Shown here one piece after another: positions 1 to 64,000 of a stretch of 64,000 nt of DNA; positions within the stretch are counted from its first letter, which is position 1; each line of letters begins with the position of its first letter. The stretch lies in the IMG/VR virus record IMGVR_UViG_3300044611_001018. The stretch is one strand, 5' to 3'. The stretch comes from a virus. Its lineage: Duplodnaviria > Caudoviricetes. The notes under the pieces were generated by a model, which saw only the letters and a program-made list of their open reading frames with translations, was not told the DNA's origin and ran no database searches. A program made the position numbers and the translations under genes.

Positions 1-287
1 TCTCCTTCACCACAATATCGTAGTAACTCATTGATTGTCTCCTCTACGGTTTCTGCGGGCACAACCATCTGAAAAATACCAGGTTGTGTTCCACCAGTTT
101 TTGTTTGTTTAACTACTTGAACAAGATTTTGAATAGTAGTTGTAACTCCATTAACAAATCCCTTTTCATAAGCTTCCTGAGCCTTTTCATAATTCCTCCT
201 ATAACCCCAAACTTCTATTCCTGCTTTCATCATACGACGGGACATTCCTTCTCCCATTCTACCCAATCCAATTAATCCAACTTTCAT
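1..287 (-). CDS. gnd: 6-phosphogluconate dehydrogenase, N-terminal part (runs off window edge)
   Basis: Manual translation MKVGLIGLGRMGEGMSRRMMKAGIEVWGY, Rossmann GxGxxG; directly downstream of zwf. Confidence 0.9.
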   Translation of the reverse strand, partial: MKVGLIGLGRMGEGMSRRMMKAGIEVWGYRRNYEKAQEAYEKGFVNGVTTTIQNLVQVVKQTKTGGTQPGIFQMVVPAETVEETINELLRYCGEG

Positions 288-296
288 TTTTTACTC

Positions 297-1628
297 CTAT
301 TTTAATTTGAGTGGATAGTCCCACTTAGTAATCAGTTCTGTTTTTTGCCAAGGTCCCCAAACACCTTCATTATAAAGATATGGCATTGTCATAATCCTAC
401 ATTGATCTCCAGTGCATAAAAGATCATCAACAATTCTCCAAGATTCTAATACCTCATCAGCATGAACAAAGTGCGATTGATCTTCGTTGATTGCATCATA
501 AAAGAGTTTCACATAACCATCAATTGCTTTCTCTACAGGATAATGATACTGAAGAATTGCGGGTTCTACCATATCATTTAGTCCAGGAGATTTAATATCA
601 ATACGCATATCCAGATGAGGATCTGGTTGCAGTCTCATTACAATTCTGTCATTACATTCATGTCCCTCAAACAATTGTTGTGGAGGTGACTTGAACTTAA
701 TCACAACTTCAACGCAATTTACAGGCATCTTCTTACCTGTCATAAAGTAAAAAGGAACACCCTTCCATCTCCAGTTATCAATATACAAATCACCCGCAAC
801 AAAAGTTGGAGTCTGTGAATCTGGATTTACTCCATCTTCACCTTTGTACCCATCATATTGACCAAGAACTACATTATCACCCAGTCTGGTTGCAGCAAGA
901 ACTTTGACTTTCTCTCTGCGAATCTCTTTAGCATCATTCCTACAAGGGGGTTCCATTGCAATTAGTGCAAGCACCTGAAGCATATGGTTTTGAAGCATAT
1001 CTCTGACGGCACCAGCAGTATCATAATACTGGGCACGACCTTCGCAACCTATTGTTTCAGTTGCAAAGATTTGAACTTCTTCTACAAAGTTCCTGTTCCA
1101 AAGTGGCTCCAACAATATATTGCTAAAGCGGGTGGCAAGGATATTATTAACAGTATCTTTACCGAGATAATGGTCAATGCGATATACTTGTTTCTCGCGT
1201 AGATATCCAGCCACCACAGATTGTAGATAATTAGCAGATTGAAGATCGGTGCCAAAAGGTTTTTCAATAATGACTCTTGATTTTTCTGCGTCATCTAACT
1301 TACCTGCTTCTTTTAGGTTTGTAATAGCATCAGCATATCTTTCTGGTGGAACAGAAAGAAAATAAGTTGTGTCTTCATAAGATTCCAATAATTTAAGGGA
1401 TTCAGAATCACTCAAATCACAAGGAACATATTCAAGTCTCTTAATAAACTCTTGAGAATAATTTCCCAATACTTCTATCCAACTCTCTTTAGAGTGATTG
1501 GTTCTGGAAGCACCAATAATCTTCAATCCCTTTGGTAAAAGATTTTTCTTATGAAGAGAATAAAGTGCTGGTATAAGTTTCCTTTTACAAAGGTCTCCAG
1601 TTGCTCCAAATATAACTATTGATTTCAT
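297..1628 (-). CDS. zwf: Glucose-6-phosphate 1-dehydrogenase
   Basis: GATGDL, RIDHYLGK, EKPFG motifs. Confidence 0.97.
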   Translation of the reverse strand: MKSIVIFGATGDLCKRKLIPALYSLHKKNLLPKGLKIIGASRTNHSKESWIEVLGNYSQEFIKRLEYVPCDLSDSESLKLLESYEDTTYFLSVPPERYADAITNLKEAGKLDDAEKSRVIIEKPFGTDLQSANYLQSVVAGYLREKQVYRIDHYLGKDTVNNILATRFSNILLEPLWNRNFVEEVQIFATETIGCEGRAQYYDTAGAVRDMLQNHMLQVLALIAMEPPCRNDAKEIRREKVKVLAATRLGDNVVLGQYDGYKGEDGVNPDSQTPTFVAGDLYIDNWRWKGVPFYFMTGKKMPVNCVEVVIKFKSPPQQLFEGHECNDRIVMRLQPDPHLDMRIDIKSPGLNDMVEPAILQYHYPVEKAIDGYVKLFYDAINEDQSHFVHADEVLESWRIVDDLLCTGDQCRIMTMPYLYNEGVWGPWQKTELITKWDYPLKLK

Positions 1629-2125
1629 ACCATCTCCATTGCTCTTGAGAGTTCAATATAATGATTAATTTCATCGACTGCAATTTCAGCAATCTTTGTA
1701 TCTTCCTGATGATCCCAGAGATAGTTTAGATATGTCTCTGTGGCGTGAAACTCAATGCCTGCATTCAAGTGATAAGCAGAGACAGGAGCAATAAAATAAT
1801 AACCCACCAGAATCCAATAATAGATGAGAACCAGGTGATAAGCAATAAAACGATCATACCAACGGTCGGCACCACCACGCCTTTCCATTTCGATGAGGTG
1901 TTCGGTTTCATTGAGTGTCTGAGCAAAGTGTTCTTTCATCAAATAGTAGTGTGATAAATCTCTGAGTCCTAATGATTCTTTAAGATGCAGCACACTCACG
2001 AAAGCAAAGTATGGTGCTCTGGCAATTGTTTCCAAAACCCAGAACCTTTGTATGGGTAGGTCACGATACAAAAAATCAATGATTGATATTGTGACTAATA
2101 GAATTGTATCGTTAAACTTTTTCAT
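1625..2125 (-). CDS. ptoX: Plastoquinol terminal oxidase (alternative oxidase family)
   Basis: RFWVLETIARAPYFAF, di-iron E/ExxH motifs (NETEH, DEINH). Confidence 0.93.
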   Translation of the reverse strand: MKKFNDTILLVTISIIDFLYRDLPIQRFWVLETIARAPYFAFVSVLHLKESLGLRDLSHYYLMKEHFAQTLNETEHLIEMERRGGADRWYDRFIAYHLVLIYYWILVGYYFIAPVSAYHLNAGIEFHATETYLNYLWDHQEDTKIAEIAVDEINHYIELSRAMEMV

Positions 2126-2783
2126 CGTTCACACTTTTGAGAACTTCTTCCCAATCTTTTTGGAACAAATCAAGACCTTTTTCAGTCATAATGTTCTTAT
2201 ACATTGCCCAAAATACTACTGGAGGGATTGTAACCACATCTGCACCATTAAGAGCAGATTGTTCTACCTGTCTTACATCACGAAGAGATGCTGCAAGAAT
2301 TTGTGTAGATGTTCCTGAGTAATCAAATGCCTTACGGATATTTTTGATAAGTTCAATCCCATCAATTGAGTTATCCATCCAACGTCCAACAAATGGTGAG
2401 ATGAATGTTGCTCCTGCTTTAGATGCAAGGATTGCTTGAGCGACGGAGAATACCAGGGTTACATTAACTTGAATTCCTTTATCAGTCAGAAACTTACAAG
2501 TCTTAAGTCCTTCTACGGTACAAGGAACTTTAATTGTAACTGCTGGTGCAATTGTATAAAATTTTTGTGCTTGTGAAAGCATTTCTTCTGAAGTATCTGC
2601 AACAACCTCTGCAGAAATACTTTCTAAGTTTTTAAACTCTGTTGCAATCTCTTGAATAACATTCAAAAGTTGTCTTCCACTTTTTAAAATAAGTGACGGA
2701 TTTGTAGTGACTCCATCCAATAATCCAGTCTCATATGCTGGACTAATCATTGAAACATCTGCAGTATCTAGAAAGATCTTCAT
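2112..2783 (-). CDS. talC: Transaldolase, TalC/FSA type
   Basis: MKIFLDTAD, GVTTNPSLI, TIKVP Schiff-base Lys; start trimmed to MKIF. Confidence 0.96.
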   Translation of the reverse strand: MKIFLDTADVSMISPAYETGLLDGVTTNPSLILKSGRQLLNVIQEIATEFKNLESISAEVVADTSEEMLSQAQKFYTIAPAVTIKVPCTVEGLKTCKFLTDKGIQVNVTLVFSVAQAILASKAGATFISPFVGRWMDNSIDGIELIKNIRKAFDYSGTSTQILAASLRDVRQVEQSALNGADVVTIPPVVFWAMYKNIMTEKGLDLFQKDWEEVLKSVNDEKV

Positions 2784-2861
2784 AAAAAAGTAAGAACTCA
2801 TAAGTAATTATACGGAGTTCTTTCTAAGGTGTTAGTTTTTGTTATGAATTAAAGACATAAT

Positions 2862-2883
2862 AAAAAAGACCCCGAAGGGTCTT
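2862..2883 (-). terminator. Rho-independent terminator after psbD
   Basis: AAGACCC-TTCG-GGGTCTT followed by T-tract on minus strand. Confidence 0.85.
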
Positions 2884-2889
2884 ATAAAA

Positions 2890-3951
2890 TCAAAGAGCAT
2901 TTCCTCGCGGTAGAACTTCCTCTGGGAACACAAAGTTCTCATGGGGTTGATCTACTGGAGCCATCCACGCTCTAAGTCCCTCATTAAGGAGGATATTCTT
3001 CGTATAGAACGTTTCAAACTCTGGGTCCTCTGCCGCTCTAATCTCCTGAGATACAAAGTCGTATGCACGTAGATTGAGAGCAAGACCGATGATGCCAATA
3101 GAAGAAGTCCAGAGACCCATAACTGGCACAAAAAGCATAAAGAAGTGCAACCAACGCTTATTACTAAAAGCAATACCGAAGATCTGAGACCAGAATCGGT
3201 TCGCAGTAACCATAGAATACGTCTCTTCCTCTTGAGTTGGTTCAAATGCTTTGAAAGTATTCGACTGTTCACTATCTTCATAGAGTGTGTTTTCTACAGT
3301 TGCTCCATGAATCGCACAGAGCAGTGCTCCTCCCAGTATACCAGCAACTCCCATCATATGGAAGGGGTTAAGGGTCCAGTTGTGGAAACCTTGTAGGAAC
3401 AGAAGGAACCTGAAGATTGCAGCAACACCAAATGAAGGTGCAAAGAACCAACTGGATTGTCCCAGTGGATACATCAAGAATACAGAAACAAATACTGCAA
3501 TAGGACCAGAGAATGCGATTGCGTTATATGGACGGATACCTACCAGACGAGCAATCTCAAACTGACGAAGCATGAATCCAATCAAACTAAAGGCGCCGTG
3601 GAGTGCCACAAAAGTCCAGAGTCCCCCAAGTTGGAACCACCTGACGATATCCCCTTGAGCCTCAGGACCCCAAAGTAGAAGAAGAGAATGACCCATAGAA
3701 TCTGCAGGCGTTGACACAGCCGCTGTAAGGAAATTAGCACCCTCAAGATAACTAGACGCCAACCCGTGGGTGTACCAGCTTGTAACAAACGTCGTGCCAG
3801 TAAGCCAACCACCAAGGGCAAGATAAGCAGTGGGAAAAAGTAATAGTCCAGACCAACCCACAAATACAAAGCGATCTCGTTTAAGCCAGTCATCCAGGAC
3901 ATCGAACCATCCTCTTTGTGAAATTGGTTGTGAAAGTGTTGAAGAAGTCAT
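2890..3951 (-). CDS. psbD: Photosystem II D2 protein
   Basis: Full D2 sequence, [14 protein letters not shown] ... [10 protein letters not shown]. Confidence 0.99.
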
Positions 3952-3976
3952 AACCTCCTATGTATTTCTCATATTT

Positions 3977-4005
3977 ATCTTAACATTCCTTAACAAAGAG
4001 GTCAA
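3977..4005 (-). promoter_or_regulatory. Sigma70-type promoter of psbD
   Basis: TTGACC-N17-TAAGAT, followed by late-like ATAAATA. Confidence 0.7.
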
Positions 4006-4018
4006 TGAGTATTAGTGC

Positions 4019-4222
4019 TTATCCAATTACAACGAGAGAATCAAATGAGCAATCATATGTTCCTTTACGATTGGTGTCTAAGTATCTAACTTTCATTGCA
4101 ATTGGAGGAAAATATTCATCATCTTTATCATACATAAAACCTAGAATTTCAAATTCTCTTCCGTGCCGTCTTTGAATTGGATTATTAATCCTACAAATAT
4201 CACCTACTTTAAAAATAAACAT
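4019..4222 (-). CDS. Small hypothetical protein (SH3/KOW-like look)
   Basis: 67-aa ORF in operon orientation. Confidence 0.55.
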   Translation of the reverse strand: MFIFKVGDICRINNPIQRRHGREFEILGFMYDKDDEYFPPIAMKVRYLDTNRKGTYDCSFDSLVVIG

Positions 4223-4228
4223 AAATTT

Positions 4229-4351
4229 CTATCCCCAATAAATTACCCCAAGAGTGAATAAAACAAATACAAGAACTGTGAATACCATCATACCTACACC
4301 TGCCCAGATTACCCAATTAGGTACAGGTTCGTGTTGAGTATTATGAGACAT
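4229..4351 (-). CDS. 40-aa single-TM membrane peptide
   Basis: Manual translation MSHNTQHEPVPNWVIWAGVGMMVFTVLVFVLFTLGVIYWG. Confidence 0.6.
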   Translation of the reverse strand: MSHNTQHEPVPNWVIWAGVGMMVFTVLVFVLFTLGVIYWG

Positions 4352-4378
4352 AAAAAAAGAGGGTTGTTATACCCTCTT
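4352..4378 (-). terminator. Rho-independent terminator after psbA
   Basis: AAGAGGG stem with T7 tail on minus strand. Confidence 0.85.
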
Positions 4379-4403
4379 AATTATATCAGTTATTCAGTTT
4401 TTA

Positions 4404-5486
4404 TCAACCGATTGCAGGTGCGGTGAGAGCAATAGGAGTGCTTTCAGCAGCAGCAAGGTCAAGTGGGAAGTTGTGAGCATTACGTTCATGCATCACTTCC
4501 ATACCCAGACCAGCACGGTTCAGAACATCTGCCCAAGTATTGAGCACACGACCTTGACTATCAACGATGGACTGGTTGAAGTTGAAACCGTTGAGGTTGA
4601 ATGCCATGGTGCTAACACCAAGAGCAGTGAACCAGATGCCAACTACAGGCCATGCAGCGAGGAAGAAGTGCAGCGAACGTGAGTTATTAAAGGAAGCATA
4701 TTGGAAGATAAGGCGACCAAAGTAACCGTGGGCAGCAACGATGTTATAAGTTTCTTCTTCTTGACCAAACTTGTAACCATAATTCTGGGACTCGTTTTCG
4801 GTAGTTTCACGAACCAGCGAGGAAGTAACCAGAGAACCGTGCATAGCACTGAACAGAGAACCACCAAACACACCAGCAACACCAAGCATATGGAAGGGGT
4901 GCATCAGGATGTTGTGCTCTGCCTGGAACACAAGCATATAGTTGAACGTACCAGAGATACCCAGAGGCATCGCATCAGAGAAAGAACCTTGACCAAAAGG
5001 ATAAACCAGGAACACTGCACTCGCAGCAGCGACAGGTGCGCTGTAAGCAACACAGATCCAAGGACGCATACCCAGACGATAAGAGAGTTCCCACTCACGA
5101 CCCATGTAGGCGTAGATACCAATCAGGAAGTGGAACACAACCAGTTGGAACGGACCACCGTTGTAAAGCCACTCATCTAGGGAAGCAGCTTCCCAGATGG
5201 GATAAAAGTGCAGTCCAATAGCATTGGACGAAGGAATGACAGCACCAGAGATGATGTTGTTTCCGTACATGAGTGAACCAGCAACGGGTTCACGGATACC
5301 ATCAATGTCCACAGGAGGAGCACCGATGAATGCGATGATGAAACAAGTTGTAGCAGCAAGCAGGGTGGGAATCATCAGAACACCGAACCAACCAACATAA
5401 AGACGGTTATCGGTTGAAGTAACCCAGTTGCAGAACTGTTCCCAAGTATTCGATTGTTGTTGACGTGAAGCGATTGAAGCAGTCAT
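4404..5486 (-). CDS. psbA: Photosystem II D1 protein, no intron
   Basis: Full D1 sequence, [11 protein letters not shown]-like N-terminus and HNFPLDLA. Confidence 0.99.
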
Positions 5487-5494
5487 TTGTTTAA

Positions 5495-5600
5495 AAAAAG
5501 TAGTAAGACCATCAGGGAAATGGTGGTGATACTATGCTCCCCGCACCCTCAGCGGGGATATGAGAGACGTTTTTATACTCCCCATAGGTCTCGGTTAGTG
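5495..5600 (-). ncRNA. Structured psbA 5' leader, probably PhotoRC-II motif
   Basis: GAGAC/GTCTC and CCCCGC/GCGGGG stems in psbA leader; family name recalled from memory, not searched. Confidence 0.6.
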
Positions 5601-5603
5601 GGA

Positions 5604-5641
5604 GTTACAAACATTAAAGATTTGTTACGTTCCTTAACGTT
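5604..5641. promoter_or_regulatory. Tandem HLR1-like (RpaB) repeat array in psbA leader
   Basis: GTTACAAA-CA-TTAAAGAT-TT-GTTACGTT-CC-TTAACGTT, 10-bp period. Confidence 0.6.
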
Positions 5642-5646
5642 TGATG

Positions 5647-5680
5647 TATTTATATTAACATATCCTCATACTGGTGTCAA
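5647..5680 (-). promoter_or_regulatory. psbA promoter: sigma70 plus overlapping T4 late promoter
   Basis: TTGACA-N17-TAATAT and TATAAATA at 5647-5654. Confidence 0.75.
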
Positions 5681-5781
5681 GGTCATTTGACGGTTAATTT
5701 ATTTGGAGACCTTATGGAAAACCGAATACTAATAAAAGAATCTTACTAAATAAATAAAAAGAGATTTCTCAAGAAGGACAG

Positions 5782-5973
5782 ATGTTAAACGCACCTACAA
5801 GAGCTAGACTTCTAGCAATTTGCAACGACGTAAAAAATAAAAAAACAGTTTCTGAAATGAATCTCGTATGGGCGCAAAAAAATGCTATCCATGATGAAGA
5901 AGCAACAGAACTATTAAAGGCAGCAGGACAATATATTGAAGCTGCCGATCAAGAAGATACTACAGAAGTCTGA
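5782..5973 (+). CDS. Small hypothetical protein
   Basis: 63-aa ORF with upstream CTAAATA and AAGGA RBS, ends at shared terminator. Confidence 0.6.
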   Translation: MLNAPTRARLLAICNDVKNKKTVSEMNLVWAQKNAIHDEEATELLKAAGQYIEAADQEDTTEV

Positions 5974-5987
5974 TAAATTAAAGACAT

Positions 5988-6019
5988 AAAAATAGGGGGC
6001 ATATGCCCCCCTTTTTTTT
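5988..6019. terminator. Bidirectional terminator between convergent genes
   Basis: GGGGGC-ATAT-GCCCCC flanked by A- and T-tracts. Confidence 0.8.
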
Positions 6020-6515
6020 ATTTCGTATTCAGATATTTAATTACTTCTTCTGGAGTAGAATTTACATAAGGATCGTCTTCTGCATTAGAACGCTGTCCAG
6101 GTTCTACAGACATCCATTCAATTACACCATCATTAATTACTGCAGCATAACGCCAAGAACGATTGCCAAATCCAAGATTGTTTTTCGATACAAGCATTCC
6201 CATCTCACGAGTAAACTCAGCATTGCCATCAGGAATTAACTTAACCTTTTCAATTCCTTGGTCTTTTGCCCAGGCATTCATTACAAATCCATCATTAACA
6301 GAAATGCAATAAATCTCATCAATTCCCTTCTCTCGGATTACATCATAGTTATCTTCAAATCCAGGAAGTTGATAAGCACTGCAGGTAGGAGTAAATGCTC
6401 CAGGGAGTGAGAAAATTACAACTCTCTTATTAGAAAAAATTTCAGTAGAAGAACGGGTCACAAATTCTCCATTCTCACGAAATACAAAATTAATAGCAGG
6501 AACTTGATTATCCAT
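6018..6515 (-). CDS. Peroxiredoxin (Prx5/type II)
   Basis: FSLPGAFTPTCS, CISVNDGFVMNAW, RSWRYAAVI. Confidence 0.93.
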   Translation of the reverse strand: MDNQVPAINFVFRENGEFVTRSSTEIFSNKRVVIFSLPGAFTPTCSAYQLPGFEDNYDVIREKGIDEIYCISVNDGFVMNAWAKDQGIEKVKLIPDGNAEFTREMGMLVSKNNLGFGNRSWRYAAVINDGVIEWMSVEPGQRSNAEDDPYVNSTPEEVIKYLNTK

Positions 6516-6527
6516 ATAAATTAAAAA

Positions 6528-6647
6528 TCAAAAAATACCAGGAATAATTTGTCCAGTTGTGATGTAAGTGCCAACAGCAATTACAAATCCAAGCATAGCG
6601 AGACGAGCATTAAGAATCTCAGCCTCAGGGGTCCATCCAAATTTCAT
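6528..6647 (-). CDS. hli: High-light inducible protein (39 aa, below ORF-track cutoff)
   Basis: Manual translation [39 protein letters not shown], ExxNxRxAM motif. Confidence 0.92.
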   Translation of the reverse strand: MKFGWTPEAEILNARLAMLGFVIAVGTYITTGQIIPGIF

Positions 6648-6955
6648 TTTGTTTCTCCTTTGTAAGAATGTTGTTGTTTAAGTTCAGTATTGGGTTGAGA
6701 AGGAACTACAGGGTTCCTTGATTTATTTTTAATAACAATGAAAGCATCGTTCTGATATGTTACGGTTCCAAATGGTTTTGCCCATTTTGGATTTGCATCT
6801 GGATGAGTTGCAGTTCCTGTAACTGCAACGCCACCAATTTCTACAGAGAGTTCATCGTTGGCATCCCATCCAAGTTTTTCAAGGGCAATTGCAAATTGCC
6901 CGAGCATACCACCAGTACCCATAACACTTTCTTCTGGTTCAAGATTTCCAATCAC
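6644..6955 (-). CDS. Hypothetical protein
   Basis: 103 aa, overlaps both neighbours by 4 nt (translational coupling). Confidence 0.7.
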
Positions 6956-7242
6956 AAGTTCTCTTCCTGCTCAGTCAGAATAACACAGTCACTAGTAGGA
7001 TAGGCAACACAGGTAAGCACCCAACCATCTGCTAGTTGTTCATCATCAAGGAACGATTGCTCCTCATTATCCACAGTGCCGCTGATTAGTTTACCAGCGC
7101 AAGCAGAGCAAGCACCAGCACGGCAAGATGAAGGAAGATCAACTCCTGCCTCTTCAGCAGCTTCTAGAATGTATTGGTCTTCGGCACACTGGATAGTGGT
7201 TTCGCCATCAGGGGTTTGAAGTGTAACGCTATAAACGGTCAT
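6952..7242 (-). CDS. petF: Plant-type [2Fe-2S] ferredoxin
   Basis: [13 protein letters not shown] ... VLTCVAYP. Confidence 0.97.
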
Positions 7243-7328
7243 CAGTAAGTCTCACAAAGTTTTTCTACGGATGCTGCCAGAAGAACGAAAAAGGCAACAC
7301 TAGTAATTGTAAAGATAGTTGAAGTCAT
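7242..7328 (-). CDS. 28-aa hydrophobic peptide coupled to petF
   Basis: Manual translation [33 protein letters not shown] overlap with petF. Confidence 0.55.
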
Positions 7329-7341
7329 TGTCAATCAATTG

Positions 7342-7536
7342 TCAGAAGATGCCGAAGAAGAGTTTGCCAGTGCCAACATAAGAAATGAGACCAGCAATAA
7401 TACCGACCATTGCCCAGCGCCCATTGTACTTCTCCTTTACTTGGTTGGGAGTATCCATCCCATAGTTTTCGTAGTACATAGTGGGTTCTTTTGCCCACAT
7501 GTTTTGCTGACCACGATCATTAGTTGTTACAGTCAT
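7342..7536 (-). CDS. hli: High-light inducible protein
   Basis: EKYNGRWAMVGIIAG motif; start trimmed to MTVTTN. Confidence 0.9.
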   Translation of the reverse strand: MTVTTNDRGQQNMWAKEPTMYYENYGMDTPNQVKEKYNGRWAMVGIIAGLISYVGTGKLFFGIF

Positions 7537-7563
7537 TGTACATTCGTTAAGAATTGTTACACA

Positions 7564-7592
7564 ATTATATAGCAAAAATAAAGGGGTGTCAA
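7564..7592 (-). promoter_or_regulatory. Consensus sigma70 promoter for hli-petF-prx operon
   Basis: TTGACA-N17-TATAAT; -35 lies in the GGGGTG/CACCCC porin terminator hairpin. Confidence 0.85.
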
Positions 7593-7601
7593 GCACCCCC
7601 T

Positions 7602-7615
7602 GTATCATATGATAC
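7602..7615. promoter_or_regulatory. NtcA-like palindrome
   Basis: GTATCATATGATAC = GTA-N8-TAC, perfect palindrome. Confidence 0.5.
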
Positions 7616-7631
7616 TTATTTTGTCAGATGA

Positions 7632-9110
7632 TCAGAACCTGAAGGTCGTTTGAATCACACCACCATAGTTAGAAGATGCGTTCTTAAATGCCTGATTGTT
7701 AGAGACATAGAAGATTGCAGGAGTTACGCTAATATTATCGCTAACTTTGTAACGATAAAACGCTTCCCACATCAGAGCGTCTTTGGTCAGAGTAGTCGCG
7801 TTGCCAGGTTGACCGATGGCAAAACCAGAGGCATTGCCCTTAGCAAACACATCGCTCCACTGAACGCCTGCCATCCAAGTCTGAGAGTTGGTTGCAGCAT
7901 TAGGAGTTGCAGGACCACTCACATAGTTCCAACCATAAGCGGCAGAGACCGAAGGAATGATGCCAGACTTCTTGGGTTGCCAGTAAGCATTCAGAGCATA
8001 ACCATTAGAGGTTTGATTAGCGGCAAGAGTACCACCATTACCAGCAACACCGTTAAAGGTACGAATACGAGTGCCTTCAGTACCATTACGATAACCGAAT
8101 GCAATACCATACTGGGGAGCACGATAACCAATCTGTGCCAGAGTGTTCAGAGCACCAGAGGCATCAAATTCACCTTTGGTAGAATCAGAACCGTTCTGAG
8201 CAACATAGTTCAGGTTAGCAACAAAACCTTTCTTACCAGGTTGTGCCCACTGAGCACCGAAACCAGAACCCGTTGCCTTGTTGTAGACACCAGGAGCACC
8301 AGCAACAGCAAAGAAGTCAAGAACATCCGACTTATATGCAGTGGGAATCCATGCCATCTCAGTGTTACGAACCAGAGCACCAGCAGTCAGGGTCACACCC
8401 TTAGCAAGTGCGGGGAAGCTGTAGTACAGACGGTCAAGATTGACTTGGTTCGCATAAGATTCTGCCTTGTCCAGTTTGAACAGAGAAGAGGAAGAACCGA
8501 AGGGTTGACTGGAGAAGTTACCAGAACGCAGACGAGTACGAAGCAGGTCCTTACCAGTGAACGAAGTGTCAAAGTTCAGACGAAGATCGTAGTTGAATGC
8601 AGTATTACCAACATTAGTATTATTAGCAAGACGAGCACCTTCTACACCACCAAGAACAAAAGTTGCTTCACCTTTCAGTTTGGTAGTTGTGGAGAACTGA
8701 GTTGCTTGGAGTTGACCAACTTGGGTTTCCAGTTTGGCAACACGACCACGAATAACAAGAAGTTCGTCAGCAAACTCTTTTGAGAGGCGAGAAAGTTCAT
8801 CAGTAACTTCAGTCACACGGTCAAGGCAAGCATTCAGAAGTGCTGCTGCCTCAAAACGGGTCATTGACTTACCACCAAGATAAGTTCCGTTTTCATAACC
8901 AGCAACGCAACCATAACGCTCAACGAGATTATTGAGTGCCTGATATGCCCAATCAGTGGGTTTTACATCAGACAGTTGAGTAATGCTTGTGACTTGTTCC
9001 GAAGTGGAATATTGGTTGACTGCTGCCATATTAAGGTCTGCGGCATTCGCAGCAACAGGAGCAACCATTCCCATAGCAACAGGTGCAAGCATCAGTTGTT
9101 TGAGTTTCAT
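7632..9110 (-). CDS. Cyanobacterial som-type outer-membrane porin with SLH domain
   Basis: Signal peptide, DVKPTDWAYQAL SLH motif, TRFEAAALL, QFSTTTKL, C-terminal FRF; start trimmed to MKLKQ. Confidence 0.92.
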   Translation of the reverse strand: MKLKQLMLAPVAMGMVAPVAANAADLNMAAVNQYSTSEQVTSITQLSDVKPTDWAYQALNNLVERYGCVAGYENGTYLGGKSMTRFEAAALLNACLDRVTEVTDELSRLSKEFADELLVIRGRVAKLETQVGQLQATQFSTTTKLKGEATFVLGGVEGARLANNTNVGNTAFNYDLRLNFDTSFTGKDLLRTRLRSGNFSSQPFGSSSSLFKLDKAESYANQVNLDRLYYSFPALAKGVTLTAGALVRNTEMAWIPTAYKSDVLDFFAVAGAPGVYNKATGSGFGAQWAQPGKKGFVANLNYVAQNGSDSTKGEFDASGALNTLAQIGYRAPQYGIAFGYRNGTEGTRIRTFNGVAGNGGTLAANQTSNGYALNAYWQPKKSGIIPSVSAAYGWNYVSGPATPNAATNSQTWMAGVQWSDVFAKGNASGFAIGQPGNATTLTKDALMWEAFYRYKVSDNISVTPAIFYVSNNQAFKNASSNYGGVIQTTFRF

Positions 9111-9164
9111 AAATTTGTTTTGATATTTTAGAACTAAAAAACGCCCTGTTTCCAGGACGCAAGC

Positions 9165-9209
9165 ATCATATAACACTTTCTTAAGATTGTCAATTAAATT
9201 TAGGTTAAG
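9165..9209 (-). promoter_or_regulatory. Porin sigma70 promoter with Pho-box-like repeat
   Basis: TTGACA-N17-TATGAT; CTTAACCT-AAA-TTTAATTG overlaps and precedes the -35. Confidence 0.6.
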
Positions 9210-10014
9210 ACTTTAATCCGCTAGGGTCGCTTACCTTACCAAGGTAAGGATCATAATCAGTCAAATCTTTCACATCCATAGACGCACCCATTTGCTGCCA
9301 CCAGGTCATAATTCCATCATGACTTTGACGATGAAATACATCAACATGCTCTGGATGAATGGATGACCCTAATTGTAGTCGATAAAGAAGTAGAGGAATG
9401 GAATAGGTGTTACCAGAATTGTAAATGAGGTCATCAGCAACTGGTCTTGGTTTTACCCCATTATCCAGACGGTACTTATCAACACCTTTGACGTGGTGAT
9501 AAATCAGTTTTGATGCATGATGTCTAGTAATCATATAACAAGCCGTGGAGAAATCATTTACAAATCTCCTATGCAACTTAACATGAATGTCTCCTGTTTG
9601 AATAATTGCTAGTTGCACTACATCCCAATCATAGGGAAGCATAGATGCAAAATCATTCCAAGAAAAATTCCAGTATTGTACTACATCAAGATTACAATCA
9701 TCTTCCATGATAATTGCATAAGGACTGGTTGAATTATCATACCAATGTTTAATTGCTTTTAAATGTGATGTAATACACCCAACCTCTCCCGAAGACATTG
9801 ATTCTGGATATCTACCTTTAATAATATCACTTAAATCATCATCTCTACCATCATATGCAGAAATTCTGGTATAATCTTCTATTTCCCAATATTTAAATTG
9901 GTCCTCTATATGTTGACGACGATCAGTATCTTCGTCCATATTCAAGTAATAAATGGGTCCAAACCCATTTAACTTATATGCAGATTTATTTTTATCTAAT
10001 AAAGTACTATGCAT
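9205..10014 (-). CDS. GT25-like glycosyltransferase
   Basis: YYLNMDEDTDRR, GCITSH, MEDD, LPYDWDVVQL. Confidence 0.75.
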   Translation of the reverse strand: MHSTLLDKNKSAYKLNGFGPIYYLNMDEDTDRRQHIEDQFKYWEIEDYTRISAYDGRDDDLSDIIKGRYPESMSSGEVGCITSHLKAIKHWYDNSTSPYAIIMEDDCNLDVVQYWNFSWNDFASMLPYDWDVVQLAIIQTGDIHVKLHRRFVNDFSTACYMITRHHASKLIYHHVKGVDKYRLDNGVKPRPVADDLIYNSGNTYSIPLLLYRLQLGSSIHPEHVDVFHRQSHDGIMTWWQQMGASMDVKDLTDYDPYLGKVSDPSGLKS

Positions 10015-10957
10015 GACGTTCAATTACTTTTTCTACACTAGGGATGTAATACTTTTTAAGAACTTCTTTCCAGTCAAACTGTTTTGAATATTCTACAATC
10101 TCATTTCTATGAGCAATAGAATATTCTCTGTTTTTAATTATAGCATTCTCAACATAATCAATATCGGTAATCTTTTCTTCTGGAATTACTGTAATAAATT
10201 CTTTATCAGTATCAAGATTTGCTTTACCCCATTCACAAACAACTACTCCAAGTCCAGCAGCAAGTGCTTCCATACAAACAAGAGGATGTGCCTCTCCATC
10301 TGAAAGAAGAACAAGATTACCATAATCAGTCAATTGATTATAAAGAGTCTCTTTTGACCACTCTCCCAAATAGTTTTTACTAGTATTAAATCTGCTATCA
10401 GCGAGATTACCAGCAAACCAAAGACTATCAATTGATTGGAATAAATGTTGTCTTTTTCTATAATCAATCTTTGCAAGATATAAACTTCTATCGGGATATT
10501 CTGGAGTATCTTTAAATGTAAACTTATCAGTATTGACCCCATTAGGTGTTATGTAAGTATTCTCTTTTGGAATATCAAACATAACATTATATACTTTCTC
10601 AATTCCTGGTGAGAGACAAAATACATTTGGTTTAATCCTCATGAATTCATTGGCAACATTAATGTAACCATTGAACATTTCTTTACGTTCTAGATATCCA
10701 AAATGACTTGTAATTGCATTTGGATATTGAATGTAAGGAACAATAGGAATAAATTCATCATAATGCACATGAACAAAGTCTGGTACAAATGCATTAATCC
10801 CATTGATAATTTGACGATTATCTTTGGTATTAATAATTTGTACTTCATGACCCAGTTCTTCTAGGGCACATTTAGTATCCCAAACAAGAATCTCAACCGC
10901 ACCCCAACCAGTTGGAGGGATCGGCATAATTCCAGGACCTATGAGAGTGATTTTCAT
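10007..10957 (-). CDS. GT4/GT-B glycosyltransferase
   Basis: IPPTGWGAVE, PNGV, EAHPLVCMEALAAG. Confidence 0.8.
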   Translation of the reverse strand: MKITLIGPGIMPIPPTGWGAVEILVWDTKCALEELGHEVQIINTKDNRQIINGINAFVPDFVHVHYDEFIPIVPYIQYPNAITSHFGYLERKEMFNGYINVANEFMRIKPNVFCLSPGIEKVYNVMFDIPKENTYITPNGVNTDKFTFKDTPEYPDRSLYLAKIDYRKRQHLFQSIDSLWFAGNLADSRFNTSKNYLGEWSKETLYNQLTDYGNLVLLSDGEAHPLVCMEALAAGLGVVVCEWGKANLDTDKEFITVIPEEKITDIDYVENAIIKNREYSIAHRNEIVEYSKQFDWKEVLKKYYIPSVEKVIERHA

Positions 10958-11412
10958 TTTAATTTTTCGGGGTAATCTGTACAAATACCATAACAATTAG
11001 TAACTCTTAGGGTATCCCAAATCATATTATTCCATTCTGGCATAACAATAACAGTATTAGATGTATATGATTTACCAGGATACGCCCAGATATATTTTTT
11101 ACTGGTGAGAGTATAATCATCCTCTTGATGCCAAAAATAATTGTATCCAGAGGTATTAACTGACATTTCATGAAGAGTATCTAAGTCTTTACAATGAATC
11201 CAAAGACTATCAATTCTTGTTGCTAACCACCACCGAGTTACCAGATATTGAGGTTCATCATGACCTAACCATAAAGTATTAGTTGCTTTATGGTATCTTA
11301 GATCTATTTCAACATCATAACCCTGTTCTATACATTTGTCAATTTGTTCTGGACTATTTTCAATTGATGGATTTGGTCCATCAATATTAGCACGATGGGC
11401 AATTAGTTTCAT
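10954..11412 (-). CDS. Glycerophosphodiester phosphodiesterase-like / PLC-fold small protein
   Basis: IAHRAN, DVEIDLR, WLGHD, GICTDYP. Confidence 0.65.
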   Translation of the reverse strand: MKLIAHRANIDGPNPSIENSPEQIDKCIEQGYDVEIDLRYHKATNTLWLGHDEPQYLVTRWWLATRIDSLWIHCKDLDTLHEMSVNTSGYNYFWHQEDDYTLTSKKYIWAYPGKSYTSNTVIVMPEWNNMIWDTLRVTNCYGICTDYPEKLK

Positions 11413-11413
11413 A

Positions 11414-12160
11414 TCAACCTCTAATACAAGCAGCATCCATAGGACAAGGAGCAAGATCAGAGTGCTCAAACCATTTTAAAAATGATCCCATTTTAAATGC
11501 TTCTGGAGATGGTTCCCAAATGTCTTCATAAACATCTTCAATATCATCAAATGCATTGAGTGCCCAAGTAAGATACTTAGGTCCAAAAAATTGAATTGTA
11601 TCTGGAAATCTAGGATGATGTCCTGGTAGATAGAATTTGTATTTGTCGCAGGTATTAAGATCTGGGAAGTTAAGAAGAACAGTATCATATCTTGCAAGGA
11701 CAATAAAATCATAGCTGGTATTTGTTTCCTCAGCGTATGATTTGACAATATTTGCAACAGATTTAATGGAATACATTTGGGACATTACATTACTGTAATT
11801 TTTAGGATTCCAGTGATTACCACTCTCCCCATACAACTCTCTTGCTGGGTGTTTATTAGTAAACTTTTCATCAATGAATTCTTTTGCTTTTGAGGGTAAC
11901 TCAAAAGTTTTTGGACTTTCAATACCCAAAATCAATGGTTGATAATTATCAGCAATAATTTTAGGTGCATCTTTAGAAACAGGACACTTGTTTATTTTGG
12001 ACCATGAGGAATAGTCATACTCTTCAGCATCTTCCTCCCACCACATATGCCCAAATACATCAGTATCATATCGGTCAAGAATTACTTCTTTGTAAGTATC
12101 AATAATTTGTTGGTTGTCAACAAATCTAGGTTGCCCAAAAAATGCAAGTGCTACTTTCAT
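11414..12160 (-). CDS. Glycan-related protein, probable GT-A-like; paralog of 13533..14237
   Basis: KVALAFFGQPR, VFGHMW, ARYD. Confidence 0.55.
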   Translation of the reverse strand: MKVALAFFGQPRFVDNQQIIDTYKEVILDRYDTDVFGHMWWEEDAEEYDYSSWSKINKCPVSKDAPKIIADNYQPLILGIESPKTFELPSKAKEFIDEKFTNKHPARELYGESGNHWNPKNYSNVMSQMYSIKSVANIVKSYAEETNTSYDFIVLARYDTVLLNFPDLNTCDKYKFYLPGHHPRFPDTIQFFGPKYLTWALNAFDDIEDVYEDIWEPSPEAFKMGSFLKWFEHSDLAPCPMDAACIRG

Positions 12161-13533
12161 CAGACTTCTCCTTTATAATGTTCAAGGAAGTAGTTCAGGT
12201 CTTCTGGAGTACCAATACCCCACATACCAGACTTATCGATTTCTTTGATGCGGATTTTTTTACCATCACCAATCGCTTCATTAAATACTGGACAAACATA
12301 ATATTCATTATTAACACGAATATCTTTGGCAATCATTTGTTCTGCATACTTCACATAGTCAGAACCTTTCTTCCAATAGTAGATACCAACAGTGGCATGT
12401 TCAGAAATTGGTTTCTTCTCAGCAACCTCCTCAACATAACCCTCTTCACCAAGTTTAGCATAAGACCACTTAGGATGAGTCGCTGGGAATGTAACAATTC
12501 CACCATCAACTTCACCGTTCTGGAATGCATAAAGGGTTTCGTTGCTATCCCATTCCACAAACTGGTCCGAATTTGCCATTACAAGAGGTTCATCATTATT
12601 GATAAACTCCTTTGCAAGAAGAGTGGTGCAGCAAGCACCTTCAGTTAGACCATCAACTTGAACAATATTGCATCCAGGAGCAATCAAAGGAAGTAGATAG
12701 TTCAGATTATACTTTTCATAATGTTCCTTTTGAACAATAAAAGTATAATTTGCTTTGATGTTCAGGTTCTCAACAACCACTTGGATCATTGGTTTACCTT
12801 TAACTTCAATCAAAGGTTTAGGGAAGGTGTAACCCTGACTAGCAAACCTGCTACCAGCACCTGCCATAGGAATAAGAACATTCATTGTTTTACTCTCCCA
12901 TGCAACTTTTTGTTTTGTACCATTCAGAATTTTTTTAATTCTATCAATCTTTACCTGATTGAGATCTTTACGATCTTCTACAGGAACTAAATGTGCCTTA
13001 CTGTCAAGAGCACCTTGACGACCAATATGACTATCTTCGACAATCACGGTATCTGCAGGAAGTGCTCCAAGAGCAGTCATACACTTCCAATACATTGCTG
13101 GGAATGGTTTGTTGCGAACAACGTCTTCATTAGAGACGTACATATCCACAAATTCCAGAAGTCCAAGACGCAATAGAATAATCTTCACAGTATTCCTAAT
13201 ACTATTAGATGCAACAGCAATCTTATATCCTGCATCTACAAGTTGTTGGAAGTACCCCATCAACTCATAATCCTTTGCAACGCAGTCGTTAAAAATCTTA
13301 AGTGTTGCTTCTTGCTTATCTCTCCAAATTGTATCATAAAGATCTACAGGAAGACCTTTATTCTTGGTTAAAAGTTCTAGTTTTGCTTTGGTAGGAAGAC
13401 CATCATAAATGCTAACATGCTCTTCTCTGCTGATAGCATACTCATCTCCAAGTGCTTGGTTTAATGCTTCATAATGATAATCTTTACTGTCGATTAAGAC
13501 TCCATCCAAATCAAAGATAACAAGTTTGGTCAT
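12160..13533 (-). CDS. HAD phosphatase / sugar nucleotidyltransferase fusion
   Basis: N-terminal FDLDGVLID and KP motifs; C-terminal IPMAGAGSRF...PKPLI. Confidence 0.88.
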   Translation of the reverse strand: MTKLVIFDLDGVLIDSKDYHYEALNQALGDEYAISREEHVSIYDGLPTKAKLELLTKNKGLPVDLYDTIWRDKQEATLKIFNDCVAKDYELMGYFQQLVDAGYKIAVASNSIRNTVKIILLRLGLLEFVDMYVSNEDVVRNKPFPAMYWKCMTALGALPADTVIVEDSHIGRQGALDSKAHLVPVEDRKDLNQVKIDRIKKILNGTKQKVAWESKTMNVLIPMAGAGSRFASQGYTFPKPLIEVKGKPMIQVVVENLNIKANYTFIVQKEHYEKYNLNYLLPLIAPGCNIVQVDGLTEGACCTTLLAKEFINNDEPLVMANSDQFVEWDSNETLYAFQNGEVDGGIVTFPATHPKWSYAKLGEEGYVEEVAEKKPISEHATVGIYYWKKGSDYVKYAEQMIAKDIRVNNEYYVCPVFNEAIGDGKKIRIKEIDKSGMWGIGTPEDLNYFLEHYKGEV

Positions 13534-14237
13534 TATTTTTTATCTCTCCAAAGTACATAGTGCCAGGGGTTTTTAGTGATGGGAAGATTATGCCTCTTTT
13601 GTGCATTAAATCCAATCAAACATTCAGGGTTGATTTCTGCACCCATCTCACATATTTCAACAAAGTTGTCATATACGTCAAAATATTTATCCATTAACTC
13701 GGAAGACCCAAACGCAAAATGGTCGTTAATACCATGTTCCACATGTGCCCATTCGTTAAGAACATTCACAGTATTCAAATCATAGTTTGAAATGGGACCA
13801 ATAGGAGTATAGAAGTATTCGTCAGTTCTCAAACGGACAACACAATCATACTTGAAATCATTTTCTTCCTCATATTTTTTCTTAAGATTATTTGCTTCAC
13901 TCAGACTATAAAACATTGAGATAATATTATTGACTGGGTGAGGAAATCTAGGGTCTGGATGAATATCTTCTGCTTCAAATTCCTTTGGTTCTTCAAAGAC
14001 AAGACCTTTAGGTTGCCATTTATCAACCATAAAGTCTTTTAGGTCTGATTCCCAACGACCACGGTCCTTGTATTGATCCCAAAAATAAGTTCCAACCCAT
14101 GCCTCATCATACCAAATATGAGCAAATACATCAATCTCACAATCTGGGTTTGCTTCCCAAAAAGTTTGACGATGATTTTCATAACACTCCTTCAAATGCC
14201 TCGGTTGACCCGAGTAAATCATAGCAATTTTAGACAT
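13533..14237 (-). CDS. Glycan-related protein; paralog of 11414..12160
   Basis: KIAMIYSGQPR, VFAHIW, RLRTD, NDHFAFG. Confidence 0.55.
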   Translation of the reverse strand: MSKIAMIYSGQPRHLKECYENHRQTFWEANPDCEIDVFAHIWYDEAWVGTYFWDQYKDRGRWESDLKDFMVDKWQPKGLVFEEPKEFEAEDIHPDPRFPHPVNNIISMFYSLSEANNLKKKYEEENDFKYDCVVRLRTDEYFYTPIGPISNYDLNTVNVLNEWAHVEHGINDHFAFGSSELMDKYFDVYDNFVEICEMGAEINPECLIGFNAQKRHNLPITKNPWHYVLWRDKK

Positions 14238-14949
14238 GATATTTACTATTATCTTTTGCTAGGTGTACAATTTTTGGTTCAAAGGTACATGCTTTGGCAA
14301 ATACCTCTGGATAAGCAAGACTTGGAGATGCTACAAATACGTCTTCACGATTTTGAATATAAAATTTGTTTAGATGACTCTCATCATGCCAAGTTGCAAT
14401 AATATTATTTTTATAATCATCATCAATTCTCTGGTCAAGTTCTTTGATCATATCCATAACATATGGCAATTTACCTCCCCAAAGACATCCCTGAACATAA
14501 ACAGACAAGTCATCAGATTCTGTAACACAAGCTTTGGATAAAGGCGTTACGTCAAATGCACCAGGAAGTTCATCATGAGGTTGCATTTTTAAATAATGAC
14601 ATGGATGATGAACACCAATGTATTTCTTGGTATCATCAAGTAAATCCTCAATGTTGACAGTATCAACAACTCTCATATCTGCATCCAAGAAAATTAACCA
14701 ATCACAATCTTGAATATCATCAAAACATTTTTGAATCATTTTGAATCTATACAAAGTAATAAATGGCCATTCTAGATGTTCTTGATGATATACAATGGCA
14801 TTATCTGGAGATTCTGGAATCTCTCCATCCGTAAAAATTATATACTTTTTGTCTACATTTGGCAACAAAAACTTTTCACATCCTTCATACCACGCAGGCA
14901 AAAAGTTTAAATATTTTTCTGTTCCAATAAAAATAACAGCGACTTTCAT
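14230..14949 (-). CDS. GT6 (ABO-type) glycosyltransferase
   Basis: FLDAD DxD motif and WHDESHLNK, the signature of ABO-family transferases. Confidence 0.9.
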   Translation of the reverse strand: MKVAVIFIGTEKYLNFLPAWYEGCEKFLLPNVDKKYIIFTDGEIPESPDNAIVYHQEHLEWPFITLYRFKMIQKCFDDIQDCDWLIFLDADMRVVDTVNIEDLLDDTKKYIGVHHPCHYLKMQPHDELPGAFDVTPLSKACVTESDDLSVYVQGCLWGGKLPYVMDMIKELDQRIDDDYKNNIIATWHDESHLNKFYIQNREDVFVASPSLAYPEVFAKACTFEPKIVHLAKDNSKYHV

Positions 14950-15752
14950 TAAATTACAATCCAATCAGGGCAATAAAGATCTTTTGTATCTAGGTGTTGA
15001 TTATCTGGACCAAACCAGTTTTTAGGTGCAATAACTTTTTGACTTTTTGCCAACCAAGCACCCCACCAAGAGAATGAGGAATTGGCAATGATGTGTGACT
15101 TACACATAGTCATAAGACACAAATCGATGTAACTAATATTTCCTTCTGCAACTAAAAATCTATCGTCCTCAAACAATTTTTGTTCCTTACACCATTTAGG
15201 ATCATCAGAGAATATAATTACAGTTCGATCATTATCAAAATGACTTAGTGCCTCTTCATAATAATCCAAACCAAGATTATTATGGTTATGTGCAAGTTGC
15301 AAATAATCTGTTCTGCGTATATGCAAAGATACTGGTTCTTCAACACTATTCATCATAGATCTTGAAGGTCGAAGATACTGGGGGTTGAATGTAAAATCTT
15401 CTCTGATCTGATCTTCAATATTTTTAAAGTATTTTTCGCTTTGAAAGTATCCTTCCAAATTAACCCATTTGGGACAGTTATTAAAAAGTTCTTCATCAAA
15501 AGCAAAGGTGCTTTCTTTTAATGTAGGTCTTGCTCCACAAATATGCTGAACATTTAAATTTTGCAAATTTTCAAGCACAAATGGATAAAGTAATTGATGG
15601 TCACTCCACTCATCATATCCAGATGGGTCATCAGATGGTGGTGGAATCATCCAGTTATATCCATTGTTTGCAGCAATTCCTCTCAAAGAGGCATACTGAA
15701 ACATTTGATTTCCAAGTCTTCCTAGTTTTCCTAGATTATTAAATCCGATCAT
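14949..15752 (-). CDS. GT11 alpha-1,2-fucosyltransferase
   Basis: GRLGNQMFQYA, GYFQSEKYF, LHIRRTDY, IIANSSFSWWGAWL. Confidence 0.92.
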   Translation of the reverse strand: MIGFNNLGKLGRLGNQMFQYASLRGIAANNGYNWMIPPPSDDPSGYDEWSDHQLLYPFVLENLQNLNVQHICGARPTLKESTFAFDEELFNNCPKWVNLEGYFQSEKYFKNIEDQIREDFTFNPQYLRPSRSMMNSVEEPVSLHIRRTDYLQLAHNHNNLGLDYYEEALSHFDNDRTVIIFSDDPKWCKEQKLFEDDRFLVAEGNISYIDLCLMTMCKSHIIANSSFSWWGAWLAKSQKVIAPKNWFGPDNQHLDTKDLYCPDWIVI

Positions 15753-16674
15753 AGTTCTCTTTAAACCATTCATACGTTTGATAAATTCCCTGACGGATTC
15801 CAACTTTAGGACTCCAACCAAGAGACTTAAGTTTGTCAACATTCATTACCTTTCTTGGAGTACCATTTGGTTTACTAATATCCCAAACAATTTCTCCACG
15901 ATAATCAATTACTTTAGCAATAATTTCTGTTAATTCTTTAATTGTAATATCAGATCCAGTACCAATATTGATAATTTCTGAATCATCATATTCATTCATA
16001 CAAATATAACATGCTTCTGCCATATCATCAATATAAAGAAATTCACGAAGAGGAGAACCATCTCCCCAACAAACAAATTGAGAATCTCCATTTAACTTTG
16101 CCTCATGCATTCTACGCATGATACCAGGAATTACATGACTAGATTCTGGATTAAAATTATCATTTACTCCATATAGATTAGTTGGTTGTAAAGAAATTGC
16201 ATCAAATCCATATTGTTGACGATATGATTGACACATTTTAATTCCAGCAATCTTAGCAATTGCATATGCATCATTAGTTGGTTCTAAAGGACCAGTCATC
16301 AACTGGTCTTCAGTAATTGGAATGTTTGGGTGCTTTGGATAAATGCAAGAGGACCCAAGAAATACCAACTTTTTAATACCATAATTATACGCCGCATTTA
16401 TGATATTTGATTGGATCATCAAATTATCATAGATGAATTCTGCTGGGCGAGTTTTGTTTGCCATAATGCCACCAACTTTAGCAGCAGCAAGGAATACATA
16501 TTCTGGTTCTTCTGAACAAAAATACCTTTCAGTATCATCCTGATTAGTAAAATCTATATCATCACGAGTCCCTTCAATAATGTTAGTATATCCTTTGCTT
16601 CTTAGATTTCTAACAATTGCTGACCCCACTAGACCACGAGCACCAGCAACTAAAATTTTAGAATCACTGTCCAT
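15739..16674 (-). CDS. fcl: GDP-L-fucose synthase
   Basis: [32 protein letters not shown]. Confidence 0.95.
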
Positions 16675-17671
16675 AAATGCACATATCCTCAACTAATTCA
16701 TTAAAAGTAATTTTTGGTTCCCACCCAAGATTTTCCTTTGCTTTTGTGGGATCTCCCAACAAAGATTCAACTTCAGCAGGTCTAAAATATTTAGGGTCAA
16801 CTTTAACAACTACTCTATTAGTATTCTTATCAATACCAACTTCATCTAGACCACTACCTTCCCATTTAATCTTCATTCCAAAGTAAGGTGCTGCAGTCTC
16901 AACAAATGCCCTAACTGAATATTGTTCACCAGTAGCAATCACATAATCATCGGGTTCATCTTGTTGAAGCATCATCCACATTGCTTCGACAAAATCTTTG
17001 GCATGTCCCCAATCTCTTTTAGCATTTAAATTGCCAAGATATAAAACATCCTGCAATCCAGCACTAATTTTAGAAAGACCTCTTGTTATTTTACGGGTAA
17101 CAAATGTCTCACCACGACGAGGAGATTCATGGTTAAAAAGTATTCCTGTGCAAGCATACATTCCATAGGATTCTCGATAATTCTTTGTAATCCAATATCC
17201 ATATAATTTTGCTACCCCATAAGGAGAACGTGGATAAAAGGGAGTAGTTTCTTTTTGAGGAACCTCTTGCACTAATCCATAAAGTTCACTTGTAGATGCT
17301 TGATAAACTCTACAAGTTTTTTCCATTCCCAAAATTCTTACCGCTTCAAGAATTCTAAGAGTTCCCAATCCATCAACATTACCAGTATACTCAGGCATCT
17401 CAAACGATACTTTTACATGACTTTGTGCCGCGAGATTATAAATCTCATCAGGTTTAGTTTGTTGGAGAATGTGAATAATATTTGCAGAATCGGTCAAATC
17501 CCCATAATGTAACTTGAGATGTGGGTGATTAAAAATATGATCAATCCTATGTGTATTAATAAGGGATGCTCTACGAATTATTCCATGAACCATGTATCCC
17601 TTTTCAATCAATAATTCAGCAAGATAAGAACCATCTTGCCCCGTGATTCCTGTAATTAAAGCAGTCTTCAT
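16664..17671 (-). CDS. gmd: GDP-mannose 4,6-dehydratase
   Basis: [33 protein letters not shown]. Confidence 0.97.
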
Positions 17672-17754
17672 AGTAAGTGTATATTCACCAAAAATTATAG
17701 CACCTCCAAACAAAAACATCAATAATAAATACTCTTACTGGACTCATTATCTTA

Positions 17755-18393
17755 ATGGAAAAAACCGCTCAAATAAAAAAGCACGAAGGGAATTATTTCT
17801 ACAAAGCATATAATTTTATGCCAGAAGAATCTCTTCCAGAACTATATTCCTCTGCGGTAAAATGGTTAGAGAATACTCGAAAGAGTACACTTGAAGAAGT
17901 ATTTCCCCCAGAAGCATCTCAGAATTTATTGGGTAACGCGATACAAGAATCTTTCCTATCTGAGCAAGTTTGGGTAAATTTTTATTCGGAAGCAAAAAAA
18001 CATATTGCACAATATTGCAAAGTAACAGGAATCAATATACAAAATATTCGTTTACATTCTTCTTGGATTACTAGACTGCACAATTTAGATTTTCCAAGTG
18101 TACACTCAAAAAATGAGTTGGAAAAAAGATTAGGGTTGCATAATACATTTGGAAATATGCATTCCCATAAAACCAATCCTATAGGAATGGTTTATTATTT
18201 AAAAAACCCAGACCCAAAATATGGAACTATAGTAAAAATAACAAATAAAAAAATATTTAATAATAACGGAGAAGAAAATACTATTATGATTTTTGACCCT
18301 AGACTATATCATACAGCATTATATCCACCAATTAAAGAAACTGAAGTTTATCCTAGAATTACCATTGTAGTTGATTGTGAGTATATTGATTAA
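17755..18393 (+). CDS. Putative 2OG-Fe(II) oxygenase-fold protein
   Basis: HSH...VYYL...LYHT arrangement; similar to convergent neighbour. Confidence 0.5.
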   Translation: MEKTAQIKKHEGNYFYKAYNFMPEESLPELYSSAVKWLENTRKSTLEEVFPPEASQNLLGNAIQESFLSEQVWVNFYSEAKKHIAQYCKVTGINIQNIRLHSSWITRLHNLDFPSVHSKNELEKRLGLHNTFGNMHSHKTNPIGMVYYLKNPDPKYGTIVKITNKKIFNNNGEENTIMIFDPRLYHTALYPPIKETEVYPRITIVVDCEYID

Positions 18394-19043
18394 GGTAAAA
18401 CCCAATCAGGAACTCCAAAGGGAATATTAATATACCAATCAAATACAATATTATATTTTATAAAATCACTATTAATTAAAAATTTATTTGAACATGGATA
18501 TGAACCACCATTAAAAATAACCAACGAATTCTGTTCTCCAGGAATAGATTTAATTTTATTTCCTATTTTTATATCCGTTCCCATATGTACATTATCATTT
18601 CTTAGATAATATACAGTTCTTATCATATGTTTTTTAAGCCAGTCGTCATCAACGAGTCCAAAATCATCCTGAAAAATTGAAGATTCAAAATTAATTACAC
18701 TAAATATGCTATTTGGTTTTGTTGCTGATCTTTCTCCCCAACAAGAATGGGGAACAATTAAAGATTCATCAACACCAACAACTTTAAAATATTCCAGTAC
18801 ATGATGTTTTACTCTAAGACAAAATATATTCCAACATCTCTCATCATAGGGAAAATAAGAACTTGATGATAATGCCAATCCATGGCAGTCAATAATACAT
18901 TTTGTTACTTCTATTGCATCTGCATGTAGTAAATTATATTTAAAATGTTTATCAGAACTTACTTTTAATTCATTCTGCAAATCATCAGAAAAAACATTTT
19001 TAACTACATGTACATAATCAGATTTAATAATATTTTTTTCCAT
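18390..19043 (-). CDS. Paralog of 17755..18393 lacking obvious metal ligands
   Basis: Shared HSxW, VYYLxN, GTxxKI, GExNxxxIF motifs. Confidence 0.5.
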   Translation of the reverse strand: MEKNIIKSDYVHVVKNVFSDDLQNELKVSSDKHFKYNLLHADAIEVTKCIIDCHGLALSSSSYFPYDERCWNIFCLRVKHHVLEYFKVVGVDESLIVPHSCWGERSATKPNSIFSVINFESSIFQDDFGLVDDDWLKKHMIRTVYYLRNDNVHMGTDIKIGNKIKSIPGEQNSLVIFNGGSYPCSNKFLINSDFIKYNIVFDWYINIPFGVPDWVLP

Positions 19044-19839
19044 AATTTGGAGAATGTAATGGTGTCTTTTTCGTAAATTTATTTGCCTTTTTAGGGCACA
19101 TTGTACAAACTGGTTCCGCAGTTCTTGTGAAAAATTCTAGAATATCTATCTCAGAACTAGTTGGTAACAATGGGTTATACTTTAAATAAGGATCCCATTT
19201 TGATGATAGATTATTCCCAAATTTTTTCTTTTGTAGTGGTAAGTAAGCAAGCGCCGCACATTTATATATTTTACCATCCAATAATTGAAAGTTTTCTTGT
19301 CCTCCTGGACAATTATTCCAACTCTCAATATAATCATCACTGCAAATTGGTTCAATAGAACACCCATATCCAGTATATGTTCTTAACCAATAAGTAGATG
19401 CATCATGTATTTTATAATTTACTCCAGATGACTTAATTTTTTGAATCGCAATATCAAATAATCTGATGTAATTATGGTCCTGCGAATGTTTAGTTATAGT
19501 CAAAATACAATTTGTATCAATCAGTGCTTTTGATAGTCCATCAATTCTATCAAATAGCAATCCATTCGATACTAATTCAAATTCTTGGTCATCTTGTATA
19601 TTCCAAATCTCTTTTGTCATGTAAATAATATCAACGATCTCCTTATTGAGAAGAGGTTCTCCACCTAACATTGACAATTCTTTTGGATAAATTTTTTTAT
19701 TCCAACACAAATACCACTCTTTTAGAGTGGTAAGTGAAATATTTTCTTTGTACCCATCATTAGTATAATGACCACATCCCTCACAAGTAAAATTGCAAGA
19801 ATGGGTAACATGCCACTCTAAGTGGGGGATTTTAATCAT
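19024..19839 (-). CDS. Radical SAM protein
   Basis: CNFTCEGC (CxxxCxxC), GGEP, extra C-terminal Cys cluster. Confidence 0.88.
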   Translation of the reverse strand: MIKIPHLEWHVTHSCNFTCEGCGHYTNDGYKENISLTTLKEWYLCWNKKIYPKELSMLGGEPLLNKEIVDIIYMTKEIWNIQDDQEFELVSNGLLFDRIDGLSKALIDTNCILTITKHSQDHNYIRLFDIAIQKIKSSGVNYKIHDASTYWLRTYTGYGCSIEPICSDDYIESWNNCPGGQENFQLLDGKIYKCAALAYLPLQKKKFGNNLSSKWDPYLKYNPLLPTSSEIDILEFFTRTAEPVCTMCPKKANKFTKKTPLHSPNYGKKYY

Positions 19840-20450
19840 TGGGCATCAATACTAGATACATCTCTTTCAGGAGAGAAAGTTCTCATTCCAATATTACCAG
19901 CATACCACCCAGTTGCAATATACTTATTAACTGGTGTGGGATTACCCCTATGCAGATGAGTAAAAGATCCAGGCCAAATTGCAACTCTACCTAATTTTGG
20001 CTTTACTTTTACCCCCTGATATAAAAATTCAGTTTCTCCACCATCTTCAATATCATTAAAGTACACTGTCCAAGCAAGAGTTCTTTCTTTTGTTATCCAT
20101 GTTGTATTTTCTGCATGGAAAGAATGATAACCACCACGCCTTGGTTCCGTTTTTTGAAGAAGAACTGTACAACTATGGTAACTAAATTGTTTTAAATAAG
20201 GGTATGAATCAATATATTGATTCATACAGAAGTCAATTCCTCCCATCAAATAGTTTGCCTCAGATGGAGAAAATGCACTAAGGCATACTTGCTTATCTGT
20301 AACAAAACTATAATTTCTAGAATTAATGAATGAAGTATTATCAATATAATTAATAATAAAATCACAGAATTCTTGATCAAATACATTATCCCAAACACCA
20401 ATAAAGTTATCTAAAACTGAATTAGTTGGTGTAGATTTTTTGTTTTCCAT
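19836..20450 (-). CDS. 2OG-Fe(II) oxygenase
   Basis: FHAE, VYFND..GGETEF, FTHLHRG, KYIATGW. Confidence 0.85.
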   Translation of the reverse strand: MENKKSTPTNSVLDNFIGVWDNVFDQEFCDFIINYIDNTSFINSRNYSFVTDKQVCLSAFSPSEANYLMGGIDFCMNQYIDSYPYLKQFSYHSCTVLLQKTEPRRGGYHSFHAENTTWITKERTLAWTVYFNDIEDGGETEFLYQGVKVKPKLGRVAIWPGSFTHLHRGNPTPVNKYIATGWYAGNIGMRTFSPERDVSSIDAQ

Positions 20451-20465
20451 AAAAACCAAAGAAGG

Positions 20466-20600
20466 ACGCGCCACCTAGTTTTGACTGAACTAGGAAACAG
20501 GCGGGAGAGATTCCCATCCGCACCAGTCGGCATATTTAAAGTCCATCCGACGAGGACATAAGGGGTCAGATTGACTCCACCACTTAGTTTTAAGAAACTA
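20466..20600 (-). ncRNA. manA/wcaG-type cyanophage structured RNA
   Basis: Three hairpin-TGGYG units (CTTAGTTT/AAACTAAG, GTCGG/CCGAC, CCTAGTT/AACTAGG); family recalled, not searched. Confidence 0.6.
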
Positions 20601-20817
20601 AGAAAAGTTGGGTTAACTTTGATATTTCGGAGATACCAAAGAATGCACATAAAAACAGCACATCCCAAAGTTTAAGTTTGATAGCAAAAGGAATTGTGAG
20701 AAGACCTCCAATAACTTTAATCATCAAACCATATTTAAATTCTCCCCATAACATAGTTTGATAACCAATTATAAGAAGAATGTTTCCAATCCACCGAAGT
20801 AAATCAGATTTAGACAT
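20590..20817 (-). CDS. Small 3-TM membrane protein
   Basis: 75 aa, hydrophobic helices. Confidence 0.65.
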   Translation of the reverse strand: MSKSDLLRWIGNILLIIGYQTMLWGEFKYGLMIKVIGGLLTIPFAIKLKLWDVLFLCAFFGISEISKLTQLFLVS

Positions 20818-20861
20818 AAGGGGTTGCTCCCGACCAGGGCACTTTTATAGTCATTCCGAGA

Positions 20862-21077
20862 CTAGGCAACTTCAATTTGCTCAAGATCTTGAACCAGACA
20901 ATCAATGAGAATATCATAATCATCTAGAGGATCTCCAGAAAAGACTACACCTTCATTTTCATAATAACGACGGACTTTTTTAAAGAGTTTTGGGTTTTTT
21001 ACATCTAGGTAAAAATCACCGTTTGCAGCACCACGAAGAGTTTGCACATCTTTTTTAAATTTTTCTGTGAGAGTCAT
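20862..21077 (-). CDS. Small hypothetical protein
   Basis: Start MTLTEKF lies downstream of TTGACA-N17-TATACT promoter at 21100-21128. Confidence 0.65.
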   Translation of the reverse strand: MTLTEKFKKDVQTLRGAANGDFYLDVKNPKLFKKVRRYYENEGVVFSGDPLDDYDILIDCLVQDLEQIEVA

Positions 21078-21129
21078 TGCTTTGAATGTTGACCTTAATA
21101 GTATAAGGGTTTGACAGTTATCTGTCAAG

Positions 21130-21202
21130 TGCTCCTTGCGTGGATCGAACACGCCTCAGGCGAATTATGAGTTCGCTGCATTCACCAGATTGCTAAAGGA
21201 GC
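21130..21202 (-). tRNA. tRNA with CAT anticodon (Met or Ile2/lysidine type)
   Basis: GCTCCTT/AAGGAGC acceptor, GCGAA-CTCATAA-TTCGC arm, GTTCGA T-loop. Confidence 0.9.
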
Positions 21203-21335
21203 AAGTGGGGATAGTCGAACTTCACCCAATTTGGGCAAAGTCCTCGGACCCTGCCCAACCATCCCCATACGACGCTACGGAAGATATCCGTAGTAGAAGT
21301 TGGCGTCTACTTAGTTAATCGCTAAGGACTACCAA
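21203..21335 (-). ncRNA. Unassigned structured RNA between two tRNAs
   Basis: 12-bp and 9-bp stems with four G-U pairs on minus strand; AACTTC/GAAGTT possible pseudoknot. Confidence 0.55.
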
Positions 21336-21407
21336 TAGGACTGCTGAGAATTGAACTCAGTTCACACCGTTATAAGCAGTGGGCCTTAACCAATAGGCGA
21401 CAGTCCC
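21336..21407 (-). tRNA. tRNA-Ile(TAT)
   Basis: Cloverleaf, CACTG-CTTATAA-CGGTG arm. Confidence 0.9.
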
Positions 21408-21411
21408 TCGA

Positions 21412-21909
21412 TTAAAAATAGTTAACTATTACAATAGATCTAAAAAAAGAATCCGTGCAAGTTGTACTACAATGATTTTTACTTGGATCAAAGAATAGTG
21501 CTCTATTCTCTATTGATTCTACTTTAGTTCCATCTTCCAAAATAGTAAATCCATTATTAGTATTCAAATAAACTATCAATCCAAAATGTTCATATGGATA
21601 ATCTATATGCATCCCATGCTGGACAATTTTATTTGTTTTTGGATAGACATTTGCTCTTGCTCTAATAATTGCTTTTGGATTTATTTTTTCAAAGATTGGG
21701 TTTAAAGATCCAAAGTATTGACTAGAAATATTGTAGTCTGTATAAAACGTGTGGGTAAAATAAATTCCTTCATCATTGTAAGTATTCTTTGTTGATATTC
21801 CATGATTTAAAAACCAAGGAATTGTATTATTTCCCACAATTGTTTTTTTAAAATGTTCAAAAATTGATGGTTCAATAAAGTTATCAATAATTTTTGTTGA
21901 CTGGTCCAT
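21412..21909 (-). CDS. 2OG-Fe(II) oxygenase-like protein
   Basis: HIDY, VYLNTNNGFT, NHCSTT. Confidence 0.75.
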   Translation of the reverse strand: MDQSTKIIDNFIEPSIFEHFKKTIVGNNTIPWFLNHGISTKNTYNDEGIYFTHTFYTDYNISSQYFGSLNPIFEKINPKAIIRARANVYPKTNKIVQHGMHIDYPYEHFGLIVYLNTNNGFTILEDGTKVESIENRALFFDPSKNHCSTTCTDSFFRSIVIVNYF

Positions 21910-21932
21910 AGTAACAGATGGTCTTATGGTTG

Positions 21933-22130
21933 TCAAGGTGCTTCGTTGTGGTCAGTGTATATTCGTATCAATTCTTCATCTGCTGGCATGAGCACTGCTT
22001 CACCATACTCACTAGTGATGATAAAAGACTTCATTTCCTTTTCAACCAAATTCATTAAGTTATCAAAATCTGCTTGAAACTCTTCCACAGTATACCTCTT
22101 TAAACTACCAAGTTCCTTTTCGATACTCAT
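21933..22130 (-). CDS. Small protein resembling Phd/YefM antitoxin fold
   Basis: YTVEEFQADFDNLM...FIITSEYGEAVLMP; start trimmed to MSIEKE. Confidence 0.45.
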   Translation of the reverse strand: MSIEKELGSLKRYTVEEFQADFDNLMNLVEKEMKSFIITSEYGEAVLMPADEELIRIYTDHNEAP

Positions 22131-22812
22131 CATCAACCTCCGCAGGACAAAGATATTGTACTTTATTATTTTTATATGGGATATAATCCCAATTTTCTGG
22201 TCTCCAATGAAAGTACATGTTCCTATAATAATCTCCTTGAAATGGAGTATATCTAGAGTGAACACATAGACTCTCATATAATAACATGTCACCAGGTTCA
22301 AAAACAACCTTGTGTCTAACACCATCATGATCCCAAAAATCTAAAGGCCAATTTGTATTTTTGGGTTGCTCGTCAATAAAAATTATACAACTAATAATAT
22401 GAGTTTTTATTTCATCTCGGTGTAAACATAATATTGAGTCTTTTGGATAACTTCTTATTCCATAACCCGTGCTATATTTTAATTTTTGATGAGACCATTC
22501 TTCCAATATTGGTTGAAGAATATCCGCCCATTCTTTTAATTTTTCTGTGGGAATATGGTTTATATGGGTATAAGGATTTTTAATTCTTTTAGGGTCACCT
22601 AAAGGATTTCTAAATGCTATCGAACCAGCCGTAATGTGTTCTCCGTATTTAGGATCATAATGAGAATTGGTAGAATCTTCTTTTTGTGAGAAGTCGCAAG
22701 TATTATAAAAATTCAATATTTCAGAATATAAATTCTCTGGAACCCTGACCAGTTTAAACGGATTATCTGCAAAACTTGGCCACTTCATTTTAATTTGGGA
22801 CCATACATCCAA
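22105..22812 (-). CDS. 2OG-Fe(II) oxygenase-like protein
   Basis: LHRD, PGDMLLYE, HSR. Confidence 0.75.
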   Translation of the reverse strand: MDVWSQIKMKWPSFADNPFKLVRVPENLYSEILNFYNTCDFSQKEDSTNSHYDPKYGEHITAGSIAFRNPLGDPKRIKNPYTHINHIPTEKLKEWADILQPILEEWSHQKLKYSTGYGIRSYPKDSILCLHRDEIKTHIISCIIFIDEQPKNTNWPLDFWDHDGVRHKVVFEPGDMLLYESLCVHSRYTPFQGDYYRNMYFHWRPENWDYIPYKNNKVQYLCPAEVDDEYRKGTW

Positions 22813-23396
22813 GTAACCAAAGATACTCTTCTTCCTCTTGTTACTGGAGTAACTCTATGAGGAATTCTTGAATCAAATACAATAACAGATCCTTTTTCTT
22901 TTGGTGCCTGTATAATATTGCCATGATAGTCTATGAATTCTAAGTCACCACCATCATATTCAGAAGGGTCACTAACTAAAACACTTGCACTAAGTTTTCT
23001 AGTCCACTTCCCATTTTTTGAAGTTCCATAATCACTATGCCAACCATAGTGTCCATTTTCAAGATATACTGAGATTTGTATACTTTCAAGTAAATTCAAA
23101 TCATATTCCCAATACTTTCTATTAGATAAACCAATATAATAAGAAATTACACTACATGCCCAATGGTCTTCAAACCACCAATTGATTTTAGAATTTCTAA
23201 TTTTTGGGTCTATCCGACCATTATCCTCACCACCAACACCAGCATCTTCAAATGGAACTTTAAATTCTTCCATCTCTTTCAATTCTTTGACCATAAGATC
23301 TACCAAATCTTCTGGAAGAACTTCTCTATGATAAACTAATGGAGAATCTGCAAGAACATGTGGTTCTTGACCGTTTATTTTAATACTTTTATCCAT
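22785..23396 (-). CDS. 2OG-Fe(II) oxygenase (prolyl hydroxylase/PKHD-like)
   Basis: WHSD, RKLS, YDGGDLEF, PHRVTPVTRGRRVSLVTW. Confidence 0.9.
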   Translation of the reverse strand: MDKSIKINGQEPHVLADSPLVYHREVLPEDLVDLMVKELKEMEEFKVPFEDAGVGGEDNGRIDPKIRNSKINWWFEDHWACSVISYYIGLSNRKYWEYDLNLLESIQISVYLENGHYGWHSDYGTSKNGKWTRKLSASVLVSDPSEYDGGDLEFIDYHGNIIQAPKEKGSVIVFDSRIPHRVTPVTRGRRVSLVTWMYGPKLK

Positions 23397-23423
23397 GAAT
23401 TAAAAGAACAAATATTGTCCAAG

Positions 23424-23498
23424 TCGGGGTGAAAGGATTTGAACCTTCGGCCCCTGCTTCCCAAAAGCAGTGCTCTATCCAAACTGAGCTACACCCCG
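23424..23498 (-). tRNA. tRNA-Pro(TGG)
   Basis: Cloverleaf, CTGCT-TTTGGGA-AGCAG; own TTGACA-N17-TATAAT promoter at 23517-23545. Confidence 0.95.
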
Positions 23499-23541
23499 TT
23501 GACTTGGTATGAGGATATTATACATCCTCATAATTTTGTTG

Positions 23542-24138
23542 TCAAGCGTTTAAGACTTCCTCTCTTATATATGAAGCAATCAATACCCCTCGACGAGTAT
23601 CTGACTTATTATAAGCATAATGTTCTGATAATTTTTCATCAAATAAATTTAAGTCTCCATTTTTAAGAAGACGTTCTTCTCCATTAACAACCAATGCTGA
23701 AGGTCCATCGCTTGGAATATCTAAACTAAAATGATACTTTATTACACTTGAATGTAAAAAGTTATCATCAATTCTTTCATCTCCATCAGAATGGGGACTA
23801 ATTTCAACTCCTGGTTCAAGAATAGAAAATACAGCAAGAACTGGTTTAATTGATTGACTAAGTAATATTCTTACTGTCTCAGACTGTTGTACTTGAAGAG
23901 GTGTCCTTAAAATTTGCTGTCTATTAAAAATTAATGGACACACTTTCCAGGGAAAATTTGGAGTGTATGTTGGAACAAACCCCAAAAAATTATTATCTAA
24001 TGAAGTTAAATTGTATGTATGAGAATAATCTATAAAATAATTACAATCCCTAAATTCAATATAATCACTTTTAATTTGAGAGTAATTAGATGTAAAAATA
24101 GAAGTTTGTATTTTACTCAATTTTGGTTCAATAAACAT
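23542..24138 (-). CDS. Aspartyl/asparaginyl beta-hydroxylase-like oxygenase
   Basis: WKVCPL, FSILEPG, PHSD, H.AYN...RGVLI. Confidence 0.75.
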   Translation of the reverse strand: MFIEPKLSKIQTSIFTSNYSQIKSDYIEFRDCNYFIDYSHTYNLTSLDNNFLGFVPTYTPNFPWKVCPLIFNRQQILRTPLQVQQSETVRILLSQSIKPVLAVFSILEPGVEISPHSDGDERIDDNFLHSSVIKYHFSLDIPSDGPSALVVNGEERLLKNGDLNLFDEKLSEHYAYNKSDTRRGVLIASYIREEVLNA

Positions 24139-24548
24139 TATTTAATATAATAATTTTTATTATTTATGGGGTTATAACCCACTACCATTCCTAAACCCAT
24201 ACACGTATCCCACAATAAGACCACACATAAACACAATAAAAATCAAAACTTGTTTACCAAGAAACTCAATAAGTTCCTGCCATTCCATAGTCATCATCGT
24301 CCTCATAAGTTGATGGTTCTTCAAACAACTCAGACATCTTTTGTTGTTTAACTAGTTCTTGCAATTCCTTTAAATCTTCTTCTGTAAGCGATATCATTTG
24401 TCCTTGAGTAATTCTTCTATTCTTTTACGCATATTTGTGCTATCTTGTTTCAAATAGTCCCGAAGAGAATATCCTCGGTGACCCTTCATAATACAAGTGC
24501 CCTGATAAAACATCGTGGCAGCAAATACTAACAGAAAAACTATTCCAA

Positions 24549-24767
24549 TTATTTCAAGGTGATATTGAGCCATGGTAGTAGAGGTGGTATTACTCCAATA
24601 AGTCGAAGAAGACCTTCAGCAAAAAGTGAAAGAACAACCCAACCAACACACATTGAAATAACCGAAGCATTACGATTATGTCTTCGTATGGCATCATCAA
24701 TCATCTCCTGACACTGCTTCTGTGTCACATAATGTTCTGAATTTATTTTAGTCATTCTGTGGACCAC
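24549..24767 (-). CDS. Small membrane protein
   Basis: C-terminal TM helix, operon context. Confidence 0.6.
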   Translation of the reverse strand: MVHRMTKINSEHYVTQKQCQEMIDDAIRRHNRNASVISMCVGWVVLSLFAEGLLRLIGVIPPLLPWLNITLK

Positions 24768-25008
24768 GGAACTCGTCTTGCTCTAATTGGGTCAATCTCC
24801 TTTCCCATGTTATCCCACTTGTTGAACCTTTGCATGGATTTATGCAGGTTTCATCACCAAAGTTATTACATACAAGACCTGCAAGATCATGTGGGTCACC
24901 TTCTTTCCCAGTACCAGACCAATAATGCTGCCCATTCAACCAAATGGCACCACACTTAGGACATTCCTTCCTATCAATAGACAGGTCGGACAGTTCTTTA
25001 TTATTCAT
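24748..25008 (-). CDS. Small Cys-rich (Zn-binding-like) protein
   Basis: CPKC...CN...CINPC. Confidence 0.6.
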   Translation of the reverse strand: MNNKELSDLSIDRKECPKCGAIWLNGQHYWSGTGKEGDPHDLAGLVCNNFGDETCINPCKGSTSGITWERRLTQLEQDEFRGPQND

Positions 25009-25240
25009 TAGGATAATCCTTTAGAAATTTTTCGTAGCTCTTTGTGTCTTTAATTAGCTGACGCTTTAATTTCCATCCTAAAACTTTCATTTGCATCCGA
25101 ATAAAAAAGTGACGCAATTCAAGATCCAGATATGTAAAAACTCTCATGGTCCCTTCAAGTCCTGCATAGGCAACCATAAGTCCAAGGATTATTATTGTTA
25201 TATAAAATCCTAGTAAAGGAGTTGTTGTAGATGGGTCCAT
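25001..25240 (-). CDS. Small membrane protein
   Basis: N-terminal TM helix; TTGACA-N17-TACAAT promoter upstream. Confidence 0.55.
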   Translation of the reverse strand: MDPSTTTPLLGFYITIIILGLMVAYAGLEGTMRVFTYLDLELRHFFIRMQMKVLGWKLKRQLIKDTKSYEKFLKDYPNE

Positions 25241-25356
25241 TAAGGCACAGTGCTACGTGTACTTACAAATTGTATATAGGTAATACAATAATGTCAACGT
25301 CTCATTAGTATCTCCTGATACTAAGTTTAATAACAATCAAAAGAAATAGTTAAAAA

Positions 25357-25442
25357 CGGAAGCGGTAGGATTTGAACCCACGAACGCTGTTAACGTTGGT
25401 TGTTTTCAAGACAACTGCCATAAACCACTCGGCCACGCTTCC
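25357..25442 (-). tRNA. tRNA-Ser(TGA)
   Basis: Long variable arm, GTTGT-CTTGAAA-ACAAC; own promoter at 25460-25488. Confidence 0.95.
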
Positions 25443-25490
25443 AGTATTTGATTTCTTATAGTATAATATATCTATATTATTTTGTCAAAC

Positions 25491-26090
25491 ATGAACATAG
25501 ATGAATATCTTTTAAGTCTAGGATATGACGATAAAGAGACCTTATACGAACCTGGTAAGAAGTTATCTATAAAAATTCCATTTGATTTTAATGGTAAAAG
25601 AATTAATATCTGCCCATACATTGTTCCATATTATAGCAAAAAAAGTTACATAGCAGCAGAATATAATTACTCAGTTTACTACGACAATCCAGAAGTAACC
25701 AAACAAAAAATTCTAAATTTAATCAAATACATTAAATATCCAGAACCAGGTAGAGTTGGTGATATTGGATGGGAAGCAGAATATCTTGTAGACCCCAGAG
25801 AATTTACTGCTGAAGAAAGAGCACGTATTGTTGTATCTAGTTTTAAAAAATTTAGAACCTTAATTTTAAAAGGTGAATGGTTGGACGGAATCAGAGCACA
25901 ACCAGGTGATATTGTAGCATCTAAACCAATAGGAATTAAATTTGATATGGGATTTAATGAAGAATCGGAAAAAGAAGGAACTCTCCAAAGAAGCATACTT
26001 TCAAAAAAAGTATTCAGGTTTGGAGAGTTAAAAGAAGATGGAATGCAATATTCAATTATTGGAGAAGATTTAGATATGCATCCTATCTAA
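25491..26090 (+). CDS. AT-rich hypothetical protein on opposite strand
   Basis: Long ORF; no family recognised. Confidence 0.6.
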   Translation: MNIDEYLLSLGYDDKETLYEPGKKLSIKIPFDFNGKRINICPYIVPYYSKKSYIAAEYNYSVYYDNPEVTKQKILNLIKYIKYPEPGRVGDIGWEAEYLVDPREFTAEERARIVVSSFKKFRTLILKGEWLDGIRAQPGDIVASKPIGIKFDMGFNEESEKEGTLQRSILSKKVFRFGELKEDGMQYSIIGEDLDMHPI

Positions 26091-26334
26091 CTTCAAAGTC
26101 CAACTTACGGACTTTCCTTTGCCTTCTACTTTCTTGCCAAGAAATATCATCAGAAGATAAGACTCCAATATTTTTATTTGGGGTCTTAGTACTTTCAATA
26201 ATAATGACTTGACTAAGGTCATTTGCAAAAATAGTATCATTCTTAATAGATGTCATATTAGGACATCCACAAGAAATAGTTTTTGCAACATGAGCTTGCA
26301 GTTCTTTATTGCAAGATTTACAACGTATTAACAT
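26083..26334 (-). CDS. Small Zn-ribbon-like protein
   Basis: CKSC...CGC. Confidence 0.65.
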   Translation of the reverse strand: MLIRCKSCNKELQAHVAKTISCGCPNMTSIKNDTIFANDLSQVIIIESTKTPNKNIGVLSSDDISWQESRRQRKVRKLDFEVR

Positions 26335-26361
26335 TTTATCAAACCATATATTAAATATGTA

Positions 26362-26433
26362 TGGGCGAAGAGGGGATCGAACCCCCGACCGACTGGGTGT
26401 AAACCAGTAGCTCTACCGCTGAGCTATTCGCCC
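26362..26433 (-). tRNA. tRNA-Val(TAC)
   Basis: Cloverleaf, ACTGG-TTTACAC-CCAGT. Confidence 0.96.
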
Positions 26434-26614
26434 TTAATGAGTAGTGAGTGCCCACCACTCGCGGAAGACACTTTCCGCAAAAGCTTCACTTTCGTGAAGA
26501 GTCAATAGACACGCTATTGACATGTTTTTTGTTACTGGCGGGGGTGATCAAGTCCCCGACCTAAGCGAACTTAGGATTTAGTAAGGAAGACCCAGACATT
26601 TCTAGACCTTCCAA
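26434..26614 (-). ncRNA. Unassigned seven-hairpin RNA between tRNA-Asn and tRNA-Val
   Basis: Back-to-back hairpins with GAAA and TTCG tetraloops and G-U pairs only on minus strand. Confidence 0.65.
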
Positions 26615-26686
26615 CTGCCCAGCCTGGGATCGAACCAGGGACCAATCGATTAACAGTCGATAGCTCTACCGCTGAGCTACTAGGCA
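26615..26686 (-). tRNA. tRNA-Asn(GTT)
   Basis: Cloverleaf, ATCGA-CTGTTAA-TCGAT; promoter at 26715-26743. Confidence 0.96.
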
Positions 26687-26757
26687 TTATATTTTTTTAT
26701 TTAATCACCTATAAATGTTATCACACTTATTTTAAATTGTCAAGTAGGTTTTTTTAT

Positions 26758-27456
26758 TTAGAGTAAATCATCAATCTTAACTTTTTGATCAAAGCATAAA
26801 CAATACCTTGGGGTTGACAAAGTATTATAAACCATATGAGTAGTATTTCCCCAAAAAAACATAAATTTATTATTTTCAAAATATTCACTAAATACTCCCT
26901 TTTGAGTATTCAATGCCAAAAATGCATACTCATCTTTAGATGATTGAACGTCTAATCCCCACAAACCCCTAATAGTGATGTAATCATCATCAGAAGGATC
27001 ATTATCTACATGCCAGTCAATTGCTTTACCTGGATAAACAACACTAATACCAACCCTTTGTCTTAAACCAGACTGATAAGAAACATTAGTTAAAGTTGGT
27101 AGATATTCTGCATTATCGCTGTAAATAATATCTCTTTCATAATCTATATGAGCCTTGGTTTTGTAAACATGCTCATAGTAATGTCTATTCTGTTCAATAT
27201 AATTATTATATTCAAGATATAATGCAGCAACTTGCCACCCATCATATGGGTTTGATTTTACAGACGTGTAATAATTATTACCTGCCCAATTTGTCCAAAT
27301 AAGTTTATCCTTATTTTGATTAAACTCTTCAACAATTGATTGATAATTGTCAGAGAGGAGTTTAAGTTCAGGATTTATTTCTTCTAAAGAATAAAATCTT
27401 CCCATAATAGTATGAAATATCAGTAATGGATCTGGTGATATATGTAACATACTCAA
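26758..27456 (-). CDS. AspH-like 2OG oxygenase
   Basis: WQVAAL, ISVVYPG, WHVD, THMVYN...RYCL. Confidence 0.7.
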   Translation of the reverse strand: MSMLHISPDPLLIFHTIMGRFYSLEEINPELKLLSDNYQSIVEEFNQNKDKLIWTNWAGNNYYTSVKSNPYDGWQVAALYLEYNNYIEQNRHYYEHVYKTKAHIDYERDIIYSDNAEYLPTLTNVSYQSGLRQRVGISVVYPGKAIDWHVDNDPSDDDYITIRGLWGLDVQSSKDEYAFLALNTQKGVFSEYFENNKFMFFWGNTTHMVYNTLSTPRYCLCFDQKVKIDDLL

Positions 27457-27466
27457 TTATTAGTTA

Positions 27467-27539
27467 TGGAGAATAGCGGACTCGAACCGCTGACATCCTG
27501 CTTGCAAAGCAGGCGCTCTACCAACTGAGCTAATTCCCC
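27467..27539 (-). tRNA. tRNA-Ala(TGC)
   Basis: GGGGAATTAGCTCAG..., G3-U70 pair, CCTGC-TTTGCAA-GCAGG. Confidence 0.96.
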
Positions 27540-27616
<77 letters not shown>

Positions 27617-27624
27617 ATAAGACA

Positions 27625-27653
27625 ATTATACCAGTGATGGATTTAATTGTCAA
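27625..27653 (-). promoter_or_regulatory. Consensus sigma70 promoter for tRNA-Arg/Ala
   Basis: TTGACA-N17-TATAAT. Confidence 0.9.
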
Positions 27654-27655
27654 GG

Positions 27656-27737
27656 TGGGCAGGGAGGGATTTGAACCCCCGTAGGCAGAGCCAGCGGATT
27701 TACAGTCCGCCTCCATTAACCACTCGGACACCTACCC
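27656..27737 (-). tRNA. tRNA-Tyr(GTA)
   Basis: Long variable arm, GCGGA-CTGTAAA-TCCGC. Confidence 0.96.
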
Positions 27738-27835
27738 ATGTGGACACTGACCTGATGGTTACTCTTTCTGCGGAGGGAGGCGTCAGTTTTTTATATCCAA
27801 GCAAGCACCTTGCTGGAGTCCATGTGGTAATGATA

Positions 27836-28246
27836 TCACTGTTTGGGGCAGTCGTCAACCCAGGGAGCACACAATCTCATTTCACCTCCAAGAACTGATT
27901 GGGCATAAGACCCATCTGGTGGTTTCTCTGAGTATCGTGGTTTAGGCATTCTAACCTTTCCATCGTCCCCTGTCAAGCGTTCATACTCTGCAATTGCTGC
28001 ATCAACATCACGCTTAATTCTTCTTTCAAGTTTCTTATCATCCTTAATCACAAACTCATTAAGTATTGTGCCTGGAAAATATTTTCTTTGAATTTCGTCC
28101 AGTAAGTCCCAAAGACCAGTCTCAGAAACTCCTGTGCATTGTGAAAGTGCTGCAATAATAGAAGATAATACTATACCGATTATTGCGTATTGTTTTATGT
28201 CTGGTTTTTTCTTACCAAGATTAAAATTAACCCTCATTACATTCAA
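27836..28246 (-). CDS. Hypothetical membrane-anchored protein
   Basis: N-terminal TM followed by Cys. Confidence 0.6.
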   Translation of the reverse strand: MNVMRVNFNLGKKKPDIKQYAIIGIVLSSIIAALSQCTGVSETGLWDLLDEIQRKYFPGTILNEFVIKDDKKLERRIKRDVDAAIAEYERLTGDDGKVRMPKPRYSEKPPDGSYAQSVLGGEMRLCAPWVDDCPKQ

Positions 28247-28456
28247 GATATTTTTGTATCACTTCATTATTTTTCTTTTGAACTTTCAAAAGTTCATCAT
28301 AATCCATACCCAAGTAAGAGGCAAAACCTTTTAGATCTTCATGCCCAAAAGTATTTAAATTGGAAGTTATAGATTTGTCTTGTGTCATAACTTTTATTTA
28401 AATTAAATTACTAAAAAAGGGAGTTCTGTAGAACTCCCCAATATTTATTCAGTTTG

Positions 28457-29104
28457 TTAAACTTCTACCGTGATCAGTTTAGAAGCATAATCATGAGCAT
28501 ACGAAGTGCGAGCACCATGATGCCCCCAACCAATCCAACTATACGCATAGTCCATGTAACGATTGATGGACTTACCAGGAGTTTTCATCCTGTCCTCAAT
28601 TCGTTGCCATTGAACCTCAGTCGTTAGATAACGAAGTTGCGTGTGAAGTGCTGATGGAGAACCACCATACCTCTTAGCAAAATCACCCAATCCATAATAA
28701 CGATCGGCAGATGTCCATTGAATCAGTCCGTAACCGCGTCCGCAGTTACTCCAACTGGTTCTACTACCACCTTCGCAAATGTTAGGAATAAAAGTTGATT
28801 CCTGACGAATATTGCCCATGATGGTAGCAAGGGCGTTTCTGTCTTTAATACCACGCTCCTGGAAAAATACCAGGGTAGCATTCTCATGTTCATTACACCC
28901 TTTACAAATAAGCCTTTTCTCTTTTGGCTTTGGTAGTGCAACCTCGCGGATTGCTGTCTTCTTTTCATCTACAAGATTCATTTTAATTGTCTCTTCCACT
29001 GGAGGTGGGGGACCTTGCATCTTGTAGTTGACGAATGGCAGTGATGCCGTACTGGTTGTAACCGATGCCAGAAGGGGCAGGGCTACTGTAAAGAAATTTT
29101 GCAT
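28457..29104 (-). CDS. Secreted lysozyme-like wall hydrolase (phage tail lysozyme family)
   Basis: Signal peptide, ATIMGNIRQES catalytic Glu, GYGLIQWT. Confidence 0.8.
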   Translation of the reverse strand: MQNFFTVALPLLASVTTSTASLPFVNYKMQGPPPPVEETIKMNLVDEKKTAIREVALPKPKEKRLICKGCNEHENATLVFFQERGIKDRNALATIMGNIRQESTFIPNICEGGSRTSWSNCGRGYGLIQWTSADRYYGLGDFAKRYGGSPSALHTQLRYLTTEVQWQRIEDRMKTPGKSINRYMDYAYSWIGWGHHGARTSYAHDYASKLITVEV

Positions 29105-29113
29105 TTAAATTGA

Positions 29114-29179
29114 TAGAACTCTACATCCGTATAGAAAGGGGGTACACCCTCTTTTCAAAGGGCACTTTCCACGGCTCTA
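29114..29179 (-). promoter_or_regulatory. Structured 5' leader of wall hydrolase
   Basis: Nested stems TAGAGC/GTTCTA, GGAAAG/CTTTCT, GCCCTTT-GAAA-AGAGGGT. Confidence 0.5.
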
Positions 29180-29322
29180 AATGTCACTTCAAGGACTCAT
29201 TATGACAAAACCCACCTTTTGAGTGGGTTCCCTGCATAATAAGTTATTATTTAGATTTTGTCAAGAATTCAATTTAAAACAAATACCACCTAAATAACAG
29301 TAGTGTTTACTACTTAAGAAAA

Positions 29323-29784
29323 ATGAAAAGACTTCTTCTAGTTTTTTCGTTATTCTTCATTACTCCTGCAAGTGCTGCTGAAATTACATCAAGAATTACT
29401 GATTCTGTTCAACTAAATGTTCAGGGTGCTGCGGTACAATCAACTCGAATTGGAGCATCTTATTCTGCTTCAGGTACAAATATTCAATCAACCTCCTTTG
29501 GTGGAGTGAATGGTGCTGGAACTTATGATATCAATACAGCAGGTCAAGCATTCAGTTTCTCAGAATCTTTCAATGCTGCTGATACGCCAGTCACCACTCA
29601 GTCGGTCAGTGGTGGAGTTATTGCTTCTCCCAACCTTTATGGGGATTCTGTTACTCAGTTAGCAGGAGACAAAGGTTCTCTCGCTGGTACATTATCACCT
29701 ACTGGTGTTCCTACAGTCACTGCTGGTGGTCCTGGAACCACCGCAACTGCACAACGTAGTATTGAGTTAAGCGTATTCAAATGA
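29323..29784 (+). CDS. Secreted Gly/Ser/Thr beta-rich protein
   Basis: Sec signal peptide (PASA/AE); late-type CTAAATA at 29290-29296. Confidence 0.75.
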   Translation: MKRLLLVFSLFFITPASAAEITSRITDSVQLNVQGAAVQSTRIGASYSASGTNIQSTSFGGVNGAGTYDINTAGQAFSFSESFNAADTPVTTQSVSGGVIASPNLYGDSVTQLAGDKGSLAGTLSPTGVPTVTAGGPGTTATAQRSIELSVFK

Positions 29785-30146
29785 GACATCTAACTCCCGT
29801 CTTGCTTTTAGCAGCGGGAGTCATTTGTACTCCTGCTATGGCTAATACTGTTGTGCCTAATTTTACTAGAGGTACAATCAACGCAACAACTGAATCAACT
29901 ACAAAAGTTATAGAAACAATTCGCCAAGTTGAATATGCAACTGGCACATCTTATACTGTGACTGGAACTAATATTAACATTCCTGGCACTCCTCAACAAG
30001 GAGCAAACTACAGTATTATGAATCAAGGTGCTCCCTTCCAGTTTAGTGAGACTTATCTCGGTCCTGGAGTGGCAAAGGAAACATGGATAGATCGCACCAC
30101 AGAAACCCAATCAACAACTACATCAATATCAGTCTTTACGCAGTAG
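29781..30146 (+). CDS. Secreted Thr-rich protein
   Basis: Signal peptide (PAMA/NT), ATGA-coupled. Confidence 0.75.
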   Translation: MRHLTPVLLLAAGVICTPAMANTVVPNFTRGTINATTESTTKVIETIRQVEYATGTSYTVTGTNINIPGTPQQGANYSIMNQGAPFQFSETYLGPGVAKETWIDRTTETQSTTTSISVFTQ

Positions 30147-30670
30147 CAACCATTTTAGTATTAACACTTGCAGGTTCTACCAGAAGTAAAGCACAACAAG
30201 CACCTTCTAATACAAATATTGCAGGACCTTCAGCATCTGCTACTGGTAATGTTACAAACCAGGCCGTGCAGGTGTTACAAGGTCCTTATGCAGTCAACAC
30301 TTATGGTGGAGGTGTAAGTTGTCAAGGACCAACCATGAGTTTTTCCCCATTTGTATTGGGAAGTATGAATGGTAGTCAAGACCCATCAACATTCCAATCC
30401 CATAATGGTAACGCTGGTGTCAGTATGGGATTTAACTTCCCTTTGGATGGGGGACTAACAGAACTTTGTAAAGAAAGAGCAAGGTCAGAAATCAAAAGAC
30501 AAAATGCTGAATCAGATAAAGCAAGACTTGATTTTGAATTAGTAAGACTTTTAAAGTGTGGTGAGGCAATCAAGTCTGGTATTACATTTCATCCAGAAAG
30601 TCCCTACCATAAAATCTGTGCCGACGTAGTTGTGAGGTATCCAAATGGATCTCATACCACCAATAAGTAA
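30083..30670 (+). CDS. Secreted/membrane protein with four Cys
   Basis: Hydrophobic N-terminal segment, GVSCQGPT, amphipathic beta hairpin, helical C-terminus. Confidence 0.7.
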   Translation: MDRSHHRNPINNYINISLYAVATILVLTLAGSTRSKAQQAPSNTNIAGPSASATGNVTNQAVQVLQGPYAVNTYGGGVSCQGPTMSFSPFVLGSMNGSQDPSTFQSHNGNAGVSMGFNFPLDGGLTELCKERARSEIKRQNAESDKARLDFELVRLLKCGEAIKSGITFHPESPYHKICADVVVRYPNGSHTTNK

Positions 30671-31514
30671 TGCAAATGGAATTGCCAATATAAAAACTAA
30701 TACCAACGAAGTACCAAAAGTTGGTATTAATGGTCCTAGTGTTATTTCAACAATAGAACCACCAGTTCTTCGTAGTGTAGAAGTTCCTGTTGTTCGTGGA
30801 ATGGCACTTCCAGTATTTGAAATGCCAAATACTTCTATTAAATATCCAATTATTAATGTACCTACACAAGAAGAGTTTGATGCTGCTGTAAGGGCGGATA
30901 AAGAAAAGCAGGCACAAGAAGATGCAGCAAAAAATAGAGGACTTCCAGACTCTACCCCCCCACCTCAACTGCCTCAAGTTACTCAAACCCCTCCCACACA
31001 AACACCTATTGCTGAGATACCAGCGGATAAACCAAAAACAACACCATCTTTTAGTGTTTATGGAGTCGATATTAATTTACCTGACCCTTCTCTTGTTGCT
31101 ACGGCTGGTGCTGTCGCAGTAGTAACCACTGCTGCTACAATGGCATCAACAACAGTTTTAAATGTAGTTAAAAACGCTGCTGAACCATTGATTAGAGAAG
31201 CAACAAAAAACAAATTTAAAATTAAAATTAAACAAGTTAAACCTGTTCTACATTATGTCATGTCAGACGGTGGACATGTTGATATATTTGAATACTCTGC
31301 AGATGGCACCCGCTTAGTAGCGCAGACAGATAACGTAGAGCAGTATATCCGCGACCAAGTAGAGACCAATGCTTACTATGAAATGGACAATAAAATTATT
31401 ATTGATGATGTAATGAAAGATAAATTCACAAAAGAGGGGCAAGAGAGATTTAAAGGTCTCTATGCCCCACCTAAAAAGATTGCTAAGAAGTTATCAGCTC
31501 GACTTTCTTTTTGA
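30645..31514 (+). CDS. Pro-rich protein with central hydrophobic Ala/Val/Thr helix
   Basis: 289 aa, last gene of plus-strand operon. Confidence 0.7.
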   Translation: MDLIPPISNANGIANIKTNTNEVPKVGINGPSVISTIEPPVLRSVEVPVVRGMALPVFEMPNTSIKYPIINVPTQEEFDAAVRADKEKQAQEDAAKNRGLPDSTPPPQLPQVTQTPPTQTPIAEIPADKPKTTPSFSVYGVDINLPDPSLVATAGAVAVVTTAATMASTTVLNVVKNAAEPLIREATKNKFKIKIKQVKPVLHYVMSDGGHVDIFEYSADGTRLVAQTDNVEQYIRDQVETNAYYEMDNKIIIDDVMKDKFTKEGQERFKGLYAPPKKIAKKLSARLSF

Positions 31515-31910
31515 TAGAAGTAGGTCGAAATCTTTCTTCTTTGTTCCACCATCATATTCCCAAGCATAACCTTCAGTAATCATTTGATTGTTGATGGAAA
31601 TCTCTTCACCATTGACATATAGATGACCAATGATACGACCATACTTTTCGGTACTATCAGGTAGTTCTGTTTTGATTAAAATATCTTTAGCAAATTTTAG
31701 TCTTTCTTTGAGCCAATCTTTAACTTCGAGACCAAGTTTCTTTTCATACGCATCAGTTGTCCTGCTCTCTGGGGTATCGATACCAGCAAGACGAATTCGC
31801 TTAGTAAGGGAGATATCAAAACCCAAATCAATGTCAGCGTCAATAGTGTCGCCATCTACTACCTTGTGAACTGAACGTATTCTATAGACGTAAGGATCTT
31901 TGTCAGCCAT
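31494..31910 (-). CDS. Thermonuclease (SNase-like) family nuclease
   Basis: VVDGDT, RIRLAGIDTPE, KYGR. Confidence 0.9.
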   Translation of the reverse strand: MADKDPYVYRIRSVHKVVDGDTIDADIDLGFDISLTKRIRLAGIDTPESRTTDAYEKKLGLEVKDWLKERLKFAKDILIKTELPDSTEKYGRIIGHLYVNGEEISINNQMITEGYAWEYDGGTKKKDFDLLLSKRKSS

Positions 31911-32122
31911 TAGAATGGTAATTTAAACTTCTCAGTATTTAGTTTGGGAATAGGTAGTTTTTCAAATGCCTTATTAACCTGCTTCTCTACAACGGCACCA
32001 ACAAACTCTTCTGGGTTGTTAAGAATCTTCTGTGCTTTCTGATAAGTTACATAAGCACCATAACAAAGTGCTCCACTAATCGCTAGACTTGTCGCTGACA
32101 GAATGATCGCTAGGTTCTTCAT
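31910..32122 (-). CDS. Small membrane-anchored protein
   Basis: N-terminal TM helix. Confidence 0.6.
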   Translation of the reverse strand: MKNLAIILSATSLAISGALCYGAYVTYQKAQKILNNPEEFVGAVVEKQVNKAFEKLPIPKLNTEKFKLPF

Positions 32123-32233
32123 CTTTCATTTCCTCAAATGCTAACCTTAATATGTAGTAAATGATATATGCAGTAAAGGCAAGTCCGCAGGATAATAATA
32201 TTACAACACCCCAAGGAAACTCACTCATAATAA

Positions 32234-33835
32234 TTACCTACTAATCTCTTCCCAGTCCATAGACCCGTGAATATCTGCACCATTAGAATTGGAAGAAGCA
32301 ACGAGAGAAAGTTCATAAGGTGTTCCTGTTAATGCATCCCTTTCCAACTGAAACTTAAATAATGCCTCTTTAAGAATATCAACTGGTGTTGAACCTTGAT
32401 TAGACCCGTACAAATATCCAGATGCTAATATTCTTCCACCAGTATAAGTTCCACCATCAATTTTATATTCCACAGAACTATCAATACCAGCATCGACCCA
32501 AGTTCCACCAACAGATGTTCCTGTTGCTCTTACTTGCCAGTTATAAACTGCATTGTTTGTAATACCAAGAATTGAAAGTGCAGTCATAATTACAATTGCA
32601 TCCAATCTATTTGGCGTTGCTTTAAGACGAATTGATAAAACAGTATAATAAGTTCCTGCAGTTGTTAAATCAACTGGTGTTTGAACAGGTGTTCCTGCTG
32701 CTTGCTGCAATCCACGAAGTTCATAACCACCCTCTGAAATTACAGTAGAACAAACTTGTTTTAATGTGCTCGCACTCGTTGTAATTCCAGTATTTGCAAT
32801 CTCATATCTCAAAGGTAATGATGCTGTTGTGATATAAGTTGTATTGATAAGATTTGCGTGATGGAATGAGTGGCAGTGAATAAACTTACCATCAACTACA
32901 AATCCTAGTCTTACCGTTCCAAGTCCCAACCATTCAATATCCATCCACATAATTTGTGCTTTGCTGATATCTAATGTGACACCAGATGGATTGAGATGCC
33001 CAGGACCAAGCATCGTATCAACATTCCAACTTGCTTGTGATACTCTTGTTTCTGTTGTAATTCCTGGAACATATGTTCTTTCTACAAAATATAAATTACT
33101 TCCATCAAGTTCTAAATACATCCCATTATCTGCACCAAAGTATCCTACTCTTTGACGAAGATTTGATTTTGTTGGATTCATTACAAACGTATTCAATACC
33201 TGTAATGATTTTCCTGGTTGATAAGAGAATACTTTTGTAGTTTCTCTGATGATTGATGCGGTGCTTCCAACACCAACAGTCATATTAATCAAACCTTGTG
33301 CTGTCGAAAATCCAACTGTTGAACCAGTACCAACAACTAAACCACTCCAAAGATTATTGTCTCTATATCTGTGAGATGAATCAAAGAGAGTGAGTGGAGT
33401 AGACATCCTCTGCCTACCAAATGCATCTGTTGCTATTGGTGGTAATTCGATATCAACAGTTCCTGTAACTGGAAATGGATTTGTGGTGCTGACTGGTGAA
33501 TTATTGAGGTTAATTGATACTTGTCCAGTGGTTCCAATACCTACAGTATTCAGTAATGTAGAAATACCGACTGGAAGATATGGTGTTGTTAATGCACCAC
33601 TGGTTCCAACTTCAACTATATGGGAATGAATTGGATTTTCTGGTGTACTTGTAACAGTTACTATTCCAGGAATACTAATATCACCATTAATTGTAATACT
33701 AGAACTTCCAAGAGATACTGGAAATGGATTGTCAACACTAACTGGTTGACCATCTTTAGTTGCAATATTATTAACTTCAAATAAAGATCTTTCTTGATTT
33801 AAATAATCTTGATTTTGTATATTCCACTGTGCCAT
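32234..33835 (-). CDS. Probable virion structural protein
   Basis: G/T/V-rich beta protein, repeated NPFPV motif, DAFGR. Confidence 0.6.
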   Translation of the reverse strand: MAQWNIQNQDYLNQERSLFEVNNIATKDGQPVSVDNPFPVSLGSSSITINGDISIPGIVTVTSTPENPIHSHIVEVGTSGALTTPYLPVGISTLLNTVGIGTTGQVSINLNNSPVSTTNPFPVTGTVDIELPPIATDAFGRQRMSTPLTLFDSSHRYRDNNLWSGLVVGTGSTVGFSTAQGLINMTVGVGSTASIIRETTKVFSYQPGKSLQVLNTFVMNPTKSNLRQRVGYFGADNGMYLELDGSNLYFVERTYVPGITTETRVSQASWNVDTMLGPGHLNPSGVTLDISKAQIMWMDIEWLGLGTVRLGFVVDGKFIHCHSFHHANLINTTYITTASLPLRYEIANTGITTSASTLKQVCSTVISEGGYELRGLQQAAGTPVQTPVDLTTAGTYYTVLSIRLKATPNRLDAIVIMTALSILGITNNAVYNWQVRATGTSVGGTWVDAGIDSSVEYKIDGGTYTGGRILASGYLYGSNQGSTPVDILKEALFKFQLERDALTGTPYELSLVASSNSNGADIHGSMDWEEISR

Positions 33836-33838
33836 AAA

Positions 33839-34159
33839 TCAATCAATCCATTCTAATTTTGAGGGGTGGTATCTTTTTGTATTTTTAATATTGAAGTTTT
33901 TTTCTTCTGCTGGATAAATTTGATGAACTACAGCACCTGGATATTCACCTTGAAGTTGTTCTCCCAAATCCCTCTTTGAAGGAATTCCATTTTTGGAGAC
34001 TAAATCAAGTCTATAAAGATTACCCTTCCACATAATATCCGCAGAGTATTCTTCCCCAACTTGTTGTGTTTGTGGTTCTGAATTATTAATATAAAGATTG
34101 CCGTTAAAATCTCCAGCAATCGTTACACTTTCTGACAAAAATTGTTTGAAAGATTTCAT
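33839..34159 (-). CDS. Hypothetical protein (MKSFKQFLSE-type N-terminus)
   Basis: N-terminus typical of T4-like head-associated proteins. Confidence 0.55.
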   Translation of the reverse strand: MKSFKQFLSESVTIAGDFNGNLYINNSEPQTQQVGEEYSADIMWKGNLYRLDLVSKNGIPSKRDLGEQLQGEYPGAVVHQIYPAEEKNFNIKNTKRYHPSKLEWID

Positions 34160-34183
34160 CTGAAACAATCCATTATATTATAT

Positions 34184-34930
34184 TTAGTATTTACCCTCCA
34201 CACAGTAATCTGACTTTTTATTTGGTGTATATTCCTTATAACCTTCTTGTGGATTCATCCATCCACAACCAATCAACCACTCCATCGTCATTGGAGTAGG
34301 TCTTACCTGTTCCCACAGTGGTCCTTTAGCACACATCTCCAAGTATTTGGCAGTTTGATTTAATTGTTCTTCTGCCCAGTTGGCATCTGCTTCCCAAGGA
34401 ACAGCACGACTTTGACCCATAGATTCATAAGCAAGTTTAGTCGTCTTCATCACCCAAGCAGGAATCTCAGAATCTTGATGAACTTGTGCCATAAAAGATG
34501 TTTTCAATCCACCACCCATACAATCCTGAACAGTGTGCCATCCTTCATGTCTTAGAGTTCCCAGAAACTCTCTAGGGTCTTGAATAAGACTTTCGTTAAT
34601 GAAGAAACGATTATATTCTGGTTTATATAAACCTATCGTTCTTGGTGTAAAGTATCTACTAGGACCAACATAAACTGGGACATCCAATTTGTTGAGTGCT
34701 ACTAGAATAGATTTGATTTCGGATCGAAAGGTATCAAACTCTTTACCAGATAAAAATGCAGATTCTGGTGTAAGTTGTTCGACTCCTTCTGTACATTCTC
34801 TGAGTATCATACAACCCATCGCTGCAAGGCTGTATGCTGGAACTGTTGGTTGTTTCTTTTCTAATGAACTAGCAAATGCGGGAAATGCCAGAGTTAATGA
34901 TAAACCAAATGCTGCAAAGAGTTTCTTCAT
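34184..34930 (-). CDS. Secreted HExxH zinc-metallopeptidase-like protein
   Basis: Signal peptide, LRHEGWHTVQDC, downstream WEADA. Confidence 0.65.
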   Translation of the reverse strand: MKKLFAAFGLSLTLAFPAFASSLEKKQPTVPAYSLAAMGCMILRECTEGVEQLTPESAFLSGKEFDTFRSEIKSILVALNKLDVPVYVGPSRYFTPRTIGLYKPEYNRFFINESLIQDPREFLGTLRHEGWHTVQDCMGGGLKTSFMAQVHQDSEIPAWVMKTTKLAYESMGQSRAVPWEADANWAEEQLNQTAKYLEMCAKGPLWEQVRPTPMTMEWLIGCGWMNPQEGYKEYTPNKKSDYCVEGKY

Positions 34931-35121
34931 TCTCTTCCCTCTTGTTTATGTATCCAGACCTTCAAATCTTTTACATATTTTCTTAATATTTCTGCTTGTG
35001 ATAAGTGCCAGTCATCTCCCGATTTAATATATGCCTTGATGTGTTCATCGACAGCATCAAGGCACTTTTTAATTACAGGATTCCAGGGTTCCCGAATTGG
35101 AGTATTCCATTCGCGTGGCAT
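34927..35121 (-). CDS. Small hypothetical protein
   Basis: 64-aa ORF in operon. Confidence 0.55.
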   Translation of the reverse strand: MPREWNTPIREPWNPVIKKCLDAVDEHIKAYIKSGDDWHLSQAEILRKYVKDLKVWIHKQEGRE

Positions 35122-35134
35122 AATACCTCATAAA

Positions 35135-35248
35135 TCATTTTTTCTTACCACCATTCTTTGCCTTTTTAGCAGTAGCATTACCCTGGTTCTGCTTGGATTG
35201 TTTTCCTCCAGCAGAACCTTTCTTACCTTTATTAGCAGACTTGGACAT
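35135..35248 (-). CDS. 37-aa Lys/Gly-rich basic peptide
   Basis: Manual translation MSKSANKGKKGSAGGKQSKQNQGNATAKKAKNGGKKK; RBS GGAG. Confidence 0.55.
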   Translation of the reverse strand: MSKSANKGKKGSAGGKQSKQNQGNATAKKAKNGGKKK

Positions 35249-35589
35249 TATGCTCCTGTGCGGGGTTGAACGTAACCTTCACCATCTTCCACCTTAGTTT
35301 CAAGTGCTTCAACTCTTGCTTCAAGAGTTTCTGGTGCTTCTGGTTCTGGTGGAGCAGCAGCAACTACTTCTTCCCTACGTGGTTCCTCTTTTTGGTCATC
35401 ATCATCTCCACCTTTCTTCATGGTGTTAATTCCAAAGGTTGCAGCGGAGGCAGTAAAAACGGTTGCGATAAAAGTTGGATCCATTTTAGCAAGAAGCCCA
35501 GCATACGATGCTGTCAGAAGTGCGGCAGACCAACTCAAAATCGAAATACGAATCAATTGTCCCATAGCGTTTTCCTTTTTCTTTTCCAT
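35248..35589 (-). CDS. Two-TM membrane protein (holin-like candidate)
   Basis: Two hydrophobic helices plus acidic tail. Confidence 0.5.
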   Translation of the reverse strand: MEKKKENAMGQLIRISILSWSAALLTASYAGLLAKMDPTFIATVFTASAATFGINTMKKGGDDDDQKEEPRREEVVAAAPPEPEAPETLEARVEALETKVEDGEGYVQPRTGA

Positions 35590-35625
35590 CAGTCCTGATG
35601 ATTGATGTACTTCTTATTTAGGTTT

Positions 35626-37956
35626 TTAGAACTTAAACTTGACTTTTGCAGCAACAGAATTGTTAGTAACTCCATTGTTTACACCATGAGAACCTTCAAC
35701 AAATAATATTTCTTTATAATCCAGAGAAGCACTTACACCATAAGAACTATCAGTTCCATAAGCACCTTCTACACTGACACCAAATAAATCTTTCTTCTTG
35801 CCACCAAAACGAGTTTCTAATTTAAGTCCTGCTTCACCAACATGTGTTGTTTGATTGTGACCATCAACACTTCTAGCAGACTGAATGGAACCAGTTTCAT
35901 TATATGCATTTCTCTTTACATTTTGAACAGTATAACCAATAAATGGTTTTACTGCTTTATTAAGATGCCAATATAATCGATTAGAAACCCACCACTCAGT
36001 TCCAGTTGTTTCACCAGCATTATTAAAGACACCTTCTACATTTCTATTGTACTTATAATTGCTGTTCGCAATCGCAGCATTGGTATTCAGAGTCAGTGTA
36101 TTACCTCTGAGTTCACTGAATATACCGAAATGGTCTTTGTTCTGTTGTGTGCTTGAGTCAACGCCATTGAGGTTTGTGTTAACTCTATTATACTGAGCAC
36201 CAAGAGTCCAACCTTTGGTTACATCAAACTCAAACCCACCACCGAAGATTTTAGAATCAGCATTATAACCATCAGCATTATAAGACTGAACAAATCTGTT
36301 ATTCTCAAATACTCTTAATCTTTGATTACCTGCGGTTGGTTCATGATTCAAAAGTCCATTAATACCATCATTAATTCCATCAAGAACTTCTAACTGATCC
36401 ACTCTACCAAAGTAAAAATCATAAGAATCTGATACTGCAACATCATTAGAATAAGCATAAGAATATGATGGAGTTCCGTCAATTACGGTTGTTGTTCCAT
36501 CAGCATAAACAGTTGTGGTAACTGGAGTTGTAGTTGTGGTAGTAACCATTGGAGTGGTTACAGTTGTCACCGTTTGTTTTTTGATTTGTTGTTTTCCACT
36601 AGATTCACTTGCTTCAAAATTATATACTTTGGTTGTAACTGCTGGAAGTGTTTGAGAAGCGGCAATCGCAGAAGAAACGGAAGGAGCAATCGTTGATGTA
36701 TAGTTTAGAACTGTTGCCGTTACTTGCGATGTAGAAGGTCCATTAGACGTTGAACTAGTTACAACTGGCGTTCCATTTGATGTGGTTGTAGAACCATCAG
36801 AATATGTGGTGGTTGTAACTGGAGTTGTAGTTGTGGTAGTTGTAGTAACTGGAGTTGTAGTTTCTACAGTATCAGTATAGTTCTGAACTACTCCATATCC
36901 ATTACCGTCAAGATTGCTTACATTATAAGTAACCTGAGCTGTTACTACAACATTTGAAGTTGATGAAGATGTTGATACCTGATCTGTTGTAGATGTTCCA
37001 GTTACTGTTGGAGCAGGTGGTGGTGTTGGAGTTGGAGTTGGAGGTGTGGGTGGGGTTGGATTTACTGTGGGAGCATTTGGATTGTTGGGAGCAACAGCAC
37101 CAAATGGTTGTCCATTTGCTAATGTAGTTCCTGGTTGACTATCAACTAAAAGAACTGGTGAAAGTGAAGTATCTCCAAGATTAAATACTGCAAATCCTAA
37201 TAGGTAAGCACCAGTTACATCAACTTGATATGTTGAATTTTGCCATCCAGTAGAACCATAGGTTCCTGTTGAGTAATCTCCTGTTCCTGGATTGGTAAAT
37301 CCAAGTAGAGCATAGTTCTGAACATAGTTATTGACAGTTACGACTGGAGTAGAACCAGTTCCCTGATAAACAAGAGATGTGATAGAACCATCGTTAAATG
37401 GAACATAATCAGTTCCAATGTAGTTCCAAGACATCGTGTAAGTAGTTCCAGCATCAAGATTTACATTTTGAGTTATCCAAGCAGCATTAGTTGGATTGGG
37501 ATTTCCTAGTCCCGATGCTTGTTGGTCTTGCTGAAGTTTTGTTTTGATTGCTTGATTTTCTGCAGATGTAAGACCTAATGCAGAAGTTGCTGCATCAAAT
37601 GTTGTTGAACCTGTTGGTTGTAATGCAGCACCAGCAGTTCCATATGGAGAGAATGTCCAAGTTGTTGGTGTTGTTGCTGGGGCATGATATGGATTTGGCG
37701 ATCCATCTTGAAGAGTAGGACTTCCTACCGCGCCATGAGAAGGAGCATTAAATGTTACTGAACCATTGATTGCGGTGACACCAGTTCCGTTACCAGTGAT
37801 TGTTCCATTTGTTAGATTTCCTGGTTGAGATCCAACATTCCATCCAGATAGTGTTCCCCCCTCAAAATCTGTACCAGAAATCGTATCCGCAAATGCGGTT
37901 GGTGCTCCCATTAAAAGAGCAGACGCTACAGCAAGCGCCTTCTTAGCGTAAGACAT
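35626..37956 (-). CDS. Autotransporter-like outer-membrane protein
   Basis: Signal peptide, passenger domain, Pro linker, duplicated Thr-rich module, amphipathic beta-strand C-domain ending VKFKF. Confidence 0.75.
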   Translation of the reverse strand: MSYAKKALAVASALLMGAPTAFADTISGTDFEGGTLSGWNVGSQPGNLTNGTITGNGTGVTAINGSVTFNAPSHGAVGSPTLQDGSPNPYHAPATTPTTWTFSPYGTAGAALQPTGSTTFDAATSALGLTSAENQAIKTKLQQDQQASGLGNPNPTNAAWITQNVNLDAGTTYTMSWNYIGTDYVPFNDGSITSLVYQGTGSTPVVTVNNYVQNYALLGFTNPGTGDYSTGTYGSTGWQNSTYQVDVTGAYLLGFAVFNLGDTSLSPVLLVDSQPGTTLANGQPFGAVAPNNPNAPTVNPTPPTPPTPTPTPPPAPTVTGTSTTDQVSTSSSTSNVVVTAQVTYNVSNLDGNGYGVVQNYTDTVETTTPVTTTTTTTTPVTTTTYSDGSTTTSNGTPVVTSSTSNGPSTSQVTATVLNYTSTIAPSVSSAIAASQTLPAVTTKVYNFEASESSGKQQIKKQTVTTVTTPMVTTTTTTPVTTTVYADGTTTVIDGTPSYSYAYSNDVAVSDSYDFYFGRVDQLEVLDGINDGINGLLNHEPTAGNQRLRVFENNRFVQSYNADGYNADSKIFGGGFEFDVTKGWTLGAQYNRVNTNLNGVDSSTQQNKDHFGIFSELRGNTLTLNTNAAIANSNYKYNRNVEGVFNNAGETTGTEWWVSNRLYWHLNKAVKPFIGYTVQNVKRNAYNETGSIQSARSVDGHNQTTHVGEAGLKLETRFGGKKKDLFGVSVEGAYGTDSSYGVSASLDYKEILFVEGSHGVNNGVTNNSVAAKVKFKF

Positions 37957-37960
37957 AAAA

Positions 37961-38042
37961 AGTCCTCTATGACTCAGTGTGTACTAAACGAAACAAACTA
38001 AAGTTGTTTAAAAGTAAAGTATTCACCAAGTCTCAGAGGACT
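37961..38042 (-). promoter_or_regulatory. Long leader hairpin occluding the RBS of the autotransporter-like gene
   Basis: AGTCCTCT/AGAGGACT plus GACTTGGTG/CACTGAGTC stems; AGAGGA just before ATG. Confidence 0.6.
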
Positions 38043-38098
38043 CGGGGTATGTAGATTCAGACCAGTTAAGATCAAGAATCAGTTATGATTGTAACTAT

Positions 38099-38767
38099 TT
38101 ATCCTTTTTTCCAAGCTTCACCTTCTGCCTTTCTTCTACGTGCTAAACCTGCTTCCACATTAGAACCAGGATTGCGGTAGAGATAAAGAGCATCGGGAAC
38201 TAAGTCCCACTCCTTATTCTTCAGGCGTTTAGTAATAGTATTAAAGTTATCACCACCGTAGAAACCAGCGCCGAGATTATAAGCAAAGCTGAGAAGAGCG
38301 CCTCTTTTTCCATCTGACATTTCCCCCCAATGTGGAATTTTACGAAGTGCAGGAAGAAACTGGTTCTTGCACTGACTAATCAATAGTTCATCAGCTTCCT
38401 GTTGTGTGATTGCATCACCCATCTTAAATGGGGAACCATCTTTCTTACGAGTTGAACCCCATCCGATTGTGATTGGAAGTCCACCAGATAAGGGGTCTGG
38501 ATATGCCTTTAGATGGCATCCTTCAAACTCTTTAATCAACTTGATGCCCATTTGTGGGACATCATCACCACCAGTTACAGGAGCTGCAGCAGCGGCAGGG
38601 TCTGGTGCAGCACTAGTCTTTTTTCCACGATAAATCTCTGCCCAATCTACATTGTCCTCAAGGAACTTAACTGGGAGATTATCTTCTAACCACTGAACTG
38701 CTTTAACATGGTTAGGATTCTTCTCGTCATAAAACTTGAAGAAGTTGTGTAAATCAATCCTTGCCAT
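38099..38767 (-). CDS. GH24 lysozyme (endolysin) with extra N-terminal module
   Basis: LIKEFEG..AYPD..TIGWG catalytic E-D-T; GLARRRKAE. Confidence 0.9.
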   Translation of the reverse strand: MARIDLHNFFKFYDEKNPNHVKAVQWLEDNLPVKFLEDNVDWAEIYRGKKTSAAPDPAAAAAPVTGGDDVPQMGIKLIKEFEGCHLKAYPDPLSGGLPITIGWGSTRKKDGSPFKMGDAITQQEADELLISQCKNQFLPALRKIPHWGEMSDGKRGALLSFAYNLGAGFYGGDNFNTITKRLKNKEWDLVPDALYLYRNPGSNVEAGLARRRKAEGEAWKKG

Positions 38768-38903
38768 TTGGTCCTCCTACATTTGGAAAATAAATTTGAA
38801 ACAATTCGTCTGCTTCTTTATGTCGTCCTTGGTTTGTGAGTTTTTTCACTTCTTCCAGAATTTTTTTCTTAAACTCAGTCGAAGATCCTTCCCCACCCAT
38901 CAT
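38754..38903 (-). CDS. Small helical protein between the two hydrolases
   Basis: Overlaps both neighbours. Confidence 0.5.
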   Translation of the reverse strand: MMGGEGSSTEFKKKILEEVKKLTNQGRHKEADELFQIYFPNVGGPNGKD

Positions 38904-39546
38904 TACCTCCTGGGCACCAACGATGCTTGAGAACTGCTTTAGTGTAAATGGTCTTCTTACCATTTGTCACAGGACCAGTATAGTTATCGTTGAGGGAACC
39001 ATATGGGTCATTAACAAAATATCCTTTACCATCTGGAGTCTTACCGATGACTACACACATGTGTCCACCAGTAGGATTAGATAAAGAACCGCGATGCAGG
39101 ATACCAATAACAACAGGTTTTCCAGCATCAAGACTCTTATCAATGTCAGCAAAGGAAAGATTGTAACTAAAGTGGGACTTAATACCATAACCTGCGAGGA
39201 CTTTTGTCTGTACCGCATGGTCAGTCGTGTCGCCAATCGCAAATACCTTTTTAACGTACTCATCGTCGCCTTTGATACTTCCTGGCTTGAGGAAGGCAAG
39301 GCACATAGCGCACGATGAACTGTTACAAGTTCTATGTGCATCTCTGTAGTTATCTACTTGATTAAAATATGGAACATCAAGTACTGCTGGAGTTGGTGGT
39401 TTAGTTCTGAAGATGCCAATCCAATCAGTCTCTGAATCATCTAGGAATTGAGCAGGTAGGTTATCCTCTAACCACTGCACTGCTGCTACATGATTCGCAT
39501 TACCATCATCATAAAACTTAAAAAAGTTATGAAGATCTAGAGTCAT
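38875..39546 (-). CDS. C39-like cysteine peptidase with the same N-terminal module as the lysozyme
   Basis: VPYFNQ, RTCNSSSCAM, GHMCVVIG, VNDPYG; TATAAATA late promoter at 39571-39578. Confidence 0.8.
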   Translation of the reverse strand: MTLDLHNFFKFYDDGNANHVAAVQWLEDNLPAQFLDDSETDWIGIFRTKPPTPAVLDVPYFNQVDNYRDAHRTCNSSSCAMCLAFLKPGSIKGDDEYVKKVFAIGDTTDHAVQTKVLAGYGIKSHFSYNLSFADIDKSLDAGKPVVIGILHRGSLSNPTGGHMCVVIGKTPDGKGYFVNDPYGSLNDNYTGPVTNGKKTIYTKAVLKHRWCPGGNDGWGRIFD

Positions 39547-39596
39547 GGATTATCTCTATAAACACTAACGTATTTATATTTTAGTGTTTGTAAAGA

Positions 39597-39797
39597 TTAA
39601 TACCGTTCAATTGACATAATTTCAATATCTTCTATTCCTAACGTTTCCGAATCAATCCATTCTTCAAATTCACCAGCAATTGCCATAGCATCTTTAAATT
39701 GATTCTCTGTGGGTTTGGTTTTTGTCATTGATTCGATTCGGTCCATTGCCCAATGATAAACATGACCAACAATTTCTTCAGTCGTCGCTTCTACCAT
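39597..39797 (-). CDS. Small acidic hypothetical protein
   Basis: Start trimmed to MVEATTEE. Confidence 0.5.
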   Translation of the reverse strand: MVEATTEEIVGHVYHWAMDRIESMTKTKPTENQFKDAMAIAGEFEEWIDSETLGIEDIEIMSIERY

Positions 39798-40215
39798 AAT
39801 AATCTTTTCTGTAGTATCTGCTGAGGATGTTGCTATTGTAGTAGGCAGGGGTTCCGTCGTCAAGTCCTTCTGTGAGGACATTATTAAAGAAGAGTTGTCT
39901 TGTTTCTTCAAAGTTAGTTTTGCCCTTTGTTTTATGTAATGAGATAATAGTGCGCGTAAAATTCTCCCTACCATACTTTTTCACATCCTCCTTGAGTTCT
40001 GGGCACGATCCATAATAGCACTTCCAGTCAGATTCTGCCTTAACTTTTCTAGATTTTCCTCTTGGTGTGCGGAAACTCCAGAAATACTTTCTACCAATAT
40101 ACTTGCGACCAGTCTGACTGCAATCAATACGATATACAAAACCAAAATAATCTTGAATATCACTTGAATCAAATTCCTTTCCATTGTAGATCCAAGGATT
40201 CTCATAGTCAACCAT
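39778..40215 (-). CDS. GIY-YIG family nuclease
   Basis: GFVYRI...KYIGRK...YYGS...E. Confidence 0.8.
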   Translation of the reverse strand: MVDYENPWIYNGKEFDSSDIQDYFGFVYRIDCSQTGRKYIGRKYFWSFRTPRGKSRKVKAESDWKCYYGSCPELKEDVKKYGRENFTRTIISLHKTKGKTNFEETRQLFFNNVLTEGLDDGTPAYYNSNILSRYYRKDYYGRSDD

Positions 40216-40278
40216 TGAGACATTACCTTTTTTGGTATTTAGATAAAAAAAAGACCCCTCATGAGAGGGGTCTTAAAC

Positions 40279-41505
40279 TCATACTCCAGGTTTTTTAACA
40301 GGTCTTGAAGGATTATTTAATGGATTTTTTGAAAATCCTGCACGATGATCAACTGGTTTTTTCTGAGCACCACCATAAGTATCTGCTCTTGGGTCTTCAC
40401 CACGTTCGATTGCACCACGAATACCATGCATCTTCATTGATCTATTTCTAGAATCGCTTCTATACTTTCCATCATCATTAGTTCCCTTTTTAAAAGCATC
40501 ACTGGCATGTTGTGCTTCCTTTGCCTTCATTTTATCAAGATTAGCACTTTTAAAAGCTTCAATGATTTCATCAATAGTATCAAAGTCAAGTTCGTTTGCC
40601 ATAATCCATTCTGCATCTTCTAAGGTATCTGCATAACCTTCTACACAAAGATACTCAAGAACGATATCATAAGTATCAAACTCTTCACCCAATTTGGAAG
40701 CAACCTTACCAGCACCAGTGGAGACTGCTCTTGCTGCCTTACCTACAGCACTCTTAGCACCTGCTTTTGCTGCACCTGCTGCACCCTTTACATTACGCTT
40801 TGCAACTGCTGCCTTATTCTTAACAGATTGTACTGCTCTGTTTTTGACATCAGATGCTGCTTGCTTAGCAGAACGTGCTGCTGCATATCCTGAGACTGCT
40901 GCAGATGCTGCCTTTTGCTTTACTTTACCAATTGCAGATTTAATTTTTGATTTAACTCTAGAACCTACATGCTTGACAACTGCAGAGCGAAGTTCACCTC
41001 TACCTTTGCTTGACTGAGTTTTAAGACCTGCACCCTTAACTAAATTATGCTTACTTGCATATTTTGCAAGACCAACATGAGACTGCTGCTTAAGTCCCTT
41101 TGTAGTCTTCTCAGCAGATCCTTTAGCAGAAATAGCTTTTGTTTTAACTTTCTTAACTGTACTCTTAACTGCACCCTTTACCTTTTCCTTTGCTGCAGAG
41201 ACTGCTGCTGCTCTCTCAGCACCACGCTTAGATGATGAAGTTGACTTTTGATATGCTCTAGCATCTTTTGATCCAGCAGGAGCATATGGATTAAGTTCCA
41301 TAATTACTGCTTCAAAAATATCATCTAACTCATCAAGTTCAAGACCTTCTTCTAAAACTTCATAGACAGTTTCTTCAACAATGTCACTGAAATTCTCTTC
41401 AGTCAGATCTTCGATACCGTCGTATTCCTCTGAAAGGAATTCTTCAACCAATTCAATTGGTTCATAAATTGCTTGGTATGCTTCAGAAATATTAGTAAAG
41501 TTCAT
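40279..41505 (-). CDS. Acidic/Lys-Ala-rich late protein, probable internal head protein
   Basis: TATAAATA at 41531-41538; histone-H1-like K/A core flanked by acidic EE motifs. Confidence 0.6.
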   Translation of the reverse strand: MNFTNISEAYQAIYEPIELVEEFLSEEYDGIEDLTEENFSDIVEETVYEVLEEGLELDELDDIFEAVIMELNPYAPAGSKDARAYQKSTSSSKRGAERAAAVSAAKEKVKGAVKSTVKKVKTKAISAKGSAEKTTKGLKQQSHVGLAKYASKHNLVKGAGLKTQSSKGRGELRSAVVKHVGSRVKSKIKSAIGKVKQKAASAAVSGYAAARSAKQAASDVKNRAVQSVKNKAAVAKRNVKGAAGAAKAGAKSAVGKAARAVSTGAGKVASKLGEEFDTYDIVLEYLCVEGYADTLEDAEWIMANELDFDTIDEIIEAFKSANLDKMKAKEAQHASDAFKKGTNDDGKYRSDSRNRSMKMHGIRGAIERGEDPRADTYGGAQKKPVDHRAGFSKNPLNNPSRPVKKPGV

Positions 41506-41566
41506 ATCCCTAGAATTAGATGTTTATTTGTATTTATAAAAAAAGGGAGGTTAACCCTCCCTAGTA

Positions 41567-42745
41567 TCAAAGTTTAAATCCAGTAAAAGTATCTTTATTA
41601 ACATCCTGTTTAATTCCACCAACAACATAAGATTCAACTTCTGTTTCTTGTGGAGCAACTTGCAATCCTTTTGAAGAAATCCAATGCTGTGTCCAAGGAA
41701 GTGGATTGTTCTTTGCAGAAATATCATAAAGAGGTTTAAGACCAATCGATTTCATTCTACGATTAGCAATCCATTCAACATACTGACAAAGAAGTTTATC
41801 ATTTAATCCAATCATAGAACCATCTTTAAACAAATATTCTGCCCATCTCTTTTCTTCATTTACCGCACGTTCAAACATTTTATAGACCCACTCTTCCTCT
41901 TCTTTTGCAATTTGCTTCATCTCAGGGTCATCACCATCTCGCCACTTATTCAAAATATTTTGGGTAATTGCTAAATGTTGGTTTTCGTCTCTTGCGATAA
42001 GACTAATAATTTTAGCTGATCCTTCCATAAGCTTAAGCTCACCAAATGCGAAAGAACAAGCAAAGCTAACGTAGAACCTAATACCTTCAAGAATATTGAC
42101 GTTGGCAACTGCTCTGTAGAGTTTTCGTTTAGCATCTTTGAGTGACTCCTTTGCTGAGTATACACCCTCTAATCGATGTAACCAATCATGTGAAGAACCG
42201 TATTGTTGTGCCGCTTGGATAAAGTCATCATATGACTCAGTAACACTCCTAGCACGTTCTAGAATACGTTCGTCTGTGATGATAGCGTCGAATACTTCAC
42301 TAGGGTCGGAATAAACATTTTTAATAATATATGTGTATGAGCGACTATGAATCATCTCCATGAATCCCCACACTTCCATACATGCTTCCAATTCAGGAAG
42401 TGAGCAGTATGGAATAAATGCCATTCCAGGTCCACGACCCTGAACAGAGTCCAACATAATCTGATACTTCAAGTTAGAAGTGTAGATATGCTTTTGTTCA
42501 GGGCGTAATGTTTGATAGTCACCACGGTCCTTCTGGAGAGATACCTCTTCAGGTCTCCAGAAGTATCCAAGTTGTTGGGTGGTTAGTTTATCGAAGACTG
42601 GATATTTGTATGAATCATATCTCTGGATTCCTAACGGTTGACCAAAAAACATTGGTTGTTTTTTTAATTCTACTTGTTCGGTGTTAAAAACCGTCATTCC
42701 TCTGATATTTTGTTTTTTGTCGGTTTCCAGAAAATTAAATTGCAT
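41567..42745 (-). CDS. nrdB: Class Ia ribonucleotide reductase beta subunit
   Basis: FWRPEEV, EMIHSRSY, LEGIRFYVSF, RDENQH. Confidence 0.97.
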   Translation of the reverse strand: MQFNFLETDKKQNIRGMTVFNTEQVELKKQPMFFGQPLGIQRYDSYKYPVFDKLTTQQLGYFWRPEEVSLQKDRGDYQTLRPEQKHIYTSNLKYQIMLDSVQGRGPGMAFIPYCSLPELEACMEVWGFMEMIHSRSYTYIIKNVYSDPSEVFDAIITDERILERARSVTESYDDFIQAAQQYGSSHDWLHRLEGVYSAKESLKDAKRKLYRAVANVNILEGIRFYVSFACSFAFGELKLMEGSAKIISLIARDENQHLAITQNILNKWRDGDDPEMKQIAKEEEEWVYKMFERAVNEEKRWAEYLFKDGSMIGLNDKLLCQYVEWIANRRMKSIGLKPLYDISAKNNPLPWTQHWISSKGLQVAPQETEVESYVVGGIKQDVNKDTFTGFKL

Positions 42746-42793
42746 ACCTCTATGTCTCCCTAAATTATTTAAACTTAAAAAATGTTATCAAAC

Positions 42794-45094
42794 TCAAATT
42801 TTACAACTTTCACAATCTTCCTCTTCAGAAGTTTCTAGAATATCATCAAGAAGATTCTTGACTTTATTATCTATCTTATCTTCAATTTCATCACTCTTCA
42901 TATCATGAGTGTTCTGATAATAAGAAGTCTTCCAACCATACTTGTAAGTTCTTAAAAAGTCATTTGCCATTACTGAAGTAGGAACTTCATTATCGGGATA
43001 ATTTTCTGGATTATACGACCAGTTTCCAGAAATCGCTTGATCGAAGAACTTTTGCATAACAGCAACAATATTGATATAACCAGTATTGTCAGGCATATCC
43101 CAAAGAAGCGTATAAGCATTCTTAAGTGTTTGATACTGCGGGACAATCTGCTTGAGAGGTCCCTTCTTCGACTTTTTAACGGACAAGTATCCGCGAGGAG
43201 GTTCGATTCCATTGGTTGCGTTTGACACAACGGAACTGCTCTCCGATGGCATCTGTGCGGACAGTGTTGAGTGCCTGAGACCGTGAGCCAGGATTGATGC
43301 TCTAAGTTCTTCCCAATCATGTTGAAGGTTAATAGATGAAATTTCGTCTACGTCTTTTTTGTATGTATCGATTGGGAGAATACCATCAGCATACTTTGTT
43401 CTATTGAAATATGTACAAGAACCTTTTTCTTTTGCTATTTGATTAGATGATTTCAACAAATAGTATTGAAAAGATTCTGACAATCCATGAACTGCATCCC
43501 ATGCTTCTTGTGAAGAATAATTATATCCAAGTTTTGCCAAATAGTGTGCTAGACCAATATACCCTACACCAAGAGAACGACGCGCCTTCGTGGCGATTTC
43601 TGCCGCCTTTACTGGGTATTTCTGATAGTCAATTAACTCCTCAAGTCCTCGAACAGACAAGTCACAAAGTTCTTCAAGTTCTTCATCAGACTTAACTTTT
43701 CCAACATTAATGGCAGAAAGAATGCAGAGTGCAATTTCACCTTCACCATCAATGTGTTCAAGAGGGTCTGTTGGAAGAGTAATTTCTTGACACAAGTTAC
43801 TCATATTCACCTTATCTTTAAAAGATGAATGAGAATTACAATGGTCAATATTCATAATGTAAATACGACCAGTCTCTGCCCTCTCTTTCAAGAGGTCCAG
43901 AATGAGTTCTTGAGCTCCAATAGTTTTTCTTGGAACAGACTGATCTCGTTCATAATCCACATACATATCGTCAAATCGATCAGTCCCAAAAGCATCATAC
44001 AGACCAGGAACGTCGTGCGGGGAGAAGAGGGTAATTTCTCCGTCTTGAATGAATCGTTCATAGAAGAGTTTAGAAATTTGGATACTGTAGTCTAACTTAC
44101 GAACACGATTATCTTCGGTTCCTTTATTATTTTTTAATACAAGAATGTCCTCTATTTCTTGGTGCCAGATTGGGAAGTGGACAGTTGCTGATCCACCTCG
44201 GATGCCATTTTGAGTGCAGCATCGGACAGTTGCCTCAAACTTTTTGAGGAATGGGATAACACCTGTATGAGCAACTTCTCCCCCTCGGATTTTGCTGTTG
44301 ATGCCACGGATGCGACCTGCGTTGATACCGATTCCCGCCCTTTGTGCAACATACCTGCCGATAGCCATATCAGAAGTAAAGATGCTATCGAGGGTGTCAT
44401 CAACATCAACAAGAACACAGCTAGCAAATTGTCGAAGTGGAGTTCGCACTCCTGCCATGATAGGTGTGGGAATGTTGATTTTGTGCTTTGAGATTGCGTC
44501 ATAGTACCTCCTGACATATGACATTCTGGTTTCTTTGGGATACTCTGCAAAGATAGTCAGAGCAATCATCATATACATGAACTGAGGAGTTTCATATACA
44601 CCTCCACCACTTCTATCCTGCACAAGGTACTTATCAACTACCTGGCGAAGTCCAGCATAAGTGAATAAGAAATCACGAGTATGGTCAATAAAACTATTAA
44701 CCTTTGCAAATTCCTCTTTAGTATATCTAGAAAGAATATCTTCATCATAGACACCTTTGTTAACGCATTTATCAATATGCTCACTTAAAGTGGGGATATC
44801 ATGCAGTTTTCCATAAATTGATTTACGAATAGAAAACAAAAGAAGTCTTGCTGCCACATACTGATAATTTGGGTGTTCAAGATCAATCAAGTCAGAAGCA
44901 GACCGAATTAAAATTTCTTGAATTTGAGATGTTGTTACACCATCATAAAATTGTATTCCAGATTGAATCTCTACTTGAGATGCAGACACTCCCGCAAGGT
45001 CTTTACATGCAAGATCAACCATTACATGCATCTTATCAAGGTTGATTGGTTCAACCTTACCGCTTCTCTTAATTACTTTAATTCCGTTGCTCAT
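42794..45094 (-). CDS. nrdA: Class Ia ribonucleotide reductase alpha subunit
   Basis: ATP cone, PTPIMAG, SCVL, SNLCQEI, C-terminal CESC; no intein. Confidence 0.98.
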   Translation of the reverse strand: MSNGIKVIKRSGKVEPINLDKMHVMVDLACKDLAGVSASQVEIQSGIQFYDGVTTSQIQEILIRSASDLIDLEHPNYQYVAARLLLFSIRKSIYGKLHDIPTLSEHIDKCVNKGVYDEDILSRYTKEEFAKVNSFIDHTRDFLFTYAGLRQVVDKYLVQDRSGGGVYETPQFMYMMIALTIFAEYPKETRMSYVRRYYDAISKHKINIPTPIMAGVRTPLRQFASCVLVDVDDTLDSIFTSDMAIGRYVAQRAGIGINAGRIRGINSKIRGGEVAHTGVIPFLKKFEATVRCCTQNGIRGGSATVHFPIWHQEIEDILVLKNNKGTEDNRVRKLDYSIQISKLFYERFIQDGEITLFSPHDVPGLYDAFGTDRFDDMYVDYERDQSVPRKTIGAQELILDLLKERAETGRIYIMNIDHCNSHSSFKDKVNMSNLCQEITLPTDPLEHIDGEGEIALCILSAINVGKVKSDEELEELCDLSVRGLEELIDYQKYPVKAAEIATKARRSLGVGYIGLAHYLAKLGYNYSSQEAWDAVHGLSESFQYYLLKSSNQIAKEKGSCTYFNRTKYADGILPIDTYKKDVDEISSINLQHDWEELRASILAHGLRHSTLSAQMPSESSSVVSNATNGIEPPRGYLSVKKSKKGPLKQIVPQYQTLKNAYTLLWDMPDNTGYINIVAVMQKFFDQAISGNWSYNPENYPDNEVPTSVMANDFLRTYKYGWKTSYYQNTHDMKSDEIEDKIDNKVKNLLDDILETSEEEDCESCKI

Positions 45095-46062
45095 ATTTTC
45101 TTCCAAGTGGTAAATTTAAGTTTTGCTTCTAATCCAGAATAAGTATTTAATTCTATCACGGACTTAACATCAAGTCCAGATAAAACCATATCATTAATAT
45201 CTTTTTCTTTTATACTAGAGGGCCAGATGACAATTCTTTCTCCTCGTTCAATGGCACGAGCAATGCGGGAGACGATTTCGGCATTACGTGGTTCGTTATC
45301 ATAGATCCAAACAGGATTGCTAATACCCCACTTACCAAGATCACCATCAGCTCCACAAAGAGCAATCGAGTTTGGAATGAAAGTGGAATCGAACGGACCT
45401 TCGGTGACGTAGATAGTTTTGTCTTTTTGTATTTGATTGAGTCCATAAATTTTTGGGGCATCTTCACTAAGCATCACAGTAATATATTTAACAGAGTTTG
45501 AACCTAAGGATCTTCCCTGGAATCCAATCAAGTTATTATCAGTATCATACATTGGTATAATAATGCGACTTTCATCTCTACCAATGGTGTCGAACGTAAC
45601 TTTTTGAGTGTTAGTCCACTCTTTAAATTTGTCAGTGAAATAAAACTTTTCTGGATTAAGTTTTCTATTTTCTAGATACTCTCTGGCAATTGGAACTTCT
45701 GATGCTTTGGGCAAATCCAGTTTCTTTTTAAATACTGGTTTTGCAAATTCAAATTTAGGTTCTTCTGTTGTAAAATTTTTTCCAGTATGACCTTCTTTAA
45801 ATTTTTCTAAAGTATATTTTTTATAAAGTTCGGAGTCAACCTTTTTTAAGAAGTTATTAAAAGATAAACTAACTCCACAGTTATGGCATTTATAATTTGC
45901 ATTATTCTTTACATTGTAAATATATCCACGCGCCTTAGTTTTGTTCTTTTGAGAATCTCCACAAATTGGACACCTAAAATTATACAGGTCTTTCTTTACA
46001 AACTTAAACTTTTGAAGACGAGGAGCTATTAGGTTAATAAACCTAACGTCAACATAATCCAT
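45091..46062 (-). CDS. gp61: DNA primase
   Basis: RCPICGDS...CHNC Zn finger, TEGPFDS TOPRIM, KDINDM. Confidence 0.96.
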   Translation of the reverse strand: MDYVDVRFINLIAPRLQKFKFVKKDLYNFRCPICGDSQKNKTKARGYIYNVKNNANYKCHNCGVSLSFNNFLKKVDSELYKKYTLEKFKEGHTGKNFTTEEPKFEFAKPVFKKKLDLPKASEVPIAREYLENRKLNPEKFYFTDKFKEWTNTQKVTFDTIGRDESRIIIPMYDTDNNLIGFQGRSLGSNSVKYITVMLSEDAPKIYGLNQIQKDKTIYVTEGPFDSTFIPNSIALCGADGDLGKWGISNPVWIYDNEPRNAEIVSRIARAIERGERIVIWPSSIKEKDINDMVLSGLDVKSVIELNTYSGLEAKLKFTTWKKI

Positions 46063-46248
46063 AACAATTAATTTGAGTTGACCAATACTACCATCCCCAG
46101 AACCTGCTGTCAACCTCCAAATCCATTAAACAGACACTAATAACGCTAGTCCATTTAATGACTGTGTTTGTTAATTCTTGTAGACAGTAAACTGAGTCAA
46201 TATTCTTATGTTGTTTCTTAATCATGGTTCTAACTAAACCATGATTAT

Positions 46249-46659
46249 TTATTTTGTGCGCTCTATTATAACCTGTTGTGGAGCGGTTGGTTTTGGTATA
46301 AATCCGTTGAATAATGTAAGTCCCAAAACAAAAACAGCAAGGACTCCTCCTGCCTGCCATCTAAACTTTGATAACTCATCCAATTTTGTTTGAATTATTT
46401 GAAATCTTTGTTCTATTTCCTGATGCTCTTTATTATTATCTTCCTTCATCTCATCAATCATTTTGATGAGAAGGTCATCATTCTTCATGCTTTGCTCAAT
46501 CCTTTCGTCGTGCTTTGCAAGGATTGTTGCAATGCGAGAATTACCTTCTGAAATTTTATCAACCGCTGCTTCTAACTTTGCTAGCATTTCGCGGGATAAA
46601 TCTTCGTAAATACCGAGTTTAGATTCAAGAACCGCTAATTTTGATTCTTGGGAAAACAT
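46249..46659 (-). CDS. Coiled-coil protein with C-terminal TM
   Basis: Heptad pattern plus hydrophobic C-terminus. Confidence 0.65.
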   Translation of the reverse strand: MFSQESKLAVLESKLGIYEDLSREMLAKLEAAVDKISEGNSRIATILAKHDERIEQSMKNDDLLIKMIDEMKEDNNKEHQEIEQRFQIIQTKLDELSKFRWQAGGVLAVFVLGLTLFNGFIPKPTAPQQVIIERTK

Positions 46660-46660
46660 A

Positions 46661-46861
46661 TTACCTCTTTTTGTTTTTCCTTAAAAATTTACTGTATTCT
46701 TTTGGAAGTCTTCTCATAACTTTAGTTCTTCCATCCATCACAGGGTCAAATCCAGCAACTGTTGTAGGTTCACCTTTTGACGTATATCCACCACTTGTTC
46801 CTGGGGCATTAGCAACCATATTTTCTCGAATAATTTGAATGATTTTATCAAGTGGGTTCAT
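46661..46861 (-). CDS. Small hypothetical protein
   Basis: 66-aa ORF in operon. Confidence 0.55.
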   Translation of the reverse strand: MNPLDKIIQIIRENMVANAPGTSGGYTSKGEPTTVAGFDPVMDGRTKVMRRLPKEYSKFLRKNKKR

Positions 46862-47237
46862 CTTTATAAACCTTCCGTAGTTCTGCTAAACAGTGAATGT
46901 CAACAGGAATATCGTGGATATAAGTTTTAGGATATTCTGGGAGTCTATTCAAAAATATAATAAATGTTTTCATTACATCCCATAAATCCCTTTCTATCTT
47001 ATAAAAGAGCATTGGTGTAGCTGCTTCTCCAAAAATATTATAAAGAATTATAAAATGATTAATCAAAAGATGAGTTTTCAATTGACCACTGTTTCTATAC
47101 CTTTTAAGTAATCTTTTGATATACTTAAAATGATTTAGGTCTTTATCAAAATCATCTTTTGTAACCGCTTGAGGGTTCTCATAATTTTTTATAGCAAATA
47201 ATAAAAAATTATCTTCATTCAATTCAGTAAAATTCAT
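46848..47237 (-). CDS. Conserved T4-like hypothetical protein
   Basis: FLLFAIKNYENP...LLINHFIILYNIFG. Confidence 0.7.
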   Translation of the reverse strand: MNFTELNEDNFLLFAIKNYENPQAVTKDDFDKDLNHFKYIKRLLKRYRNSGQLKTHLLINHFIILYNIFGEAATPMLFYKIERDLWDVMKTFIIFLNRLPEYPKTYIHDIPVDIHCLAELRKVYKDEPT

Positions 47238-47252
47238 ATTTTCAACTATCTA

Positions 47253-48023
47253 TCAAGCAAGTGGATTGCCGTCATAAATTGGAGTATTACCAGTTGTAAT
47301 TCCAGACATTGCAACTAGAGTTTCCTTTTTAACTCTAAGATTGCCGTGTTGGTCAACATAGGTAGTAACACCAACCCATCCACCATGAGTTAATTCATAA
47401 GCAGTTGTTGCTGAACTTTCCAGTCCAGCAGCAGCAACACCGTAAACACTCTTACCATAAGTACCACTTGATCTAGTGATATTTACAGCAGCACCACTTG
47501 CAAGAGAACTTGCAATTGTTGAACCAAAGGATACTGTAGTAGAAGCAATGGAAACAATTACTTTAGAGACACTACCACTTACAAAAGTATCTCCAGCAAT
47601 AATTCCCGCAGTTGATGCGATTGCAACAGTTGCCACGCCAACAGCAGCAGTTGAAGCTACACTTGTTTGAACTACAACTGTGGTCTCCGCAGAGTTACTC
47701 TGCACATTATATTGAGTGTAATTGCTATCAATAACTGTATATTTTGGAAGTTCACTAATATCAAATGCCAATCCAGAAATTGCTGCTCCACTTAAACCAG
47801 CAGTTGATGCAATTGATAGTTGTTGTGTTCCAGCAATACTAACAATTACAGCATCGCCAACATAGGTGCTATCAGTTCTACTACCAAATCTAATTACATT
47901 TCCAGTGGCAGCAGCACCAACTTGACCAAACGTAGTTCCAGAACCAGTAACAACAAGAGTAGCATAATTCAGAGAGACTGTACCCCCTGAAAACTTAGCA
48001 TCATTATTTCCCCAGAGTGCCAT
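47253..48023 (-). CDS. Probable virion structural protein
   Basis: MALWG N-terminus, GWVG...RVKKETLVAM C-terminus; TATAAATA at 48055-48062. Confidence 0.7.
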   Translation of the reverse strand: MALWGNNDAKFSGGTVSLNYATLVVTGSGTTFGQVGAAATGNVIRFGSRTDSTYVGDAVIVSIAGTQQLSIASTAGLSGAAISGLAFDISELPKYTVIDSNYTQYNVQSNSAETTVVVQTSVASTAAVGVATVAIASTAGIIAGDTFVSGSVSKVIVSIASTTVSFGSTIASSLASGAAVNITRSSGTYGKSVYGVAAAGLESSATTAYELTHGGWVGVTTYVDQHGNLRVKKETLVAMSGITTGNTPIYDGNPLA

Positions 48024-48091
48024 GTGATTGCCTAAGATAACTATTTTCTTTTTTTATTTATAAAAACACTGAGGTAGAAAAAAAGGACCTT

Positions 48092-48256
48092 TTATTTTTT
48101 AGGTCCCTTATGAAGAACTACTCTTAAAAAATTTGTAGTCAAATCCAGTAATCCATTTTCTTCAAATCTTTTTGTTTTTGATAACCACTCAGATGTAGTA
48201 AACAATAGACCAAGAATAATGGTTACTCCCCAGTTAGTTACAAAACAAGTAATCAT
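48092..48256 (-). CDS. 54-aa membrane peptide
   Basis: Manual translation MITCFVTNWGVTIILGLLFTTSEWL..., coupled to upstream ORF. Confidence 0.55.
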   Translation of the reverse strand: MITCFVTNWGVTIILGLLFTTSEWLSKTKRFEENGLLDLTTNFLRVVLHKGPKK

Positions 48257-48426
48257 GCTTGTGGTGTAAAGAGTTTATCTTTAACCAATTCATAAACTAC
48301 GTTGTCAATACTATTATCTGTACTATCAACGTACTTCTTGAGCAAGTCTAGAACAAGATTCTTGACCGCTGGATGTGTTGCAATTTGAATTAGAAGTGGT
48401 TTTACCACTGCTACTACTGCGCCCAT
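48253..48426 (-). CDS. Small hypothetical protein
   Basis: MGAVVAVVKPLL...DSTDNSIDN. Confidence 0.55.
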   Translation of the reverse strand: MGAVVAVVKPLLIQIATHPAVKNLVLDLLKKYVDSTDNSIDNVVYELVKDKLFTPQA

Positions 48427-48464
48427 GATGACCTCCGTATGAGAGTATCCTGGCCTATTTAGTA

Positions 48465-50750
48465 TCAATCAAATCTAGAAGACATATTATCTCTTGCTCT
48501 TTGAGCATCAGCACGACGTTTTGCAACTTTTTGTGCGGGAGATGCTGGAGCACCATATTGTCCTGCAGTAGGTGGTTTCTTACCAGGGACTTTCTTTTGT
48601 CCTCTTGGTTGAATAGCACCACCAGCACCCATCCTTCCAGCACCCATGGTTTTGTGCATATGTCTCATTACTTTTGAATGAGTATCATCACCACCCATGG
48701 TTCCACCTTTAGTTACTGGTTTACCAGTTTTATAATCCTTACCCTTTTCTTTTTCATAACGATTTAATTCATCAAGTTCAGTCTCCTCTTGATATGCACT
48801 TTTACGTGTTGCTAAAATTCTTTCTAACTTTGCTTTAGCATTTAAAGTTTGCTGTTGTTCAGTGTCTTTTTGTTTTGGTGACAACGATGATTGTGGATCT
48901 ACTGCTTCTTTTGCCTCAATTTTTTTAGCAATTTTATGTGCTTTTTTAATAGTCGATTTTTCTAGTGGTGGAGTGTCACCAGTTGACTTCATCGCTGCTG
49001 CCATACCGATTGCATAGGGTTCTCTTGCTGCTTCAGGAACACAATTAGGAACCTCTTTACCATTTTTAATTTTTGTTCCTCTAGCAACTTTACCAGGCCA
49101 ACACTTACTAGCACCGACATTTTTACGTGCTTGTGCAAGATCTTCATCAACTACATCACCTTCTGGTTCAAAAGATGATTTTTGAAGATGTGCTGCTGCT
49201 TTATATGCAGGGTTGCCTGACTTAAAGTTTTGCCATGCTTTAGTATTTCCAGTCTTATCTGCTTTGGTAACAACCATTCGGGTATCTTTTGGTTCCTTTT
49301 TTTGACCCCCATAAACGGCTTCATCCATCTCATAAGAATTTTTAAGGACTTTGTGTGCTGCTTGTGCTGCTTTTGCAGTTGCCTTTACACCAGATGCTAC
49401 TCCTTTACCAAATTCAGATGCACCCTTCGCTGCAACTTTTACTGCCTTACCAGCAGTTGCGGTTGCCGCTTTATGGCGCTCCATACCTTGCTGATATGCC
49501 TTAACAGCACCAAGAACACCTCTAGCAATCCTATCCTTTAAAGGTTTTTTAGCAGGTTGTTGCTTTTTGGCACTTGCAACAGCAGATTGTCTTTGCAGTG
49601 CTGCCTTCATTCCCGATGGTTTTGAAGAAGATGCCTTCGATTCAGAATCTTTTCTTGCTTGCTTTTCTTTACGAAGTCTAGCAATAGCAGCAGTTTTTGC
49701 ACCACCTTTAAGAGAACCTACAGATTTACCAGCTTTGGTTTTTGGTTCTACTCTTACCCCACCTGCTCTTGCTTCAGTAAGGATATATTCTTCAGACAAT
49801 TCAAATACAAATTGGACAAAATCTTCGATACCAAGTTCTTCAATTAAAATATCTACTCCAGTAGAATTTAATCCTTCTTGATAAAAATACTCTGATGCAA
49901 TATCAACAGATTCTAAAATACTTTCTTCTTTTAATTGTGGATTAATTACAATTTTATTATTTACATTTTTCTCTGAAATTTTTTTAACATCACCATTTTT
50001 GGAATTTTGAATGACTTCATGAAGTTCATTTCTCCAATCTGAAAATTCTTCAAATGATTCTTTTCTTACTTTTTTATTTCTAGTGTCTTGCCCATTAGGA
50101 GTTCCACCAGTTGCTCTTTGAATAGCATTATGAACTGCTCCTGCATGTTCTTTACTTCCACTTTCAATCTTACCATCCCCATCATAATCCTTCTTTGCCT
50201 TTTTGCCACCTGGTTTATGTTGAAGAGCAGCAGCAGTTTGTTCACCCTTTTTCTTTTCACCCTCATATGGACTACCATATGAAGTTCCAGTTACAGATTG
50301 AATTTGAGGATTGGATCTCAGTTGATGAATTTTTGTTCTAGAAGCATATCTACGATATGGTTTTCCATATCCTTTTGCTGGAGTAACTAAAACTTTTTGC
50401 TTATCTTCTTCTTCAATTTGATCAACTTCTTCTTTAACTCCACCACTAAAAAGCATTGCCTTTGCAGCATCCTTAACTGGAGCTGATGCACTAGAATTTT
50501 GAAGTGCTTGAGTAAACGCTCTCTCTAAAGGAATACCTTCTCGTCTTGCCTTGTATCTTGTATCGTATGCAAGTTGTCTTGCTTGCTTTTTAATATTGTC
50601 TTCCCCGCCACCACCAGCAGCATCCTTTTTATCACCACCAGATCCGCTGGAAGATGCAGATGATTTGCCTAATTGAGGTTTAATTTTTGCTTCCATCTCA
50701 GTCAAGTAAACTTGATGGAGGTCTGTGATGATATGCTGTAGTTTTGCCAT
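48465..50750 (-). CDS. Large low-complexity late protein, probable internal head protein
   Basis: Alternating acidic EE and Lys/Ala segments; KKDYDGDGKIES. Confidence 0.6.
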   Translation of the reverse strand: MAKLQHIITDLHQVYLTEMEAKIKPQLGKSSASSSGSGGDKKDAAGGGGEDNIKKQARQLAYDTRYKARREGIPLERAFTQALQNSSASAPVKDAAKAMLFSGGVKEEVDQIEEEDKQKVLVTPAKGYGKPYRRYASRTKIHQLRSNPQIQSVTGTSYGSPYEGEKKKGEQTAAALQHKPGGKKAKKDYDGDGKIESGSKEHAGAVHNAIQRATGGTPNGQDTRNKKVRKESFEEFSDWRNELHEVIQNSKNGDVKKISEKNVNNKIVINPQLKEESILESVDIASEYFYQEGLNSTGVDILIEELGIEDFVQFVFELSEEYILTEARAGGVRVEPKTKAGKSVGSLKGGAKTAAIARLRKEKQARKDSESKASSSKPSGMKAALQRQSAVASAKKQQPAKKPLKDRIARGVLGAVKAYQQGMERHKAATATAGKAVKVAAKGASEFGKGVASGVKATAKAAQAAHKVLKNSYEMDEAVYGGQKKEPKDTRMVVTKADKTGNTKAWQNFKSGNPAYKAAAHLQKSSFEPEGDVVDEDLAQARKNVGASKCWPGKVARGTKIKNGKEVPNCVPEAAREPYAIGMAAAMKSTGDTPPLEKSTIKKAHKIAKKIEAKEAVDPQSSLSPKQKDTEQQQTLNAKAKLERILATRKSAYQEETELDELNRYEKEKGKDYKTGKPVTKGGTMGGDDTHSKVMRHMHKTMGAGRMGAGGAIQPRGQKKVPGKKPPTAGQYGAPASPAQKVAKRRADAQRARDNMSSRFD

Positions 50751-50762
50751 TACTCTAATTAG

Positions 50763-51374
50763 TTAATGCTTATTTTTTGCCTTGTATTTATTTATGAAAT
50801 TTCTAATTTTCTTTGTATTAGTCATTCTCATAACATATTCCCTAAAAGCATCAGTCCCAACCTCCCTTTGAGTTGCAGGAACTCCAGATACTTCTGTCCA
50901 CTCTTTTACATCCCTAATCCAAGACTTAAACATTTGTTCATCTTCAGTTACACAAATTAAATGATTGGTTCCTCTACGAACAATCTTACCAATCATTCCA
51001 GTTTTTATATTTTGAACAAAAGTATGTTCGTTAAAAATTTCTCCAGCAATATATCTTTCTCTAAGTTCACGTTCTTGATTCCTATCAATTGATTCTGCTG
51101 GATTAATTTTAACAGTATTCTTCTTTCTAAAACTTGGATTTTGTGTGGCGACTGGTCTTTGATTTGCTGCTGTTCTAACTTGTGCAGGGTCTTGTCCACC
51201 AACTACTTGATTTTGATTATAAAACTTTAATCGACCACCGACATTTTTTGCAATAAACTCTCCAGTATTTTTATCATGATATCCACCATGACCATCTGGC
51301 ACAAGACCTAATCTCCTGCCATGAATAGTGGCAAGAGATTTAGACTCATTTACAAACTGAGAGAATGTTTTCAT
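50763..51374 (-). CDS. Relative of cyanophage cytidylyltransferase lacking the catalytic core
   Basis: LGL..DGHGGY N-module and LRERY..GEIF...NHLICVTE C-module; no HxGH motif. Confidence 0.55.
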   Translation of the reverse strand: MKTFSQFVNESKSLATIHGRRLGLVPDGHGGYHDKNTGEFIAKNVGGRLKFYNQNQVVGGQDPAQVRTAANQRPVATQNPSFRKKNTVKINPAESIDRNQERELRERYIAGEIFNEHTFVQNIKTGMIGKIVRRGTNHLICVTEDEQMFKSWIRDVKEWTEVSGVPATQREVGTDAFREYVMRMTNTKKIRNFINKYKAKNKH

Positions 51375-51404
51375 AATTGTTTTAATATACAAATATTTAT
51401 CAAA

Positions 51405-52487
51405 TCAAATTTCCTTGTCTCTACGTTTTGTGATGTACCCGCGAGTCCAAATACCCCCGCGCACACCATATATAGACCTCGACTTTATTTTAATTCTACG
51501 AGATCTTTCTCCACCACGAGCACCAAGAACTGGTTCATAATCCCCCTGCAGCGAAGTAAGATTTCCTTTTCTGACTGTCTTAGTAGTAAATCTCAAACTT
51601 ATAATTTTACCATTAGATGTAAAGTTTGGTCTACCTTGAACAAAAAAGTCTACACTATCATGCCCAGAAGATCTAGAGTAATCTTTACCAAAAACAGATT
51701 GTTTTTTTAGATTATTATCTTGTATTTCTCGCCAAACAGATGCATAGTCCTTTTTATAAGTATCCCAGTTATCAACTACAACTTTTTTAAAGTCTTCAAC
51801 CTCCGAATTGTTGACGATATCTGTTCCTGCTCTTTCTGTTATACCTCCATATTGTTGGAAATCAGTAGCAGTATCTCCTTTCTTATAAGACAAGAATCCT
51901 ATCTCATTTCCATCATAATCTACAATAACAAAGTCTGCTTTTCTAGTTCCTATTCCACCAACAAATCCAGCAACATTAAAGTAGTACTTATTCCTAATTC
52001 TTAAAGTAACTGGCATGTTGTTACCAAGTTCTTGAATCTTTTGGTTGATATTTTTTAAAACTTCTACCTCTGTTCTATCTCTAGGAGTTCTTTTTAAACC
52101 TGGATGTTTTTTAAAGACTTCTTGAAGTAAACTATTCCAAATAAAATGATTTATAAAATCTCTACCATTAGAATACTTAAAAAATATTCTAATTCCCTTT
52201 TCCTTTTTACCAATTTTATAATAGTTATCAATATAAATTGCTTTAAATGTAGACCCTCTTATTTTATCCTCACGAAAAGGGATATTAAGATCCTTTAAAA
52301 CATCATCAACAAGTTCAAATGTTGATACTCTATCATCTGCTCTTACAACAATTCTTGCATATTCTACAGAATTTTTTATTGTTGGAAATTGGTCCTTTAC
52401 AAGTTTTATTTTACCATCGGAAATTTTGTCACTCAGGAGTCGATATATGGTATCCGCAGTATAATTTCCTGGATTACTTTGTGCCAT
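51405..52487 (-). CDS. AT-rich protein with PD-(D/E)xK nuclease-like motif
   Basis: KADFVIVD...FLSYKK...FQQY. Confidence 0.45.
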   Translation of the reverse strand: MAQSNPGNYTADTIYRLLSDKISDGKIKLVKDQFPTIKNSVEYARIVVRADDRVSTFELVDDVLKDLNIPFREDKIRGSTFKAIYIDNYYKIGKKEKGIRIFFKYSNGRDFINHFIWNSLLQEVFKKHPGLKRTPRDRTEVEVLKNINQKIQELGNNMPVTLRIRNKYYFNVAGFVGGIGTRKADFVIVDYDGNEIGFLSYKKGDTATDFQQYGGITERAGTDIVNNSEVEDFKKVVVDNWDTYKKDYASVWREIQDNNLKKQSVFGKDYSRSSGHDSVDFFVQGRPNFTSNGKIISLRFTTKTVRKGNLTSLQGDYEPVLGARGGERSRRIKIKSRSIYGVRGGIWTRGYITKRRDKEI

Positions 52488-52515
52488 CTAAAAGAATGGA
52501 TTTTTTTTATTTAGA

Positions 52516-52598
52516 TACCCAGTATAGGACTTGAACCTACACACCATAAAGATAACAGGACCTAAACCTGTCGCGTCTACCAATTCCGCCAACTGGGC
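52516..52598 (-). tRNA. tRNA-Leu(TAG)
   Basis: Long variable arm, ACAGG-TTTAGGT-CCTGT. Confidence 0.93.
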
Positions 52599-52599
52599 A

Positions 52600-53232
52600 T
52601 TATAAAAATCCAACAGAATAATCTTTATCTGTAATATAATCTATACACAGAACAGTTCTGCAAGATTTCATTTTATTCTCAACTCTATGTTTTGACATAG
52701 GGTGAAATATATAGAATGATTGGTTGATAAAAGATTTAGTCTCAACCTCACCATTATCATCCATTATTTGTATTATAGCATCATCTGGGTCATTTGGGTC
52801 AATGTCCAACCCCCAAATAATTCTAAGTAATTTAACACCTGGAATATAATCTTGATCAATATGCCAATTTAAAAACTGTCCAGGGTCTAATGCATTAATT
52901 GCACAAGCATCAGTCAATCCAACTTCTAACAAAACACTCGTCAAGAAGGGTAACGCTGAGGTATTAAAAACCACAGGTGTTCTTTCAGCAAAAAGAGGCG
53001 CAAGATGCCAACCAAATTTAGAAGAATTTCTTTTTTCTGCAGAAAAATAAGAGGAATATCCAATAGGATATCCTCTATTTTGTTTTTTAATATATTCGTT
53101 TTGCTGTTCAGTAAAATCTCTAAATTCTAACCTATTGAAGTTATTCCTATACTCTTCTAAAATTTTATTATAATTATCATTTAAAAGAGATAACTTTGGG
53201 TGAATATCTTGATAGGATAAAAATTTAGACAT
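52600..53232 (-). CDS. AspH-like 2OG oxygenase
   Basis: WHLAPL, INALDPG, WHID, KHRVEN...RTVL. Confidence 0.72.
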   Translation of the reverse strand: MSKFLSYQDIHPKLSLLNDNYNKILEEYRNNFNRLEFRDFTEQQNEYIKKQNRGYPIGYSSYFSAEKRNSSKFGWHLAPLFAERTPVVFNTSALPFLTSVLLEVGLTDACAINALDPGQFLNWHIDQDYIPGVKLLRIIWGLDIDPNDPDDAIIQIMDDNGEVETKSFINQSFYIFHPMSKHRVENKMKSCRTVLCIDYITDKDYSVGFL

Positions 53233-53236
53233 ACAT

Positions 53237-53710
53237 TCAAAGATCGCCTTCTACACGATTCTCTGAGCGATACACATCAAAAGCACCTTCAGGATAACGA
53301 GCACTTAATTTTTCATAATTCATTTGAAGAATCTCATCAAAATTAGTGCCTAGTGCCATACACGCTTGGGCAATATACCAACAAATATCTCCAAGTTCTC
53401 GCTTCATATGAAAAATACTTTCATCATTATACGATTTACCCTGAAGGAAAATTTTCTTCACAACTTCGGTAAATTCACCTGCTTCTGCAGTCATACCAAG
53501 AGCGGCAGTTAGAAGCCTAGGAACATCTGCATCAGTTGATGCTTCAAGTTCAGTGAGGCGGGACAGAAGATTTGATAGTTCGCTACTTGCAGGACTAGTA
53601 GTTTGACGAACAAAATCAATATACTTATTACTATCAATAACTTTATTTTCTTTCATAGTAAACTCAAGAGAACCATCAGTGTTTTCTTTTTTTGAGATTG
53701 TGAGTGTCAT
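53237..53710 (-). CDS. mazG: MazG nucleotide pyrophosphohydrolase
   Basis: AEAGEFTEVVKK, RELGDICWY, NYEKLSARY. Confidence 0.93.
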   Translation of the reverse strand: MTLTISKKENTDGSLEFTMKENKVIDSNKYIDFVRQTTSPASSELSNLLSRLTELEASTDADVPRLLTAALGMTAEAGEFTEVVKKIFLQGKSYNDESIFHMKRELGDICWYIAQACMALGTNFDEILQMNYEKLSARYPEGAFDVYRSENRVEGDL

Positions 53711-53744
53711 GTTTAATTAAGATACGAATACAGTTTATCAAAAA

Positions 53745-54968
53745 TCAGGAATTTTGTCTAGTGTTGCCATAATGTATTACGGTAACCTCACTGGATTTAA
53801 ACTTTCTCCAAGGGTCAACCACAATACTTCCTTTAGGTACGTCACAGTATAATTCATCACTTTCTGGAGCGTCCCAATATTTGTATGTAGTTGTTGCACT
53901 GTGCGCTAGTAGAAATACTGCAGGACTTTGTGGTTGATAATTGTCTCCAGTACAACTATCAACATATGTTGGAGATTTACCAAATTCTTCACAATAATGA
54001 CCAACTAACAAACTATAACTTCCATCAAGATGCGATACTCTTGGTTTATAAGATTTTCCATGAATGATAATTGGAAGATTATATTTGTTAGACAATTCAA
54101 CAAGGTATTTTGCTAAGTTTTTAGCTTGACCTTCTCTAGAACCCATAACAGATTCAAAAATATCATATCCAAGGTTTAATTTTTTAGACAGATATCTAAG
54201 AGCAATATTATCTCTTGGGTGACATGCACCACCATCACCCATCCCAGCAGTCATATAAGATGAGTTAATAATTCTTGTTCCTGCAGAACAGAGAGCATTT
54301 GTTACAATATCTACGTTAATATTTCCTTGGCGCATCGCAACATCTTGAATCATATTAACAAATCCAATTTTGGTGCTGATAAAAGTATTGTAAAAAACTT
54401 TAATACATTCACATTCATCCCAAGTTCCTACAAAATATTTTGGAGAATTTTCCATGATTGTTTTGTAAAACTTGATAAGTTCTTTAGCATCTCCTGTTGT
54501 ATTTCCATCTTCTGTACCAATCATAACCATTTCAGGATTTACCATATCCCAACCAACTGTTCCCATGGCGATAAGATAGGGATTATAAACAAATCTTGCA
54601 TTTGTCATTAATGGTTTGAACTGTTCTCTTGTTGTTCCAGGAAGAACTGTAGAAATTAAAACCACCAACTGCCCATTTGCTACAGAATTTACTTGACTGA
54701 GGCATTGTTTGACAATTGAATAATCAAAGTCTTTTGGTTCCAAGTGCATTGATGGTGTACTTCCATCATAATCTGGTTCATGTGGAGTTGGAACAGCAAC
54801 AAAGATAATTTTACTTTTTTTAACTACTTCTTCTATAGAAGAACAGATATTAATTAAATTACTTTTTTTAAATTCAATATCATATCCATAAACATTATGA
54901 TTTTTAGCAGCAATCTCTGCTGCACATGGAAGACCCAATTTACCAAGCCCAATAAACCCAATGTTCAT
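53745..54968 (-). CDS. UDP-glucose/GDP-mannose dehydrogenase family
   Basis: GLGKLG, VAVPTP, YNPY, KVFYN, GDGGACHPRD. Confidence 0.9.
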   Translation of the reverse strand: MNIGFIGLGKLGLPCAAEIAAKNHNVYGYDIEFKKSNLINICSSIEEVVKKSKIIFVAVPTPHEPDYDGSTPSMHLEPKDFDYSIVKQCLSQVNSVANGQLVVLISTVLPGTTREQFKPLMTNARFVYNPYLIAMGTVGWDMVNPEMVMIGTEDGNTTGDAKELIKFYKTIMENSPKYFVGTWDECECIKVFYNTFISTKIGFVNMIQDVAMRQGNINVDIVTNALCSAGTRIINSSYMTAGMGDGGACHPRDNIALRYLSKKLNLGYDIFESVMGSREGQAKNLAKYLVELSNKYNLPIIIHGKSYKPRVSHLDGSYSLLVGHYCEEFGKSPTYVDSCTGDNYQPQSPAVFLLAHSATTTYKYWDAPESDELYCDVPKGSIVVDPWRKFKSSEVTVIHYGNTRQNS

Positions 54969-55930
54969 GCTTCTCTTTCCAAATCTAAAGTTACGCAGTG
55001 GAATCCTCCACTAAGAGTTCTTTGATGCCTCATTGGAAGCATTGCACATTCTATGCCATATGTTTCTAAAATTTTTCTAGTTGGATGTTGATGTTCTTCA
55101 AGAGCAACTAGATTTGGAGAAACACTAAACAAATTCATGTTACACCACTCTGAGGCATTATTATAACCTGGATAGTATCCAATGTCTACTGGGTCTGGCG
55201 CATTGATAATTTCCCAAGTATTAAATGGATATGGAAGCATATCTCTATGTTTTACTCTTGTTGGATTTACCATCATCAAACCCTCACGTAAAAAAGCTAT
55301 AGTAGTATCAATATGAACAAAAGTGTAGATATCTTTTACAATCCTAACTGTTGCAGAAGAACCCAGATTATTTTGTAGAATAGTTGCTCCAGCAACGTTA
55401 CCGCTATTTGAGATTAAATACAAAACTTCTTCATTAGCACGAATTGCATTTGCAGCATCAAATGCTGGGGTTAACTCAGTTAGTGCTAGTACTGAAGGAT
55501 CACCAATACAAGATTCATCATATAAATCATCATGATATGAACAGGGAATTTCTATTGTTCTTGGAATATGGTGAGAAAAAGACCTCCAATTACCTCTTCT
55601 TGCTCTCAAAGGTTGTGGAGTTGCCAAGGATAATTCACCATGAACAAATACACAATCCCTTGGACAATAATTATAATATTTTGTAGGTTCTCTATTTGGT
55701 CTTAAAACTTCAACATTTTCACCAACTAAAAAATTACAAAAAGTTTCAAGATCTTCATTTGCCTCATCAATTACTTGTTGTGGATATAATCCCGTTTTAA
55801 CATCAGATACATCTTGAATTCCAGCATAATTAATTGTCCTTAAACTTTTATCCATTGTTGGGATAGTTGCATGATCTGCAACACCAACAATAACTTTTTT
55901 TAGTTTATCCCATTCGTTTTTTGCGTACAT
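54965..55930 (-). CDS. Amidinotransferase (Gly/inosamine-phosphate amidinotransferase family)
   Basis: NEWDKLKKVIVG, YCPRD, HIDTT, LSGGFHCVTLD catalytic Cys. Confidence 0.88.
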   Translation of the reverse strand: MYAKNEWDKLKKVIVGVADHATIPTMDKSLRTINYAGIQDVSDVKTGLYPQQVIDEANEDLETFCNFLVGENVEVLRPNREPTKYYNYCPRDCVFVHGELSLATPQPLRARRGNWRSFSHHIPRTIEIPCSYHDDLYDESCIGDPSVLALTELTPAFDAANAIRANEEVLYLISNSGNVAGATILQNNLGSSATVRIVKDIYTFVHIDTTIAFLREGLMMVNPTRVKHRDMLPYPFNTWEIINAPDPVDIGYYPGYNNASEWCNMNLFSVSPNLVALEEHQHPTRKILETYGIECAMLPMRHQRTLSGGFHCVTLDLEREA

Positions 55931-55933
55931 AAT

Positions 55934-56734
55934 TCAACTCGTAGTTAAAACCATTTTGTGGTCATTTTCTTTTCCATATGTAAAGAAGTCATCTAATGTA
56001 AATTTTAGATGTTCCTTCATCCACCAATAATAATATGCACATCTAGATTTTTTATGGTGAATTCTATTTATTTCTATACCAAACTCTGTGCTTGAAGATT
56101 TAATATTTGTGGTTATTAAAGGTATAGAATACGTTCTTCCAGTATGTCCGATGAGATAATCTACTGTTGTAGAACTCTTATTAAACTTATCAATTGATAC
56201 AACTTTATCAAATCTATACTTATCTCCATAACAATGCAATTCTAAAATTTTTTCAACGTATTCTCTAGTCAACATGACTGGTCCAAAATAACTATGTCTT
56301 AATTTTGGATGTAAAAAGAAAGGGATAAACTCTTCAGATTCAAATCCAAGTTGAATACAATCCCAATCATAGGGAAGTCTACTCATTAAGTAATTCCAAT
56401 CAAAATTCCAATATTCAAATAAATTCAAATCATAGTCATCTTCCATTAACAACAAATAATCATCTTGTTTAGTATTAATCCACCGTTTAAGGAATTCTAA
56501 ATGAGTAACCGCATTCCCTAAGGCATATGCAGGTATACCAGTTACTTTACCCACAACAAAGTCAGAACCCCATTCATTTAATTCAGAAGCTAGAAATTTA
56601 GATGCAGATACTCTTGTAAATTTTAACTTCCAGTAATCAAACTGGTCTTCCATATATTCTTTTCTGTCAATCCTATTGTCTAGATTAACATAATATATGT
56701 GAGGAAAATTATTAAATCTATTTTTTAAATCCAT
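55934..56734 (-). CDS. GT25-like glycosyltransferase (tandem copy 5)
   Basis: YVNLDNRIDR, MEDD, LPYDWDCIQL. Confidence 0.75.
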   Translation of the reverse strand: MDLKNRFNNFPHIYYVNLDNRIDRKEYMEDQFDYWKLKFTRVSASKFLASELNEWGSDFVVGKVTGIPAYALGNAVTHLEFLKRWINTKQDDYLLLMEDDYDLNLFEYWNFDWNYLMSRLPYDWDCIQLGFESEEFIPFFLHPKLRHSYFGPVMLTREYVEKILELHCYGDKYRFDKVVSIDKFNKSSTTVDYLIGHTGRTYSIPLITTNIKSSSTEFGIEINRIHHKKSRCAYYYWWMKEHLKFTLDDFFTYGKENDHKMVLTTS

Positions 56735-56739
56735 AACGA

Positions 56740-57540
56740 TTAAAAATACTTAGATACTTTCTTAATCATCCCAACGTCGTTTTGTTTTCCATATGTAAAT
56801 ATCTCATCAAAACTATGTCGTTTACTATCATTCCTCCACCAATCATAGTAAGCAAGTCTTGATGCTTTTGTAATAATATATCTTTTAGTTGTTTTATCAA
56901 AAAAATCTGTATGGTTTGGAAACATTGGCAAACAATATGTTTTTCCACAATGTCCCAAAAAATAGTCTACTGTGCCAGACTTTAATCCATAATTTTTATT
57001 TGCAATATAGTTTGTAAGATTATATTTTTCTCCTACACAATGAAGTCTTATTAATTTTTTAACATATCTCCTATTAAGCATCGAGATGCCAAACGTATGA
57101 GCTGGCATGATTGGATGTAAGTAGAATGGAATATAATTTATATTCTCAAATCCAAGGAGTAAAGAATCCCAATCATAAGGAAGTCTACTCATTAAATATT
57201 CCCAATCAAATTGCCAATAAATTTCTAACCCAAAATCTAGAGTATCTTTAGAAATTATTAATCTATCTTCTTCAGTATTGTCATACCAATTTTTTAAAAA
57301 CTCCAATACGCTAATAGCATAAGCTGCTGTAGGTATTGGTAATTTATATTCCTTTAAATTAATCAGTAGATTCTTCCATTCAGATACATTATCTTTTGTA
57401 TATTTAATTGGTACTCTTTCATAATCTTGAACCCGCATATTACTTAGATTACGATCCATATGCTCATCCAAATGAGCATGTTCATCATAGTTAAAATAAT
57501 ATACTTTTGGTATTCCTTTTAATTTATCTTTTAAATTCAT
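56740..57540 (-). CDS. GT25-like protein with degenerate EDD (tandem copy 4)
   Basis: LPYDWD present; EDD replaced by KDT. Confidence 0.65.
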   Translation of the reverse strand: MNLKDKLKGIPKVYYFNYDEHAHLDEHMDRNLSNMRVQDYERVPIKYTKDNVSEWKNLLINLKEYKLPIPTAAYAISVLEFLKNWYDNTEEDRLIISKDTLDFGLEIYWQFDWEYLMSRLPYDWDSLLLGFENINYIPFYLHPIMPAHTFGISMLNRRYVKKLIRLHCVGEKYNLTNYIANKNYGLKSGTVDYFLGHCGKTYCLPMFPNHTDFFDKTTKRYIITKASRLAYYDWWRNDSKRHSFDEIFTYGKQNDVGMIKKVSKYF

Positions 57541-57610
57541 AATAAGTTAGAAACTCTTCTCTACAATTCAGTACTTCTGTTCAAAGTATTTATCGTCCCA
57601 TAGGGGGAAA

Positions 57611-58513
57611 TTATTTTCTAAAGTAGTCAAGATAAAGTTCCCCATATAATTCTACACCTTTATTTGATATATCATATGTCCTAAACCTCTCAGGTTTTAA
57701 ACTCATTCTCTCATGGTCATCTGATCCATATGTAAAAAATTGATCTATAGAATACAAGTCTCGCTCATGTTGCCACCAAAAATAATAAGTATTTCTTGCC
57801 ATAACATCACCCTCTTCTCTAAAAAATCTTTGGATGACACTATTATTTTCAAAACTTCCAAAATTTGGATTGATAGTAATTAAAGGTAAGCAATAAGTTC
57901 TTCCAGTATGCACCATAAAATAGTCAACTGTTCCAGATCCAGCAACATCGTTTTGCCTATTCCATGCAGCATTACAAACAGTATTAACTAGTTTATATTG
58001 ATCCCCAACGCAATGCAAATCTAATAGCTTCTCAACATAACCTCGATTTAACAAAACTGGACCAAAGTCATGAGCTGGTTCAATTGGGTGCAAATGAAAC
58101 TTCAATGCAGTTGGATTTTCAAATCCCATCAAAATGCAATCCCAATCATAAGGCAATCTTTCTATAAGATCTCTCCAAGAAAAATGCCAACGTTCAATAA
58201 GTCCCAAATCATAATCATCTTCCATTAAAATAACATATTGGTCTTCAGTATTTCTATACCAATCCTTTAGAAAATCCAAATGTGTTATTGCATTTGCGGC
58301 AATTGGAACTAACAAGTTATATTCATCAATATCTTTTATTAAATGCTTCCACTTACCATTTTCAGATGCTAGATATTTTGTTCCAGAAACTCTAGAGTAC
58401 TTTATACCATACTTATCAAATTGCTTAACCATCCAATTTTTTCTATCTAATCTATTATCCAGATTAAAATAGTTTACTAATGGCATCCCATCCAACTTAC
58501 TTTTTATATCCAT
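57611..58513 (-). CDS. GT25-like glycosyltransferase (tandem copy 3)
   Basis: YFNLDNRLDR, MEDD, LPYDWDC. Confidence 0.75.
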   Translation of the reverse strand: MDIKSKLDGMPLVNYFNLDNRLDRKNWMVKQFDKYGIKYSRVSGTKYLASENGKWKHLIKDIDEYNLLVPIAANAITHLDFLKDWYRNTEDQYVILMEDDYDLGLIERWHFSWRDLIERLPYDWDCILMGFENPTALKFHLHPIEPAHDFGPVLLNRGYVEKLLDLHCVGDQYKLVNTVCNAAWNRQNDVAGSGTVDYFMVHTGRTYCLPLITINPNFGSFENNSVIQRFFREEGDVMARNTYYFWWQHERDLYSIDQFFTYGSDDHERMSLKPERFRTYDISNKGVELYGELYLDYFRK

Positions 58514-59388
58514 ATTAATAACCCTTCAGATTTATCCTTAAACACATAAGGTTTTTTAGTGGATATATCAAACATTACCTCCATTCTCCATTCATCATTT
58601 TTATTATAATGAAAAAATTCAAATGCAGAATATGATTTACTTCTCACATTCCACCAGTATTCTGTAGCTTCTGAAGATAATTTATCAACCAAATCGTTAA
58701 CAGTATCACTACCAATAAATTTTTCATTCAAAGAAAATATTGGCAACGTATATGTTATTCCAATATCATAAAAGAAATTGTGCAACCCACCATACTCAAA
58801 ATTGGGTATTGATTTATCTGGAGTAGTGTAATGAAGTAAAAATTTACCATTTCTATAATGGTAATGCTTAATTCTTTTAGCAAAATAACGAGTAATCATG
58901 TAGCAATGACAAGACCCACTATCAGATTCCCATGGGTGCAAGTGCATTTTTATTCTTCGTTCAGCAGAACTAAAAAGTTGAATACAATCCCAATTATATG
59001 GAAGATTTTTTGTTAATAAATCCCAATTAAAAAACCAGTTATTAACAATATCAAACTTAATAATATCCTCCATAAAAATACAAGTCTCTGATTCATTTGA
59101 ATCATACCAATCAATGATTGATTGTAAAGTATTTAAAGTTAATGCTAGTTCTGATGGAGACTGAACTAATTCTTTGTCCAAAACAAGATGCTTCCAATCA
59201 TCATAGTTATCTTCACGGTATATCTTTCTATATCTACTAAAGTTAGAAATTCCCCAAGATTTAAATTGGTTCTGCATATATTCATTTTTTTCAACATCAT
59301 CCTCATGATTTAAATAGATTATTTTAGGAATACCAACTAATCTATTGGTTATAGCATTACATGCTATTTCTAATTCTTCTTCAATCAT
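58504..59388 (-). CDS. GT25-like glycosyltransferase (tandem copy 2)
   Basis: YLNHEDD, MEDI, LPYNWDCIQL. Confidence 0.7.
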   Translation of the reverse strand: MIEEELEIACNAITNRLVGIPKIIYLNHEDDVEKNEYMQNQFKSWGISNFSRYRKIYREDNYDDWKHLVLDKELVQSPSELALTLNTLQSIIDWYDSNESETCIFMEDIIKFDIVNNWFFNWDLLTKNLPYNWDCIQLFSSAERRIKMHLHPWESDSGSCHCYMITRYFAKRIKHYHYRNGKFLLHYTTPDKSIPNFEYGGLHNFFYDIGITYTLPIFSLNEKFIGSDTVNDLVDKLSSEATEYWWNVRSKSYSAFEFFHYNKNDEWRMEVMFDISTKKPYVFKDKSEGLLIWI

Positions 59389-60263
59389 TTTGGCAACACC
59401 TTTTTATCATACTGTGGCAACTGTACTTGCATCATCTCATGAACAGATCCACCATAACTCAGGATATCATCTGCAGTATATTTGTGACTATTATTTTCCC
59501 ACCATTTTTTTATACATGATGTAGCCAAAATATCATAGATTTTATTGTGATATGCACTGATTATAGGATCATACTCTTCATCATTTTCTATATTTTCAAT
59601 CTTATTATCTGGTGCAATAGCTAGTTTAGGATCTAAACAAAACAAAGGTAACGTGTAAGACTTTCCTATTTGATAGAGCAAAAAGTCATCACTACTATAG
59701 GATTCCCTAGGAACTTTCATATCCCTAAGACTATTATCAAGTTTAAATGTGCCATCAGATTTTAAATGTACTTTGATTAGTTTTTCAACAAAAAATCTAT
59801 TAACAATAAAACAAGCAGCAGAGGAACTATGCCACTCTCTTGGATGCAAATGCATCTTTAACACATGATCGTGACAATAATAAAATTGAACAATGTCCCA
59901 ATTATACGGCAAACTCTTCATCACCATTTCCCAATCAAAAGGCCAATATTCAACTAAGTCAAAACAAAGGTCATCTTGAACTATCATGCAAACATCAGAT
60001 ATCCCAGACTCATACCATTCAATTAAGGTAGTAAATTCATTCATTACAATTGATGCATCAGATGGTGCAAGAAGCATCAAATCTAATTTATGTGCCCATT
60101 CATCTATTTTTGCTGTTGAAAATCTAGAGGCAGAGACTCTAGTAAAATCAGTTATTCCCCATTTTTTAAATTGACCCTCGATATGTTCTTTTCTATCCAA
60201 TCTATGGTCTAGGTTCAAATAAAAAATAGGAGGCAAACCTTTTAATTTATTATCTAAATTCAT
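59385..60263 (-). CDS. GT25-like glycosyltransferase (tandem copy 1)
   Basis: YLNLDHRLDR, VQDD, LPYNWDIVQF. Confidence 0.7.
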   Translation of the reverse strand: MNLDNKLKGLPPIFYLNLDHRLDRKEHIEGQFKKWGITDFTRVSASRFSTAKIDEWAHKLDLMLLAPSDASIVMNEFTTLIEWYESGISDVCMIVQDDLCFDLVEYWPFDWEMVMKSLPYNWDIVQFYYCHDHVLKMHLHPREWHSSSAACFIVNRFFVEKLIKVHLKSDGTFKLDNSLRDMKVPRESYSSDDFLLYQIGKSYTLPLFCLDPKLAIAPDNKIENIENDEEYDPIISAYHNKIYDILATSCIKKWWENNSHKYTADDILSYGGSVHEMMQVQLPQYDKKVLPK

Positions 60264-60862
60264 TTTTTAAATACCTCCATATTAGGCAAGAAGGGATAAT
60301 CCAAATATTGAAATCTTTTTGGTTTTTTAAATGCCACATCATTAAATTTTTGAATGCCTAAAGATGCAGTTTCTGGCGTCATATAATAATGATAACCAAT
60401 CATATCTATATTCTGTTCTCCCCATGGTTTATCGTTAGTTCTTCCATCATAAACCATTTTTTTAAGCGTCGTATATGCCTCCTTATCATCCAATAATATA
60501 ATTCCACCACGACCAAGATTTAAATGCTTCTTAAATTGAAAACTAATGCACATATATGTACCAGGAATATATGTATTCTGCTCCCATAAAACCGCAGCAT
60601 CAATTATATTAGTATTCCAAAGATAATAATAATCTGTCCAAATATAATTTTTTTTCCATGTCCATTTTATACCCAATTTTTCAGCAGTAAATGGAATAGA
60701 AATATAAGTGTGCTCTGGTATTTGTATATCATTATACTTTTCATATCTAAGACATAACTCTATAGCATGAGTACAACAATCCGTTGCCACAGCATAAGGT
60801 GCATTAAAAAAATTAGATATTATTTTTTCAAACCTATTAACTACATCAAATTCCATTTTCAT
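60260..60862 (-). CDS. Short DegT/DnrJ/EryC1/StrS PLP aminotransferase
   Basis: VATDCCTHAIELCL, IDAA, SFQFKKHLNLGRGG, GYHYYM. Confidence 0.82.
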   Translation of the reverse strand: MKMEFDVVNRFEKIISNFFNAPYAVATDCCTHAIELCLRYEKYNDIQIPEHTYISIPFTAEKLGIKWTWKKNYIWTDYYYLWNTNIIDAAVLWEQNTYIPGTYMCISFQFKKHLNLGRGGIILLDDKEAYTTLKKMVYDGRTNDKPWGEQNIDMIGYHYYMTPETASLGIQKFNDVAFKKPKRFQYLDYPFLPNMEVFKK

Positions 60863-61577
60863 AAAGATTGTAATCCTCACTATACAAATTGTTAAATTCT
60901 TCTAAATCTGGTTCAACATAGTCTTGATATATTTTTTTACATATTGAACTGTAATTGGGCATAAAATATTTTGAATTTCTTAAATGAGGAATTTCAAATG
61001 ATTTATATTTTACTCTTTCAATATCATCTTGAATATTAGTTCTTATAAAATTATTAACTTTAAATGTCATATCTCCTTCCAATTTTATTAATTTAAGATT
61101 TCCTTTGTTCTCAAGACACAATCTTAGAAATAATTTTTGAGGAGCTGTATGTTCATCATAGATGTACTTTTTATTTTTAACTTGTTTAACAACCCATTCA
61201 ATAGGTGGTTTATATCTACACATAAATTCATTCAATCCAGATATCCATCTTTTAGTAGGATCCCTAGTAATTGCAAAGAATATATGTTCAGATTCTACAA
61301 AATATTGTGCTAAAAAATCTGGGTCTTTTGCTCTTGGTAATTTATCTAATGGGATGAAATTTGGACAATGAGCATTAAATGCTGTAGTAATAGAAGTACT
61401 ACCACACTTATCAACATGCATAAAAACTAATTTATAATTTTTTGCCCAGTAGCAATTTACAAATCCTTCTTTATGAATAACTTGTCCATCTATACCTTTT
61501 TGTAACTTAAAAGTAAATGCAGAGCAATGTTTTGAACATTGTTCTACAATATCATCTATGACTGCTCTTCTTTTCAT
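60846..61577 (-). CDS. Sulfotransferase family protein
   Basis: FMHVDKCGSTS (5'-PSB), RDPTKRWISG (3'-PB). Confidence 0.75.
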   Translation of the reverse strand: MKRRAVIDDIVEQCSKHCSAFTFKLQKGIDGQVIHKEGFVNCYWAKNYKLVFMHVDKCGSTSITTAFNAHCPNFIPLDKLPRAKDPDFLAQYFVESEHIFFAITRDPTKRWISGLNEFMCRYKPPIEWVVKQVKNKKYIYDEHTAPQKLFLRLCLENKGNLKLIKLEGDMTFKVNNFIRTNIQDDIERVKYKSFEIPHLRNSKYFMPNYSSICKKIYQDYVEPDLEEFNNLYSEDYNLYENGI

Positions 61578-62089
61578 ATCGTTGCTGTTATCTGCATTGT
61601 ATATCTATTTTCATCTCCAAGGTTTGCTGCCATATGTGGTGCATCTCCTCTCCACATATAACAATCACCCTTCTTCCAATTAACAATTGGTGTTCGGTTC
61701 AATTCAAAATAATGCCCAGATTTCCAGTCATTTAAAAAGATTAAAAATCTACACACATTATTTTGGTCTTCAATATTATATACCTTTCTATATCTAGGAT
61801 ACGTATCTTGGTGTTCTGGCATAATAGTTCCAGGTGGCATACAATATACGGACAAAGAAGTATTTTTTACTTGATGTTCCTTTTTAATTTCATTCACAAT
61901 ATCATGACACCATTGTGGAACTCCTCTATATTCTTCCCTTAAAAGACCAGTATAGTTCACATACAAATGCCCCAATGATTTCCACCGATTAACGGTTTCA
62001 TCATCAGGGAATTGTCTTCTATCTGGATATTCTATATTAGTATAATCTCCGATTATATCGGGATTTATGCTTTTTACTCTATAATTCAT
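61574..62089 (-). CDS. Cupin/2OG-Fe(II) oxygenase-like protein
   Basis: MPPG..MPEHQD, PHMAAN...RYTMQIT. Confidence 0.75.
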   Translation of the reverse strand: MNYRVKSINPDIIGDYTNIEYPDRRQFPDDETVNRWKSLGHLYVNYTGLLREEYRGVPQWCHDIVNEIKKEHQVKNTSLSVYCMPPGTIMPEHQDTYPRYRKVYNIEDQNNVCRFLIFLNDWKSGHYFELNRTPIVNWKKGDCYMWRGDAPHMAANLGDENRYTMQITATI

Positions 62090-62607
62090 TGTGGTAAATA
62101 TATATTATTTTGATTTTTACTGTACCAACAAGGCAAAGTATACCTCTCACCACTTATTACTTTAGTGACTCCATGATAAGTACGAGAACTAAAAAATATT
62201 ATTTTACCTTTTTTAGGGTTACATGTAAAGTTATCACTTGGGAAGTATGTCTTTCCTCCAGTAAAATTATCGTTTAAATATAAAACAGAACTATAGTCTC
62301 GATGATTTTGGTCTTGATGAACTTCCATATCTATTCCAGGGAGCATTTGAACAATGCTCCAATATTCCAAATATAAATTTACATCTAAGTTATCCCTATA
62401 AAATAATTTAGATAAAGTTTGAATGGATTTAATTTGAAGTATAAGAAGATTGGATAATAGTATCTTATCTTCAACTAAGTAAGGACACAAAGTTTTATCT
62501 TCAAAATAACCTTCTAGATGTATATTCCTAAAATTAGTATTATTAAAGTATTTTACTAAGTCATCACATATAGACTCATCTAAAAAATTTTCTATTTCGT
62601 AAATCAC
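62086..62607 (-). CDS. 2OG-Fe(II) oxygenase (prolyl hydroxylase-like)
   Basis: VHQD, VLYLNDNFTGG, YHGV...GERYT. Confidence 0.85.
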   Translation of the reverse strand: MIYEIENFLDESICDDLVKYFNNTNFRNIHLEGYFEDKTLCPYLVEDKILLSNLLILQIKSIQTLSKLFYRDNLDVNLYLEYWSIVQMLPGIDMEVHQDQNHRDYSSVLYLNDNFTGGKTYFPSDNFTCNPKKGKIIFFSSRTYHGVTKVISGERYTLPCWYSKNQNNIYLPQ

Positions 62608-62609
62608 AT

Positions 62610-63992
62610 TTAAAATTTAAAATCGGAGAATAATTTTTTAGCAGAAGATTTTTTTTCTTCATATTCATATTCTTCTTCCTGCCCACTATCGGTAATATTA
62701 TTTTGGGCACTTTGTTCACAATCATACAATCTCATTTTTGCTCTATCAATACCCAGAACAAACCGTTTAAATACTGTAGGATCATTATATCTATTCTTAA
62801 GTTGCTTTACCATAATCTGTCCAAGTTGCTCCAACTCTTCTGTGCTAATAAGAGCAAACATAAGGTCGGCAGTAGCAGGAAGACCAAAGGATTCAGAAGT
62901 ATCAGTAAGTTCAACATCAGAGTTGCCATAACCTGAACGAGTAGTTTGAGTGGCAGACATGATTGGCACATTGAATTCGACTGCAAGACCCCTAAGTTCC
63001 TCAGCAATTGCCTTGATATACGAATAAGAATTAACAGACATGTTTCCCCGATACCTGCTGGAAGCACAAATATTAAGGTAATCGATAAAAATAATATCAG
63101 GTTTAAATGACTTCTTAAGTGTAAGTTCATTAAGCAATGCTTTAAAGTGTCCACTATGCGCTGATGCAGTTGGATACTCTTTAATTATAAGATGTCCTTT
63201 TGTTTTATTTACAAGAGTATTAATTTTATTTTCAAAAATTTGTTTTGGTAAATTAATTAATTCTTGGATTGGAACATTGAGAAGGTTTGCATCAATTCGC
63301 TCTGCAATTCGTTCCTCCGCCATTTCAAGTGTGATATAGAGAACGTTCCTGCCTTGCAATAAGACGGAACTAGCCACATGACACATGAATAGCGATTTCC
63401 CAACGCCTGTCCCAGCGAGAGCGATGTTGAGAGTCTTATTAGGGAGACCACCTTTTGTAATTTTGTTGAAATACTCCAGGTCAAACTCAATCTTATCTTC
63501 CTTCCTGTGGTAAAAATCATAACGTTCTTCATAATTTTGTAAGTAATCATGACCAATATTGTTATCAAAAGATACTGCTAGGGCATCTGAAAGAATATTT
63601 GGAATAGCATCTCTTGTTTTTTTCTCATCATTACCATCAGCAATGTGAATAGATTCCATAAGTGCAAGATAAATTGCACGATCTCGGCACCATTTTTCAG
63701 TTGTATCAAGTAACCACTGTTGGTCTACAGGAGAATCATCAAGAGAATTACTAATTTCTCTAATTTCTTTAACTTCAGACTCAGTAAGATCTGTACGATT
63801 TTCTAACTCAATGCCAAGTGCTTCTAAAGTAATTGCTGAACCATATTTAACAATAAATTGAACAACTTCTTCAAAAATTACTTTTTCAGTTACTTTATCA
63901 AAATAAGTTGGTTGAATAAATGGAATAACTTTTCTAGAGTAATCTTCATTAAATACTAAATTTCTGAGAATGGTTGTCTCAATTCGTTCCAT
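62610..63992 (-). CDS. gp41: Replicative DNA helicase
   Basis: AGTGVGKS Walker A, IFIDYLNI, ATQTTR, KQLKNRY. Confidence 0.97.
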   Translation of the reverse strand: MERIETTILRNLVFNEDYSRKVIPFIQPTYFDKVTEKVIFEEVVQFIVKYGSAITLEALGIELENRTDLTESEVKEIREISNSLDDSPVDQQWLLDTTEKWCRDRAIYLALMESIHIADGNDEKKTRDAIPNILSDALAVSFDNNIGHDYLQNYEERYDFYHRKEDKIEFDLEYFNKITKGGLPNKTLNIALAGTGVGKSLFMCHVASSVLLQGRNVLYITLEMAEERIAERIDANLLNVPIQELINLPKQIFENKINTLVNKTKGHLIIKEYPTASAHSGHFKALLNELTLKKSFKPDIIFIDYLNICASSRYRGNMSVNSYSYIKAIAEELRGLAVEFNVPIMSATQTTRSGYGNSDVELTDTSESFGLPATADLMFALISTEELEQLGQIMVKQLKNRYNDPTVFKRFVLGIDRAKMRLYDCEQSAQNNITDSGQEEEYEYEEKKSSAKKLFSDFKF

Positions 63993-64000
63993 AAGAGAAT

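Follow-up and report, generated by a model that had tools for sequence, protein, structure and literature searches.

The 133-nt spacer between tRNA-Ile(UAU) and the following CAU tRNA belongs to a family of structured non-coding RNA modules that is conserved and had not been listed before. Using pattern scans and a covariance model, we recovered this family from 79 loci, with 52 distinct sequences and a single copy per locus, and all of these loci lie on uncultured viral or metagenome contigs. Comparative data reveal a composite architecture, in which a conserved 68-nt core is followed by an accessory 62-nt 3' hairpin. The core helices are maintained by compensatory change, and the tips and the 3' hairpin are swapped freely. 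By analogy with RNAC and RNAD of phage T4, we consider it somewhat probable (roughly 55%) that the module is a tRNA-spacer RNA excised by host tRNA-processing enzymes in uncultured freshwater T4-like cyanophages.

The DNA analyzed here, referred to as the window, is a stretch of 64,000 nt. It is T4-like cyanophage DNA, bearing PhotoRC-II and wcaG RNAs as well as ten tRNA genes, and its DNA relatives are Synechococcus and Prochlorococcus myoviruses. The exact stretch is present in lake and freshwater metagenomes dating from 2016 to 2024. ARAGORN and Rfam both place the spacer on the minus strand at 21203-21335, exactly 133 nt between the two tRNAs, in agreement with the position and flanks described in an earlier note on this DNA. 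The features of the locus are collected in Table 1.

Table 1. Features of the spacer and its flanks in window coordinates; RNA position p corresponds to window coordinate 21336 - p
Feature	Window coordinates	Strand	RNA positions	Basis and remarks
tRNA-Ile(UAU)	21336..21407	(-)		ARAGORN; Rfam tRNA 56.3 bits; discriminator A immediately precedes the module
HP1	21300..21335	(-)	1-36	MFE fold
J12, unpaired linker CUUCUA	21294..21299	(-)	37-42	
HP2	21275..21293	(-)	43-61	7-bp stem CUACGGA/UCCGUAG, loop UAUCU
J23, linker NGUCGUA	21268..21274	(-)	62-68	N is C in the window
HP3, long form, accessory	21206..21267	(-)	69-130	Covariation
3' tail CUU	21203..21205	(-)		RNA 131-133; leader of the next tRNA, U at -1; read from the sequence
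tRNA, anticodon CAU	21129..21202	(-)		ARAGORN; Rfam tRNA 52.5 bits; Met, or Ile2 if modified
Promoter-like site TTGACA-17-TATACT	21100..21128	(-)		11/12 consensus matches

An upstream ORF ends 4 nt before tRNA-Ile, and a promoter-like site lies ~500 nt upstream. The near-consensus promoter that directly follows the CAU tRNA, upstream of a phd-like gene, marks the end of the tRNA unit. Given this placement of promoters and the short distance between the ORF and tRNA-Ile, the ORF, tRNA-Ile, the module and the CAU tRNA are probably carried on a single transcript, as far as can be read from the DNA. The Tyr-Arg spacer of the window (27617-27653, minus strand) contains TTGACA-17 nt-TATAAT, a perfect sigma-70 consensus; as the stretch after the CAU tRNA is also promoter-like, some tRNA spacers appear to be promoters and not folded RNAs. 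We also observed that tRNA-Ile(UAU) is predicted at 87-93 nt in many relatives (e.g. L100:2704-2791 and L019:2761-2850), where the variable arm is long and class II-like and the D stem has 3 bp; the window copy is an ordinary 72 nt.

In the tRNA sense, the spacer RNA folds at -55 kcal/mol, compared with -37.4 +/- 3.7 kcal/mol for shuffled sequences (z = -4.75; 0 of 200 shuffles as good), and the plus strand reaches only -46.4 kcal/mol. The wobble pairs work only on the tRNA-sense strand, as had been noted before, and on that strand the spacer is a genuine structured RNA, exactly bracketed by two tRNAs. A search of Rfam 15 at E-values up to 10 matched the two tRNAs, with no match in the spacer itself. 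Contigs of two RNA libraries span the core part of the spacer and hint weakly at its expression; they may be DNA carry-over, and no RNA ends are visible in them. One such contig follows the spacer for its first 89 nt and is divergent beyond, which led us to suspect that the 5' part exists elsewhere. Gaps in RNA-library coverage, affecting the upstream ORF as well as a portion of the spacer, were considered as an expression signal and discarded as uninformative on expression.

Relatives were collected through three scans. A 20-mer from the 5' part of the spacer matched 32 metagenome contigs, 29 of them real (L106, L111 and L113 are chance matches); a 19-mer from the second hairpin, HP2, gave 42 IMG/VR contigs; and a gapped pattern in which only the two linkers were fixed yielded additional variants, after rejection of the chance matches L160, L164, L165, L167 and L168. 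L170 is a chance match as well. Exact 22- and 24-mers from the window had no match in IMG/VR, because the relatives have another base at one loop-closing position and a different 3' hairpin. The covariance model, R1, was built from 12 members with the window left out. It scores the window at 91.2 bits (E 1e-23) and recovers one copy in each of the 79 loci. The window carries all elements that define the core, namely the HP1 base stem starting right after the discriminator, the CUUCUA linker, a 7-bp HP2 with a 5-nt loop and the NGUCGUA linker. The smallest complete members are 73 nt long (L148 and L156), and folding of independent members of 73-122 nt gives the same three hairpins with free linkers. 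A lone HP1-like extended hairpin was seen behind tRNA-Gly at L027:695-753 (15.9 bits), with the rest of the core missing, and the HP1 interior may be a separate sub-module on its own.

Within the window, R1 matches nowhere outside the spacer. In particular, there is no match to the Asn-Val spacer, with which the module shares no sequence, and the two are distinct RNAs, as the earlier note had supposed. The nearest relative's kink-turn module is likewise not matched by R1. A BLAST search with the spacer, run on 50,697 cultured phage records, returned chance matches only, and the module is missing from the 185,579 prokaryote genomes searched. Neither the module nor the 133-nt sequence of the spacer was found at the 80 IMG/VR loci fetched through the neighboring phd-like gene, although one of them has an HP1-like hairpin by itself. 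Only one of these 81 sources, the window included, thus carries the module, which makes it rare and implies that it is not essential.

HP1 opens with the base stem UUGGU/GCCAA (RNA 1-5/32-36), which follows the family consensus UUGGY/RCCAA, and continues through GUC/GAC (7-9/29-31) to the tip CUUAG-CGAUUAA-CUAAG (10-26). The first nucleotide after the tRNA is part of the first HP1 base pair. On this common base stem, the family displays 21 distinct forms of HP1 of 16-39 nt; the smallest (16 nt in total) holds no more than a GNRA tetraloop inside, and the largest is a 39-nt extended hairpin. J12 is identical in all 42 contigs that were chosen by the HP2 sequence alone, a minority having an extra C ahead of it, and it is unpaired in every fold. 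The GUCGUA of J23 is similarly invariant in the contigs chosen by HP2 alone and unpaired in all folds; the first base of this linker is A, G or U elsewhere in the family. The HP2 loop has a variant, UGUCG.

When copies that follow one tRNA type are compared, the 32-nt block from J12 to J23 is 95-98% identical, a figure that is inflated by ascertainment, since every scan fixed 16-20 core bases. In the same copies, identity is 77-93% for the adjoining tRNA of the same anticodon, 64-88% for HP1 and 63-71% for the tail. The invariant unpaired linkers and HP2 look like a recognition surface. A search for a partner of the linkers within the window gave no convincing complementary site; a 15-nt identity of the spacer with 40683-40697 and a 2-mismatch complement at 33606-33619 are both at chance level. 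A kissing pair between an HP1 loop AGAUA and the HP2 loop UAUCU suits some members, but we dropped it because it fails in members with a GNRA-loop HP1 and because the types of HP1, HP2 and HP3 combine freely. By eye, an 11-nt tetraloop receptor at UAUGG and a promoter inside HP1 were also considered, and short or variant members are without the parts that either would need.

The helices were evaluated on a model-based alignment of the 52 distinct sequences, in which 95.7% of cells pair. Both sides have changed in 14 of the 27 pairs, compared with a mean of 6.4 in shuffled alignments (0 of 500 shuffles as high), and slid controls were 42-54% paired. Across these sequences, HP1 has five pairs with two-sided change, including U-A to C-G, G-C to A-U and G-C to C-G. 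HP2 is paired in 99.7% of cells; its closing pair changes from G-U to A-U, and two linked two-sided swaps convert CUACGGG/UCCGUAG to CUCUGGG/UCCAGAG (L158, L159 and L163). For the 16 long-form sequences, an MFE-type model is paired in 97.8% of cells and shows eight two-sided changes, five of which fall in the outer HP3 stem. The inner HP3 hairpin is 98.9% paired, with G-C, G-U and A-U all seen at one pair. RNAalifold on MAFFT alignments of mixed architectures under-called HP1 and HP3 due to misalignment, and the model-based alignment was used instead.

The long form of HP3 consists of an outer stem (69-79/120-130), a conserved 5' internal strand GGGCAGGGUCCGA (80-92) and an inner hairpin (93-104/108-119), and is found in 21 distinct sequences. 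Most relatives shorten, replace or drop it. Other forms of HP3 include a 7-bp hairpin with the loop GCANNGU and an intermediate form, and in some members without HP3 a different module directly follows J23. A pattern for long HP3 had nine matches in IMG/VR, eight of them real, and all eight of the real ones lie behind the core. The tail in relatives consists of A and 2-4 mostly pyrimidine bases, followed by the next tRNA.

Two further observations concern this 3' region. In the long HP3, the invariant strand GGCAGGGUC at RNA 80-92 (window 21244-21256, minus strand) and the strand UGGGUGAAGUC are each able to pair with GGACUUUGCC; as they compete for it, the two helices are mutually exclusive and a switch is possible. 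Three sequences break both of these alternative helices at one position. Separately, a ~54-nt module starting with GAUAGAGGGUAAGCCUCUGUUAU recurs after the core linker (L083:1367-1420, L093, L099, L117, L122, L126, L132, L137 and L143) and after HP3 (L094, L104, L136 and L140). Since it follows either element, it is a separate exchangeable unit.

This comparative picture changes the fold that was originally drawn for the spacer. The earlier note had described one 133-nt fold held together by a long-range pseudoknot, where the data show a core and an accessory hairpin. Two of its stems, CUUAG/CUAAG and CUACGGA/UCCGUAG, are now backed by covariation. Its 12-bp stem survives as 11 bp, five of them changed on both sides, but 8 of 16 sequences break the twelfth pair. 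The 9-bp stem continuing from it can form, but it excludes the better supported 10-12 bp hairpin at 93-104/108-119, and it has a C-A mismatch in the very sequence that shows a compensatory change in that inner hairpin. The proposed GACG/CGUC pairing falls: 81-91% of its cells are paired with no compensatory change, 5 of 16 sequences break G32-C62, C62 varies freely, and members with a short HP1 do not have the element. GAC pairs with GUC at RNA 7-9 instead, with a G-C to C-G swap in eight sequences. The compensatory changes that had been expected in homologous spacers are thus found in all supported helices, but neither in GACG/CGUC nor in the pseudoknot.

The pseudoknot itself would join the 5' bulge AACUUC to GAAGUU in the 3' domain of a single 133-nt RNA, perhaps one that is tRNA-like or can be aminoacylated. 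The six bases are complementary in the window, and five of the six pairs are possible in 16 of 16 long-form sequences. However, one pair is broken in 13 of these 16 and the rest never vary, so that covariation is absent; AACUUC is invariant even though the 3' domain is missing in most members; and GAAGU pairs locally with GGACU, where a compensatory change is seen. Nor does any tRNA model from ARAGORN or Rfam match. No cloverleaf, acceptor and T-arm mimic or T-loop hairpin was found in the spacer, and the Rfam tRNA, tmRNA and YrlA models are without a match there; a permuted or armless tRNA, considered by eye, lacks needed parts in short or variant members. We regard this single-RNA reading as very improbable.

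The position of the module relative to tRNAs is nearly fixed. Of the 79 copies, 71 abut the end of an ARAGORN tRNA within 2 nt: Thr-UGU (28 copies), Ile-UAU (22), Ser-UGA (8), Gly-UCC (6), Asn (3), Leu-UAG (3) and Pro (1). Of the eight others, at least three (L095, L103 and L159) lie behind tRNA-type 3' ends that ARAGORN missed. Seven different tRNAs are thus seen upstream of the core, and at least nine downstream. A predicted tRNA-Leu(CAA), often seen downstream of the module (L148:5301-5372), scores 30.3 bits against an Rfam tRNA cut-off of 29, and may be an aberrant tRNA or a tRNA mimic.

The Ile-CAU site holds other inserts in related phages. The nearest relative of the window (G001) matches it downstream at 100% identity and in tRNA-Ile at 97%, and its Ile-CAU spacer is an unrelated 74 nt made up of a kink-turn-type hairpin and a palindromic hairpin. 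Hairpins of ~50 nt with a kink-turn signature recur at this site (L001:1428-1501, L003, L004, L009, L022, L031, L052, L067 and L082), displaying GCC, a 3-nt bulge, GA opposite CUGA-GGC and a covarying tip; some of these relatives also bear the palindromic hairpin ATTCGCTATTTGCAAATAGCGAAT. Among the 80 loci fetched through the phd-like gene, from which the spacer classes were derived, most have a spacer of 0-3 nt and no module, and others have 22-29 nt with one module, 54-56 nt with the other or 74 nt with both. Spacers of 411-608 nt (L014, L015, L017, L044, L057 and L074-L077) leave room for a small gene or a long RNA. As these classes differ and none contains the 133-nt sequence, the Ile-CAU site is a slot for exchangeable inserts.

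We propose that the module is co-transcribed with its flanking tRNAs. Host RNase Z would cut after the discriminator and free the 5' end of the module, and its 3' end would be freed when RNase P cuts in front of the next tRNA. This would yield a discrete 133-nt RNA, persistent like RNAC and RNAD of T4, with a protein or another RNA docking on the invariant linkers and HP2. Its stability would be favored by a first base that lies inside a helix and a 3' end that lies next to one. RNase Z prefers U after the discriminator, as seen in work on Bacillus subtilis and Synechocystis. Of the 572 distinct tRNA trailers in these loci, 82% start with T and 44% with TT, so the UU start of the module would be a generic processing signal, and the U-rich trailer starts fit RNase Z cutting after the discriminator.

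The strongest competitor to an excised, persistent RNA is a purely cis-acting aid to processing, whose hairpins guard the adjacent tRNAs against misfolding and present clean RNase Z and RNase P sites, after which the piece is degraded. HP1 starting at +1 after the discriminator and the short U-rich leader ahead of the next tRNA suit such a role, as do the freely exchangeable tips and the unrelated hairpin modules that occupy the same site in relatives, most of which manage with 0-3 nt. An insulator would need stable helices, yet it is the unpaired linkers and the HP2 loop that are best conserved, and on balance we find this explanation unlikely, while taking it seriously. Less probable again is a recombination linker or selfish cassette: DNA exchange would keep its core uniform, and the core would act as a patch of homology through which phages shuffle tRNA genes among themselves. 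The range of tRNAs that flank the same core would be expected of it, and so would the free combination of HP1, HP3 and further modules and the different spacer of a nearest relative that is otherwise identical downstream. Compensatory changes in HP1, HP2 and HP3 and strand-specific wobbles, however, indicate selection on RNA pairing, and the module has neither target-site duplications nor a promoter. Mobility of this kind can coexist with an RNA function.

There is a small chance that the module is a self-cleaving ribozyme of a new class and takes the 3' trailer off the tRNA, the job proposed for theta ribozymes. Its exact abutment on the tRNA 3' end resembles theirs (PMC10879173), and invariant junction nucleotides between variable, covarying helices are what such an RNA might display. 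Against this, no Rfam ribozyme family matches at E-values up to 10: the HDV-type, hammerhead, twister, twister-sister, pistol and hatchet models found nothing in the long or the 73-nt form. An HDV-like fold is a nested double pseudoknot in which P1 encloses the P2 strand and P3/L3, with a catalytic C in J4/2 ahead of the 3' P2 strand. It is impossible here, the short HP1 having a 4-nt loop (GUAA or GCAA) as the only sequence inside its first helix, and an alternative HDV-type P1 (RNA 2-7/40-45) is mismatched in short members. Three hairpins in a row, with no closing helix or supported tertiary pairing, are not a known catalytic architecture, and the UU start is generic to trailers in these arrays. 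We give equally long odds to the core being a new catalytic or ligand-binding RNA that matures phage tRNA 3' ends without host RNase Z; if true, cyanophages would have a non-HDV equivalent of the theta ribozymes.

The excised-RNA reading aside, the family is a well-supported Rfam candidate, with clear covariation, a fixed junction with the tRNA 3' end and modular exchange. Together with the other modules found in these arrays, it suggests that cyanophage tRNA arrays are operons of tRNAs and structured RNAs. The module marks recombination between tRNA cassettes, and its invariant linkers provide a concrete target for binding and cleavage assays.

Several known systems share features with the family. 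The Asn-linked hairpin string and the kink-turn hairpin of cyanophage tRNA arrays occupy the same niche, are modular and have a UUGG start after the tRNA, but in sequence and fold they are unrelated to the two-hairpin core. In Escherichia coli, the 3'ETS-leuZ and ITS fragments are by-products of tRNA-operon processing that act as sRNA sponges. They offer a precedent for persisting tRNA-operon by-products acting in trans via unpaired sequence; unlike the module, they are short, weakly structured and chromosomal, with known partners. PeSL cassettes are mobile regulatory cassettes proposed for T4-type phages, defined by an early promoter and a stem-loop that flank shuffled genes. The module shows the shuffling behavior, and no promoter-like site was found inside it.

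Theta ribozymes are HDV-like RNAs of gut Caudoviricetes that lie within 5 nt of the tRNA 3' end and are proposed to handle the trailer (PMC10879173). Like the module, they are compact structured RNAs directly at phage tRNA 3' ends, but their nested double pseudoknot cannot form in the module, and hosts and habitat differ. The closest parallel is provided by RNAC and RNAD of T4, stable RNAs without a known role (PMC3014915, PMC9697503). There is no homology in sequence or structure: when R1 was run without filters on the T4 tRNA region, scores reached at most 6.9 bits, at unrelated positions and not in the rnaC/rnaD sense. RNAC ends in a tRNA-like T arm, which the module does not have, and, unlike the T4 RNAs, the module family is modular and moves between tRNAs. 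The T4 RNAs are, like the module, small non-coding RNAs in a T4-type tRNA cluster (139 and 119 nt), and they too lie directly behind a tRNA: rnaD starts 1 nt after tRNA-Arg, with rnaC 6 nt further on. The family is new, and its kind, stable RNAs in phage tRNA clusters, has been known since T4.

Follow-up and report, generated by a model that had tools for sequence, protein, structure and literature searches.

Conserved modular hairpin elements behind tRNA-Asn in the tRNA arrays of freshwater T4-like cyanophages

Bacteriophage T4 encodes two stable RNAs, RNAC and RNAD, whose role is unknown (PMC3014915) and which have been seen on Northern blots (PMC9697503). Both of these noncoding RNAs, the species 1 and 2 stable RNAs, are encoded inside the tRNA cluster, on the same strand as the tRNAs and right behind one of them; in the T4 annotation, rnaD starts 1 nt after tRNA-Arg and rnaC starts 6 nt after rnaD. 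Comparable layouts occur outside phages. In Escherichia coli, the 3' external transcribed spacer of leuZ is a tRNA-precursor fragment that is freed by tRNA processing and acts in trans as a sponge for sRNAs, working through a single-stranded pairing region and Hfq. In the TMERs of murine gammaherpesvirus 68 and in plant tRNA-snoRNA genes, hairpins right behind a tRNA or tRNA-like unit are freed by tRNase Z; these are eukaryotic pol III units, and TMER-type hairpins enter the miRNA pathway. The element described here is almost fully helical, unlike the leuZ sponge, and its likeness to that RNA, as to the TMERs and the tRNA-snoRNA genes, is one of layout only. Cyanophages of the group considered here also carry the conserved structured RNAs PhotoRC-II, wcaG, manA and glnA of Rfam. 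Those RNAs, however, are leaders of protein genes rather than tRNA spacers, and none matches the element at E-values up to 10.

The locus was found in a 64,000-nt stretch of viral DNA (IMG/VR record IMGVR_UViG_3300044611_001018), referred to below as the window. The window comes from a T4-like cyanophage, with psbA, nrdA and nrdB genes, PhotoRC-II and wcaG RNAs, and ten tRNAs on the minus strand. Its NrdA is 85% identical to those of Synechococcus myoviruses, and the sequencing runs that contain its DNA are freshwater or lake metagenomes. An earlier sequence-only reading had proposed a discrete 181-nt, seven-hairpin RNA bracketed exactly by tRNA-Asn and tRNA-Val. The calls of ARAGORN and Rfam put these two tRNAs at positions that make 26434-26614 the exact spacer between them, with the element beginning immediately past the discriminator base of tRNA-Asn. 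The features of the locus, in the direction of the tRNAs, are as follows.

26715-26743, minus strand: sigma-70-like promoter, TTGACA-17-TAACAT with an extended TG, 28 nt upstream of tRNA-Asn, from a consensus scan only
26615-26686, minus strand: tRNA-Asn(GUU), called by ARAGORN and scoring 65.6 bits with the Rfam tRNA model; CCA not encoded
26434-26614, minus strand: spacer element, consisting of modules A (hp1), C (hp2 and hp3), G (hp4 and hp5), E (hp6) and F (hp7) and a 5-nt tail
26585-26612, minus strand: hp1 (module A), 12-13 bp, AAUG loop, central tandem G-U (G-A in relatives), invariant U-G pair
26560-26575 and 26539-26558, minus strand: hp2 and hp3 (module C), primary sequence highly conserved, including the hp3 loop AYUUGAUCA
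26501-26521 and 26484-26499, minus strand: hp4 (loop CGUGU) and hp5 (GAAA loop), forming optional module G
26461-26478, minus strand: hp6 (module E), 6-bp stem with a near-invariant hexaloop AGUGUC
26439-26460, minus strand: hp7 (module F), 9-bp stem, GCAC loop with an invariant G-U as its closing pair; 5 nt separate the helix from tRNA-Val
26362-26433, minus strand: tRNA-Val(UAC), called by ARAGORN and Rfam, the downstream neighbour of the element

The spacer is strongly structured on the strand of its tRNAs. Its minimum free energy is -64 kcal/mol, compared with -44.1 ± 4.0 for 200 shuffled sequences, none of which folds as well (z = -4.98). The predicted fold holds all seven hairpins as previously described: hp1 with 12 bp and three G-U pairs, hp2 as CCUAAG-UUCG-CUUAGG, hp3 as CGGGG/CCCCG, hp4 as GUCAAUAG/CUAUUGAC, hp5 as CUUCAC-GAAA-GUGAAG, hp6 as GCGGAA/UUCCGC, and hp7. 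The hp1 G-U pairs become mismatches on the plus strand, which folds less well (-57.9, z = -4.23). A further proposed stem, the junction UUACU/AGUAA, appears in the minimum free energy structure but is missing from the centroid; among 47 relatives it is 50.9% paired, no better than in shuffles. No long-range helix joining the modules was found in the relatives. Three other pairings were considered and set aside. An AAAUCC/GGAUUU pairing within module C is contradicted by a C/U polymorphism at its key position, pairing of hp1 with the T stem of tRNA-Asn fails in phage S-SRM01, and, for a pseudoknot of the hp1 loop (AAAUG) with the 3' tail (CAUUU), the loop and tail variants do not co-vary as judged by eye.

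The element fits no described class. Among the 4227 models of Rfam 15, which include ribozymes, tRNA, tmRNA, manA, wcaG and YrlA, only the models for the two flanking tRNAs reach the gathering threshold, and at E-values up to 10 no family is matched by the element. The best match that touches it, SpF41, scores 22.8 bits against a threshold of 52 and is driven by the T arm of tRNA-Asn. Rfam likewise finds nothing inside the spacers at the loci of seven relatives. The element contains a single open reading frame, of 29 codons; it begins within hp4, part of a non-conserved module that is missing from most relatives, and a protein-coding element is rejected on that ground. A scan of the minus strand finds no intrinsic terminator within the element; AUUAA alone lies between hp7 and tRNA-Val.

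In a BLAST search against 50,697 phage records, the only match to the element is in the freshwater Synechococcus phage S-SRM01, which has a 207-nt spacer between tRNA-Asn and tRNA-Thr. The 5' hairpin there is the same as that of the window, and the 3' end has the same two abutting hairpins with several compensatory changes in their stems, while the middle differs. The closest IMG/VR record retains hp1 to hp3, followed by quite different sequence. IMG/VR was searched with four pattern scans, each anchored on a different module. The scans return 233 loci, with hp1 in 201, the hp6-hp7 pair in 164, and both in 145; module C is carried by more than 114 contigs. There are 117 distinct spacers from tRNA-Asn to the next tRNA, with lengths of 71 to 316 nt among the 69 listed.

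These spacers show that the element is modular and collinear. What had been described as a fixed 181-nt RNA with seven hairpins is one combination of interchangeable modules. Module A stands at the 5' end, and modules E and F abut at the 3' end. Between them occur module B, module C, module D, module G, and larger multi-stem inserts, some with tRNA-type T arms, all of these being optional. The A-C-G-E-F combination of the window recurs in one IMG/VR contig, L008, and module G is found unchanged in few other spacer types only (L008, L067, L076). The window has the features that define the family, namely hp1 with its AAUG loop behind tRNA-Asn and the hp6-hp7 pair with AGUGUC and GGCAC loops, and model R1, built for hp6-hp7, scores it at 74.1 bits (E = 2e-14). 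None of the modules occurs throughout the family: L080 and L092 are without hp1, and 27 spacer types are without the hp6-hp7 core. A relative of 175 kb, 82% complete, keeps only modules A and C behind tRNA-Asn, so the core is dispensable in some lineages. In L080, whose spacer is 71 nt, the module-D hairpin (1516-1537) is present as its exact reverse complement (AUUAGAGGG in place of CCCUCUAAU), with an unchanged stem and the loop inverted, which looks like a DNA inversion across the inverted repeat.

What stays constant in the family is position relative to the tRNAs. Of the 201 loci with hp1, 177 have tRNA-Asn(GUU) immediately before it, 7 have an Asn-like tRNA that goes uncalled by ARAGORN but has a GUU loop, and 3 have tRNA-Thr; hp1 starts 0-2 nt past the upstream tRNA. 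The next tRNA downstream varies among Thr, Val, Leu(UAG), Leu(CAA), Met and Ala, or is replaced by a further structured or tRNA-like module. The element is tied to tRNA-Asn, not to the Asn/Val pair. At the other end, the last helix (hp7) stops 3-5 nt short of the next tRNA in 132 of 158 loci, and 2-5 nt short in 133.

Many of these arrays hold tRNA-like material. The Asn-like tRNA that precedes hp1 in L125, L006, L029, L187, L199 and L216, and that ARAGORN misses, has a 7-bp acceptor stem, a CUGUUAA anticodon loop, an unusual D region, and GGCAGUA where the T loop would be. In L168 and L169, 5'-truncated copies of tRNA-Asn, with the anticodon and T arms or the T arm only, stand before hp1. In L011, L050, L075, L076, L095, L159, L172 and L209, hp1 is separated from the modules that follow by an insert containing a perfect T-arm-like hairpin (GUAGG-UUCGAUA-CCUAC); ARAGORN calls this insert tRNA-Phe(GAA) in some contigs. 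A module of about 100 nt closed by GUAGGUG/CACCUAC follows hp7 in L050 (10532-10720), L007, L065, L081 and L092, and follows hp3 in the nearest relative of the window, L002 (1650-1830). The tRNA-like unit after this module is called tRNA-His(AUG) by ARAGORN and goes unscored by the Rfam tRNA model. Group I intron and abiF motifs, at the Rfam gathering level, adjoin the tRNA arrays in L065 (3595-3789 and 3820-3856) and L104 (2367-2403).

The modules might therefore be read as decayed former tRNA genes in a fast-shuffling array, neutral or weakly selected. The T-arm-like GUAGGUUCGAUACCUAC module, the truncated tRNA-Asn copies and the uncalled Asn-like tRNA are what such a history would leave, as is the gain and loss of modules between close relatives. 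Moreover, hp3 with its preceding GGUC resembles a variable-loop and T-arm segment with small insertions when compared with tRNA-Val of the window. Against this, hp1, hp6 and hp7 lack the geometry of tRNA arms, ARAGORN calls no tRNA within 26434-26614, and the Rfam tRNA model, at E-values up to 10, sees nothing tRNA-like there. Compensatory changes and invariant loops across many lineages, described below, signify purifying selection on both structure and sequence, and we regard descent by decay as unlikely.

Covariation among the homologs, proposed earlier as a check on the element, was assessed in four alignments, two of which (A1 and A2) have the window as first row. Alignment A1 holds 37 distinct sequences of hp6 and hp7 selected by pattern. 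In it 99.8% of the cells are paired (100% in hp6) and five pairs have changes on both sides, values far above those of shuffled and slid controls. Alignment A4 is an independent set of 29 distinct rows, found by way of module C or D, with model R1 providing the alignment, so that its loops are unconstrained. Changes on both sides occur here in 4 of the 6 hp6 pairs and 6 of the 9 hp7 pairs, the same AGUGUC loop sits on at least five different hp6 stems, and a G-U pair closes the hp7 loop in 29 of 29 rows. For hp1 (A2, 51 distinct sequences), 94% of cells are paired and six pairs show changes on both sides. One U-G pair does not vary, a further position alternates between G-U and G-A without ever becoming G-C, and the AAUG loop is nearly fixed. 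For all three of these hairpins, covariation exceeds that of the shuffled and slid controls. Of the three outcomes that the sequence-only reading had named as refuting it, two, a described Rfam family and a lack of covariation, are therefore not borne out. Module C (A3, 47 distinct sequences of hp2 and hp3) is 98% paired and mostly invariant, with two pairs changed on both sides, and hp4 and hp5 are identical wherever present and so carry no covariation information.

The conserved apical loops are AAUG/AUGUCU in hp1, AGUGUC in hp6 and GGCAC in hp7. That the stems of hp1, hp6 and hp7 covary while their loops and several G-U pairs stay essentially invariant suggests that these hairpins are recognized sequence-specifically by a protein or another RNA.

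The sequence-only reading had pointed to kissing contacts among the loops, and the complementarity it saw is real: hp4 and hp6 both have GUGUC at their loops, and hp7 has GGCAC. Contacts of hp7 with hp6 and hp4 would give a compact fold or RNA dimers. The complementarity spans 5-7 positions, and in A4 eight one-sided changes preserve the pairing (U-G to U-A six times, C-G once, G-U once). Yet no pair is changed on both sides, five cells break the pairing (GGUCAC and AGCGUC loops), and in L159 the hp6 and hp7 loops are both altered without compensation. An intramolecular contact would also be sterically hard, as no linker separates hp6 from hp7. The kissing contacts are thus without covariation support, and we consider them quite improbable.

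Three loops of the element in the window display U-G-U-C: hp1 (AUGUCU), hp4 (GUGUCU) and hp6 (GUGUCU). The same four bases occupy positions 33-36 of the anticodon loop of tRNA-Asp, and U-G-U is common to tRNA-Asn. tRNA-guanine transglycosylase and anticodon nucleases of the colicin E5 type recognize U-G-U in a hairpin loop. Conceivably, the hairpins act as decoys and divert an enzyme whose targets are the anticodon loops of the G-U-N tRNAs (Asn, Asp, His, Tyr); the element does stay joined to a phage tRNA-Asn(GUU), even where that tRNA is degenerate. We consider this reading improbable. If it were true, the phage RNA would soak up a host tRNA-cleaving defense enzyme while the linked tRNA replaces the loss, a new RNA-based form of counter-defense. 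A phage-encoded TGT or DpdA was considered as the partner and dismissed, PF01702 being absent from five carrier genomes.

The sequence around the element bears on how it is expressed. The promoter-like site ahead of tRNA-Asn lies in upstream sequence that recurs in the near relative L002, and it likely starts a transcript running through tRNA-Asn, the element and tRNA-Val. The gap between the element and tRNA-Val contains no terminator and is too short for a promoter, so co-transcription is the natural reading of the locus. Elsewhere in the window, a perfect sigma-70 consensus promoter (TTGACA-17-TATAAT with TG; 27625-27653, minus strand) precedes tRNA-Arg/Ala, and a site matching 11 of 12 positions (25460-25488, minus strand) precedes tRNA-Ser; judged from these sites, an early promoter seems to stand ahead of each tRNA sub-cluster. 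An ORF of 232 aa (26758-27456, minus strand), which lies immediately before the promoter of tRNA-Asn, has a weak match to PF05118, the Asp/Asn beta-hydroxylase family (23 bits, cut-off 22.6). Among four runs examined, two metatranscriptomes contain Logan contigs of close relatives, one of 151 nt and one of 190 nt, at depth 2-6. They cover 26442-26586 and 26463-26646, the latter bridging into tRNA-Asn. These contigs attest presence in RNA libraries, with DNA carry-over possible, rather than ends, strand or level, and the stretches that they leave uncovered are uninformative.

Its structure, conservation, position and strand establish the spacer as one member of a real, strand-specific family of conserved, modular, structured noncoding RNAs behind tRNA-Asn. 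We tentatively favor the view, at somewhat less than even odds, that these RNAs are transcribed with the flanking tRNAs, are excised by tRNA processing, and act in trans as a docking platform. By this mechanism, tRNA-Asn, the element and the next tRNA would be transcribed together from an early promoter of sigma-70 type. Processing of the 3' end of tRNA-Asn, expected to be of the RNase Z type because no CCA is encoded, and cleavage by RNase P at the next tRNA would then cut the element out. In the RNA so released, only 0-2 nt would precede the 13-bp helix at the 5' end and 3-5 nt would follow the 9-bp helix at the 3' end, and such ends should resist exonucleases. Release as a stable small RNA in this manner is plausible, given helices that abut the flanking tRNAs, no promoter room and no terminator. 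In the last and most speculative step, the released RNA, or its separate hairpins, would dock a partner in trans. We rank a released RNA that acts in trans or binds protein first because the stems covary freely while loops and wobble pairs are invariant. It is odd, for one RNA with one function, that no module is universal, and the lack of a long-range helix between modules counts against one RNA tied together as a unit. In addition, RNase E might cut in the AU-rich linkers that separate the hairpins, in which case fragments would arise instead of one lasting 181-nt species.

The same ends can be explained in cis. A possible reading, to which we give about one chance in three, is that the element is a processing or insulating spacer whose terminal hairpins serve the neighboring tRNAs, with any excised piece a by-product. 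Here hp1 would define or shield the 3' end of tRNA-Asn, which has no encoded CCA, for instance as a minihelix-like cut site or an exonuclease stop. The hp6-hp7 pair would ensure that the following tRNA has a short, defined 5' leader for RNase P, and the middle modules would be self-folding filler that prevents mispairing of tRNAs with near-identical D arms. This comes a close second to a released RNA because the distances to the tRNA ends are fixed (0-2 nt and 3-5 nt) while the interior modules are freely exchanged, and the downstream tRNA varies as well. Replacement at the ends points the same way: L080, without hp1, has another hairpin directly behind tRNA-Asn, and in L110, without hp6-hp7, it is hp3 that stops 4-5 nt short of the following tRNA. 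All seven hairpins persist when the complete precursor from tRNA-Asn to tRNA-Val is folded.

Marine cyanophages also have long spacers behind tRNA-Asn (98-153 nt), which open with a hairpin 2-3 nt past the tRNA and continue with unrelated sequence, again in keeping with a role in cis.

L234, 466-618: spacer behind tRNA-Asn in S-8S55
L235, 468-565: spacer behind tRNA-Asn in S-H34
L236, 466-592: spacer behind tRNA-Asn in S-SCSM2R

These are rejected as homologs of the element, as model R1 finds nothing in them and their folds are weak (z from -0.6 to -1.3). A plain structural spacer, however, needs no invariant loops or G-U pairs, and other tRNA pairs in the window, by ARAGORN, are 0-37 nt apart and joined without any such element. 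A role in cis also leaves unexplained why tRNA-Asn, even in the form of degenerate Asn-like tRNAs, keeps the element. A released RNA recognized through its loops remains our first choice.

The carriers are freshwater T4-like cyanophages (Kyanoviridae). Model R1 gives one match to the hp6-hp7 core in each of five genomes of 177-249 kb, and the window too holds a single copy; a dispersed repeat or mobile hairpin element is rejected on this single copy per genome. R1 finds no core in T4, in the freshwater phage S-CRM01, or in the three marine cyanophages. A host origin is rejected as well: in 185,579 prokaryote genomes the hp6-hp7 pattern has no match, and the module-C pattern has one chance match, in a coding region of Pseudonocardia. 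A looser hp1 pattern is too degenerate to be informative. One contig from a freshwater picocyanobacterial MAG (Vulcanococcus), L293, of 607 bp and low coverage, has tRNA-Asn, a 78-nt element of the A-C type, tRNA-Leu(UAG) and tRNA-Ala. It is probably a mis-binned phage fragment, and its binning offers a weak hint at the host group.

The comparison with T4 can now be made directly. The precedent of RNAC and RNAD, to which the sequence-only reading had appealed, holds for position. In sequence and structure the RNAs are unrelated: with filters off, R1 reaches at most 8.1 bits on the T4 tRNA region, with no match over rnaC or rnaD, and finds none in the whole T4 genome. T4 rnaC (L137, 2909-3047) is as strongly folded as the element (z = -4.57), but it ends in a tRNA-type T arm (CCGGG-UUCGAAU-CCCGG) inside its closing stem, which the element of the window lacks; rnaD is not notably structured (z = -0.83). 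RNAC and RNAD end their cluster, whereas the cyanophage element is bracketed by tRNAs, modular, and tied to tRNA-Asn. On these comparisons they are positional analogs rather than homologs.

The structured RNA family is new to Rfam and, as far as searched, to the literature, while its kind, noncoding RNAs in phage tRNA clusters, is known. A 2023 catalog of 8,495 candidate viral RNAs from IMG/VR (PMC10690425) may include pieces of the element. The element is a sound candidate for a new Rfam family. RNAs of the RNAC and RNAD type are still unexplained after about fifty years, and this family offers a far better basis for comparison: its natural variants number in the hundreds, its stems covary clearly, the constancy of its loops and wobble pairs points to a specific partner, and some variants lack whole modules by nature. 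Phage S-SRM01 on Synechococcus KCZYC6 is the only cultured pair of carrier and host, and it makes the element directly testable. The family is relevant to the processing and protection of tRNA transcripts by phages, and perhaps to a tRNA-centered conflict between phage and host.

What the first reader, a model, noticed from the sequence alone, without database searches (positions are those of the whole stretch)
53745..62607. AT-rich island that could build a guanidino (amidino) sugar or cyclitol glycan
Seen: between the core genes gp41 and mazG lies a tightly packed, mostly overlapping minus-strand run of two oxygenases, a sulfotransferase, a DegT/StrS PLP aminotransferase, five GT25-like proteins, an amidinotransferase with its catalytic Cys/His motifs, and an NDP-sugar dehydrogenase. 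Established: streptidine synthesis runs dehydrogenase, then DegT-family aminotransferase (StsC), then amidinotransferase (StrB1). Inference: the phage makes an oxidised, aminated, amidinated and possibly sulfated sugar and transfers it to virion proteins, the host surface or DNA. I know of no characterised phage pathway with this chemistry.
Basis: partly seen in the sequence, partly recalled or inferred. Interest (0 to 1): 0.85.

Follow-up and report, generated by a model that had tools for sequence, protein, structure and literature searches.

The report
Phage sugar island with amidinotransferase module
A lake cyanophage carries an inserted gene island, shared by many uncultured relatives, that probably makes an unusual positively charged (guanidino) sugar and builds it into a short glycan; no such sugar is known from any virus, and the product has not been shown.

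Summary
All twelve minus-strand genes are real, tightly packed and AT-rich (30.8% GC against 36.9% for the rest of the window). In the closest cultured phage, S-SRM01, gp41 and mazG abut, so this is an insertion.

Four corrections:
- The DegT-like protein is a conserved half-size form (about 200 aa). It keeps the PLP lysine but has only the large domain.
- The dehydrogenase belongs to the UDP-glucose 6-dehydrogenase family. It makes uronic acids, so it is not the keto-forming step of the streptidine analogy.
- The amidinotransferase is most like StrB1 among solved enzymes (E 1.6e-56, catalytic residues intact). It nevertheless sits in a virus-only clade and is not a StrB1 orthologue.
- The conserved unit is a module: half-size DegT, small Fe/2OG oxygenase and amidinotransferase, often with the dehydrogenase, nearly always beside GT25-like transferases.

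The module recurs in 45 dereplicated viral lineages, in three gene orders, and in a lineage whose amidinotransferase is only 46% identical. The sulfotransferase, the first oxygenase and a carbamoyltransferase are accessories.

Best reading (about 0.5): a host NDP-sugar is oxidised, aminated and amidinated, then transferred by soluble GT25-like enzymes to an acceptor reachable from the cytoplasm. A cyclitol route is unlikely. One paper lists the S-SCSM2R homologues as "antibiotic synthesis genes" of unclear role. This scan also noted the same stretch in another window.

The parts
62086..62607 (-). 2OG-Fe(II) oxygenase (173 aa, GTG start). Accessory member.
   Evidence: PF13640, E 7.8e-12; phrog_61. 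Found near the amidinotransferase in only 9 of 37 dereplicated lineages.
61574..62089 (-). Small Fe/2OG oxygenase 'oxy2' (171 aa). Core module member.
   Evidence: Borderline Asp_Arg_Hydrox hit. H93-x-D95...H152 and R162 are invariant in 13 homologues. AF2 pLDDT 87.8; fold matches generic Fe/2OG dioxygenases AndA, AsqJ, P4H and PolD. Within 7 kb of the amidinotransferase in 30 of 37 lineages and again in the distant locus L163.
60846..61577 (-). Carbohydrate-type (Sulfotransfer_2) sulfotransferase (243 aa). Accessory; first gene order only.
   Evidence: PF03567, 31.5 bits above the cut-off of 22. The K57 P-loop-like motif and R105-D-P..R..S are invariant in 8 homologues. Present in 18 of 37 lineages.
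60260..60880 (-). Half-size DegT-type PLP protein (200-206 aa; ATG at 60862 or GTG at 60880). Core module member.
   Evidence: PF01041, E 1.7e-14, covering only about positions 40-245 of the 360-position profile. Length 194-234 aa in 74 of 76 loci, the two shorter being cut by a contig end. K118 (PLP Lys) and D94 invariant. AF2 pLDDT 92.7. Foldseek top hits are all sugar aminotransferases, TMq 0.6-0.7, large domain only. Homodimer model score 0.90 against best control 0.07. Present in 35 of 37 lineages.
59385..60263 (-). GT25-like glycosyltransferase paralogue a (292 aa)
   Evidence: phrog_2835, E 4e-37. Shared N-terminal motif and acidic DD motif.
58504..59388 (-). GT25-like paralogue b (294 aa); acidic motif degenerate (ED-I)
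   Evidence: phrog_2835, E 1e-32; alignment A2.
57611..58513 (-). GT25-like paralogue c (300 aa)
   Evidence: phrog_2835, E 5.5e-38; alignment A2.
57587..57593 (-). ATAAATA core (GATAAATA) of a T4-type late-promoter-like motif, in the island's only sizeable gap, 47 nt upstream of paralogue d
   Evidence: The same position is kept in many relatives with the first gene order, and a motif lies just upstream of the half-size DegT gene in the third order. The NATAAATA late promoter of cyanomyoviruses is described in PMC2984593.
56740..57540 (-). GT25-like paralogue d (266 aa); acidic motif degenerate (KD-T)
   Evidence: phrog_2835, E 3.2e-26; alignment A2.
55934..56734 (-). GT25-like paralogue e (266 aa)
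   Evidence: phrog_2835, E 2.2e-44. Pfam GT25 18.1 bits, below the cut-off of 24. ESM Atlas: 96 of 100 named hits are viral GT25 clusters.
54965..55930 (-). L-arginine-type amidinotransferase (321 aa, P0001). Core module member.
   Evidence: 1bwd StrB1 E 1.6e-56, aligned end to end. D92, D158, H206, D208 and H311 are kept in all 202 viral-clade sequences and C312 in 201. Virus-only clade, SH-aLRT 96.
53745..54968 (-). UDP-glucose/GDP-mannose 6-dehydrogenase family protein (407 aa). Frequent module member.
   Evidence: PF03721 and PF00984. TIGR03026 148 bits, below the cut-off of 189.8. Catalytic Cys in GGACHPRD aligns to GGSCFQKD of solved UGDH. Present in 21 of 37 lineages and beside amidinotransferase homologues in the distant loci L163 and L165.

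Best explanation
The island is an accessory nucleotide-sugar tailoring and glycosylation cassette of T4-like cyanomyoviruses.

Its conserved heart has four enzymes:
- a UGDH-family NDP-sugar 6-dehydrogenase;
- a small Fe/2OG oxygenase;
- a half-size DegT-type PLP enzyme, predicted to be a homodimer;
- an arginine-dependent amidinotransferase.

Proposed order (inferred, not shown):
1. A host NDP-hexose is oxidised at C6 to the uronic acid.
2. The oxygenase creates a ring keto group. In some lineages an SDR or a radical SAM enzyme may do this instead.
3. The PLP enzyme transaminates the keto group to an amine.
4. The amidinotransferase moves the amidino group of L-arginine onto that amine. This gives a guanidino sugar and ornithine.

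The five soluble GT25-like paralogues then assemble a short glycan containing this sugar. In this lineage the sulfotransferase sulfates it. The acceptor must be reachable from the cytoplasm: virion proteins, or a lipid A-core-like lipid at the inner face of the membrane.

The tailoring steps might act on the sugar after transfer rather than on the free NDP-sugar. That would fit the open half-size PLP enzyme. A late-type promoter motif inside the island suggests that at least the distal genes are made late, when virions are built.
For: Shown:
- Every enzyme keeps its catalytic or cofactor residues: amidinotransferase, PLP Lys and Asp, the oxygenase's HxD...H and Arg, the dehydrogenase Cys, and the PAPS motifs.
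- Linkage. Of 37 dereplicated viral lineages with at least 3 kb on both flanks, 35 have the half-size DegT near the amidinotransferase. 33 have a GT25-like gene, 30 the oxygenase and 21 the dehydrogenase. These occur in three different gene orders.
- The four module enzymes recur in L163, partly in a second copy (no second half-size DegT), where the amidinotransferase is only 46% identical. There they sit beside an NDP-sugar SDR of the epimerase/dehydratase type.
- The dehydrogenase also sits beside a Cys-less amidinotransferase homologue in L165.
- The half-size DegT folds like sugar aminotransferases: perosamine synthase, ArnB, WbpE, PglE.
- Its homologue in a Flavobacterium phage lies in a classical NDP-sugar cluster with a WecE-type aminotransferase, an epimerase and GTs.
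- The homodimer model scored 0.90 against a best control of 0.07. Runs agreed in at least 95% of contacts and pLDDT was at least 92. The mark was reached by 20 of 30 proteins solved as pairs and 1 of 23 solved as single chains. DegT dimers have been solved, so this shows likeness rather than binding.
- The second gene order adds a NodU/TobZ-type carbamoyltransferase, which is a sugar-tailoring enzyme.
- No island protein has a transmembrane segment. There is no flippase, polymerase or initiating phosphoglycosyltransferase, so the chemistry is cytoplasmic.
- The late-promoter-like motif keeps its position in relatives.

Inferred: the order of steps, the position on the sugar, the identity of the NDP-sugar, and the acceptor.
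Against: - No product is known, and no natural guanidino sugar in a glycan was found in the papers searched.
- No Fe/2OG oxygenase is known to me to make a keto sugar nucleotide. The fold of oxy2 is generic.
- The PLP protein lacks the C-terminal domain, which in full-length DegT enzymes helps hold the nucleotide. Its substrate may therefore not be an NDP-sugar.
- The dehydrogenase is absent near the amidinotransferase in the second gene order. S-SCSM2R has only a distant UGDH, 36 kb away.
- The third gene order has no GT25-like gene, only a weak GT10-like lead.
- GT25-like genes and oxygenases are common in cyanomyovirus hyperplastic regions, so some adjacency could be background.
- None of 80 cellular amidinotransferase loci shares the other island genes. 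No characterised cellular pathway can be used as a guide.
Confidence: 0.5

Rival explanations
1. The module makes a free small molecule rather than a glycan. This could be a guanidino amino acid or polyamine, or an aminoglycoside- or nucleoside-like secondary metabolite. That is the 'antibiotic synthesis' idea raised for S-SCSM2R. Alternatively it could reroute arginine nitrogen.
For: - All characterised relatives act on small molecules: StrB1, GATM, HsvA (polyamine) and SxtG.
- The authors of PMC12801897 filed the S-SCSM2R homologues under antibiotic synthesis.
- The third gene order lacks GT25-like genes and is rich in radical SAM enzymes.
- Carbamoyl-, sulfo- and amidino-transfer together recall saxitoxin-type tailoring (own knowledge).
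Against: - 33 of 37 lineages place the amidinotransferase among several GT25-like transferases.
- The recurrent partners are nucleotide-sugar enzymes: UGDH, an SDR, and a DegT-like fold.
- There are no scaffold-forming enzymes (PKS, NRPS, cyclitol synthase, kinase) and no exporter.
Confidence: 0.17
2. The island hypermodifies phage DNA. An oxygenase would oxidise a pyrimidine methyl or hydroxymethyl group. The PLP enzyme and amidinotransferase would then install an amino and a guanidino group, and GTs would glycosylate the bases. The result would protect against host restriction.
For: - The island sits in the replication module beside gp41 and MazG.
- The first oxygenase gives a weak Tet_JBP hit, 18.4 bits against a cut-off of 34.9.
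- Distant amidinotransferase homologues (24% identity) occur in Campylobacter phages. By my own knowledge those phages carry modified guanine; no link between the two is shown.
- An open half-size PLP enzyme could reach a polymer.
Against: - The Tet_JBP-like oxygenase is the least conserved member, found in 9 of 37 lineages.
- The core oxygenase resembles small-molecule and protein hydroxylases, not TET, JBP or AlkB.
- No hydroxymethylase, base kinase or DNA transferase typical of known thymidine or cytosine hypermodification lies in the island.
- UGDH and sulfotransferase have no place in known DNA modification chemistry.
Confidence: 0.06
3. There is no joint pathway. The island would be a hyperplastic-region collection of unrelated auxiliary genes that happen to be neighbours.
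For: - T4-like cyanophages accumulate many 2OG oxygenases and GTs in variable regions (PMC2984593; PMC12801897).
- Accessory members vary between lineages.
- UGDH-like and half-size DegT genes occur without the amidinotransferase in other phages.
Against: - The DegT, oxygenase and amidinotransferase trio stays together through three rearranged gene orders. It also holds down to 46% amidinotransferase identity.
- The genes overlap by 4 nt, which suggests translational coupling.
Confidence: 0.1

Closest known systems
StrB1, L-arginine:inosamine-phosphate amidinotransferase of streptomycin (streptidine) biosynthesis (PDB 1bwd)
   Same: Best solved match (E 1.6e-56, aligned over residues 4-319). 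Similar short length without the GATM inserts. Catalytic Cys, His and Asp residues conserved. In both cases the acceptor amine is thought to be made by a DegT-family transaminase.
   Different: The phage enzyme is not an orthologue. Viral sequences form their own clade, while the StrB1-like Streptomyces clade (L110, 554 bits to 1bwd) lies among cellular homologues. The island has no inositol dehydrogenase, kinase or cyclitol enzyme. The acceptor is unknown.
Amino-sugar-nucleotide routes that start with a UGDH-family enzyme: Ugd-ArnA-ArnB (UDP-Ara4N) and WbpA-WbpB-WbpE (UDP-GlcNAc3NA). Pseudomonas O5 antigen adds a 3-acetamidino group through WbpG (own knowledge).
   Same: The logic is the same: C6 dehydrogenase, then keto formation, then a DegT-family transaminase. 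ArnB and WbpE are among the structural matches of the half-size DegT. L163 even adds an SDR of the ArnA/UXS type.
   Different: The keto-forming SDR or GFO enzyme is replaced here, presumably by a Fe/2OG oxygenase. The transaminase is half-size. The final group would be a guanidino group from arginine, not an acetamidino group made by an amidotransferase.
ORF302-310 of Synechococcus phage S-SCSM2R (PQ898602; PMC12801897)
   Same: This is the only cultured phage with a close homologue (amidinotransferase 65.8%, half-size DegT 55%). Its cluster holds the oxygenase, four GT25-like genes and a GT2.
   Different: It lies elsewhere in the genome, not at gp41/mazG. It has a radical SAM gene and no adjacent UGDH or sulfotransferase. 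The authors list the GTs as cell-wall genes. They list the DegT-like, amidinotransferase and radical SAM genes as 'antibiotic synthesis genes' of unclear role, and do not treat them as one pathway.
'LPS' gene clusters of P-SSM2 and other cyanomyoviruses; virus-encoded glycosylation (mimivirus and chlorovirus glycans, mycobacteriophage virion glycosylation)
   Same: These are virus-encoded GTs together with sugar-nucleotide tailoring enzymes. GT25-like homologues occur in P-SSM2 and S-SCSM1. The only PDB sequence match of the GT profile is mimivirus R655, E 0.02. The proposed roles are surface remodelling or virion decoration.
   Different: None of these systems contains an amidinotransferase. 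No guanidino or sulfated sugar has been reported for them.

Membership tests
Arginine:X amidinotransferases (GATM/StrB1 family) | End-to-end sequence homology to solved members | tested here: met
   1bwd E 1.6e-56 (query 4-319); 5wpi 1.6e-32; GATM 2e-29.
Arginine:X amidinotransferases (GATM/StrB1 family) | Catalytic Cys with His and Asp partners | tested here: met
   C312, H206, D158, D92 and D208 align to the StrB1-like sequence. C312 is kept in 201 and the other four in all of 202 viral-clade sequences.
StrB1 orthologues (inosamine-phosphate specific) | Falls in the same clade as Streptomyces StrB1 | tested here: not met
   The viral clade is separate (SH-aLRT 96). The StrB1-like L110 clade lies among cellular sequences. 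The tree was a quick search with midpoint root.
StrB1 orthologues (inosamine-phosphate specific) | Activity on scyllo-inosamine 4-phosphate | not testable with these tools
   Needs an enzyme assay.
Streptidine pathway (StrI, StsC, kinase, StrB1) | Inositol dehydrogenase, full-length StsC and inosamine kinase present | tested here: not met
   No GFO/IDH-type dehydrogenase and no kinase is present. The DegT-like protein is half-size.
DegT/DnrJ/EryC1/StrS sugar aminotransferases | PLP-binding Lys and pyridine-N Asp | tested here: met
   K118 and D94 are invariant in 15 sequences and lie in the motifs aligned to solved members.
DegT/DnrJ/EryC1/StrS sugar aminotransferases | Two-domain architecture of about 360-400 aa | tested here: not met
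   194-234 aa in 74 of 76 loci, the two shorter being cut by a contig end. The model covers only the large domain (TMt 0.33-0.40 against targets of about 370 aa).
DegT/DnrJ/EryC1/StrS sugar aminotransferases | Homodimer | tested here: inconclusive
   Model score 0.90 against best control 0.07. The mark was reached by 20 of 30 solved pairs and 1 of 23 single chains. Run agreement at least 95%, pLDDT at least 92. DegT dimers are solved, so this shows likeness only.
UDP-glucose/GDP-mannose 6-dehydrogenases | NAD-binding and central domains with the catalytic Cys | tested here: met
   PF03721 and PF00984; the Cys aligns to that of solved UGDH.
UDP-glucose/GDP-mannose 6-dehydrogenases | Reaches the curated NCBIfam cut-off or a specific equivalog (substrate assignment) | tested here: not met
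   TIGR03026 148 bits, below 189.8. All equivalogs score far below their cut-offs. The substrate nucleotide sugar cannot be assigned.
Glycosyltransferase family 25 | Pfam PF01755 at the gathering score | tested here: not met
   Only one paralogue hits, at 18.1 bits against a cut-off of 24.
Glycosyltransferase family 25 | Remote similarity and family motifs | tested here: met
   ESM Atlas: 96 of 100 named hits are GT25 clusters. phrog_2835. N-terminal motif and acidic motif. Mimivirus R655 E 0.02.
Sulfotransfer_2 (carbohydrate sulfotransferases) | Pfam cut-off and both PAPS-binding motifs | tested here: met
   31.5 bits, above 22; motifs invariant in 8 homologues.
Fe(II)/2-oxoglutarate oxygenases | HxD/E...H facial triad, 2OG-binding Arg, double-stranded beta-helix fold | tested here: met
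   Invariant H93, D95, H152 and R162; Foldseek hits.

The most novel reading that the evidence does not exclude
Cyanomyoviruses encode a previously unknown route to a guanidino (N-amidino) amino sugar, possibly a uronic acid, and build it with sulfate into a zwitterionic glycan on virions or on the infected cell. It would use two enzyme forms with no characterised counterpart. One is a minimal, single-domain DegT-type transaminase. The other is a virus-specific clade of arginine amidinotransferases acting on a carbohydrate.
Probability: 0.4. Interest if true: 0.85.

Novelty: new variant of a known kind. Interest (0 to 1): 0.68.

Why it matters
- Virus-encoded glycan machinery is known from giant viruses and from a few phages, and cyanophage 'LPS genes' have been unexplained for twenty years. 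This island offers a defined, widely distributed and testable module within that set.
- If the product is a guanidino sugar, it would be a new class of natural carbohydrate.
- It would extend amidinotransferase chemistry from toxins and antibiotics to glycans.
- It would show that a 200-residue half of a fold-type-I PLP enzyme can work on its own.
- Ecologically, the gene family is common in lake and marine viral metagenomes: 184 IMG/VR contigs and 4,711 database proteins at E 1e-10 or better.
- A charged coat on virions or infected cells could affect adsorption, superinfection, grazing or particle stability.
- A cultured phage with the module (S-SCSM2R) exists, so the question can be tested now.

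Tried and rejected
- Megablast of the island against 50,697 phage records: no match.
- The whole genome of the window is not held. Genome-wide checks for collagen-like fibres, PAPS genes and other sugar genes were therefore impossible. The window itself has no Gly-X-Y repeat ORF.
- A 26-sequence alignment was too diverse for the genome scan, so a 9-sequence one was used. Its single pattern misses StrB1 itself. A StrB1-like Streptomyces sequence was identified through the PDB instead.
- The 80 cellular amidinotransferase loci share no other island gene, so no cellular pathway can be borrowed.
- Profile search of oxy2 against PDB sequences: nothing meaningful. Its fold is generic.
- Cluster names for the nearest metagenomic amidinotransferase representatives were uninformative.
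- There is no exact TATAAATA in the island; only the looser NATAAATA form occurs.
- RNA libraries. Two metatranscriptome runs hold short contigs identical to parts of the amidinotransferase/dehydrogenase region (151 nt at 54840-54990 and 264 nt at 55399-55662), plus contigs 90-95% alike from relatives. These are contigs from RNA libraries, so they do not prove transcription. Uncovered parts say nothing.
- S-SCSM2R ORF266, a 'glycine amidinotransferase' found in the virion proteome, is only a 23%-identical paralogue and not the island enzyme. The window has no second copy.
- The cyclitol/streptidine reading is rejected because inositol enzymes and a kinase are missing.
- A role for the dehydrogenase as the keto-forming step is rejected because it is a Cys-dependent C6 dehydrogenase.

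Full report
**1. What is there**

The stretch 53745-62607 holds twelve minus-strand ORFs. Five junctions overlap by 4 nt and one by 10 nt. The other gaps are 2-5 nt, apart from a single 70-nt gap at 57541-57610. The flanks are a DnaB-type gp41 helicase (62610-63992) and MazG (53237-53710).

The island has 30.8% GC against 36.9% for the rest of the window. The closest cultured relative by gp41 is Synechococcus phage S-SRM01 from a freshwater reservoir (85.9% identity). There gp41 and mazG are directly adjacent. The 8.9 kb is therefore an insertion into a conserved junction.

The exact DNA is present in 18 lake-water metagenome runs from 2020 and 2024, some of which may be the source of the window.

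**2. The genes, one by one**

*Amidinotransferase (54965-55930, 321 aa).*
- Pfam misses it, but it matches StrB1 (1bwd) end to end at E 1.6e-56. HsvA (1.6e-32), GATM (2e-29) and SxtG (1.9e-26) follow.
- The residues aligned to the catalytic Cys, His and Asp of StrB1 are D92, D158, H206, D208 and C312. C312 is conserved in 201 and the other four in all of 202 sequences of the viral clade.

*DegT-like protein (60260-60880).*
- It has only 200-206 residues. This is not a gene fragment: 74 of 76 related loci encode a protein of 194-234 aa, and the two shorter ones are cut by a contig end.
- The PLP lysine (K118), the aspartate that binds the pyridine nitrogen (D94) and many other positions are invariant.
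- The AlphaFold model is confident (pLDDT 92.7). All top structural matches are nucleotide-sugar aminotransferases or dehydratases: perosamine synthase, AHBA synthase, ArnB, WbpE, PglE, PseC and ColD. Only the large PLP domain is covered (TMq 0.6-0.7, TMt 0.33-0.40).
- A homodimer model with PLP scored 0.90 against a best control of 0.07. Runs agreed in at least 95% of contacts and pLDDT was at least 92. The mark was reached by 20 of 30 proteins solved as pairs and by 1 of 23 solved as single chains. Dimers of this family are solved, so this shows likeness to them, not binding.

*Dehydrogenase (53745-54968).*
- It has the N-terminal and central domains of the UDP-glucose/GDP-mannose dehydrogenase family.
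- It keeps the catalytic cysteine.
- It stays below the curated NCBIfam cut-offs, so its sugar nucleotide cannot be named.
- Enzymes of this family oxidise C6 to a carboxylate. They do not make the ring ketone that a transaminase needs.

*Second oxygenase, oxy2 (61574-62089).*
- It has an invariant HxD...H triad and Arg.
- Its fold is a generic Fe/2OG dioxygenase fold.

*First oxygenase (62086-62607).* It is an ordinary 2OG-FeII_Oxy_3 protein.

*Sulfotransferase (60846-61577).* It passes the Pfam cut-off, and both PAPS-type motifs are invariant.

*Five glycosyltransferases.*
- They are paralogues, 28-32% identical to the first of them, and belong to phrog_2835.
- They are GT25-like by the ESM Atlas and by motifs, but not by the Pfam threshold.
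- Two of the five have a degenerate acidic motif.

No island protein has a transmembrane segment.

**3. Conservation**

A scan of IMG/VR found 184 contigs encoding a relative of the amidinotransferase. The protein database holds 4,711 relatives at E 1e-10 or better, and the best 120 are all at least 64% identical.

In the 80 loci fetched plus S-SCSM2R, three gene orders appear:
- **A1** (this window): gp41, oxygenase(s), sulfotransferase, half-size DegT, five or six GT25-like genes, amidinotransferase, dehydrogenase, MazG.
- **A2**: a large 2OG oxygenase, three or four GT25-like genes, half-size DegT, oxy2, amidinotransferase, another GT. A NodU/TobZ-type carbamoyltransferase follows in L040. 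S-SCSM2R has a radical SAM gene.
- **A3**: dehydrogenase on the opposite strand, half-size DegT, an SGNH/DUF6071-like gene, amidinotransferase and oxy2. Radical SAM genes surround them, and a tail-fibre-like ORF lies 8 kb away.

After dereplication at 95% amidinotransferase identity there are 45 lineages. Of the 37 with at least 3 kb on both sides, the numbers within 7 kb of the amidinotransferase are:

| Gene | Lineages (of 37) |
|---|---|
| Half-size DegT | 35 |
| A GT25-like gene | 33 |
| oxy2 | 30 |
| Dehydrogenase | 21 |
| Sulfotransferase | 18 |
| First oxygenase | 9 |

The module reaches further than these lineages.
- In L163 the amidinotransferase is only 46% identical. That metagenomic contig carries an NDP-sugar SDR (epimerase/dehydratase type), a dehydrogenase-like gene, oxy2, the amidinotransferase and the half-size DegT. 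A second oxy2, amidinotransferase-like gene and dehydrogenase follow.
- In L165 a homologue that has lost the catalytic Cys sits near the same dehydrogenase family and a B12 radical SAM enzyme.
- The half-size DegT and the dehydrogenase also occur without the amidinotransferase. Examples are a 642-kb uncultured phage and a Flavobacterium phage. In the latter the half-size DegT lies in a textbook sugar cluster with a full-length WecE-type transaminase, an epimerase and GTs.

The amidinotransferase thus looks like an addition to a wider phage toolkit for amino and uronic sugars.

**4. Where the amidinotransferase comes from**

I built a tree of 184 sequences: viral loci, 50%-identity representatives and 80 named cellular homologues. 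The viral enzymes form one clade (SH-aLRT 96), inside a larger group of metagenomic sequences, apart from all cellular ones.

A Streptomyces clade that is StrB1-like (L110, 554 bits to 1bwd) sits among the cellular sequences. Cellular homologues are at most 40% identical, and none has other island genes nearby.

The enzyme is therefore StrB1-like in form but is not a StrB1 orthologue. The tree was a quick search with a midpoint root, so deep order is uncertain.

**5. How it most likely works**

*Shown:* a conserved, catalytically intact set of a C6 dehydrogenase, an Fe/2OG oxygenase, a PLP enzyme of sugar-aminotransferase fold and an arginine-type amidinotransferase. It is embedded among soluble GT25-like transferases.

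*Inferred:*
1. A host NDP-hexose is oxidised to the uronic acid.
2. A ring position is oxidised to a ketone by oxy2. An SDR (L163) or a radical SAM enzyme (A3, S-SCSM2R) may do this elsewhere, as BtrN does in butirosin biosynthesis (own knowledge).
3. The PLP enzyme aminates the ketone.
4. The amidinotransferase converts the amine to a guanidino group at the expense of arginine.
5. The GT25-like enzymes build a short glycan, which is sulfated in A1 or carbamoylated in A2.

The closest chemical precedents are Ugd-ArnA-ArnB and WbpA-WbpB-WbpE (own knowledge; structural matches).

The island has no flippase, polymerase, lipid-carrier transferase or membrane protein. The acceptor must therefore be reachable from the cytoplasm: virion proteins, or a lipid A-core-type lipid.

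A NATAAATA-type late promoter motif lies in the only gap, 47 nt before the fourth GT gene. It is kept at that place in many A1 relatives, and a motif lies before the half-size DegT gene in A3. This motif is the reported late promoter of cyanomyoviruses (PMC2984593). It tilts the odds modestly towards a late, virion-related role.

Other first-reader notes of this scan report an ADP-heptose pathway with a GT9-like gene, and a GT25-like gene with radical SAM genes in the head module of the same phage. I did not check them. They fit a phage that invests heavily in its own glycans.

**6. Rivals**
- A free small-molecule product, the 'antibiotic' idea of PMC12801897, is possible, above all for A3. 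The dominance of GTs and nucleotide-sugar enzymes argues against it.
- DNA hypermodification has little support. The only Tet/JBP-like hit is weak and belongs to the least conserved gene. The core oxygenase does not resemble DNA oxygenases.
- Chance neighbourhood is contradicted by linkage through rearrangements and deep divergence.

**7. What is known already**

PMC12801897 (December 2025) annotated the S-SCSM2R homologues. It stated that such 'antibiotic synthesis genes' had not been reported in cyanophages and that their role is unclear. It treated the neighbouring GTs separately, as cell-wall genes.

No paper found links an amidinotransferase to a phage glycan, and none describes a natural guanidino sugar in a glycan. 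The library does not include most subscription journals.

**8. Verdict**
A joint sugar pathway with amidination is the best reading (about 0.5). The streptidine or cyclitol route and the role assigned to the dehydrogenase are not supported. The target is open.
- This is a new variant of a known kind, namely virus-encoded glycan tailoring. It has real chemical novelty if confirmed, and a cultured phage is available to test it.

Noticed in passing
L169:17354-18247 (S-SCSM2R ORF266): A second, very distant amidinotransferase-like protein (23% identical, Cys kept) lies beside KdsA/KdsB and 2OG oxygenases. PMC12801897 reports it in the CsCl-purified virion proteome. The window has no copy of it.
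   Followed up: partly
P0122, P0126, P0127, P0128 (alignment A4); L165:8001-9002: One member of the viral amidinotransferase clade (P0122) and its nearest metagenomic sister groups have Ser or Asn in place of the catalytic Cys. They may be pseudo-enzymes or use altered chemistry. One such homologue (P0276, of the P0128 cluster) sits beside a UGDH-like gene and a 749-aa B12 radical SAM enzyme.
   Followed up: partly
L163:5221-14432: A distant viral-type contig carries the module enzymes, partly in a second copy, together with an NDP-sugar SDR, a methyltransferase and a radical SAM gene. A 371-aa ORF there resembles only the amidinotransferase C-terminus.
   Followed up: partly
L167:8388-14352 (uncultured 642-kb phage LR756502) and L168:6986-7630 (Flavobacterium phage immuto): The half-size DegT family exists outside cyanophages and without the amidinotransferase. 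In the Flavobacterium phage it is in a classical sugar cluster next to a full-length WecE-type transaminase.
   Followed up: partly
phage records H2-H13 (Campylobacter phages CP220, CPt10, CP20 and others): Campylobacter myoviruses encode a 23-24% identical amidinotransferase homologue of unknown role.
   Followed up: no
window, whole (for example 3972, 24161, 39571, 41531, 48055, 51394; minus strand): ATAAATA is rarer than in shuffles (17 against 28.5 expected). Its minus-strand copies mostly lie 20-50 nt upstream of ORF starts, as expected for T4-type late promoters.
   Followed up: partly
window 52600-53232 (-): A further Asp/Asn-hydroxylase-family oxygenase (210 aa, E 3.2e-8) lies just beyond MazG. 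It travels with the island in some relatives with the first gene order (9 of 37 lineages).
   Followed up: no
L040:11814-13310: In the second gene order a NodU/TobZ-type carbamoyltransferase (Carbam_trans_C, E 1.7e-54) directly follows the cluster.
   Followed up: no
window 54840-54990 and 55399-55662: Contigs identical to these stretches occur in two metatranscriptome libraries, one aquatic (2017) and one from lake water (2024). This is a hint of expression only, because DNA carry-over cannot be excluded.
   Followed up: partly
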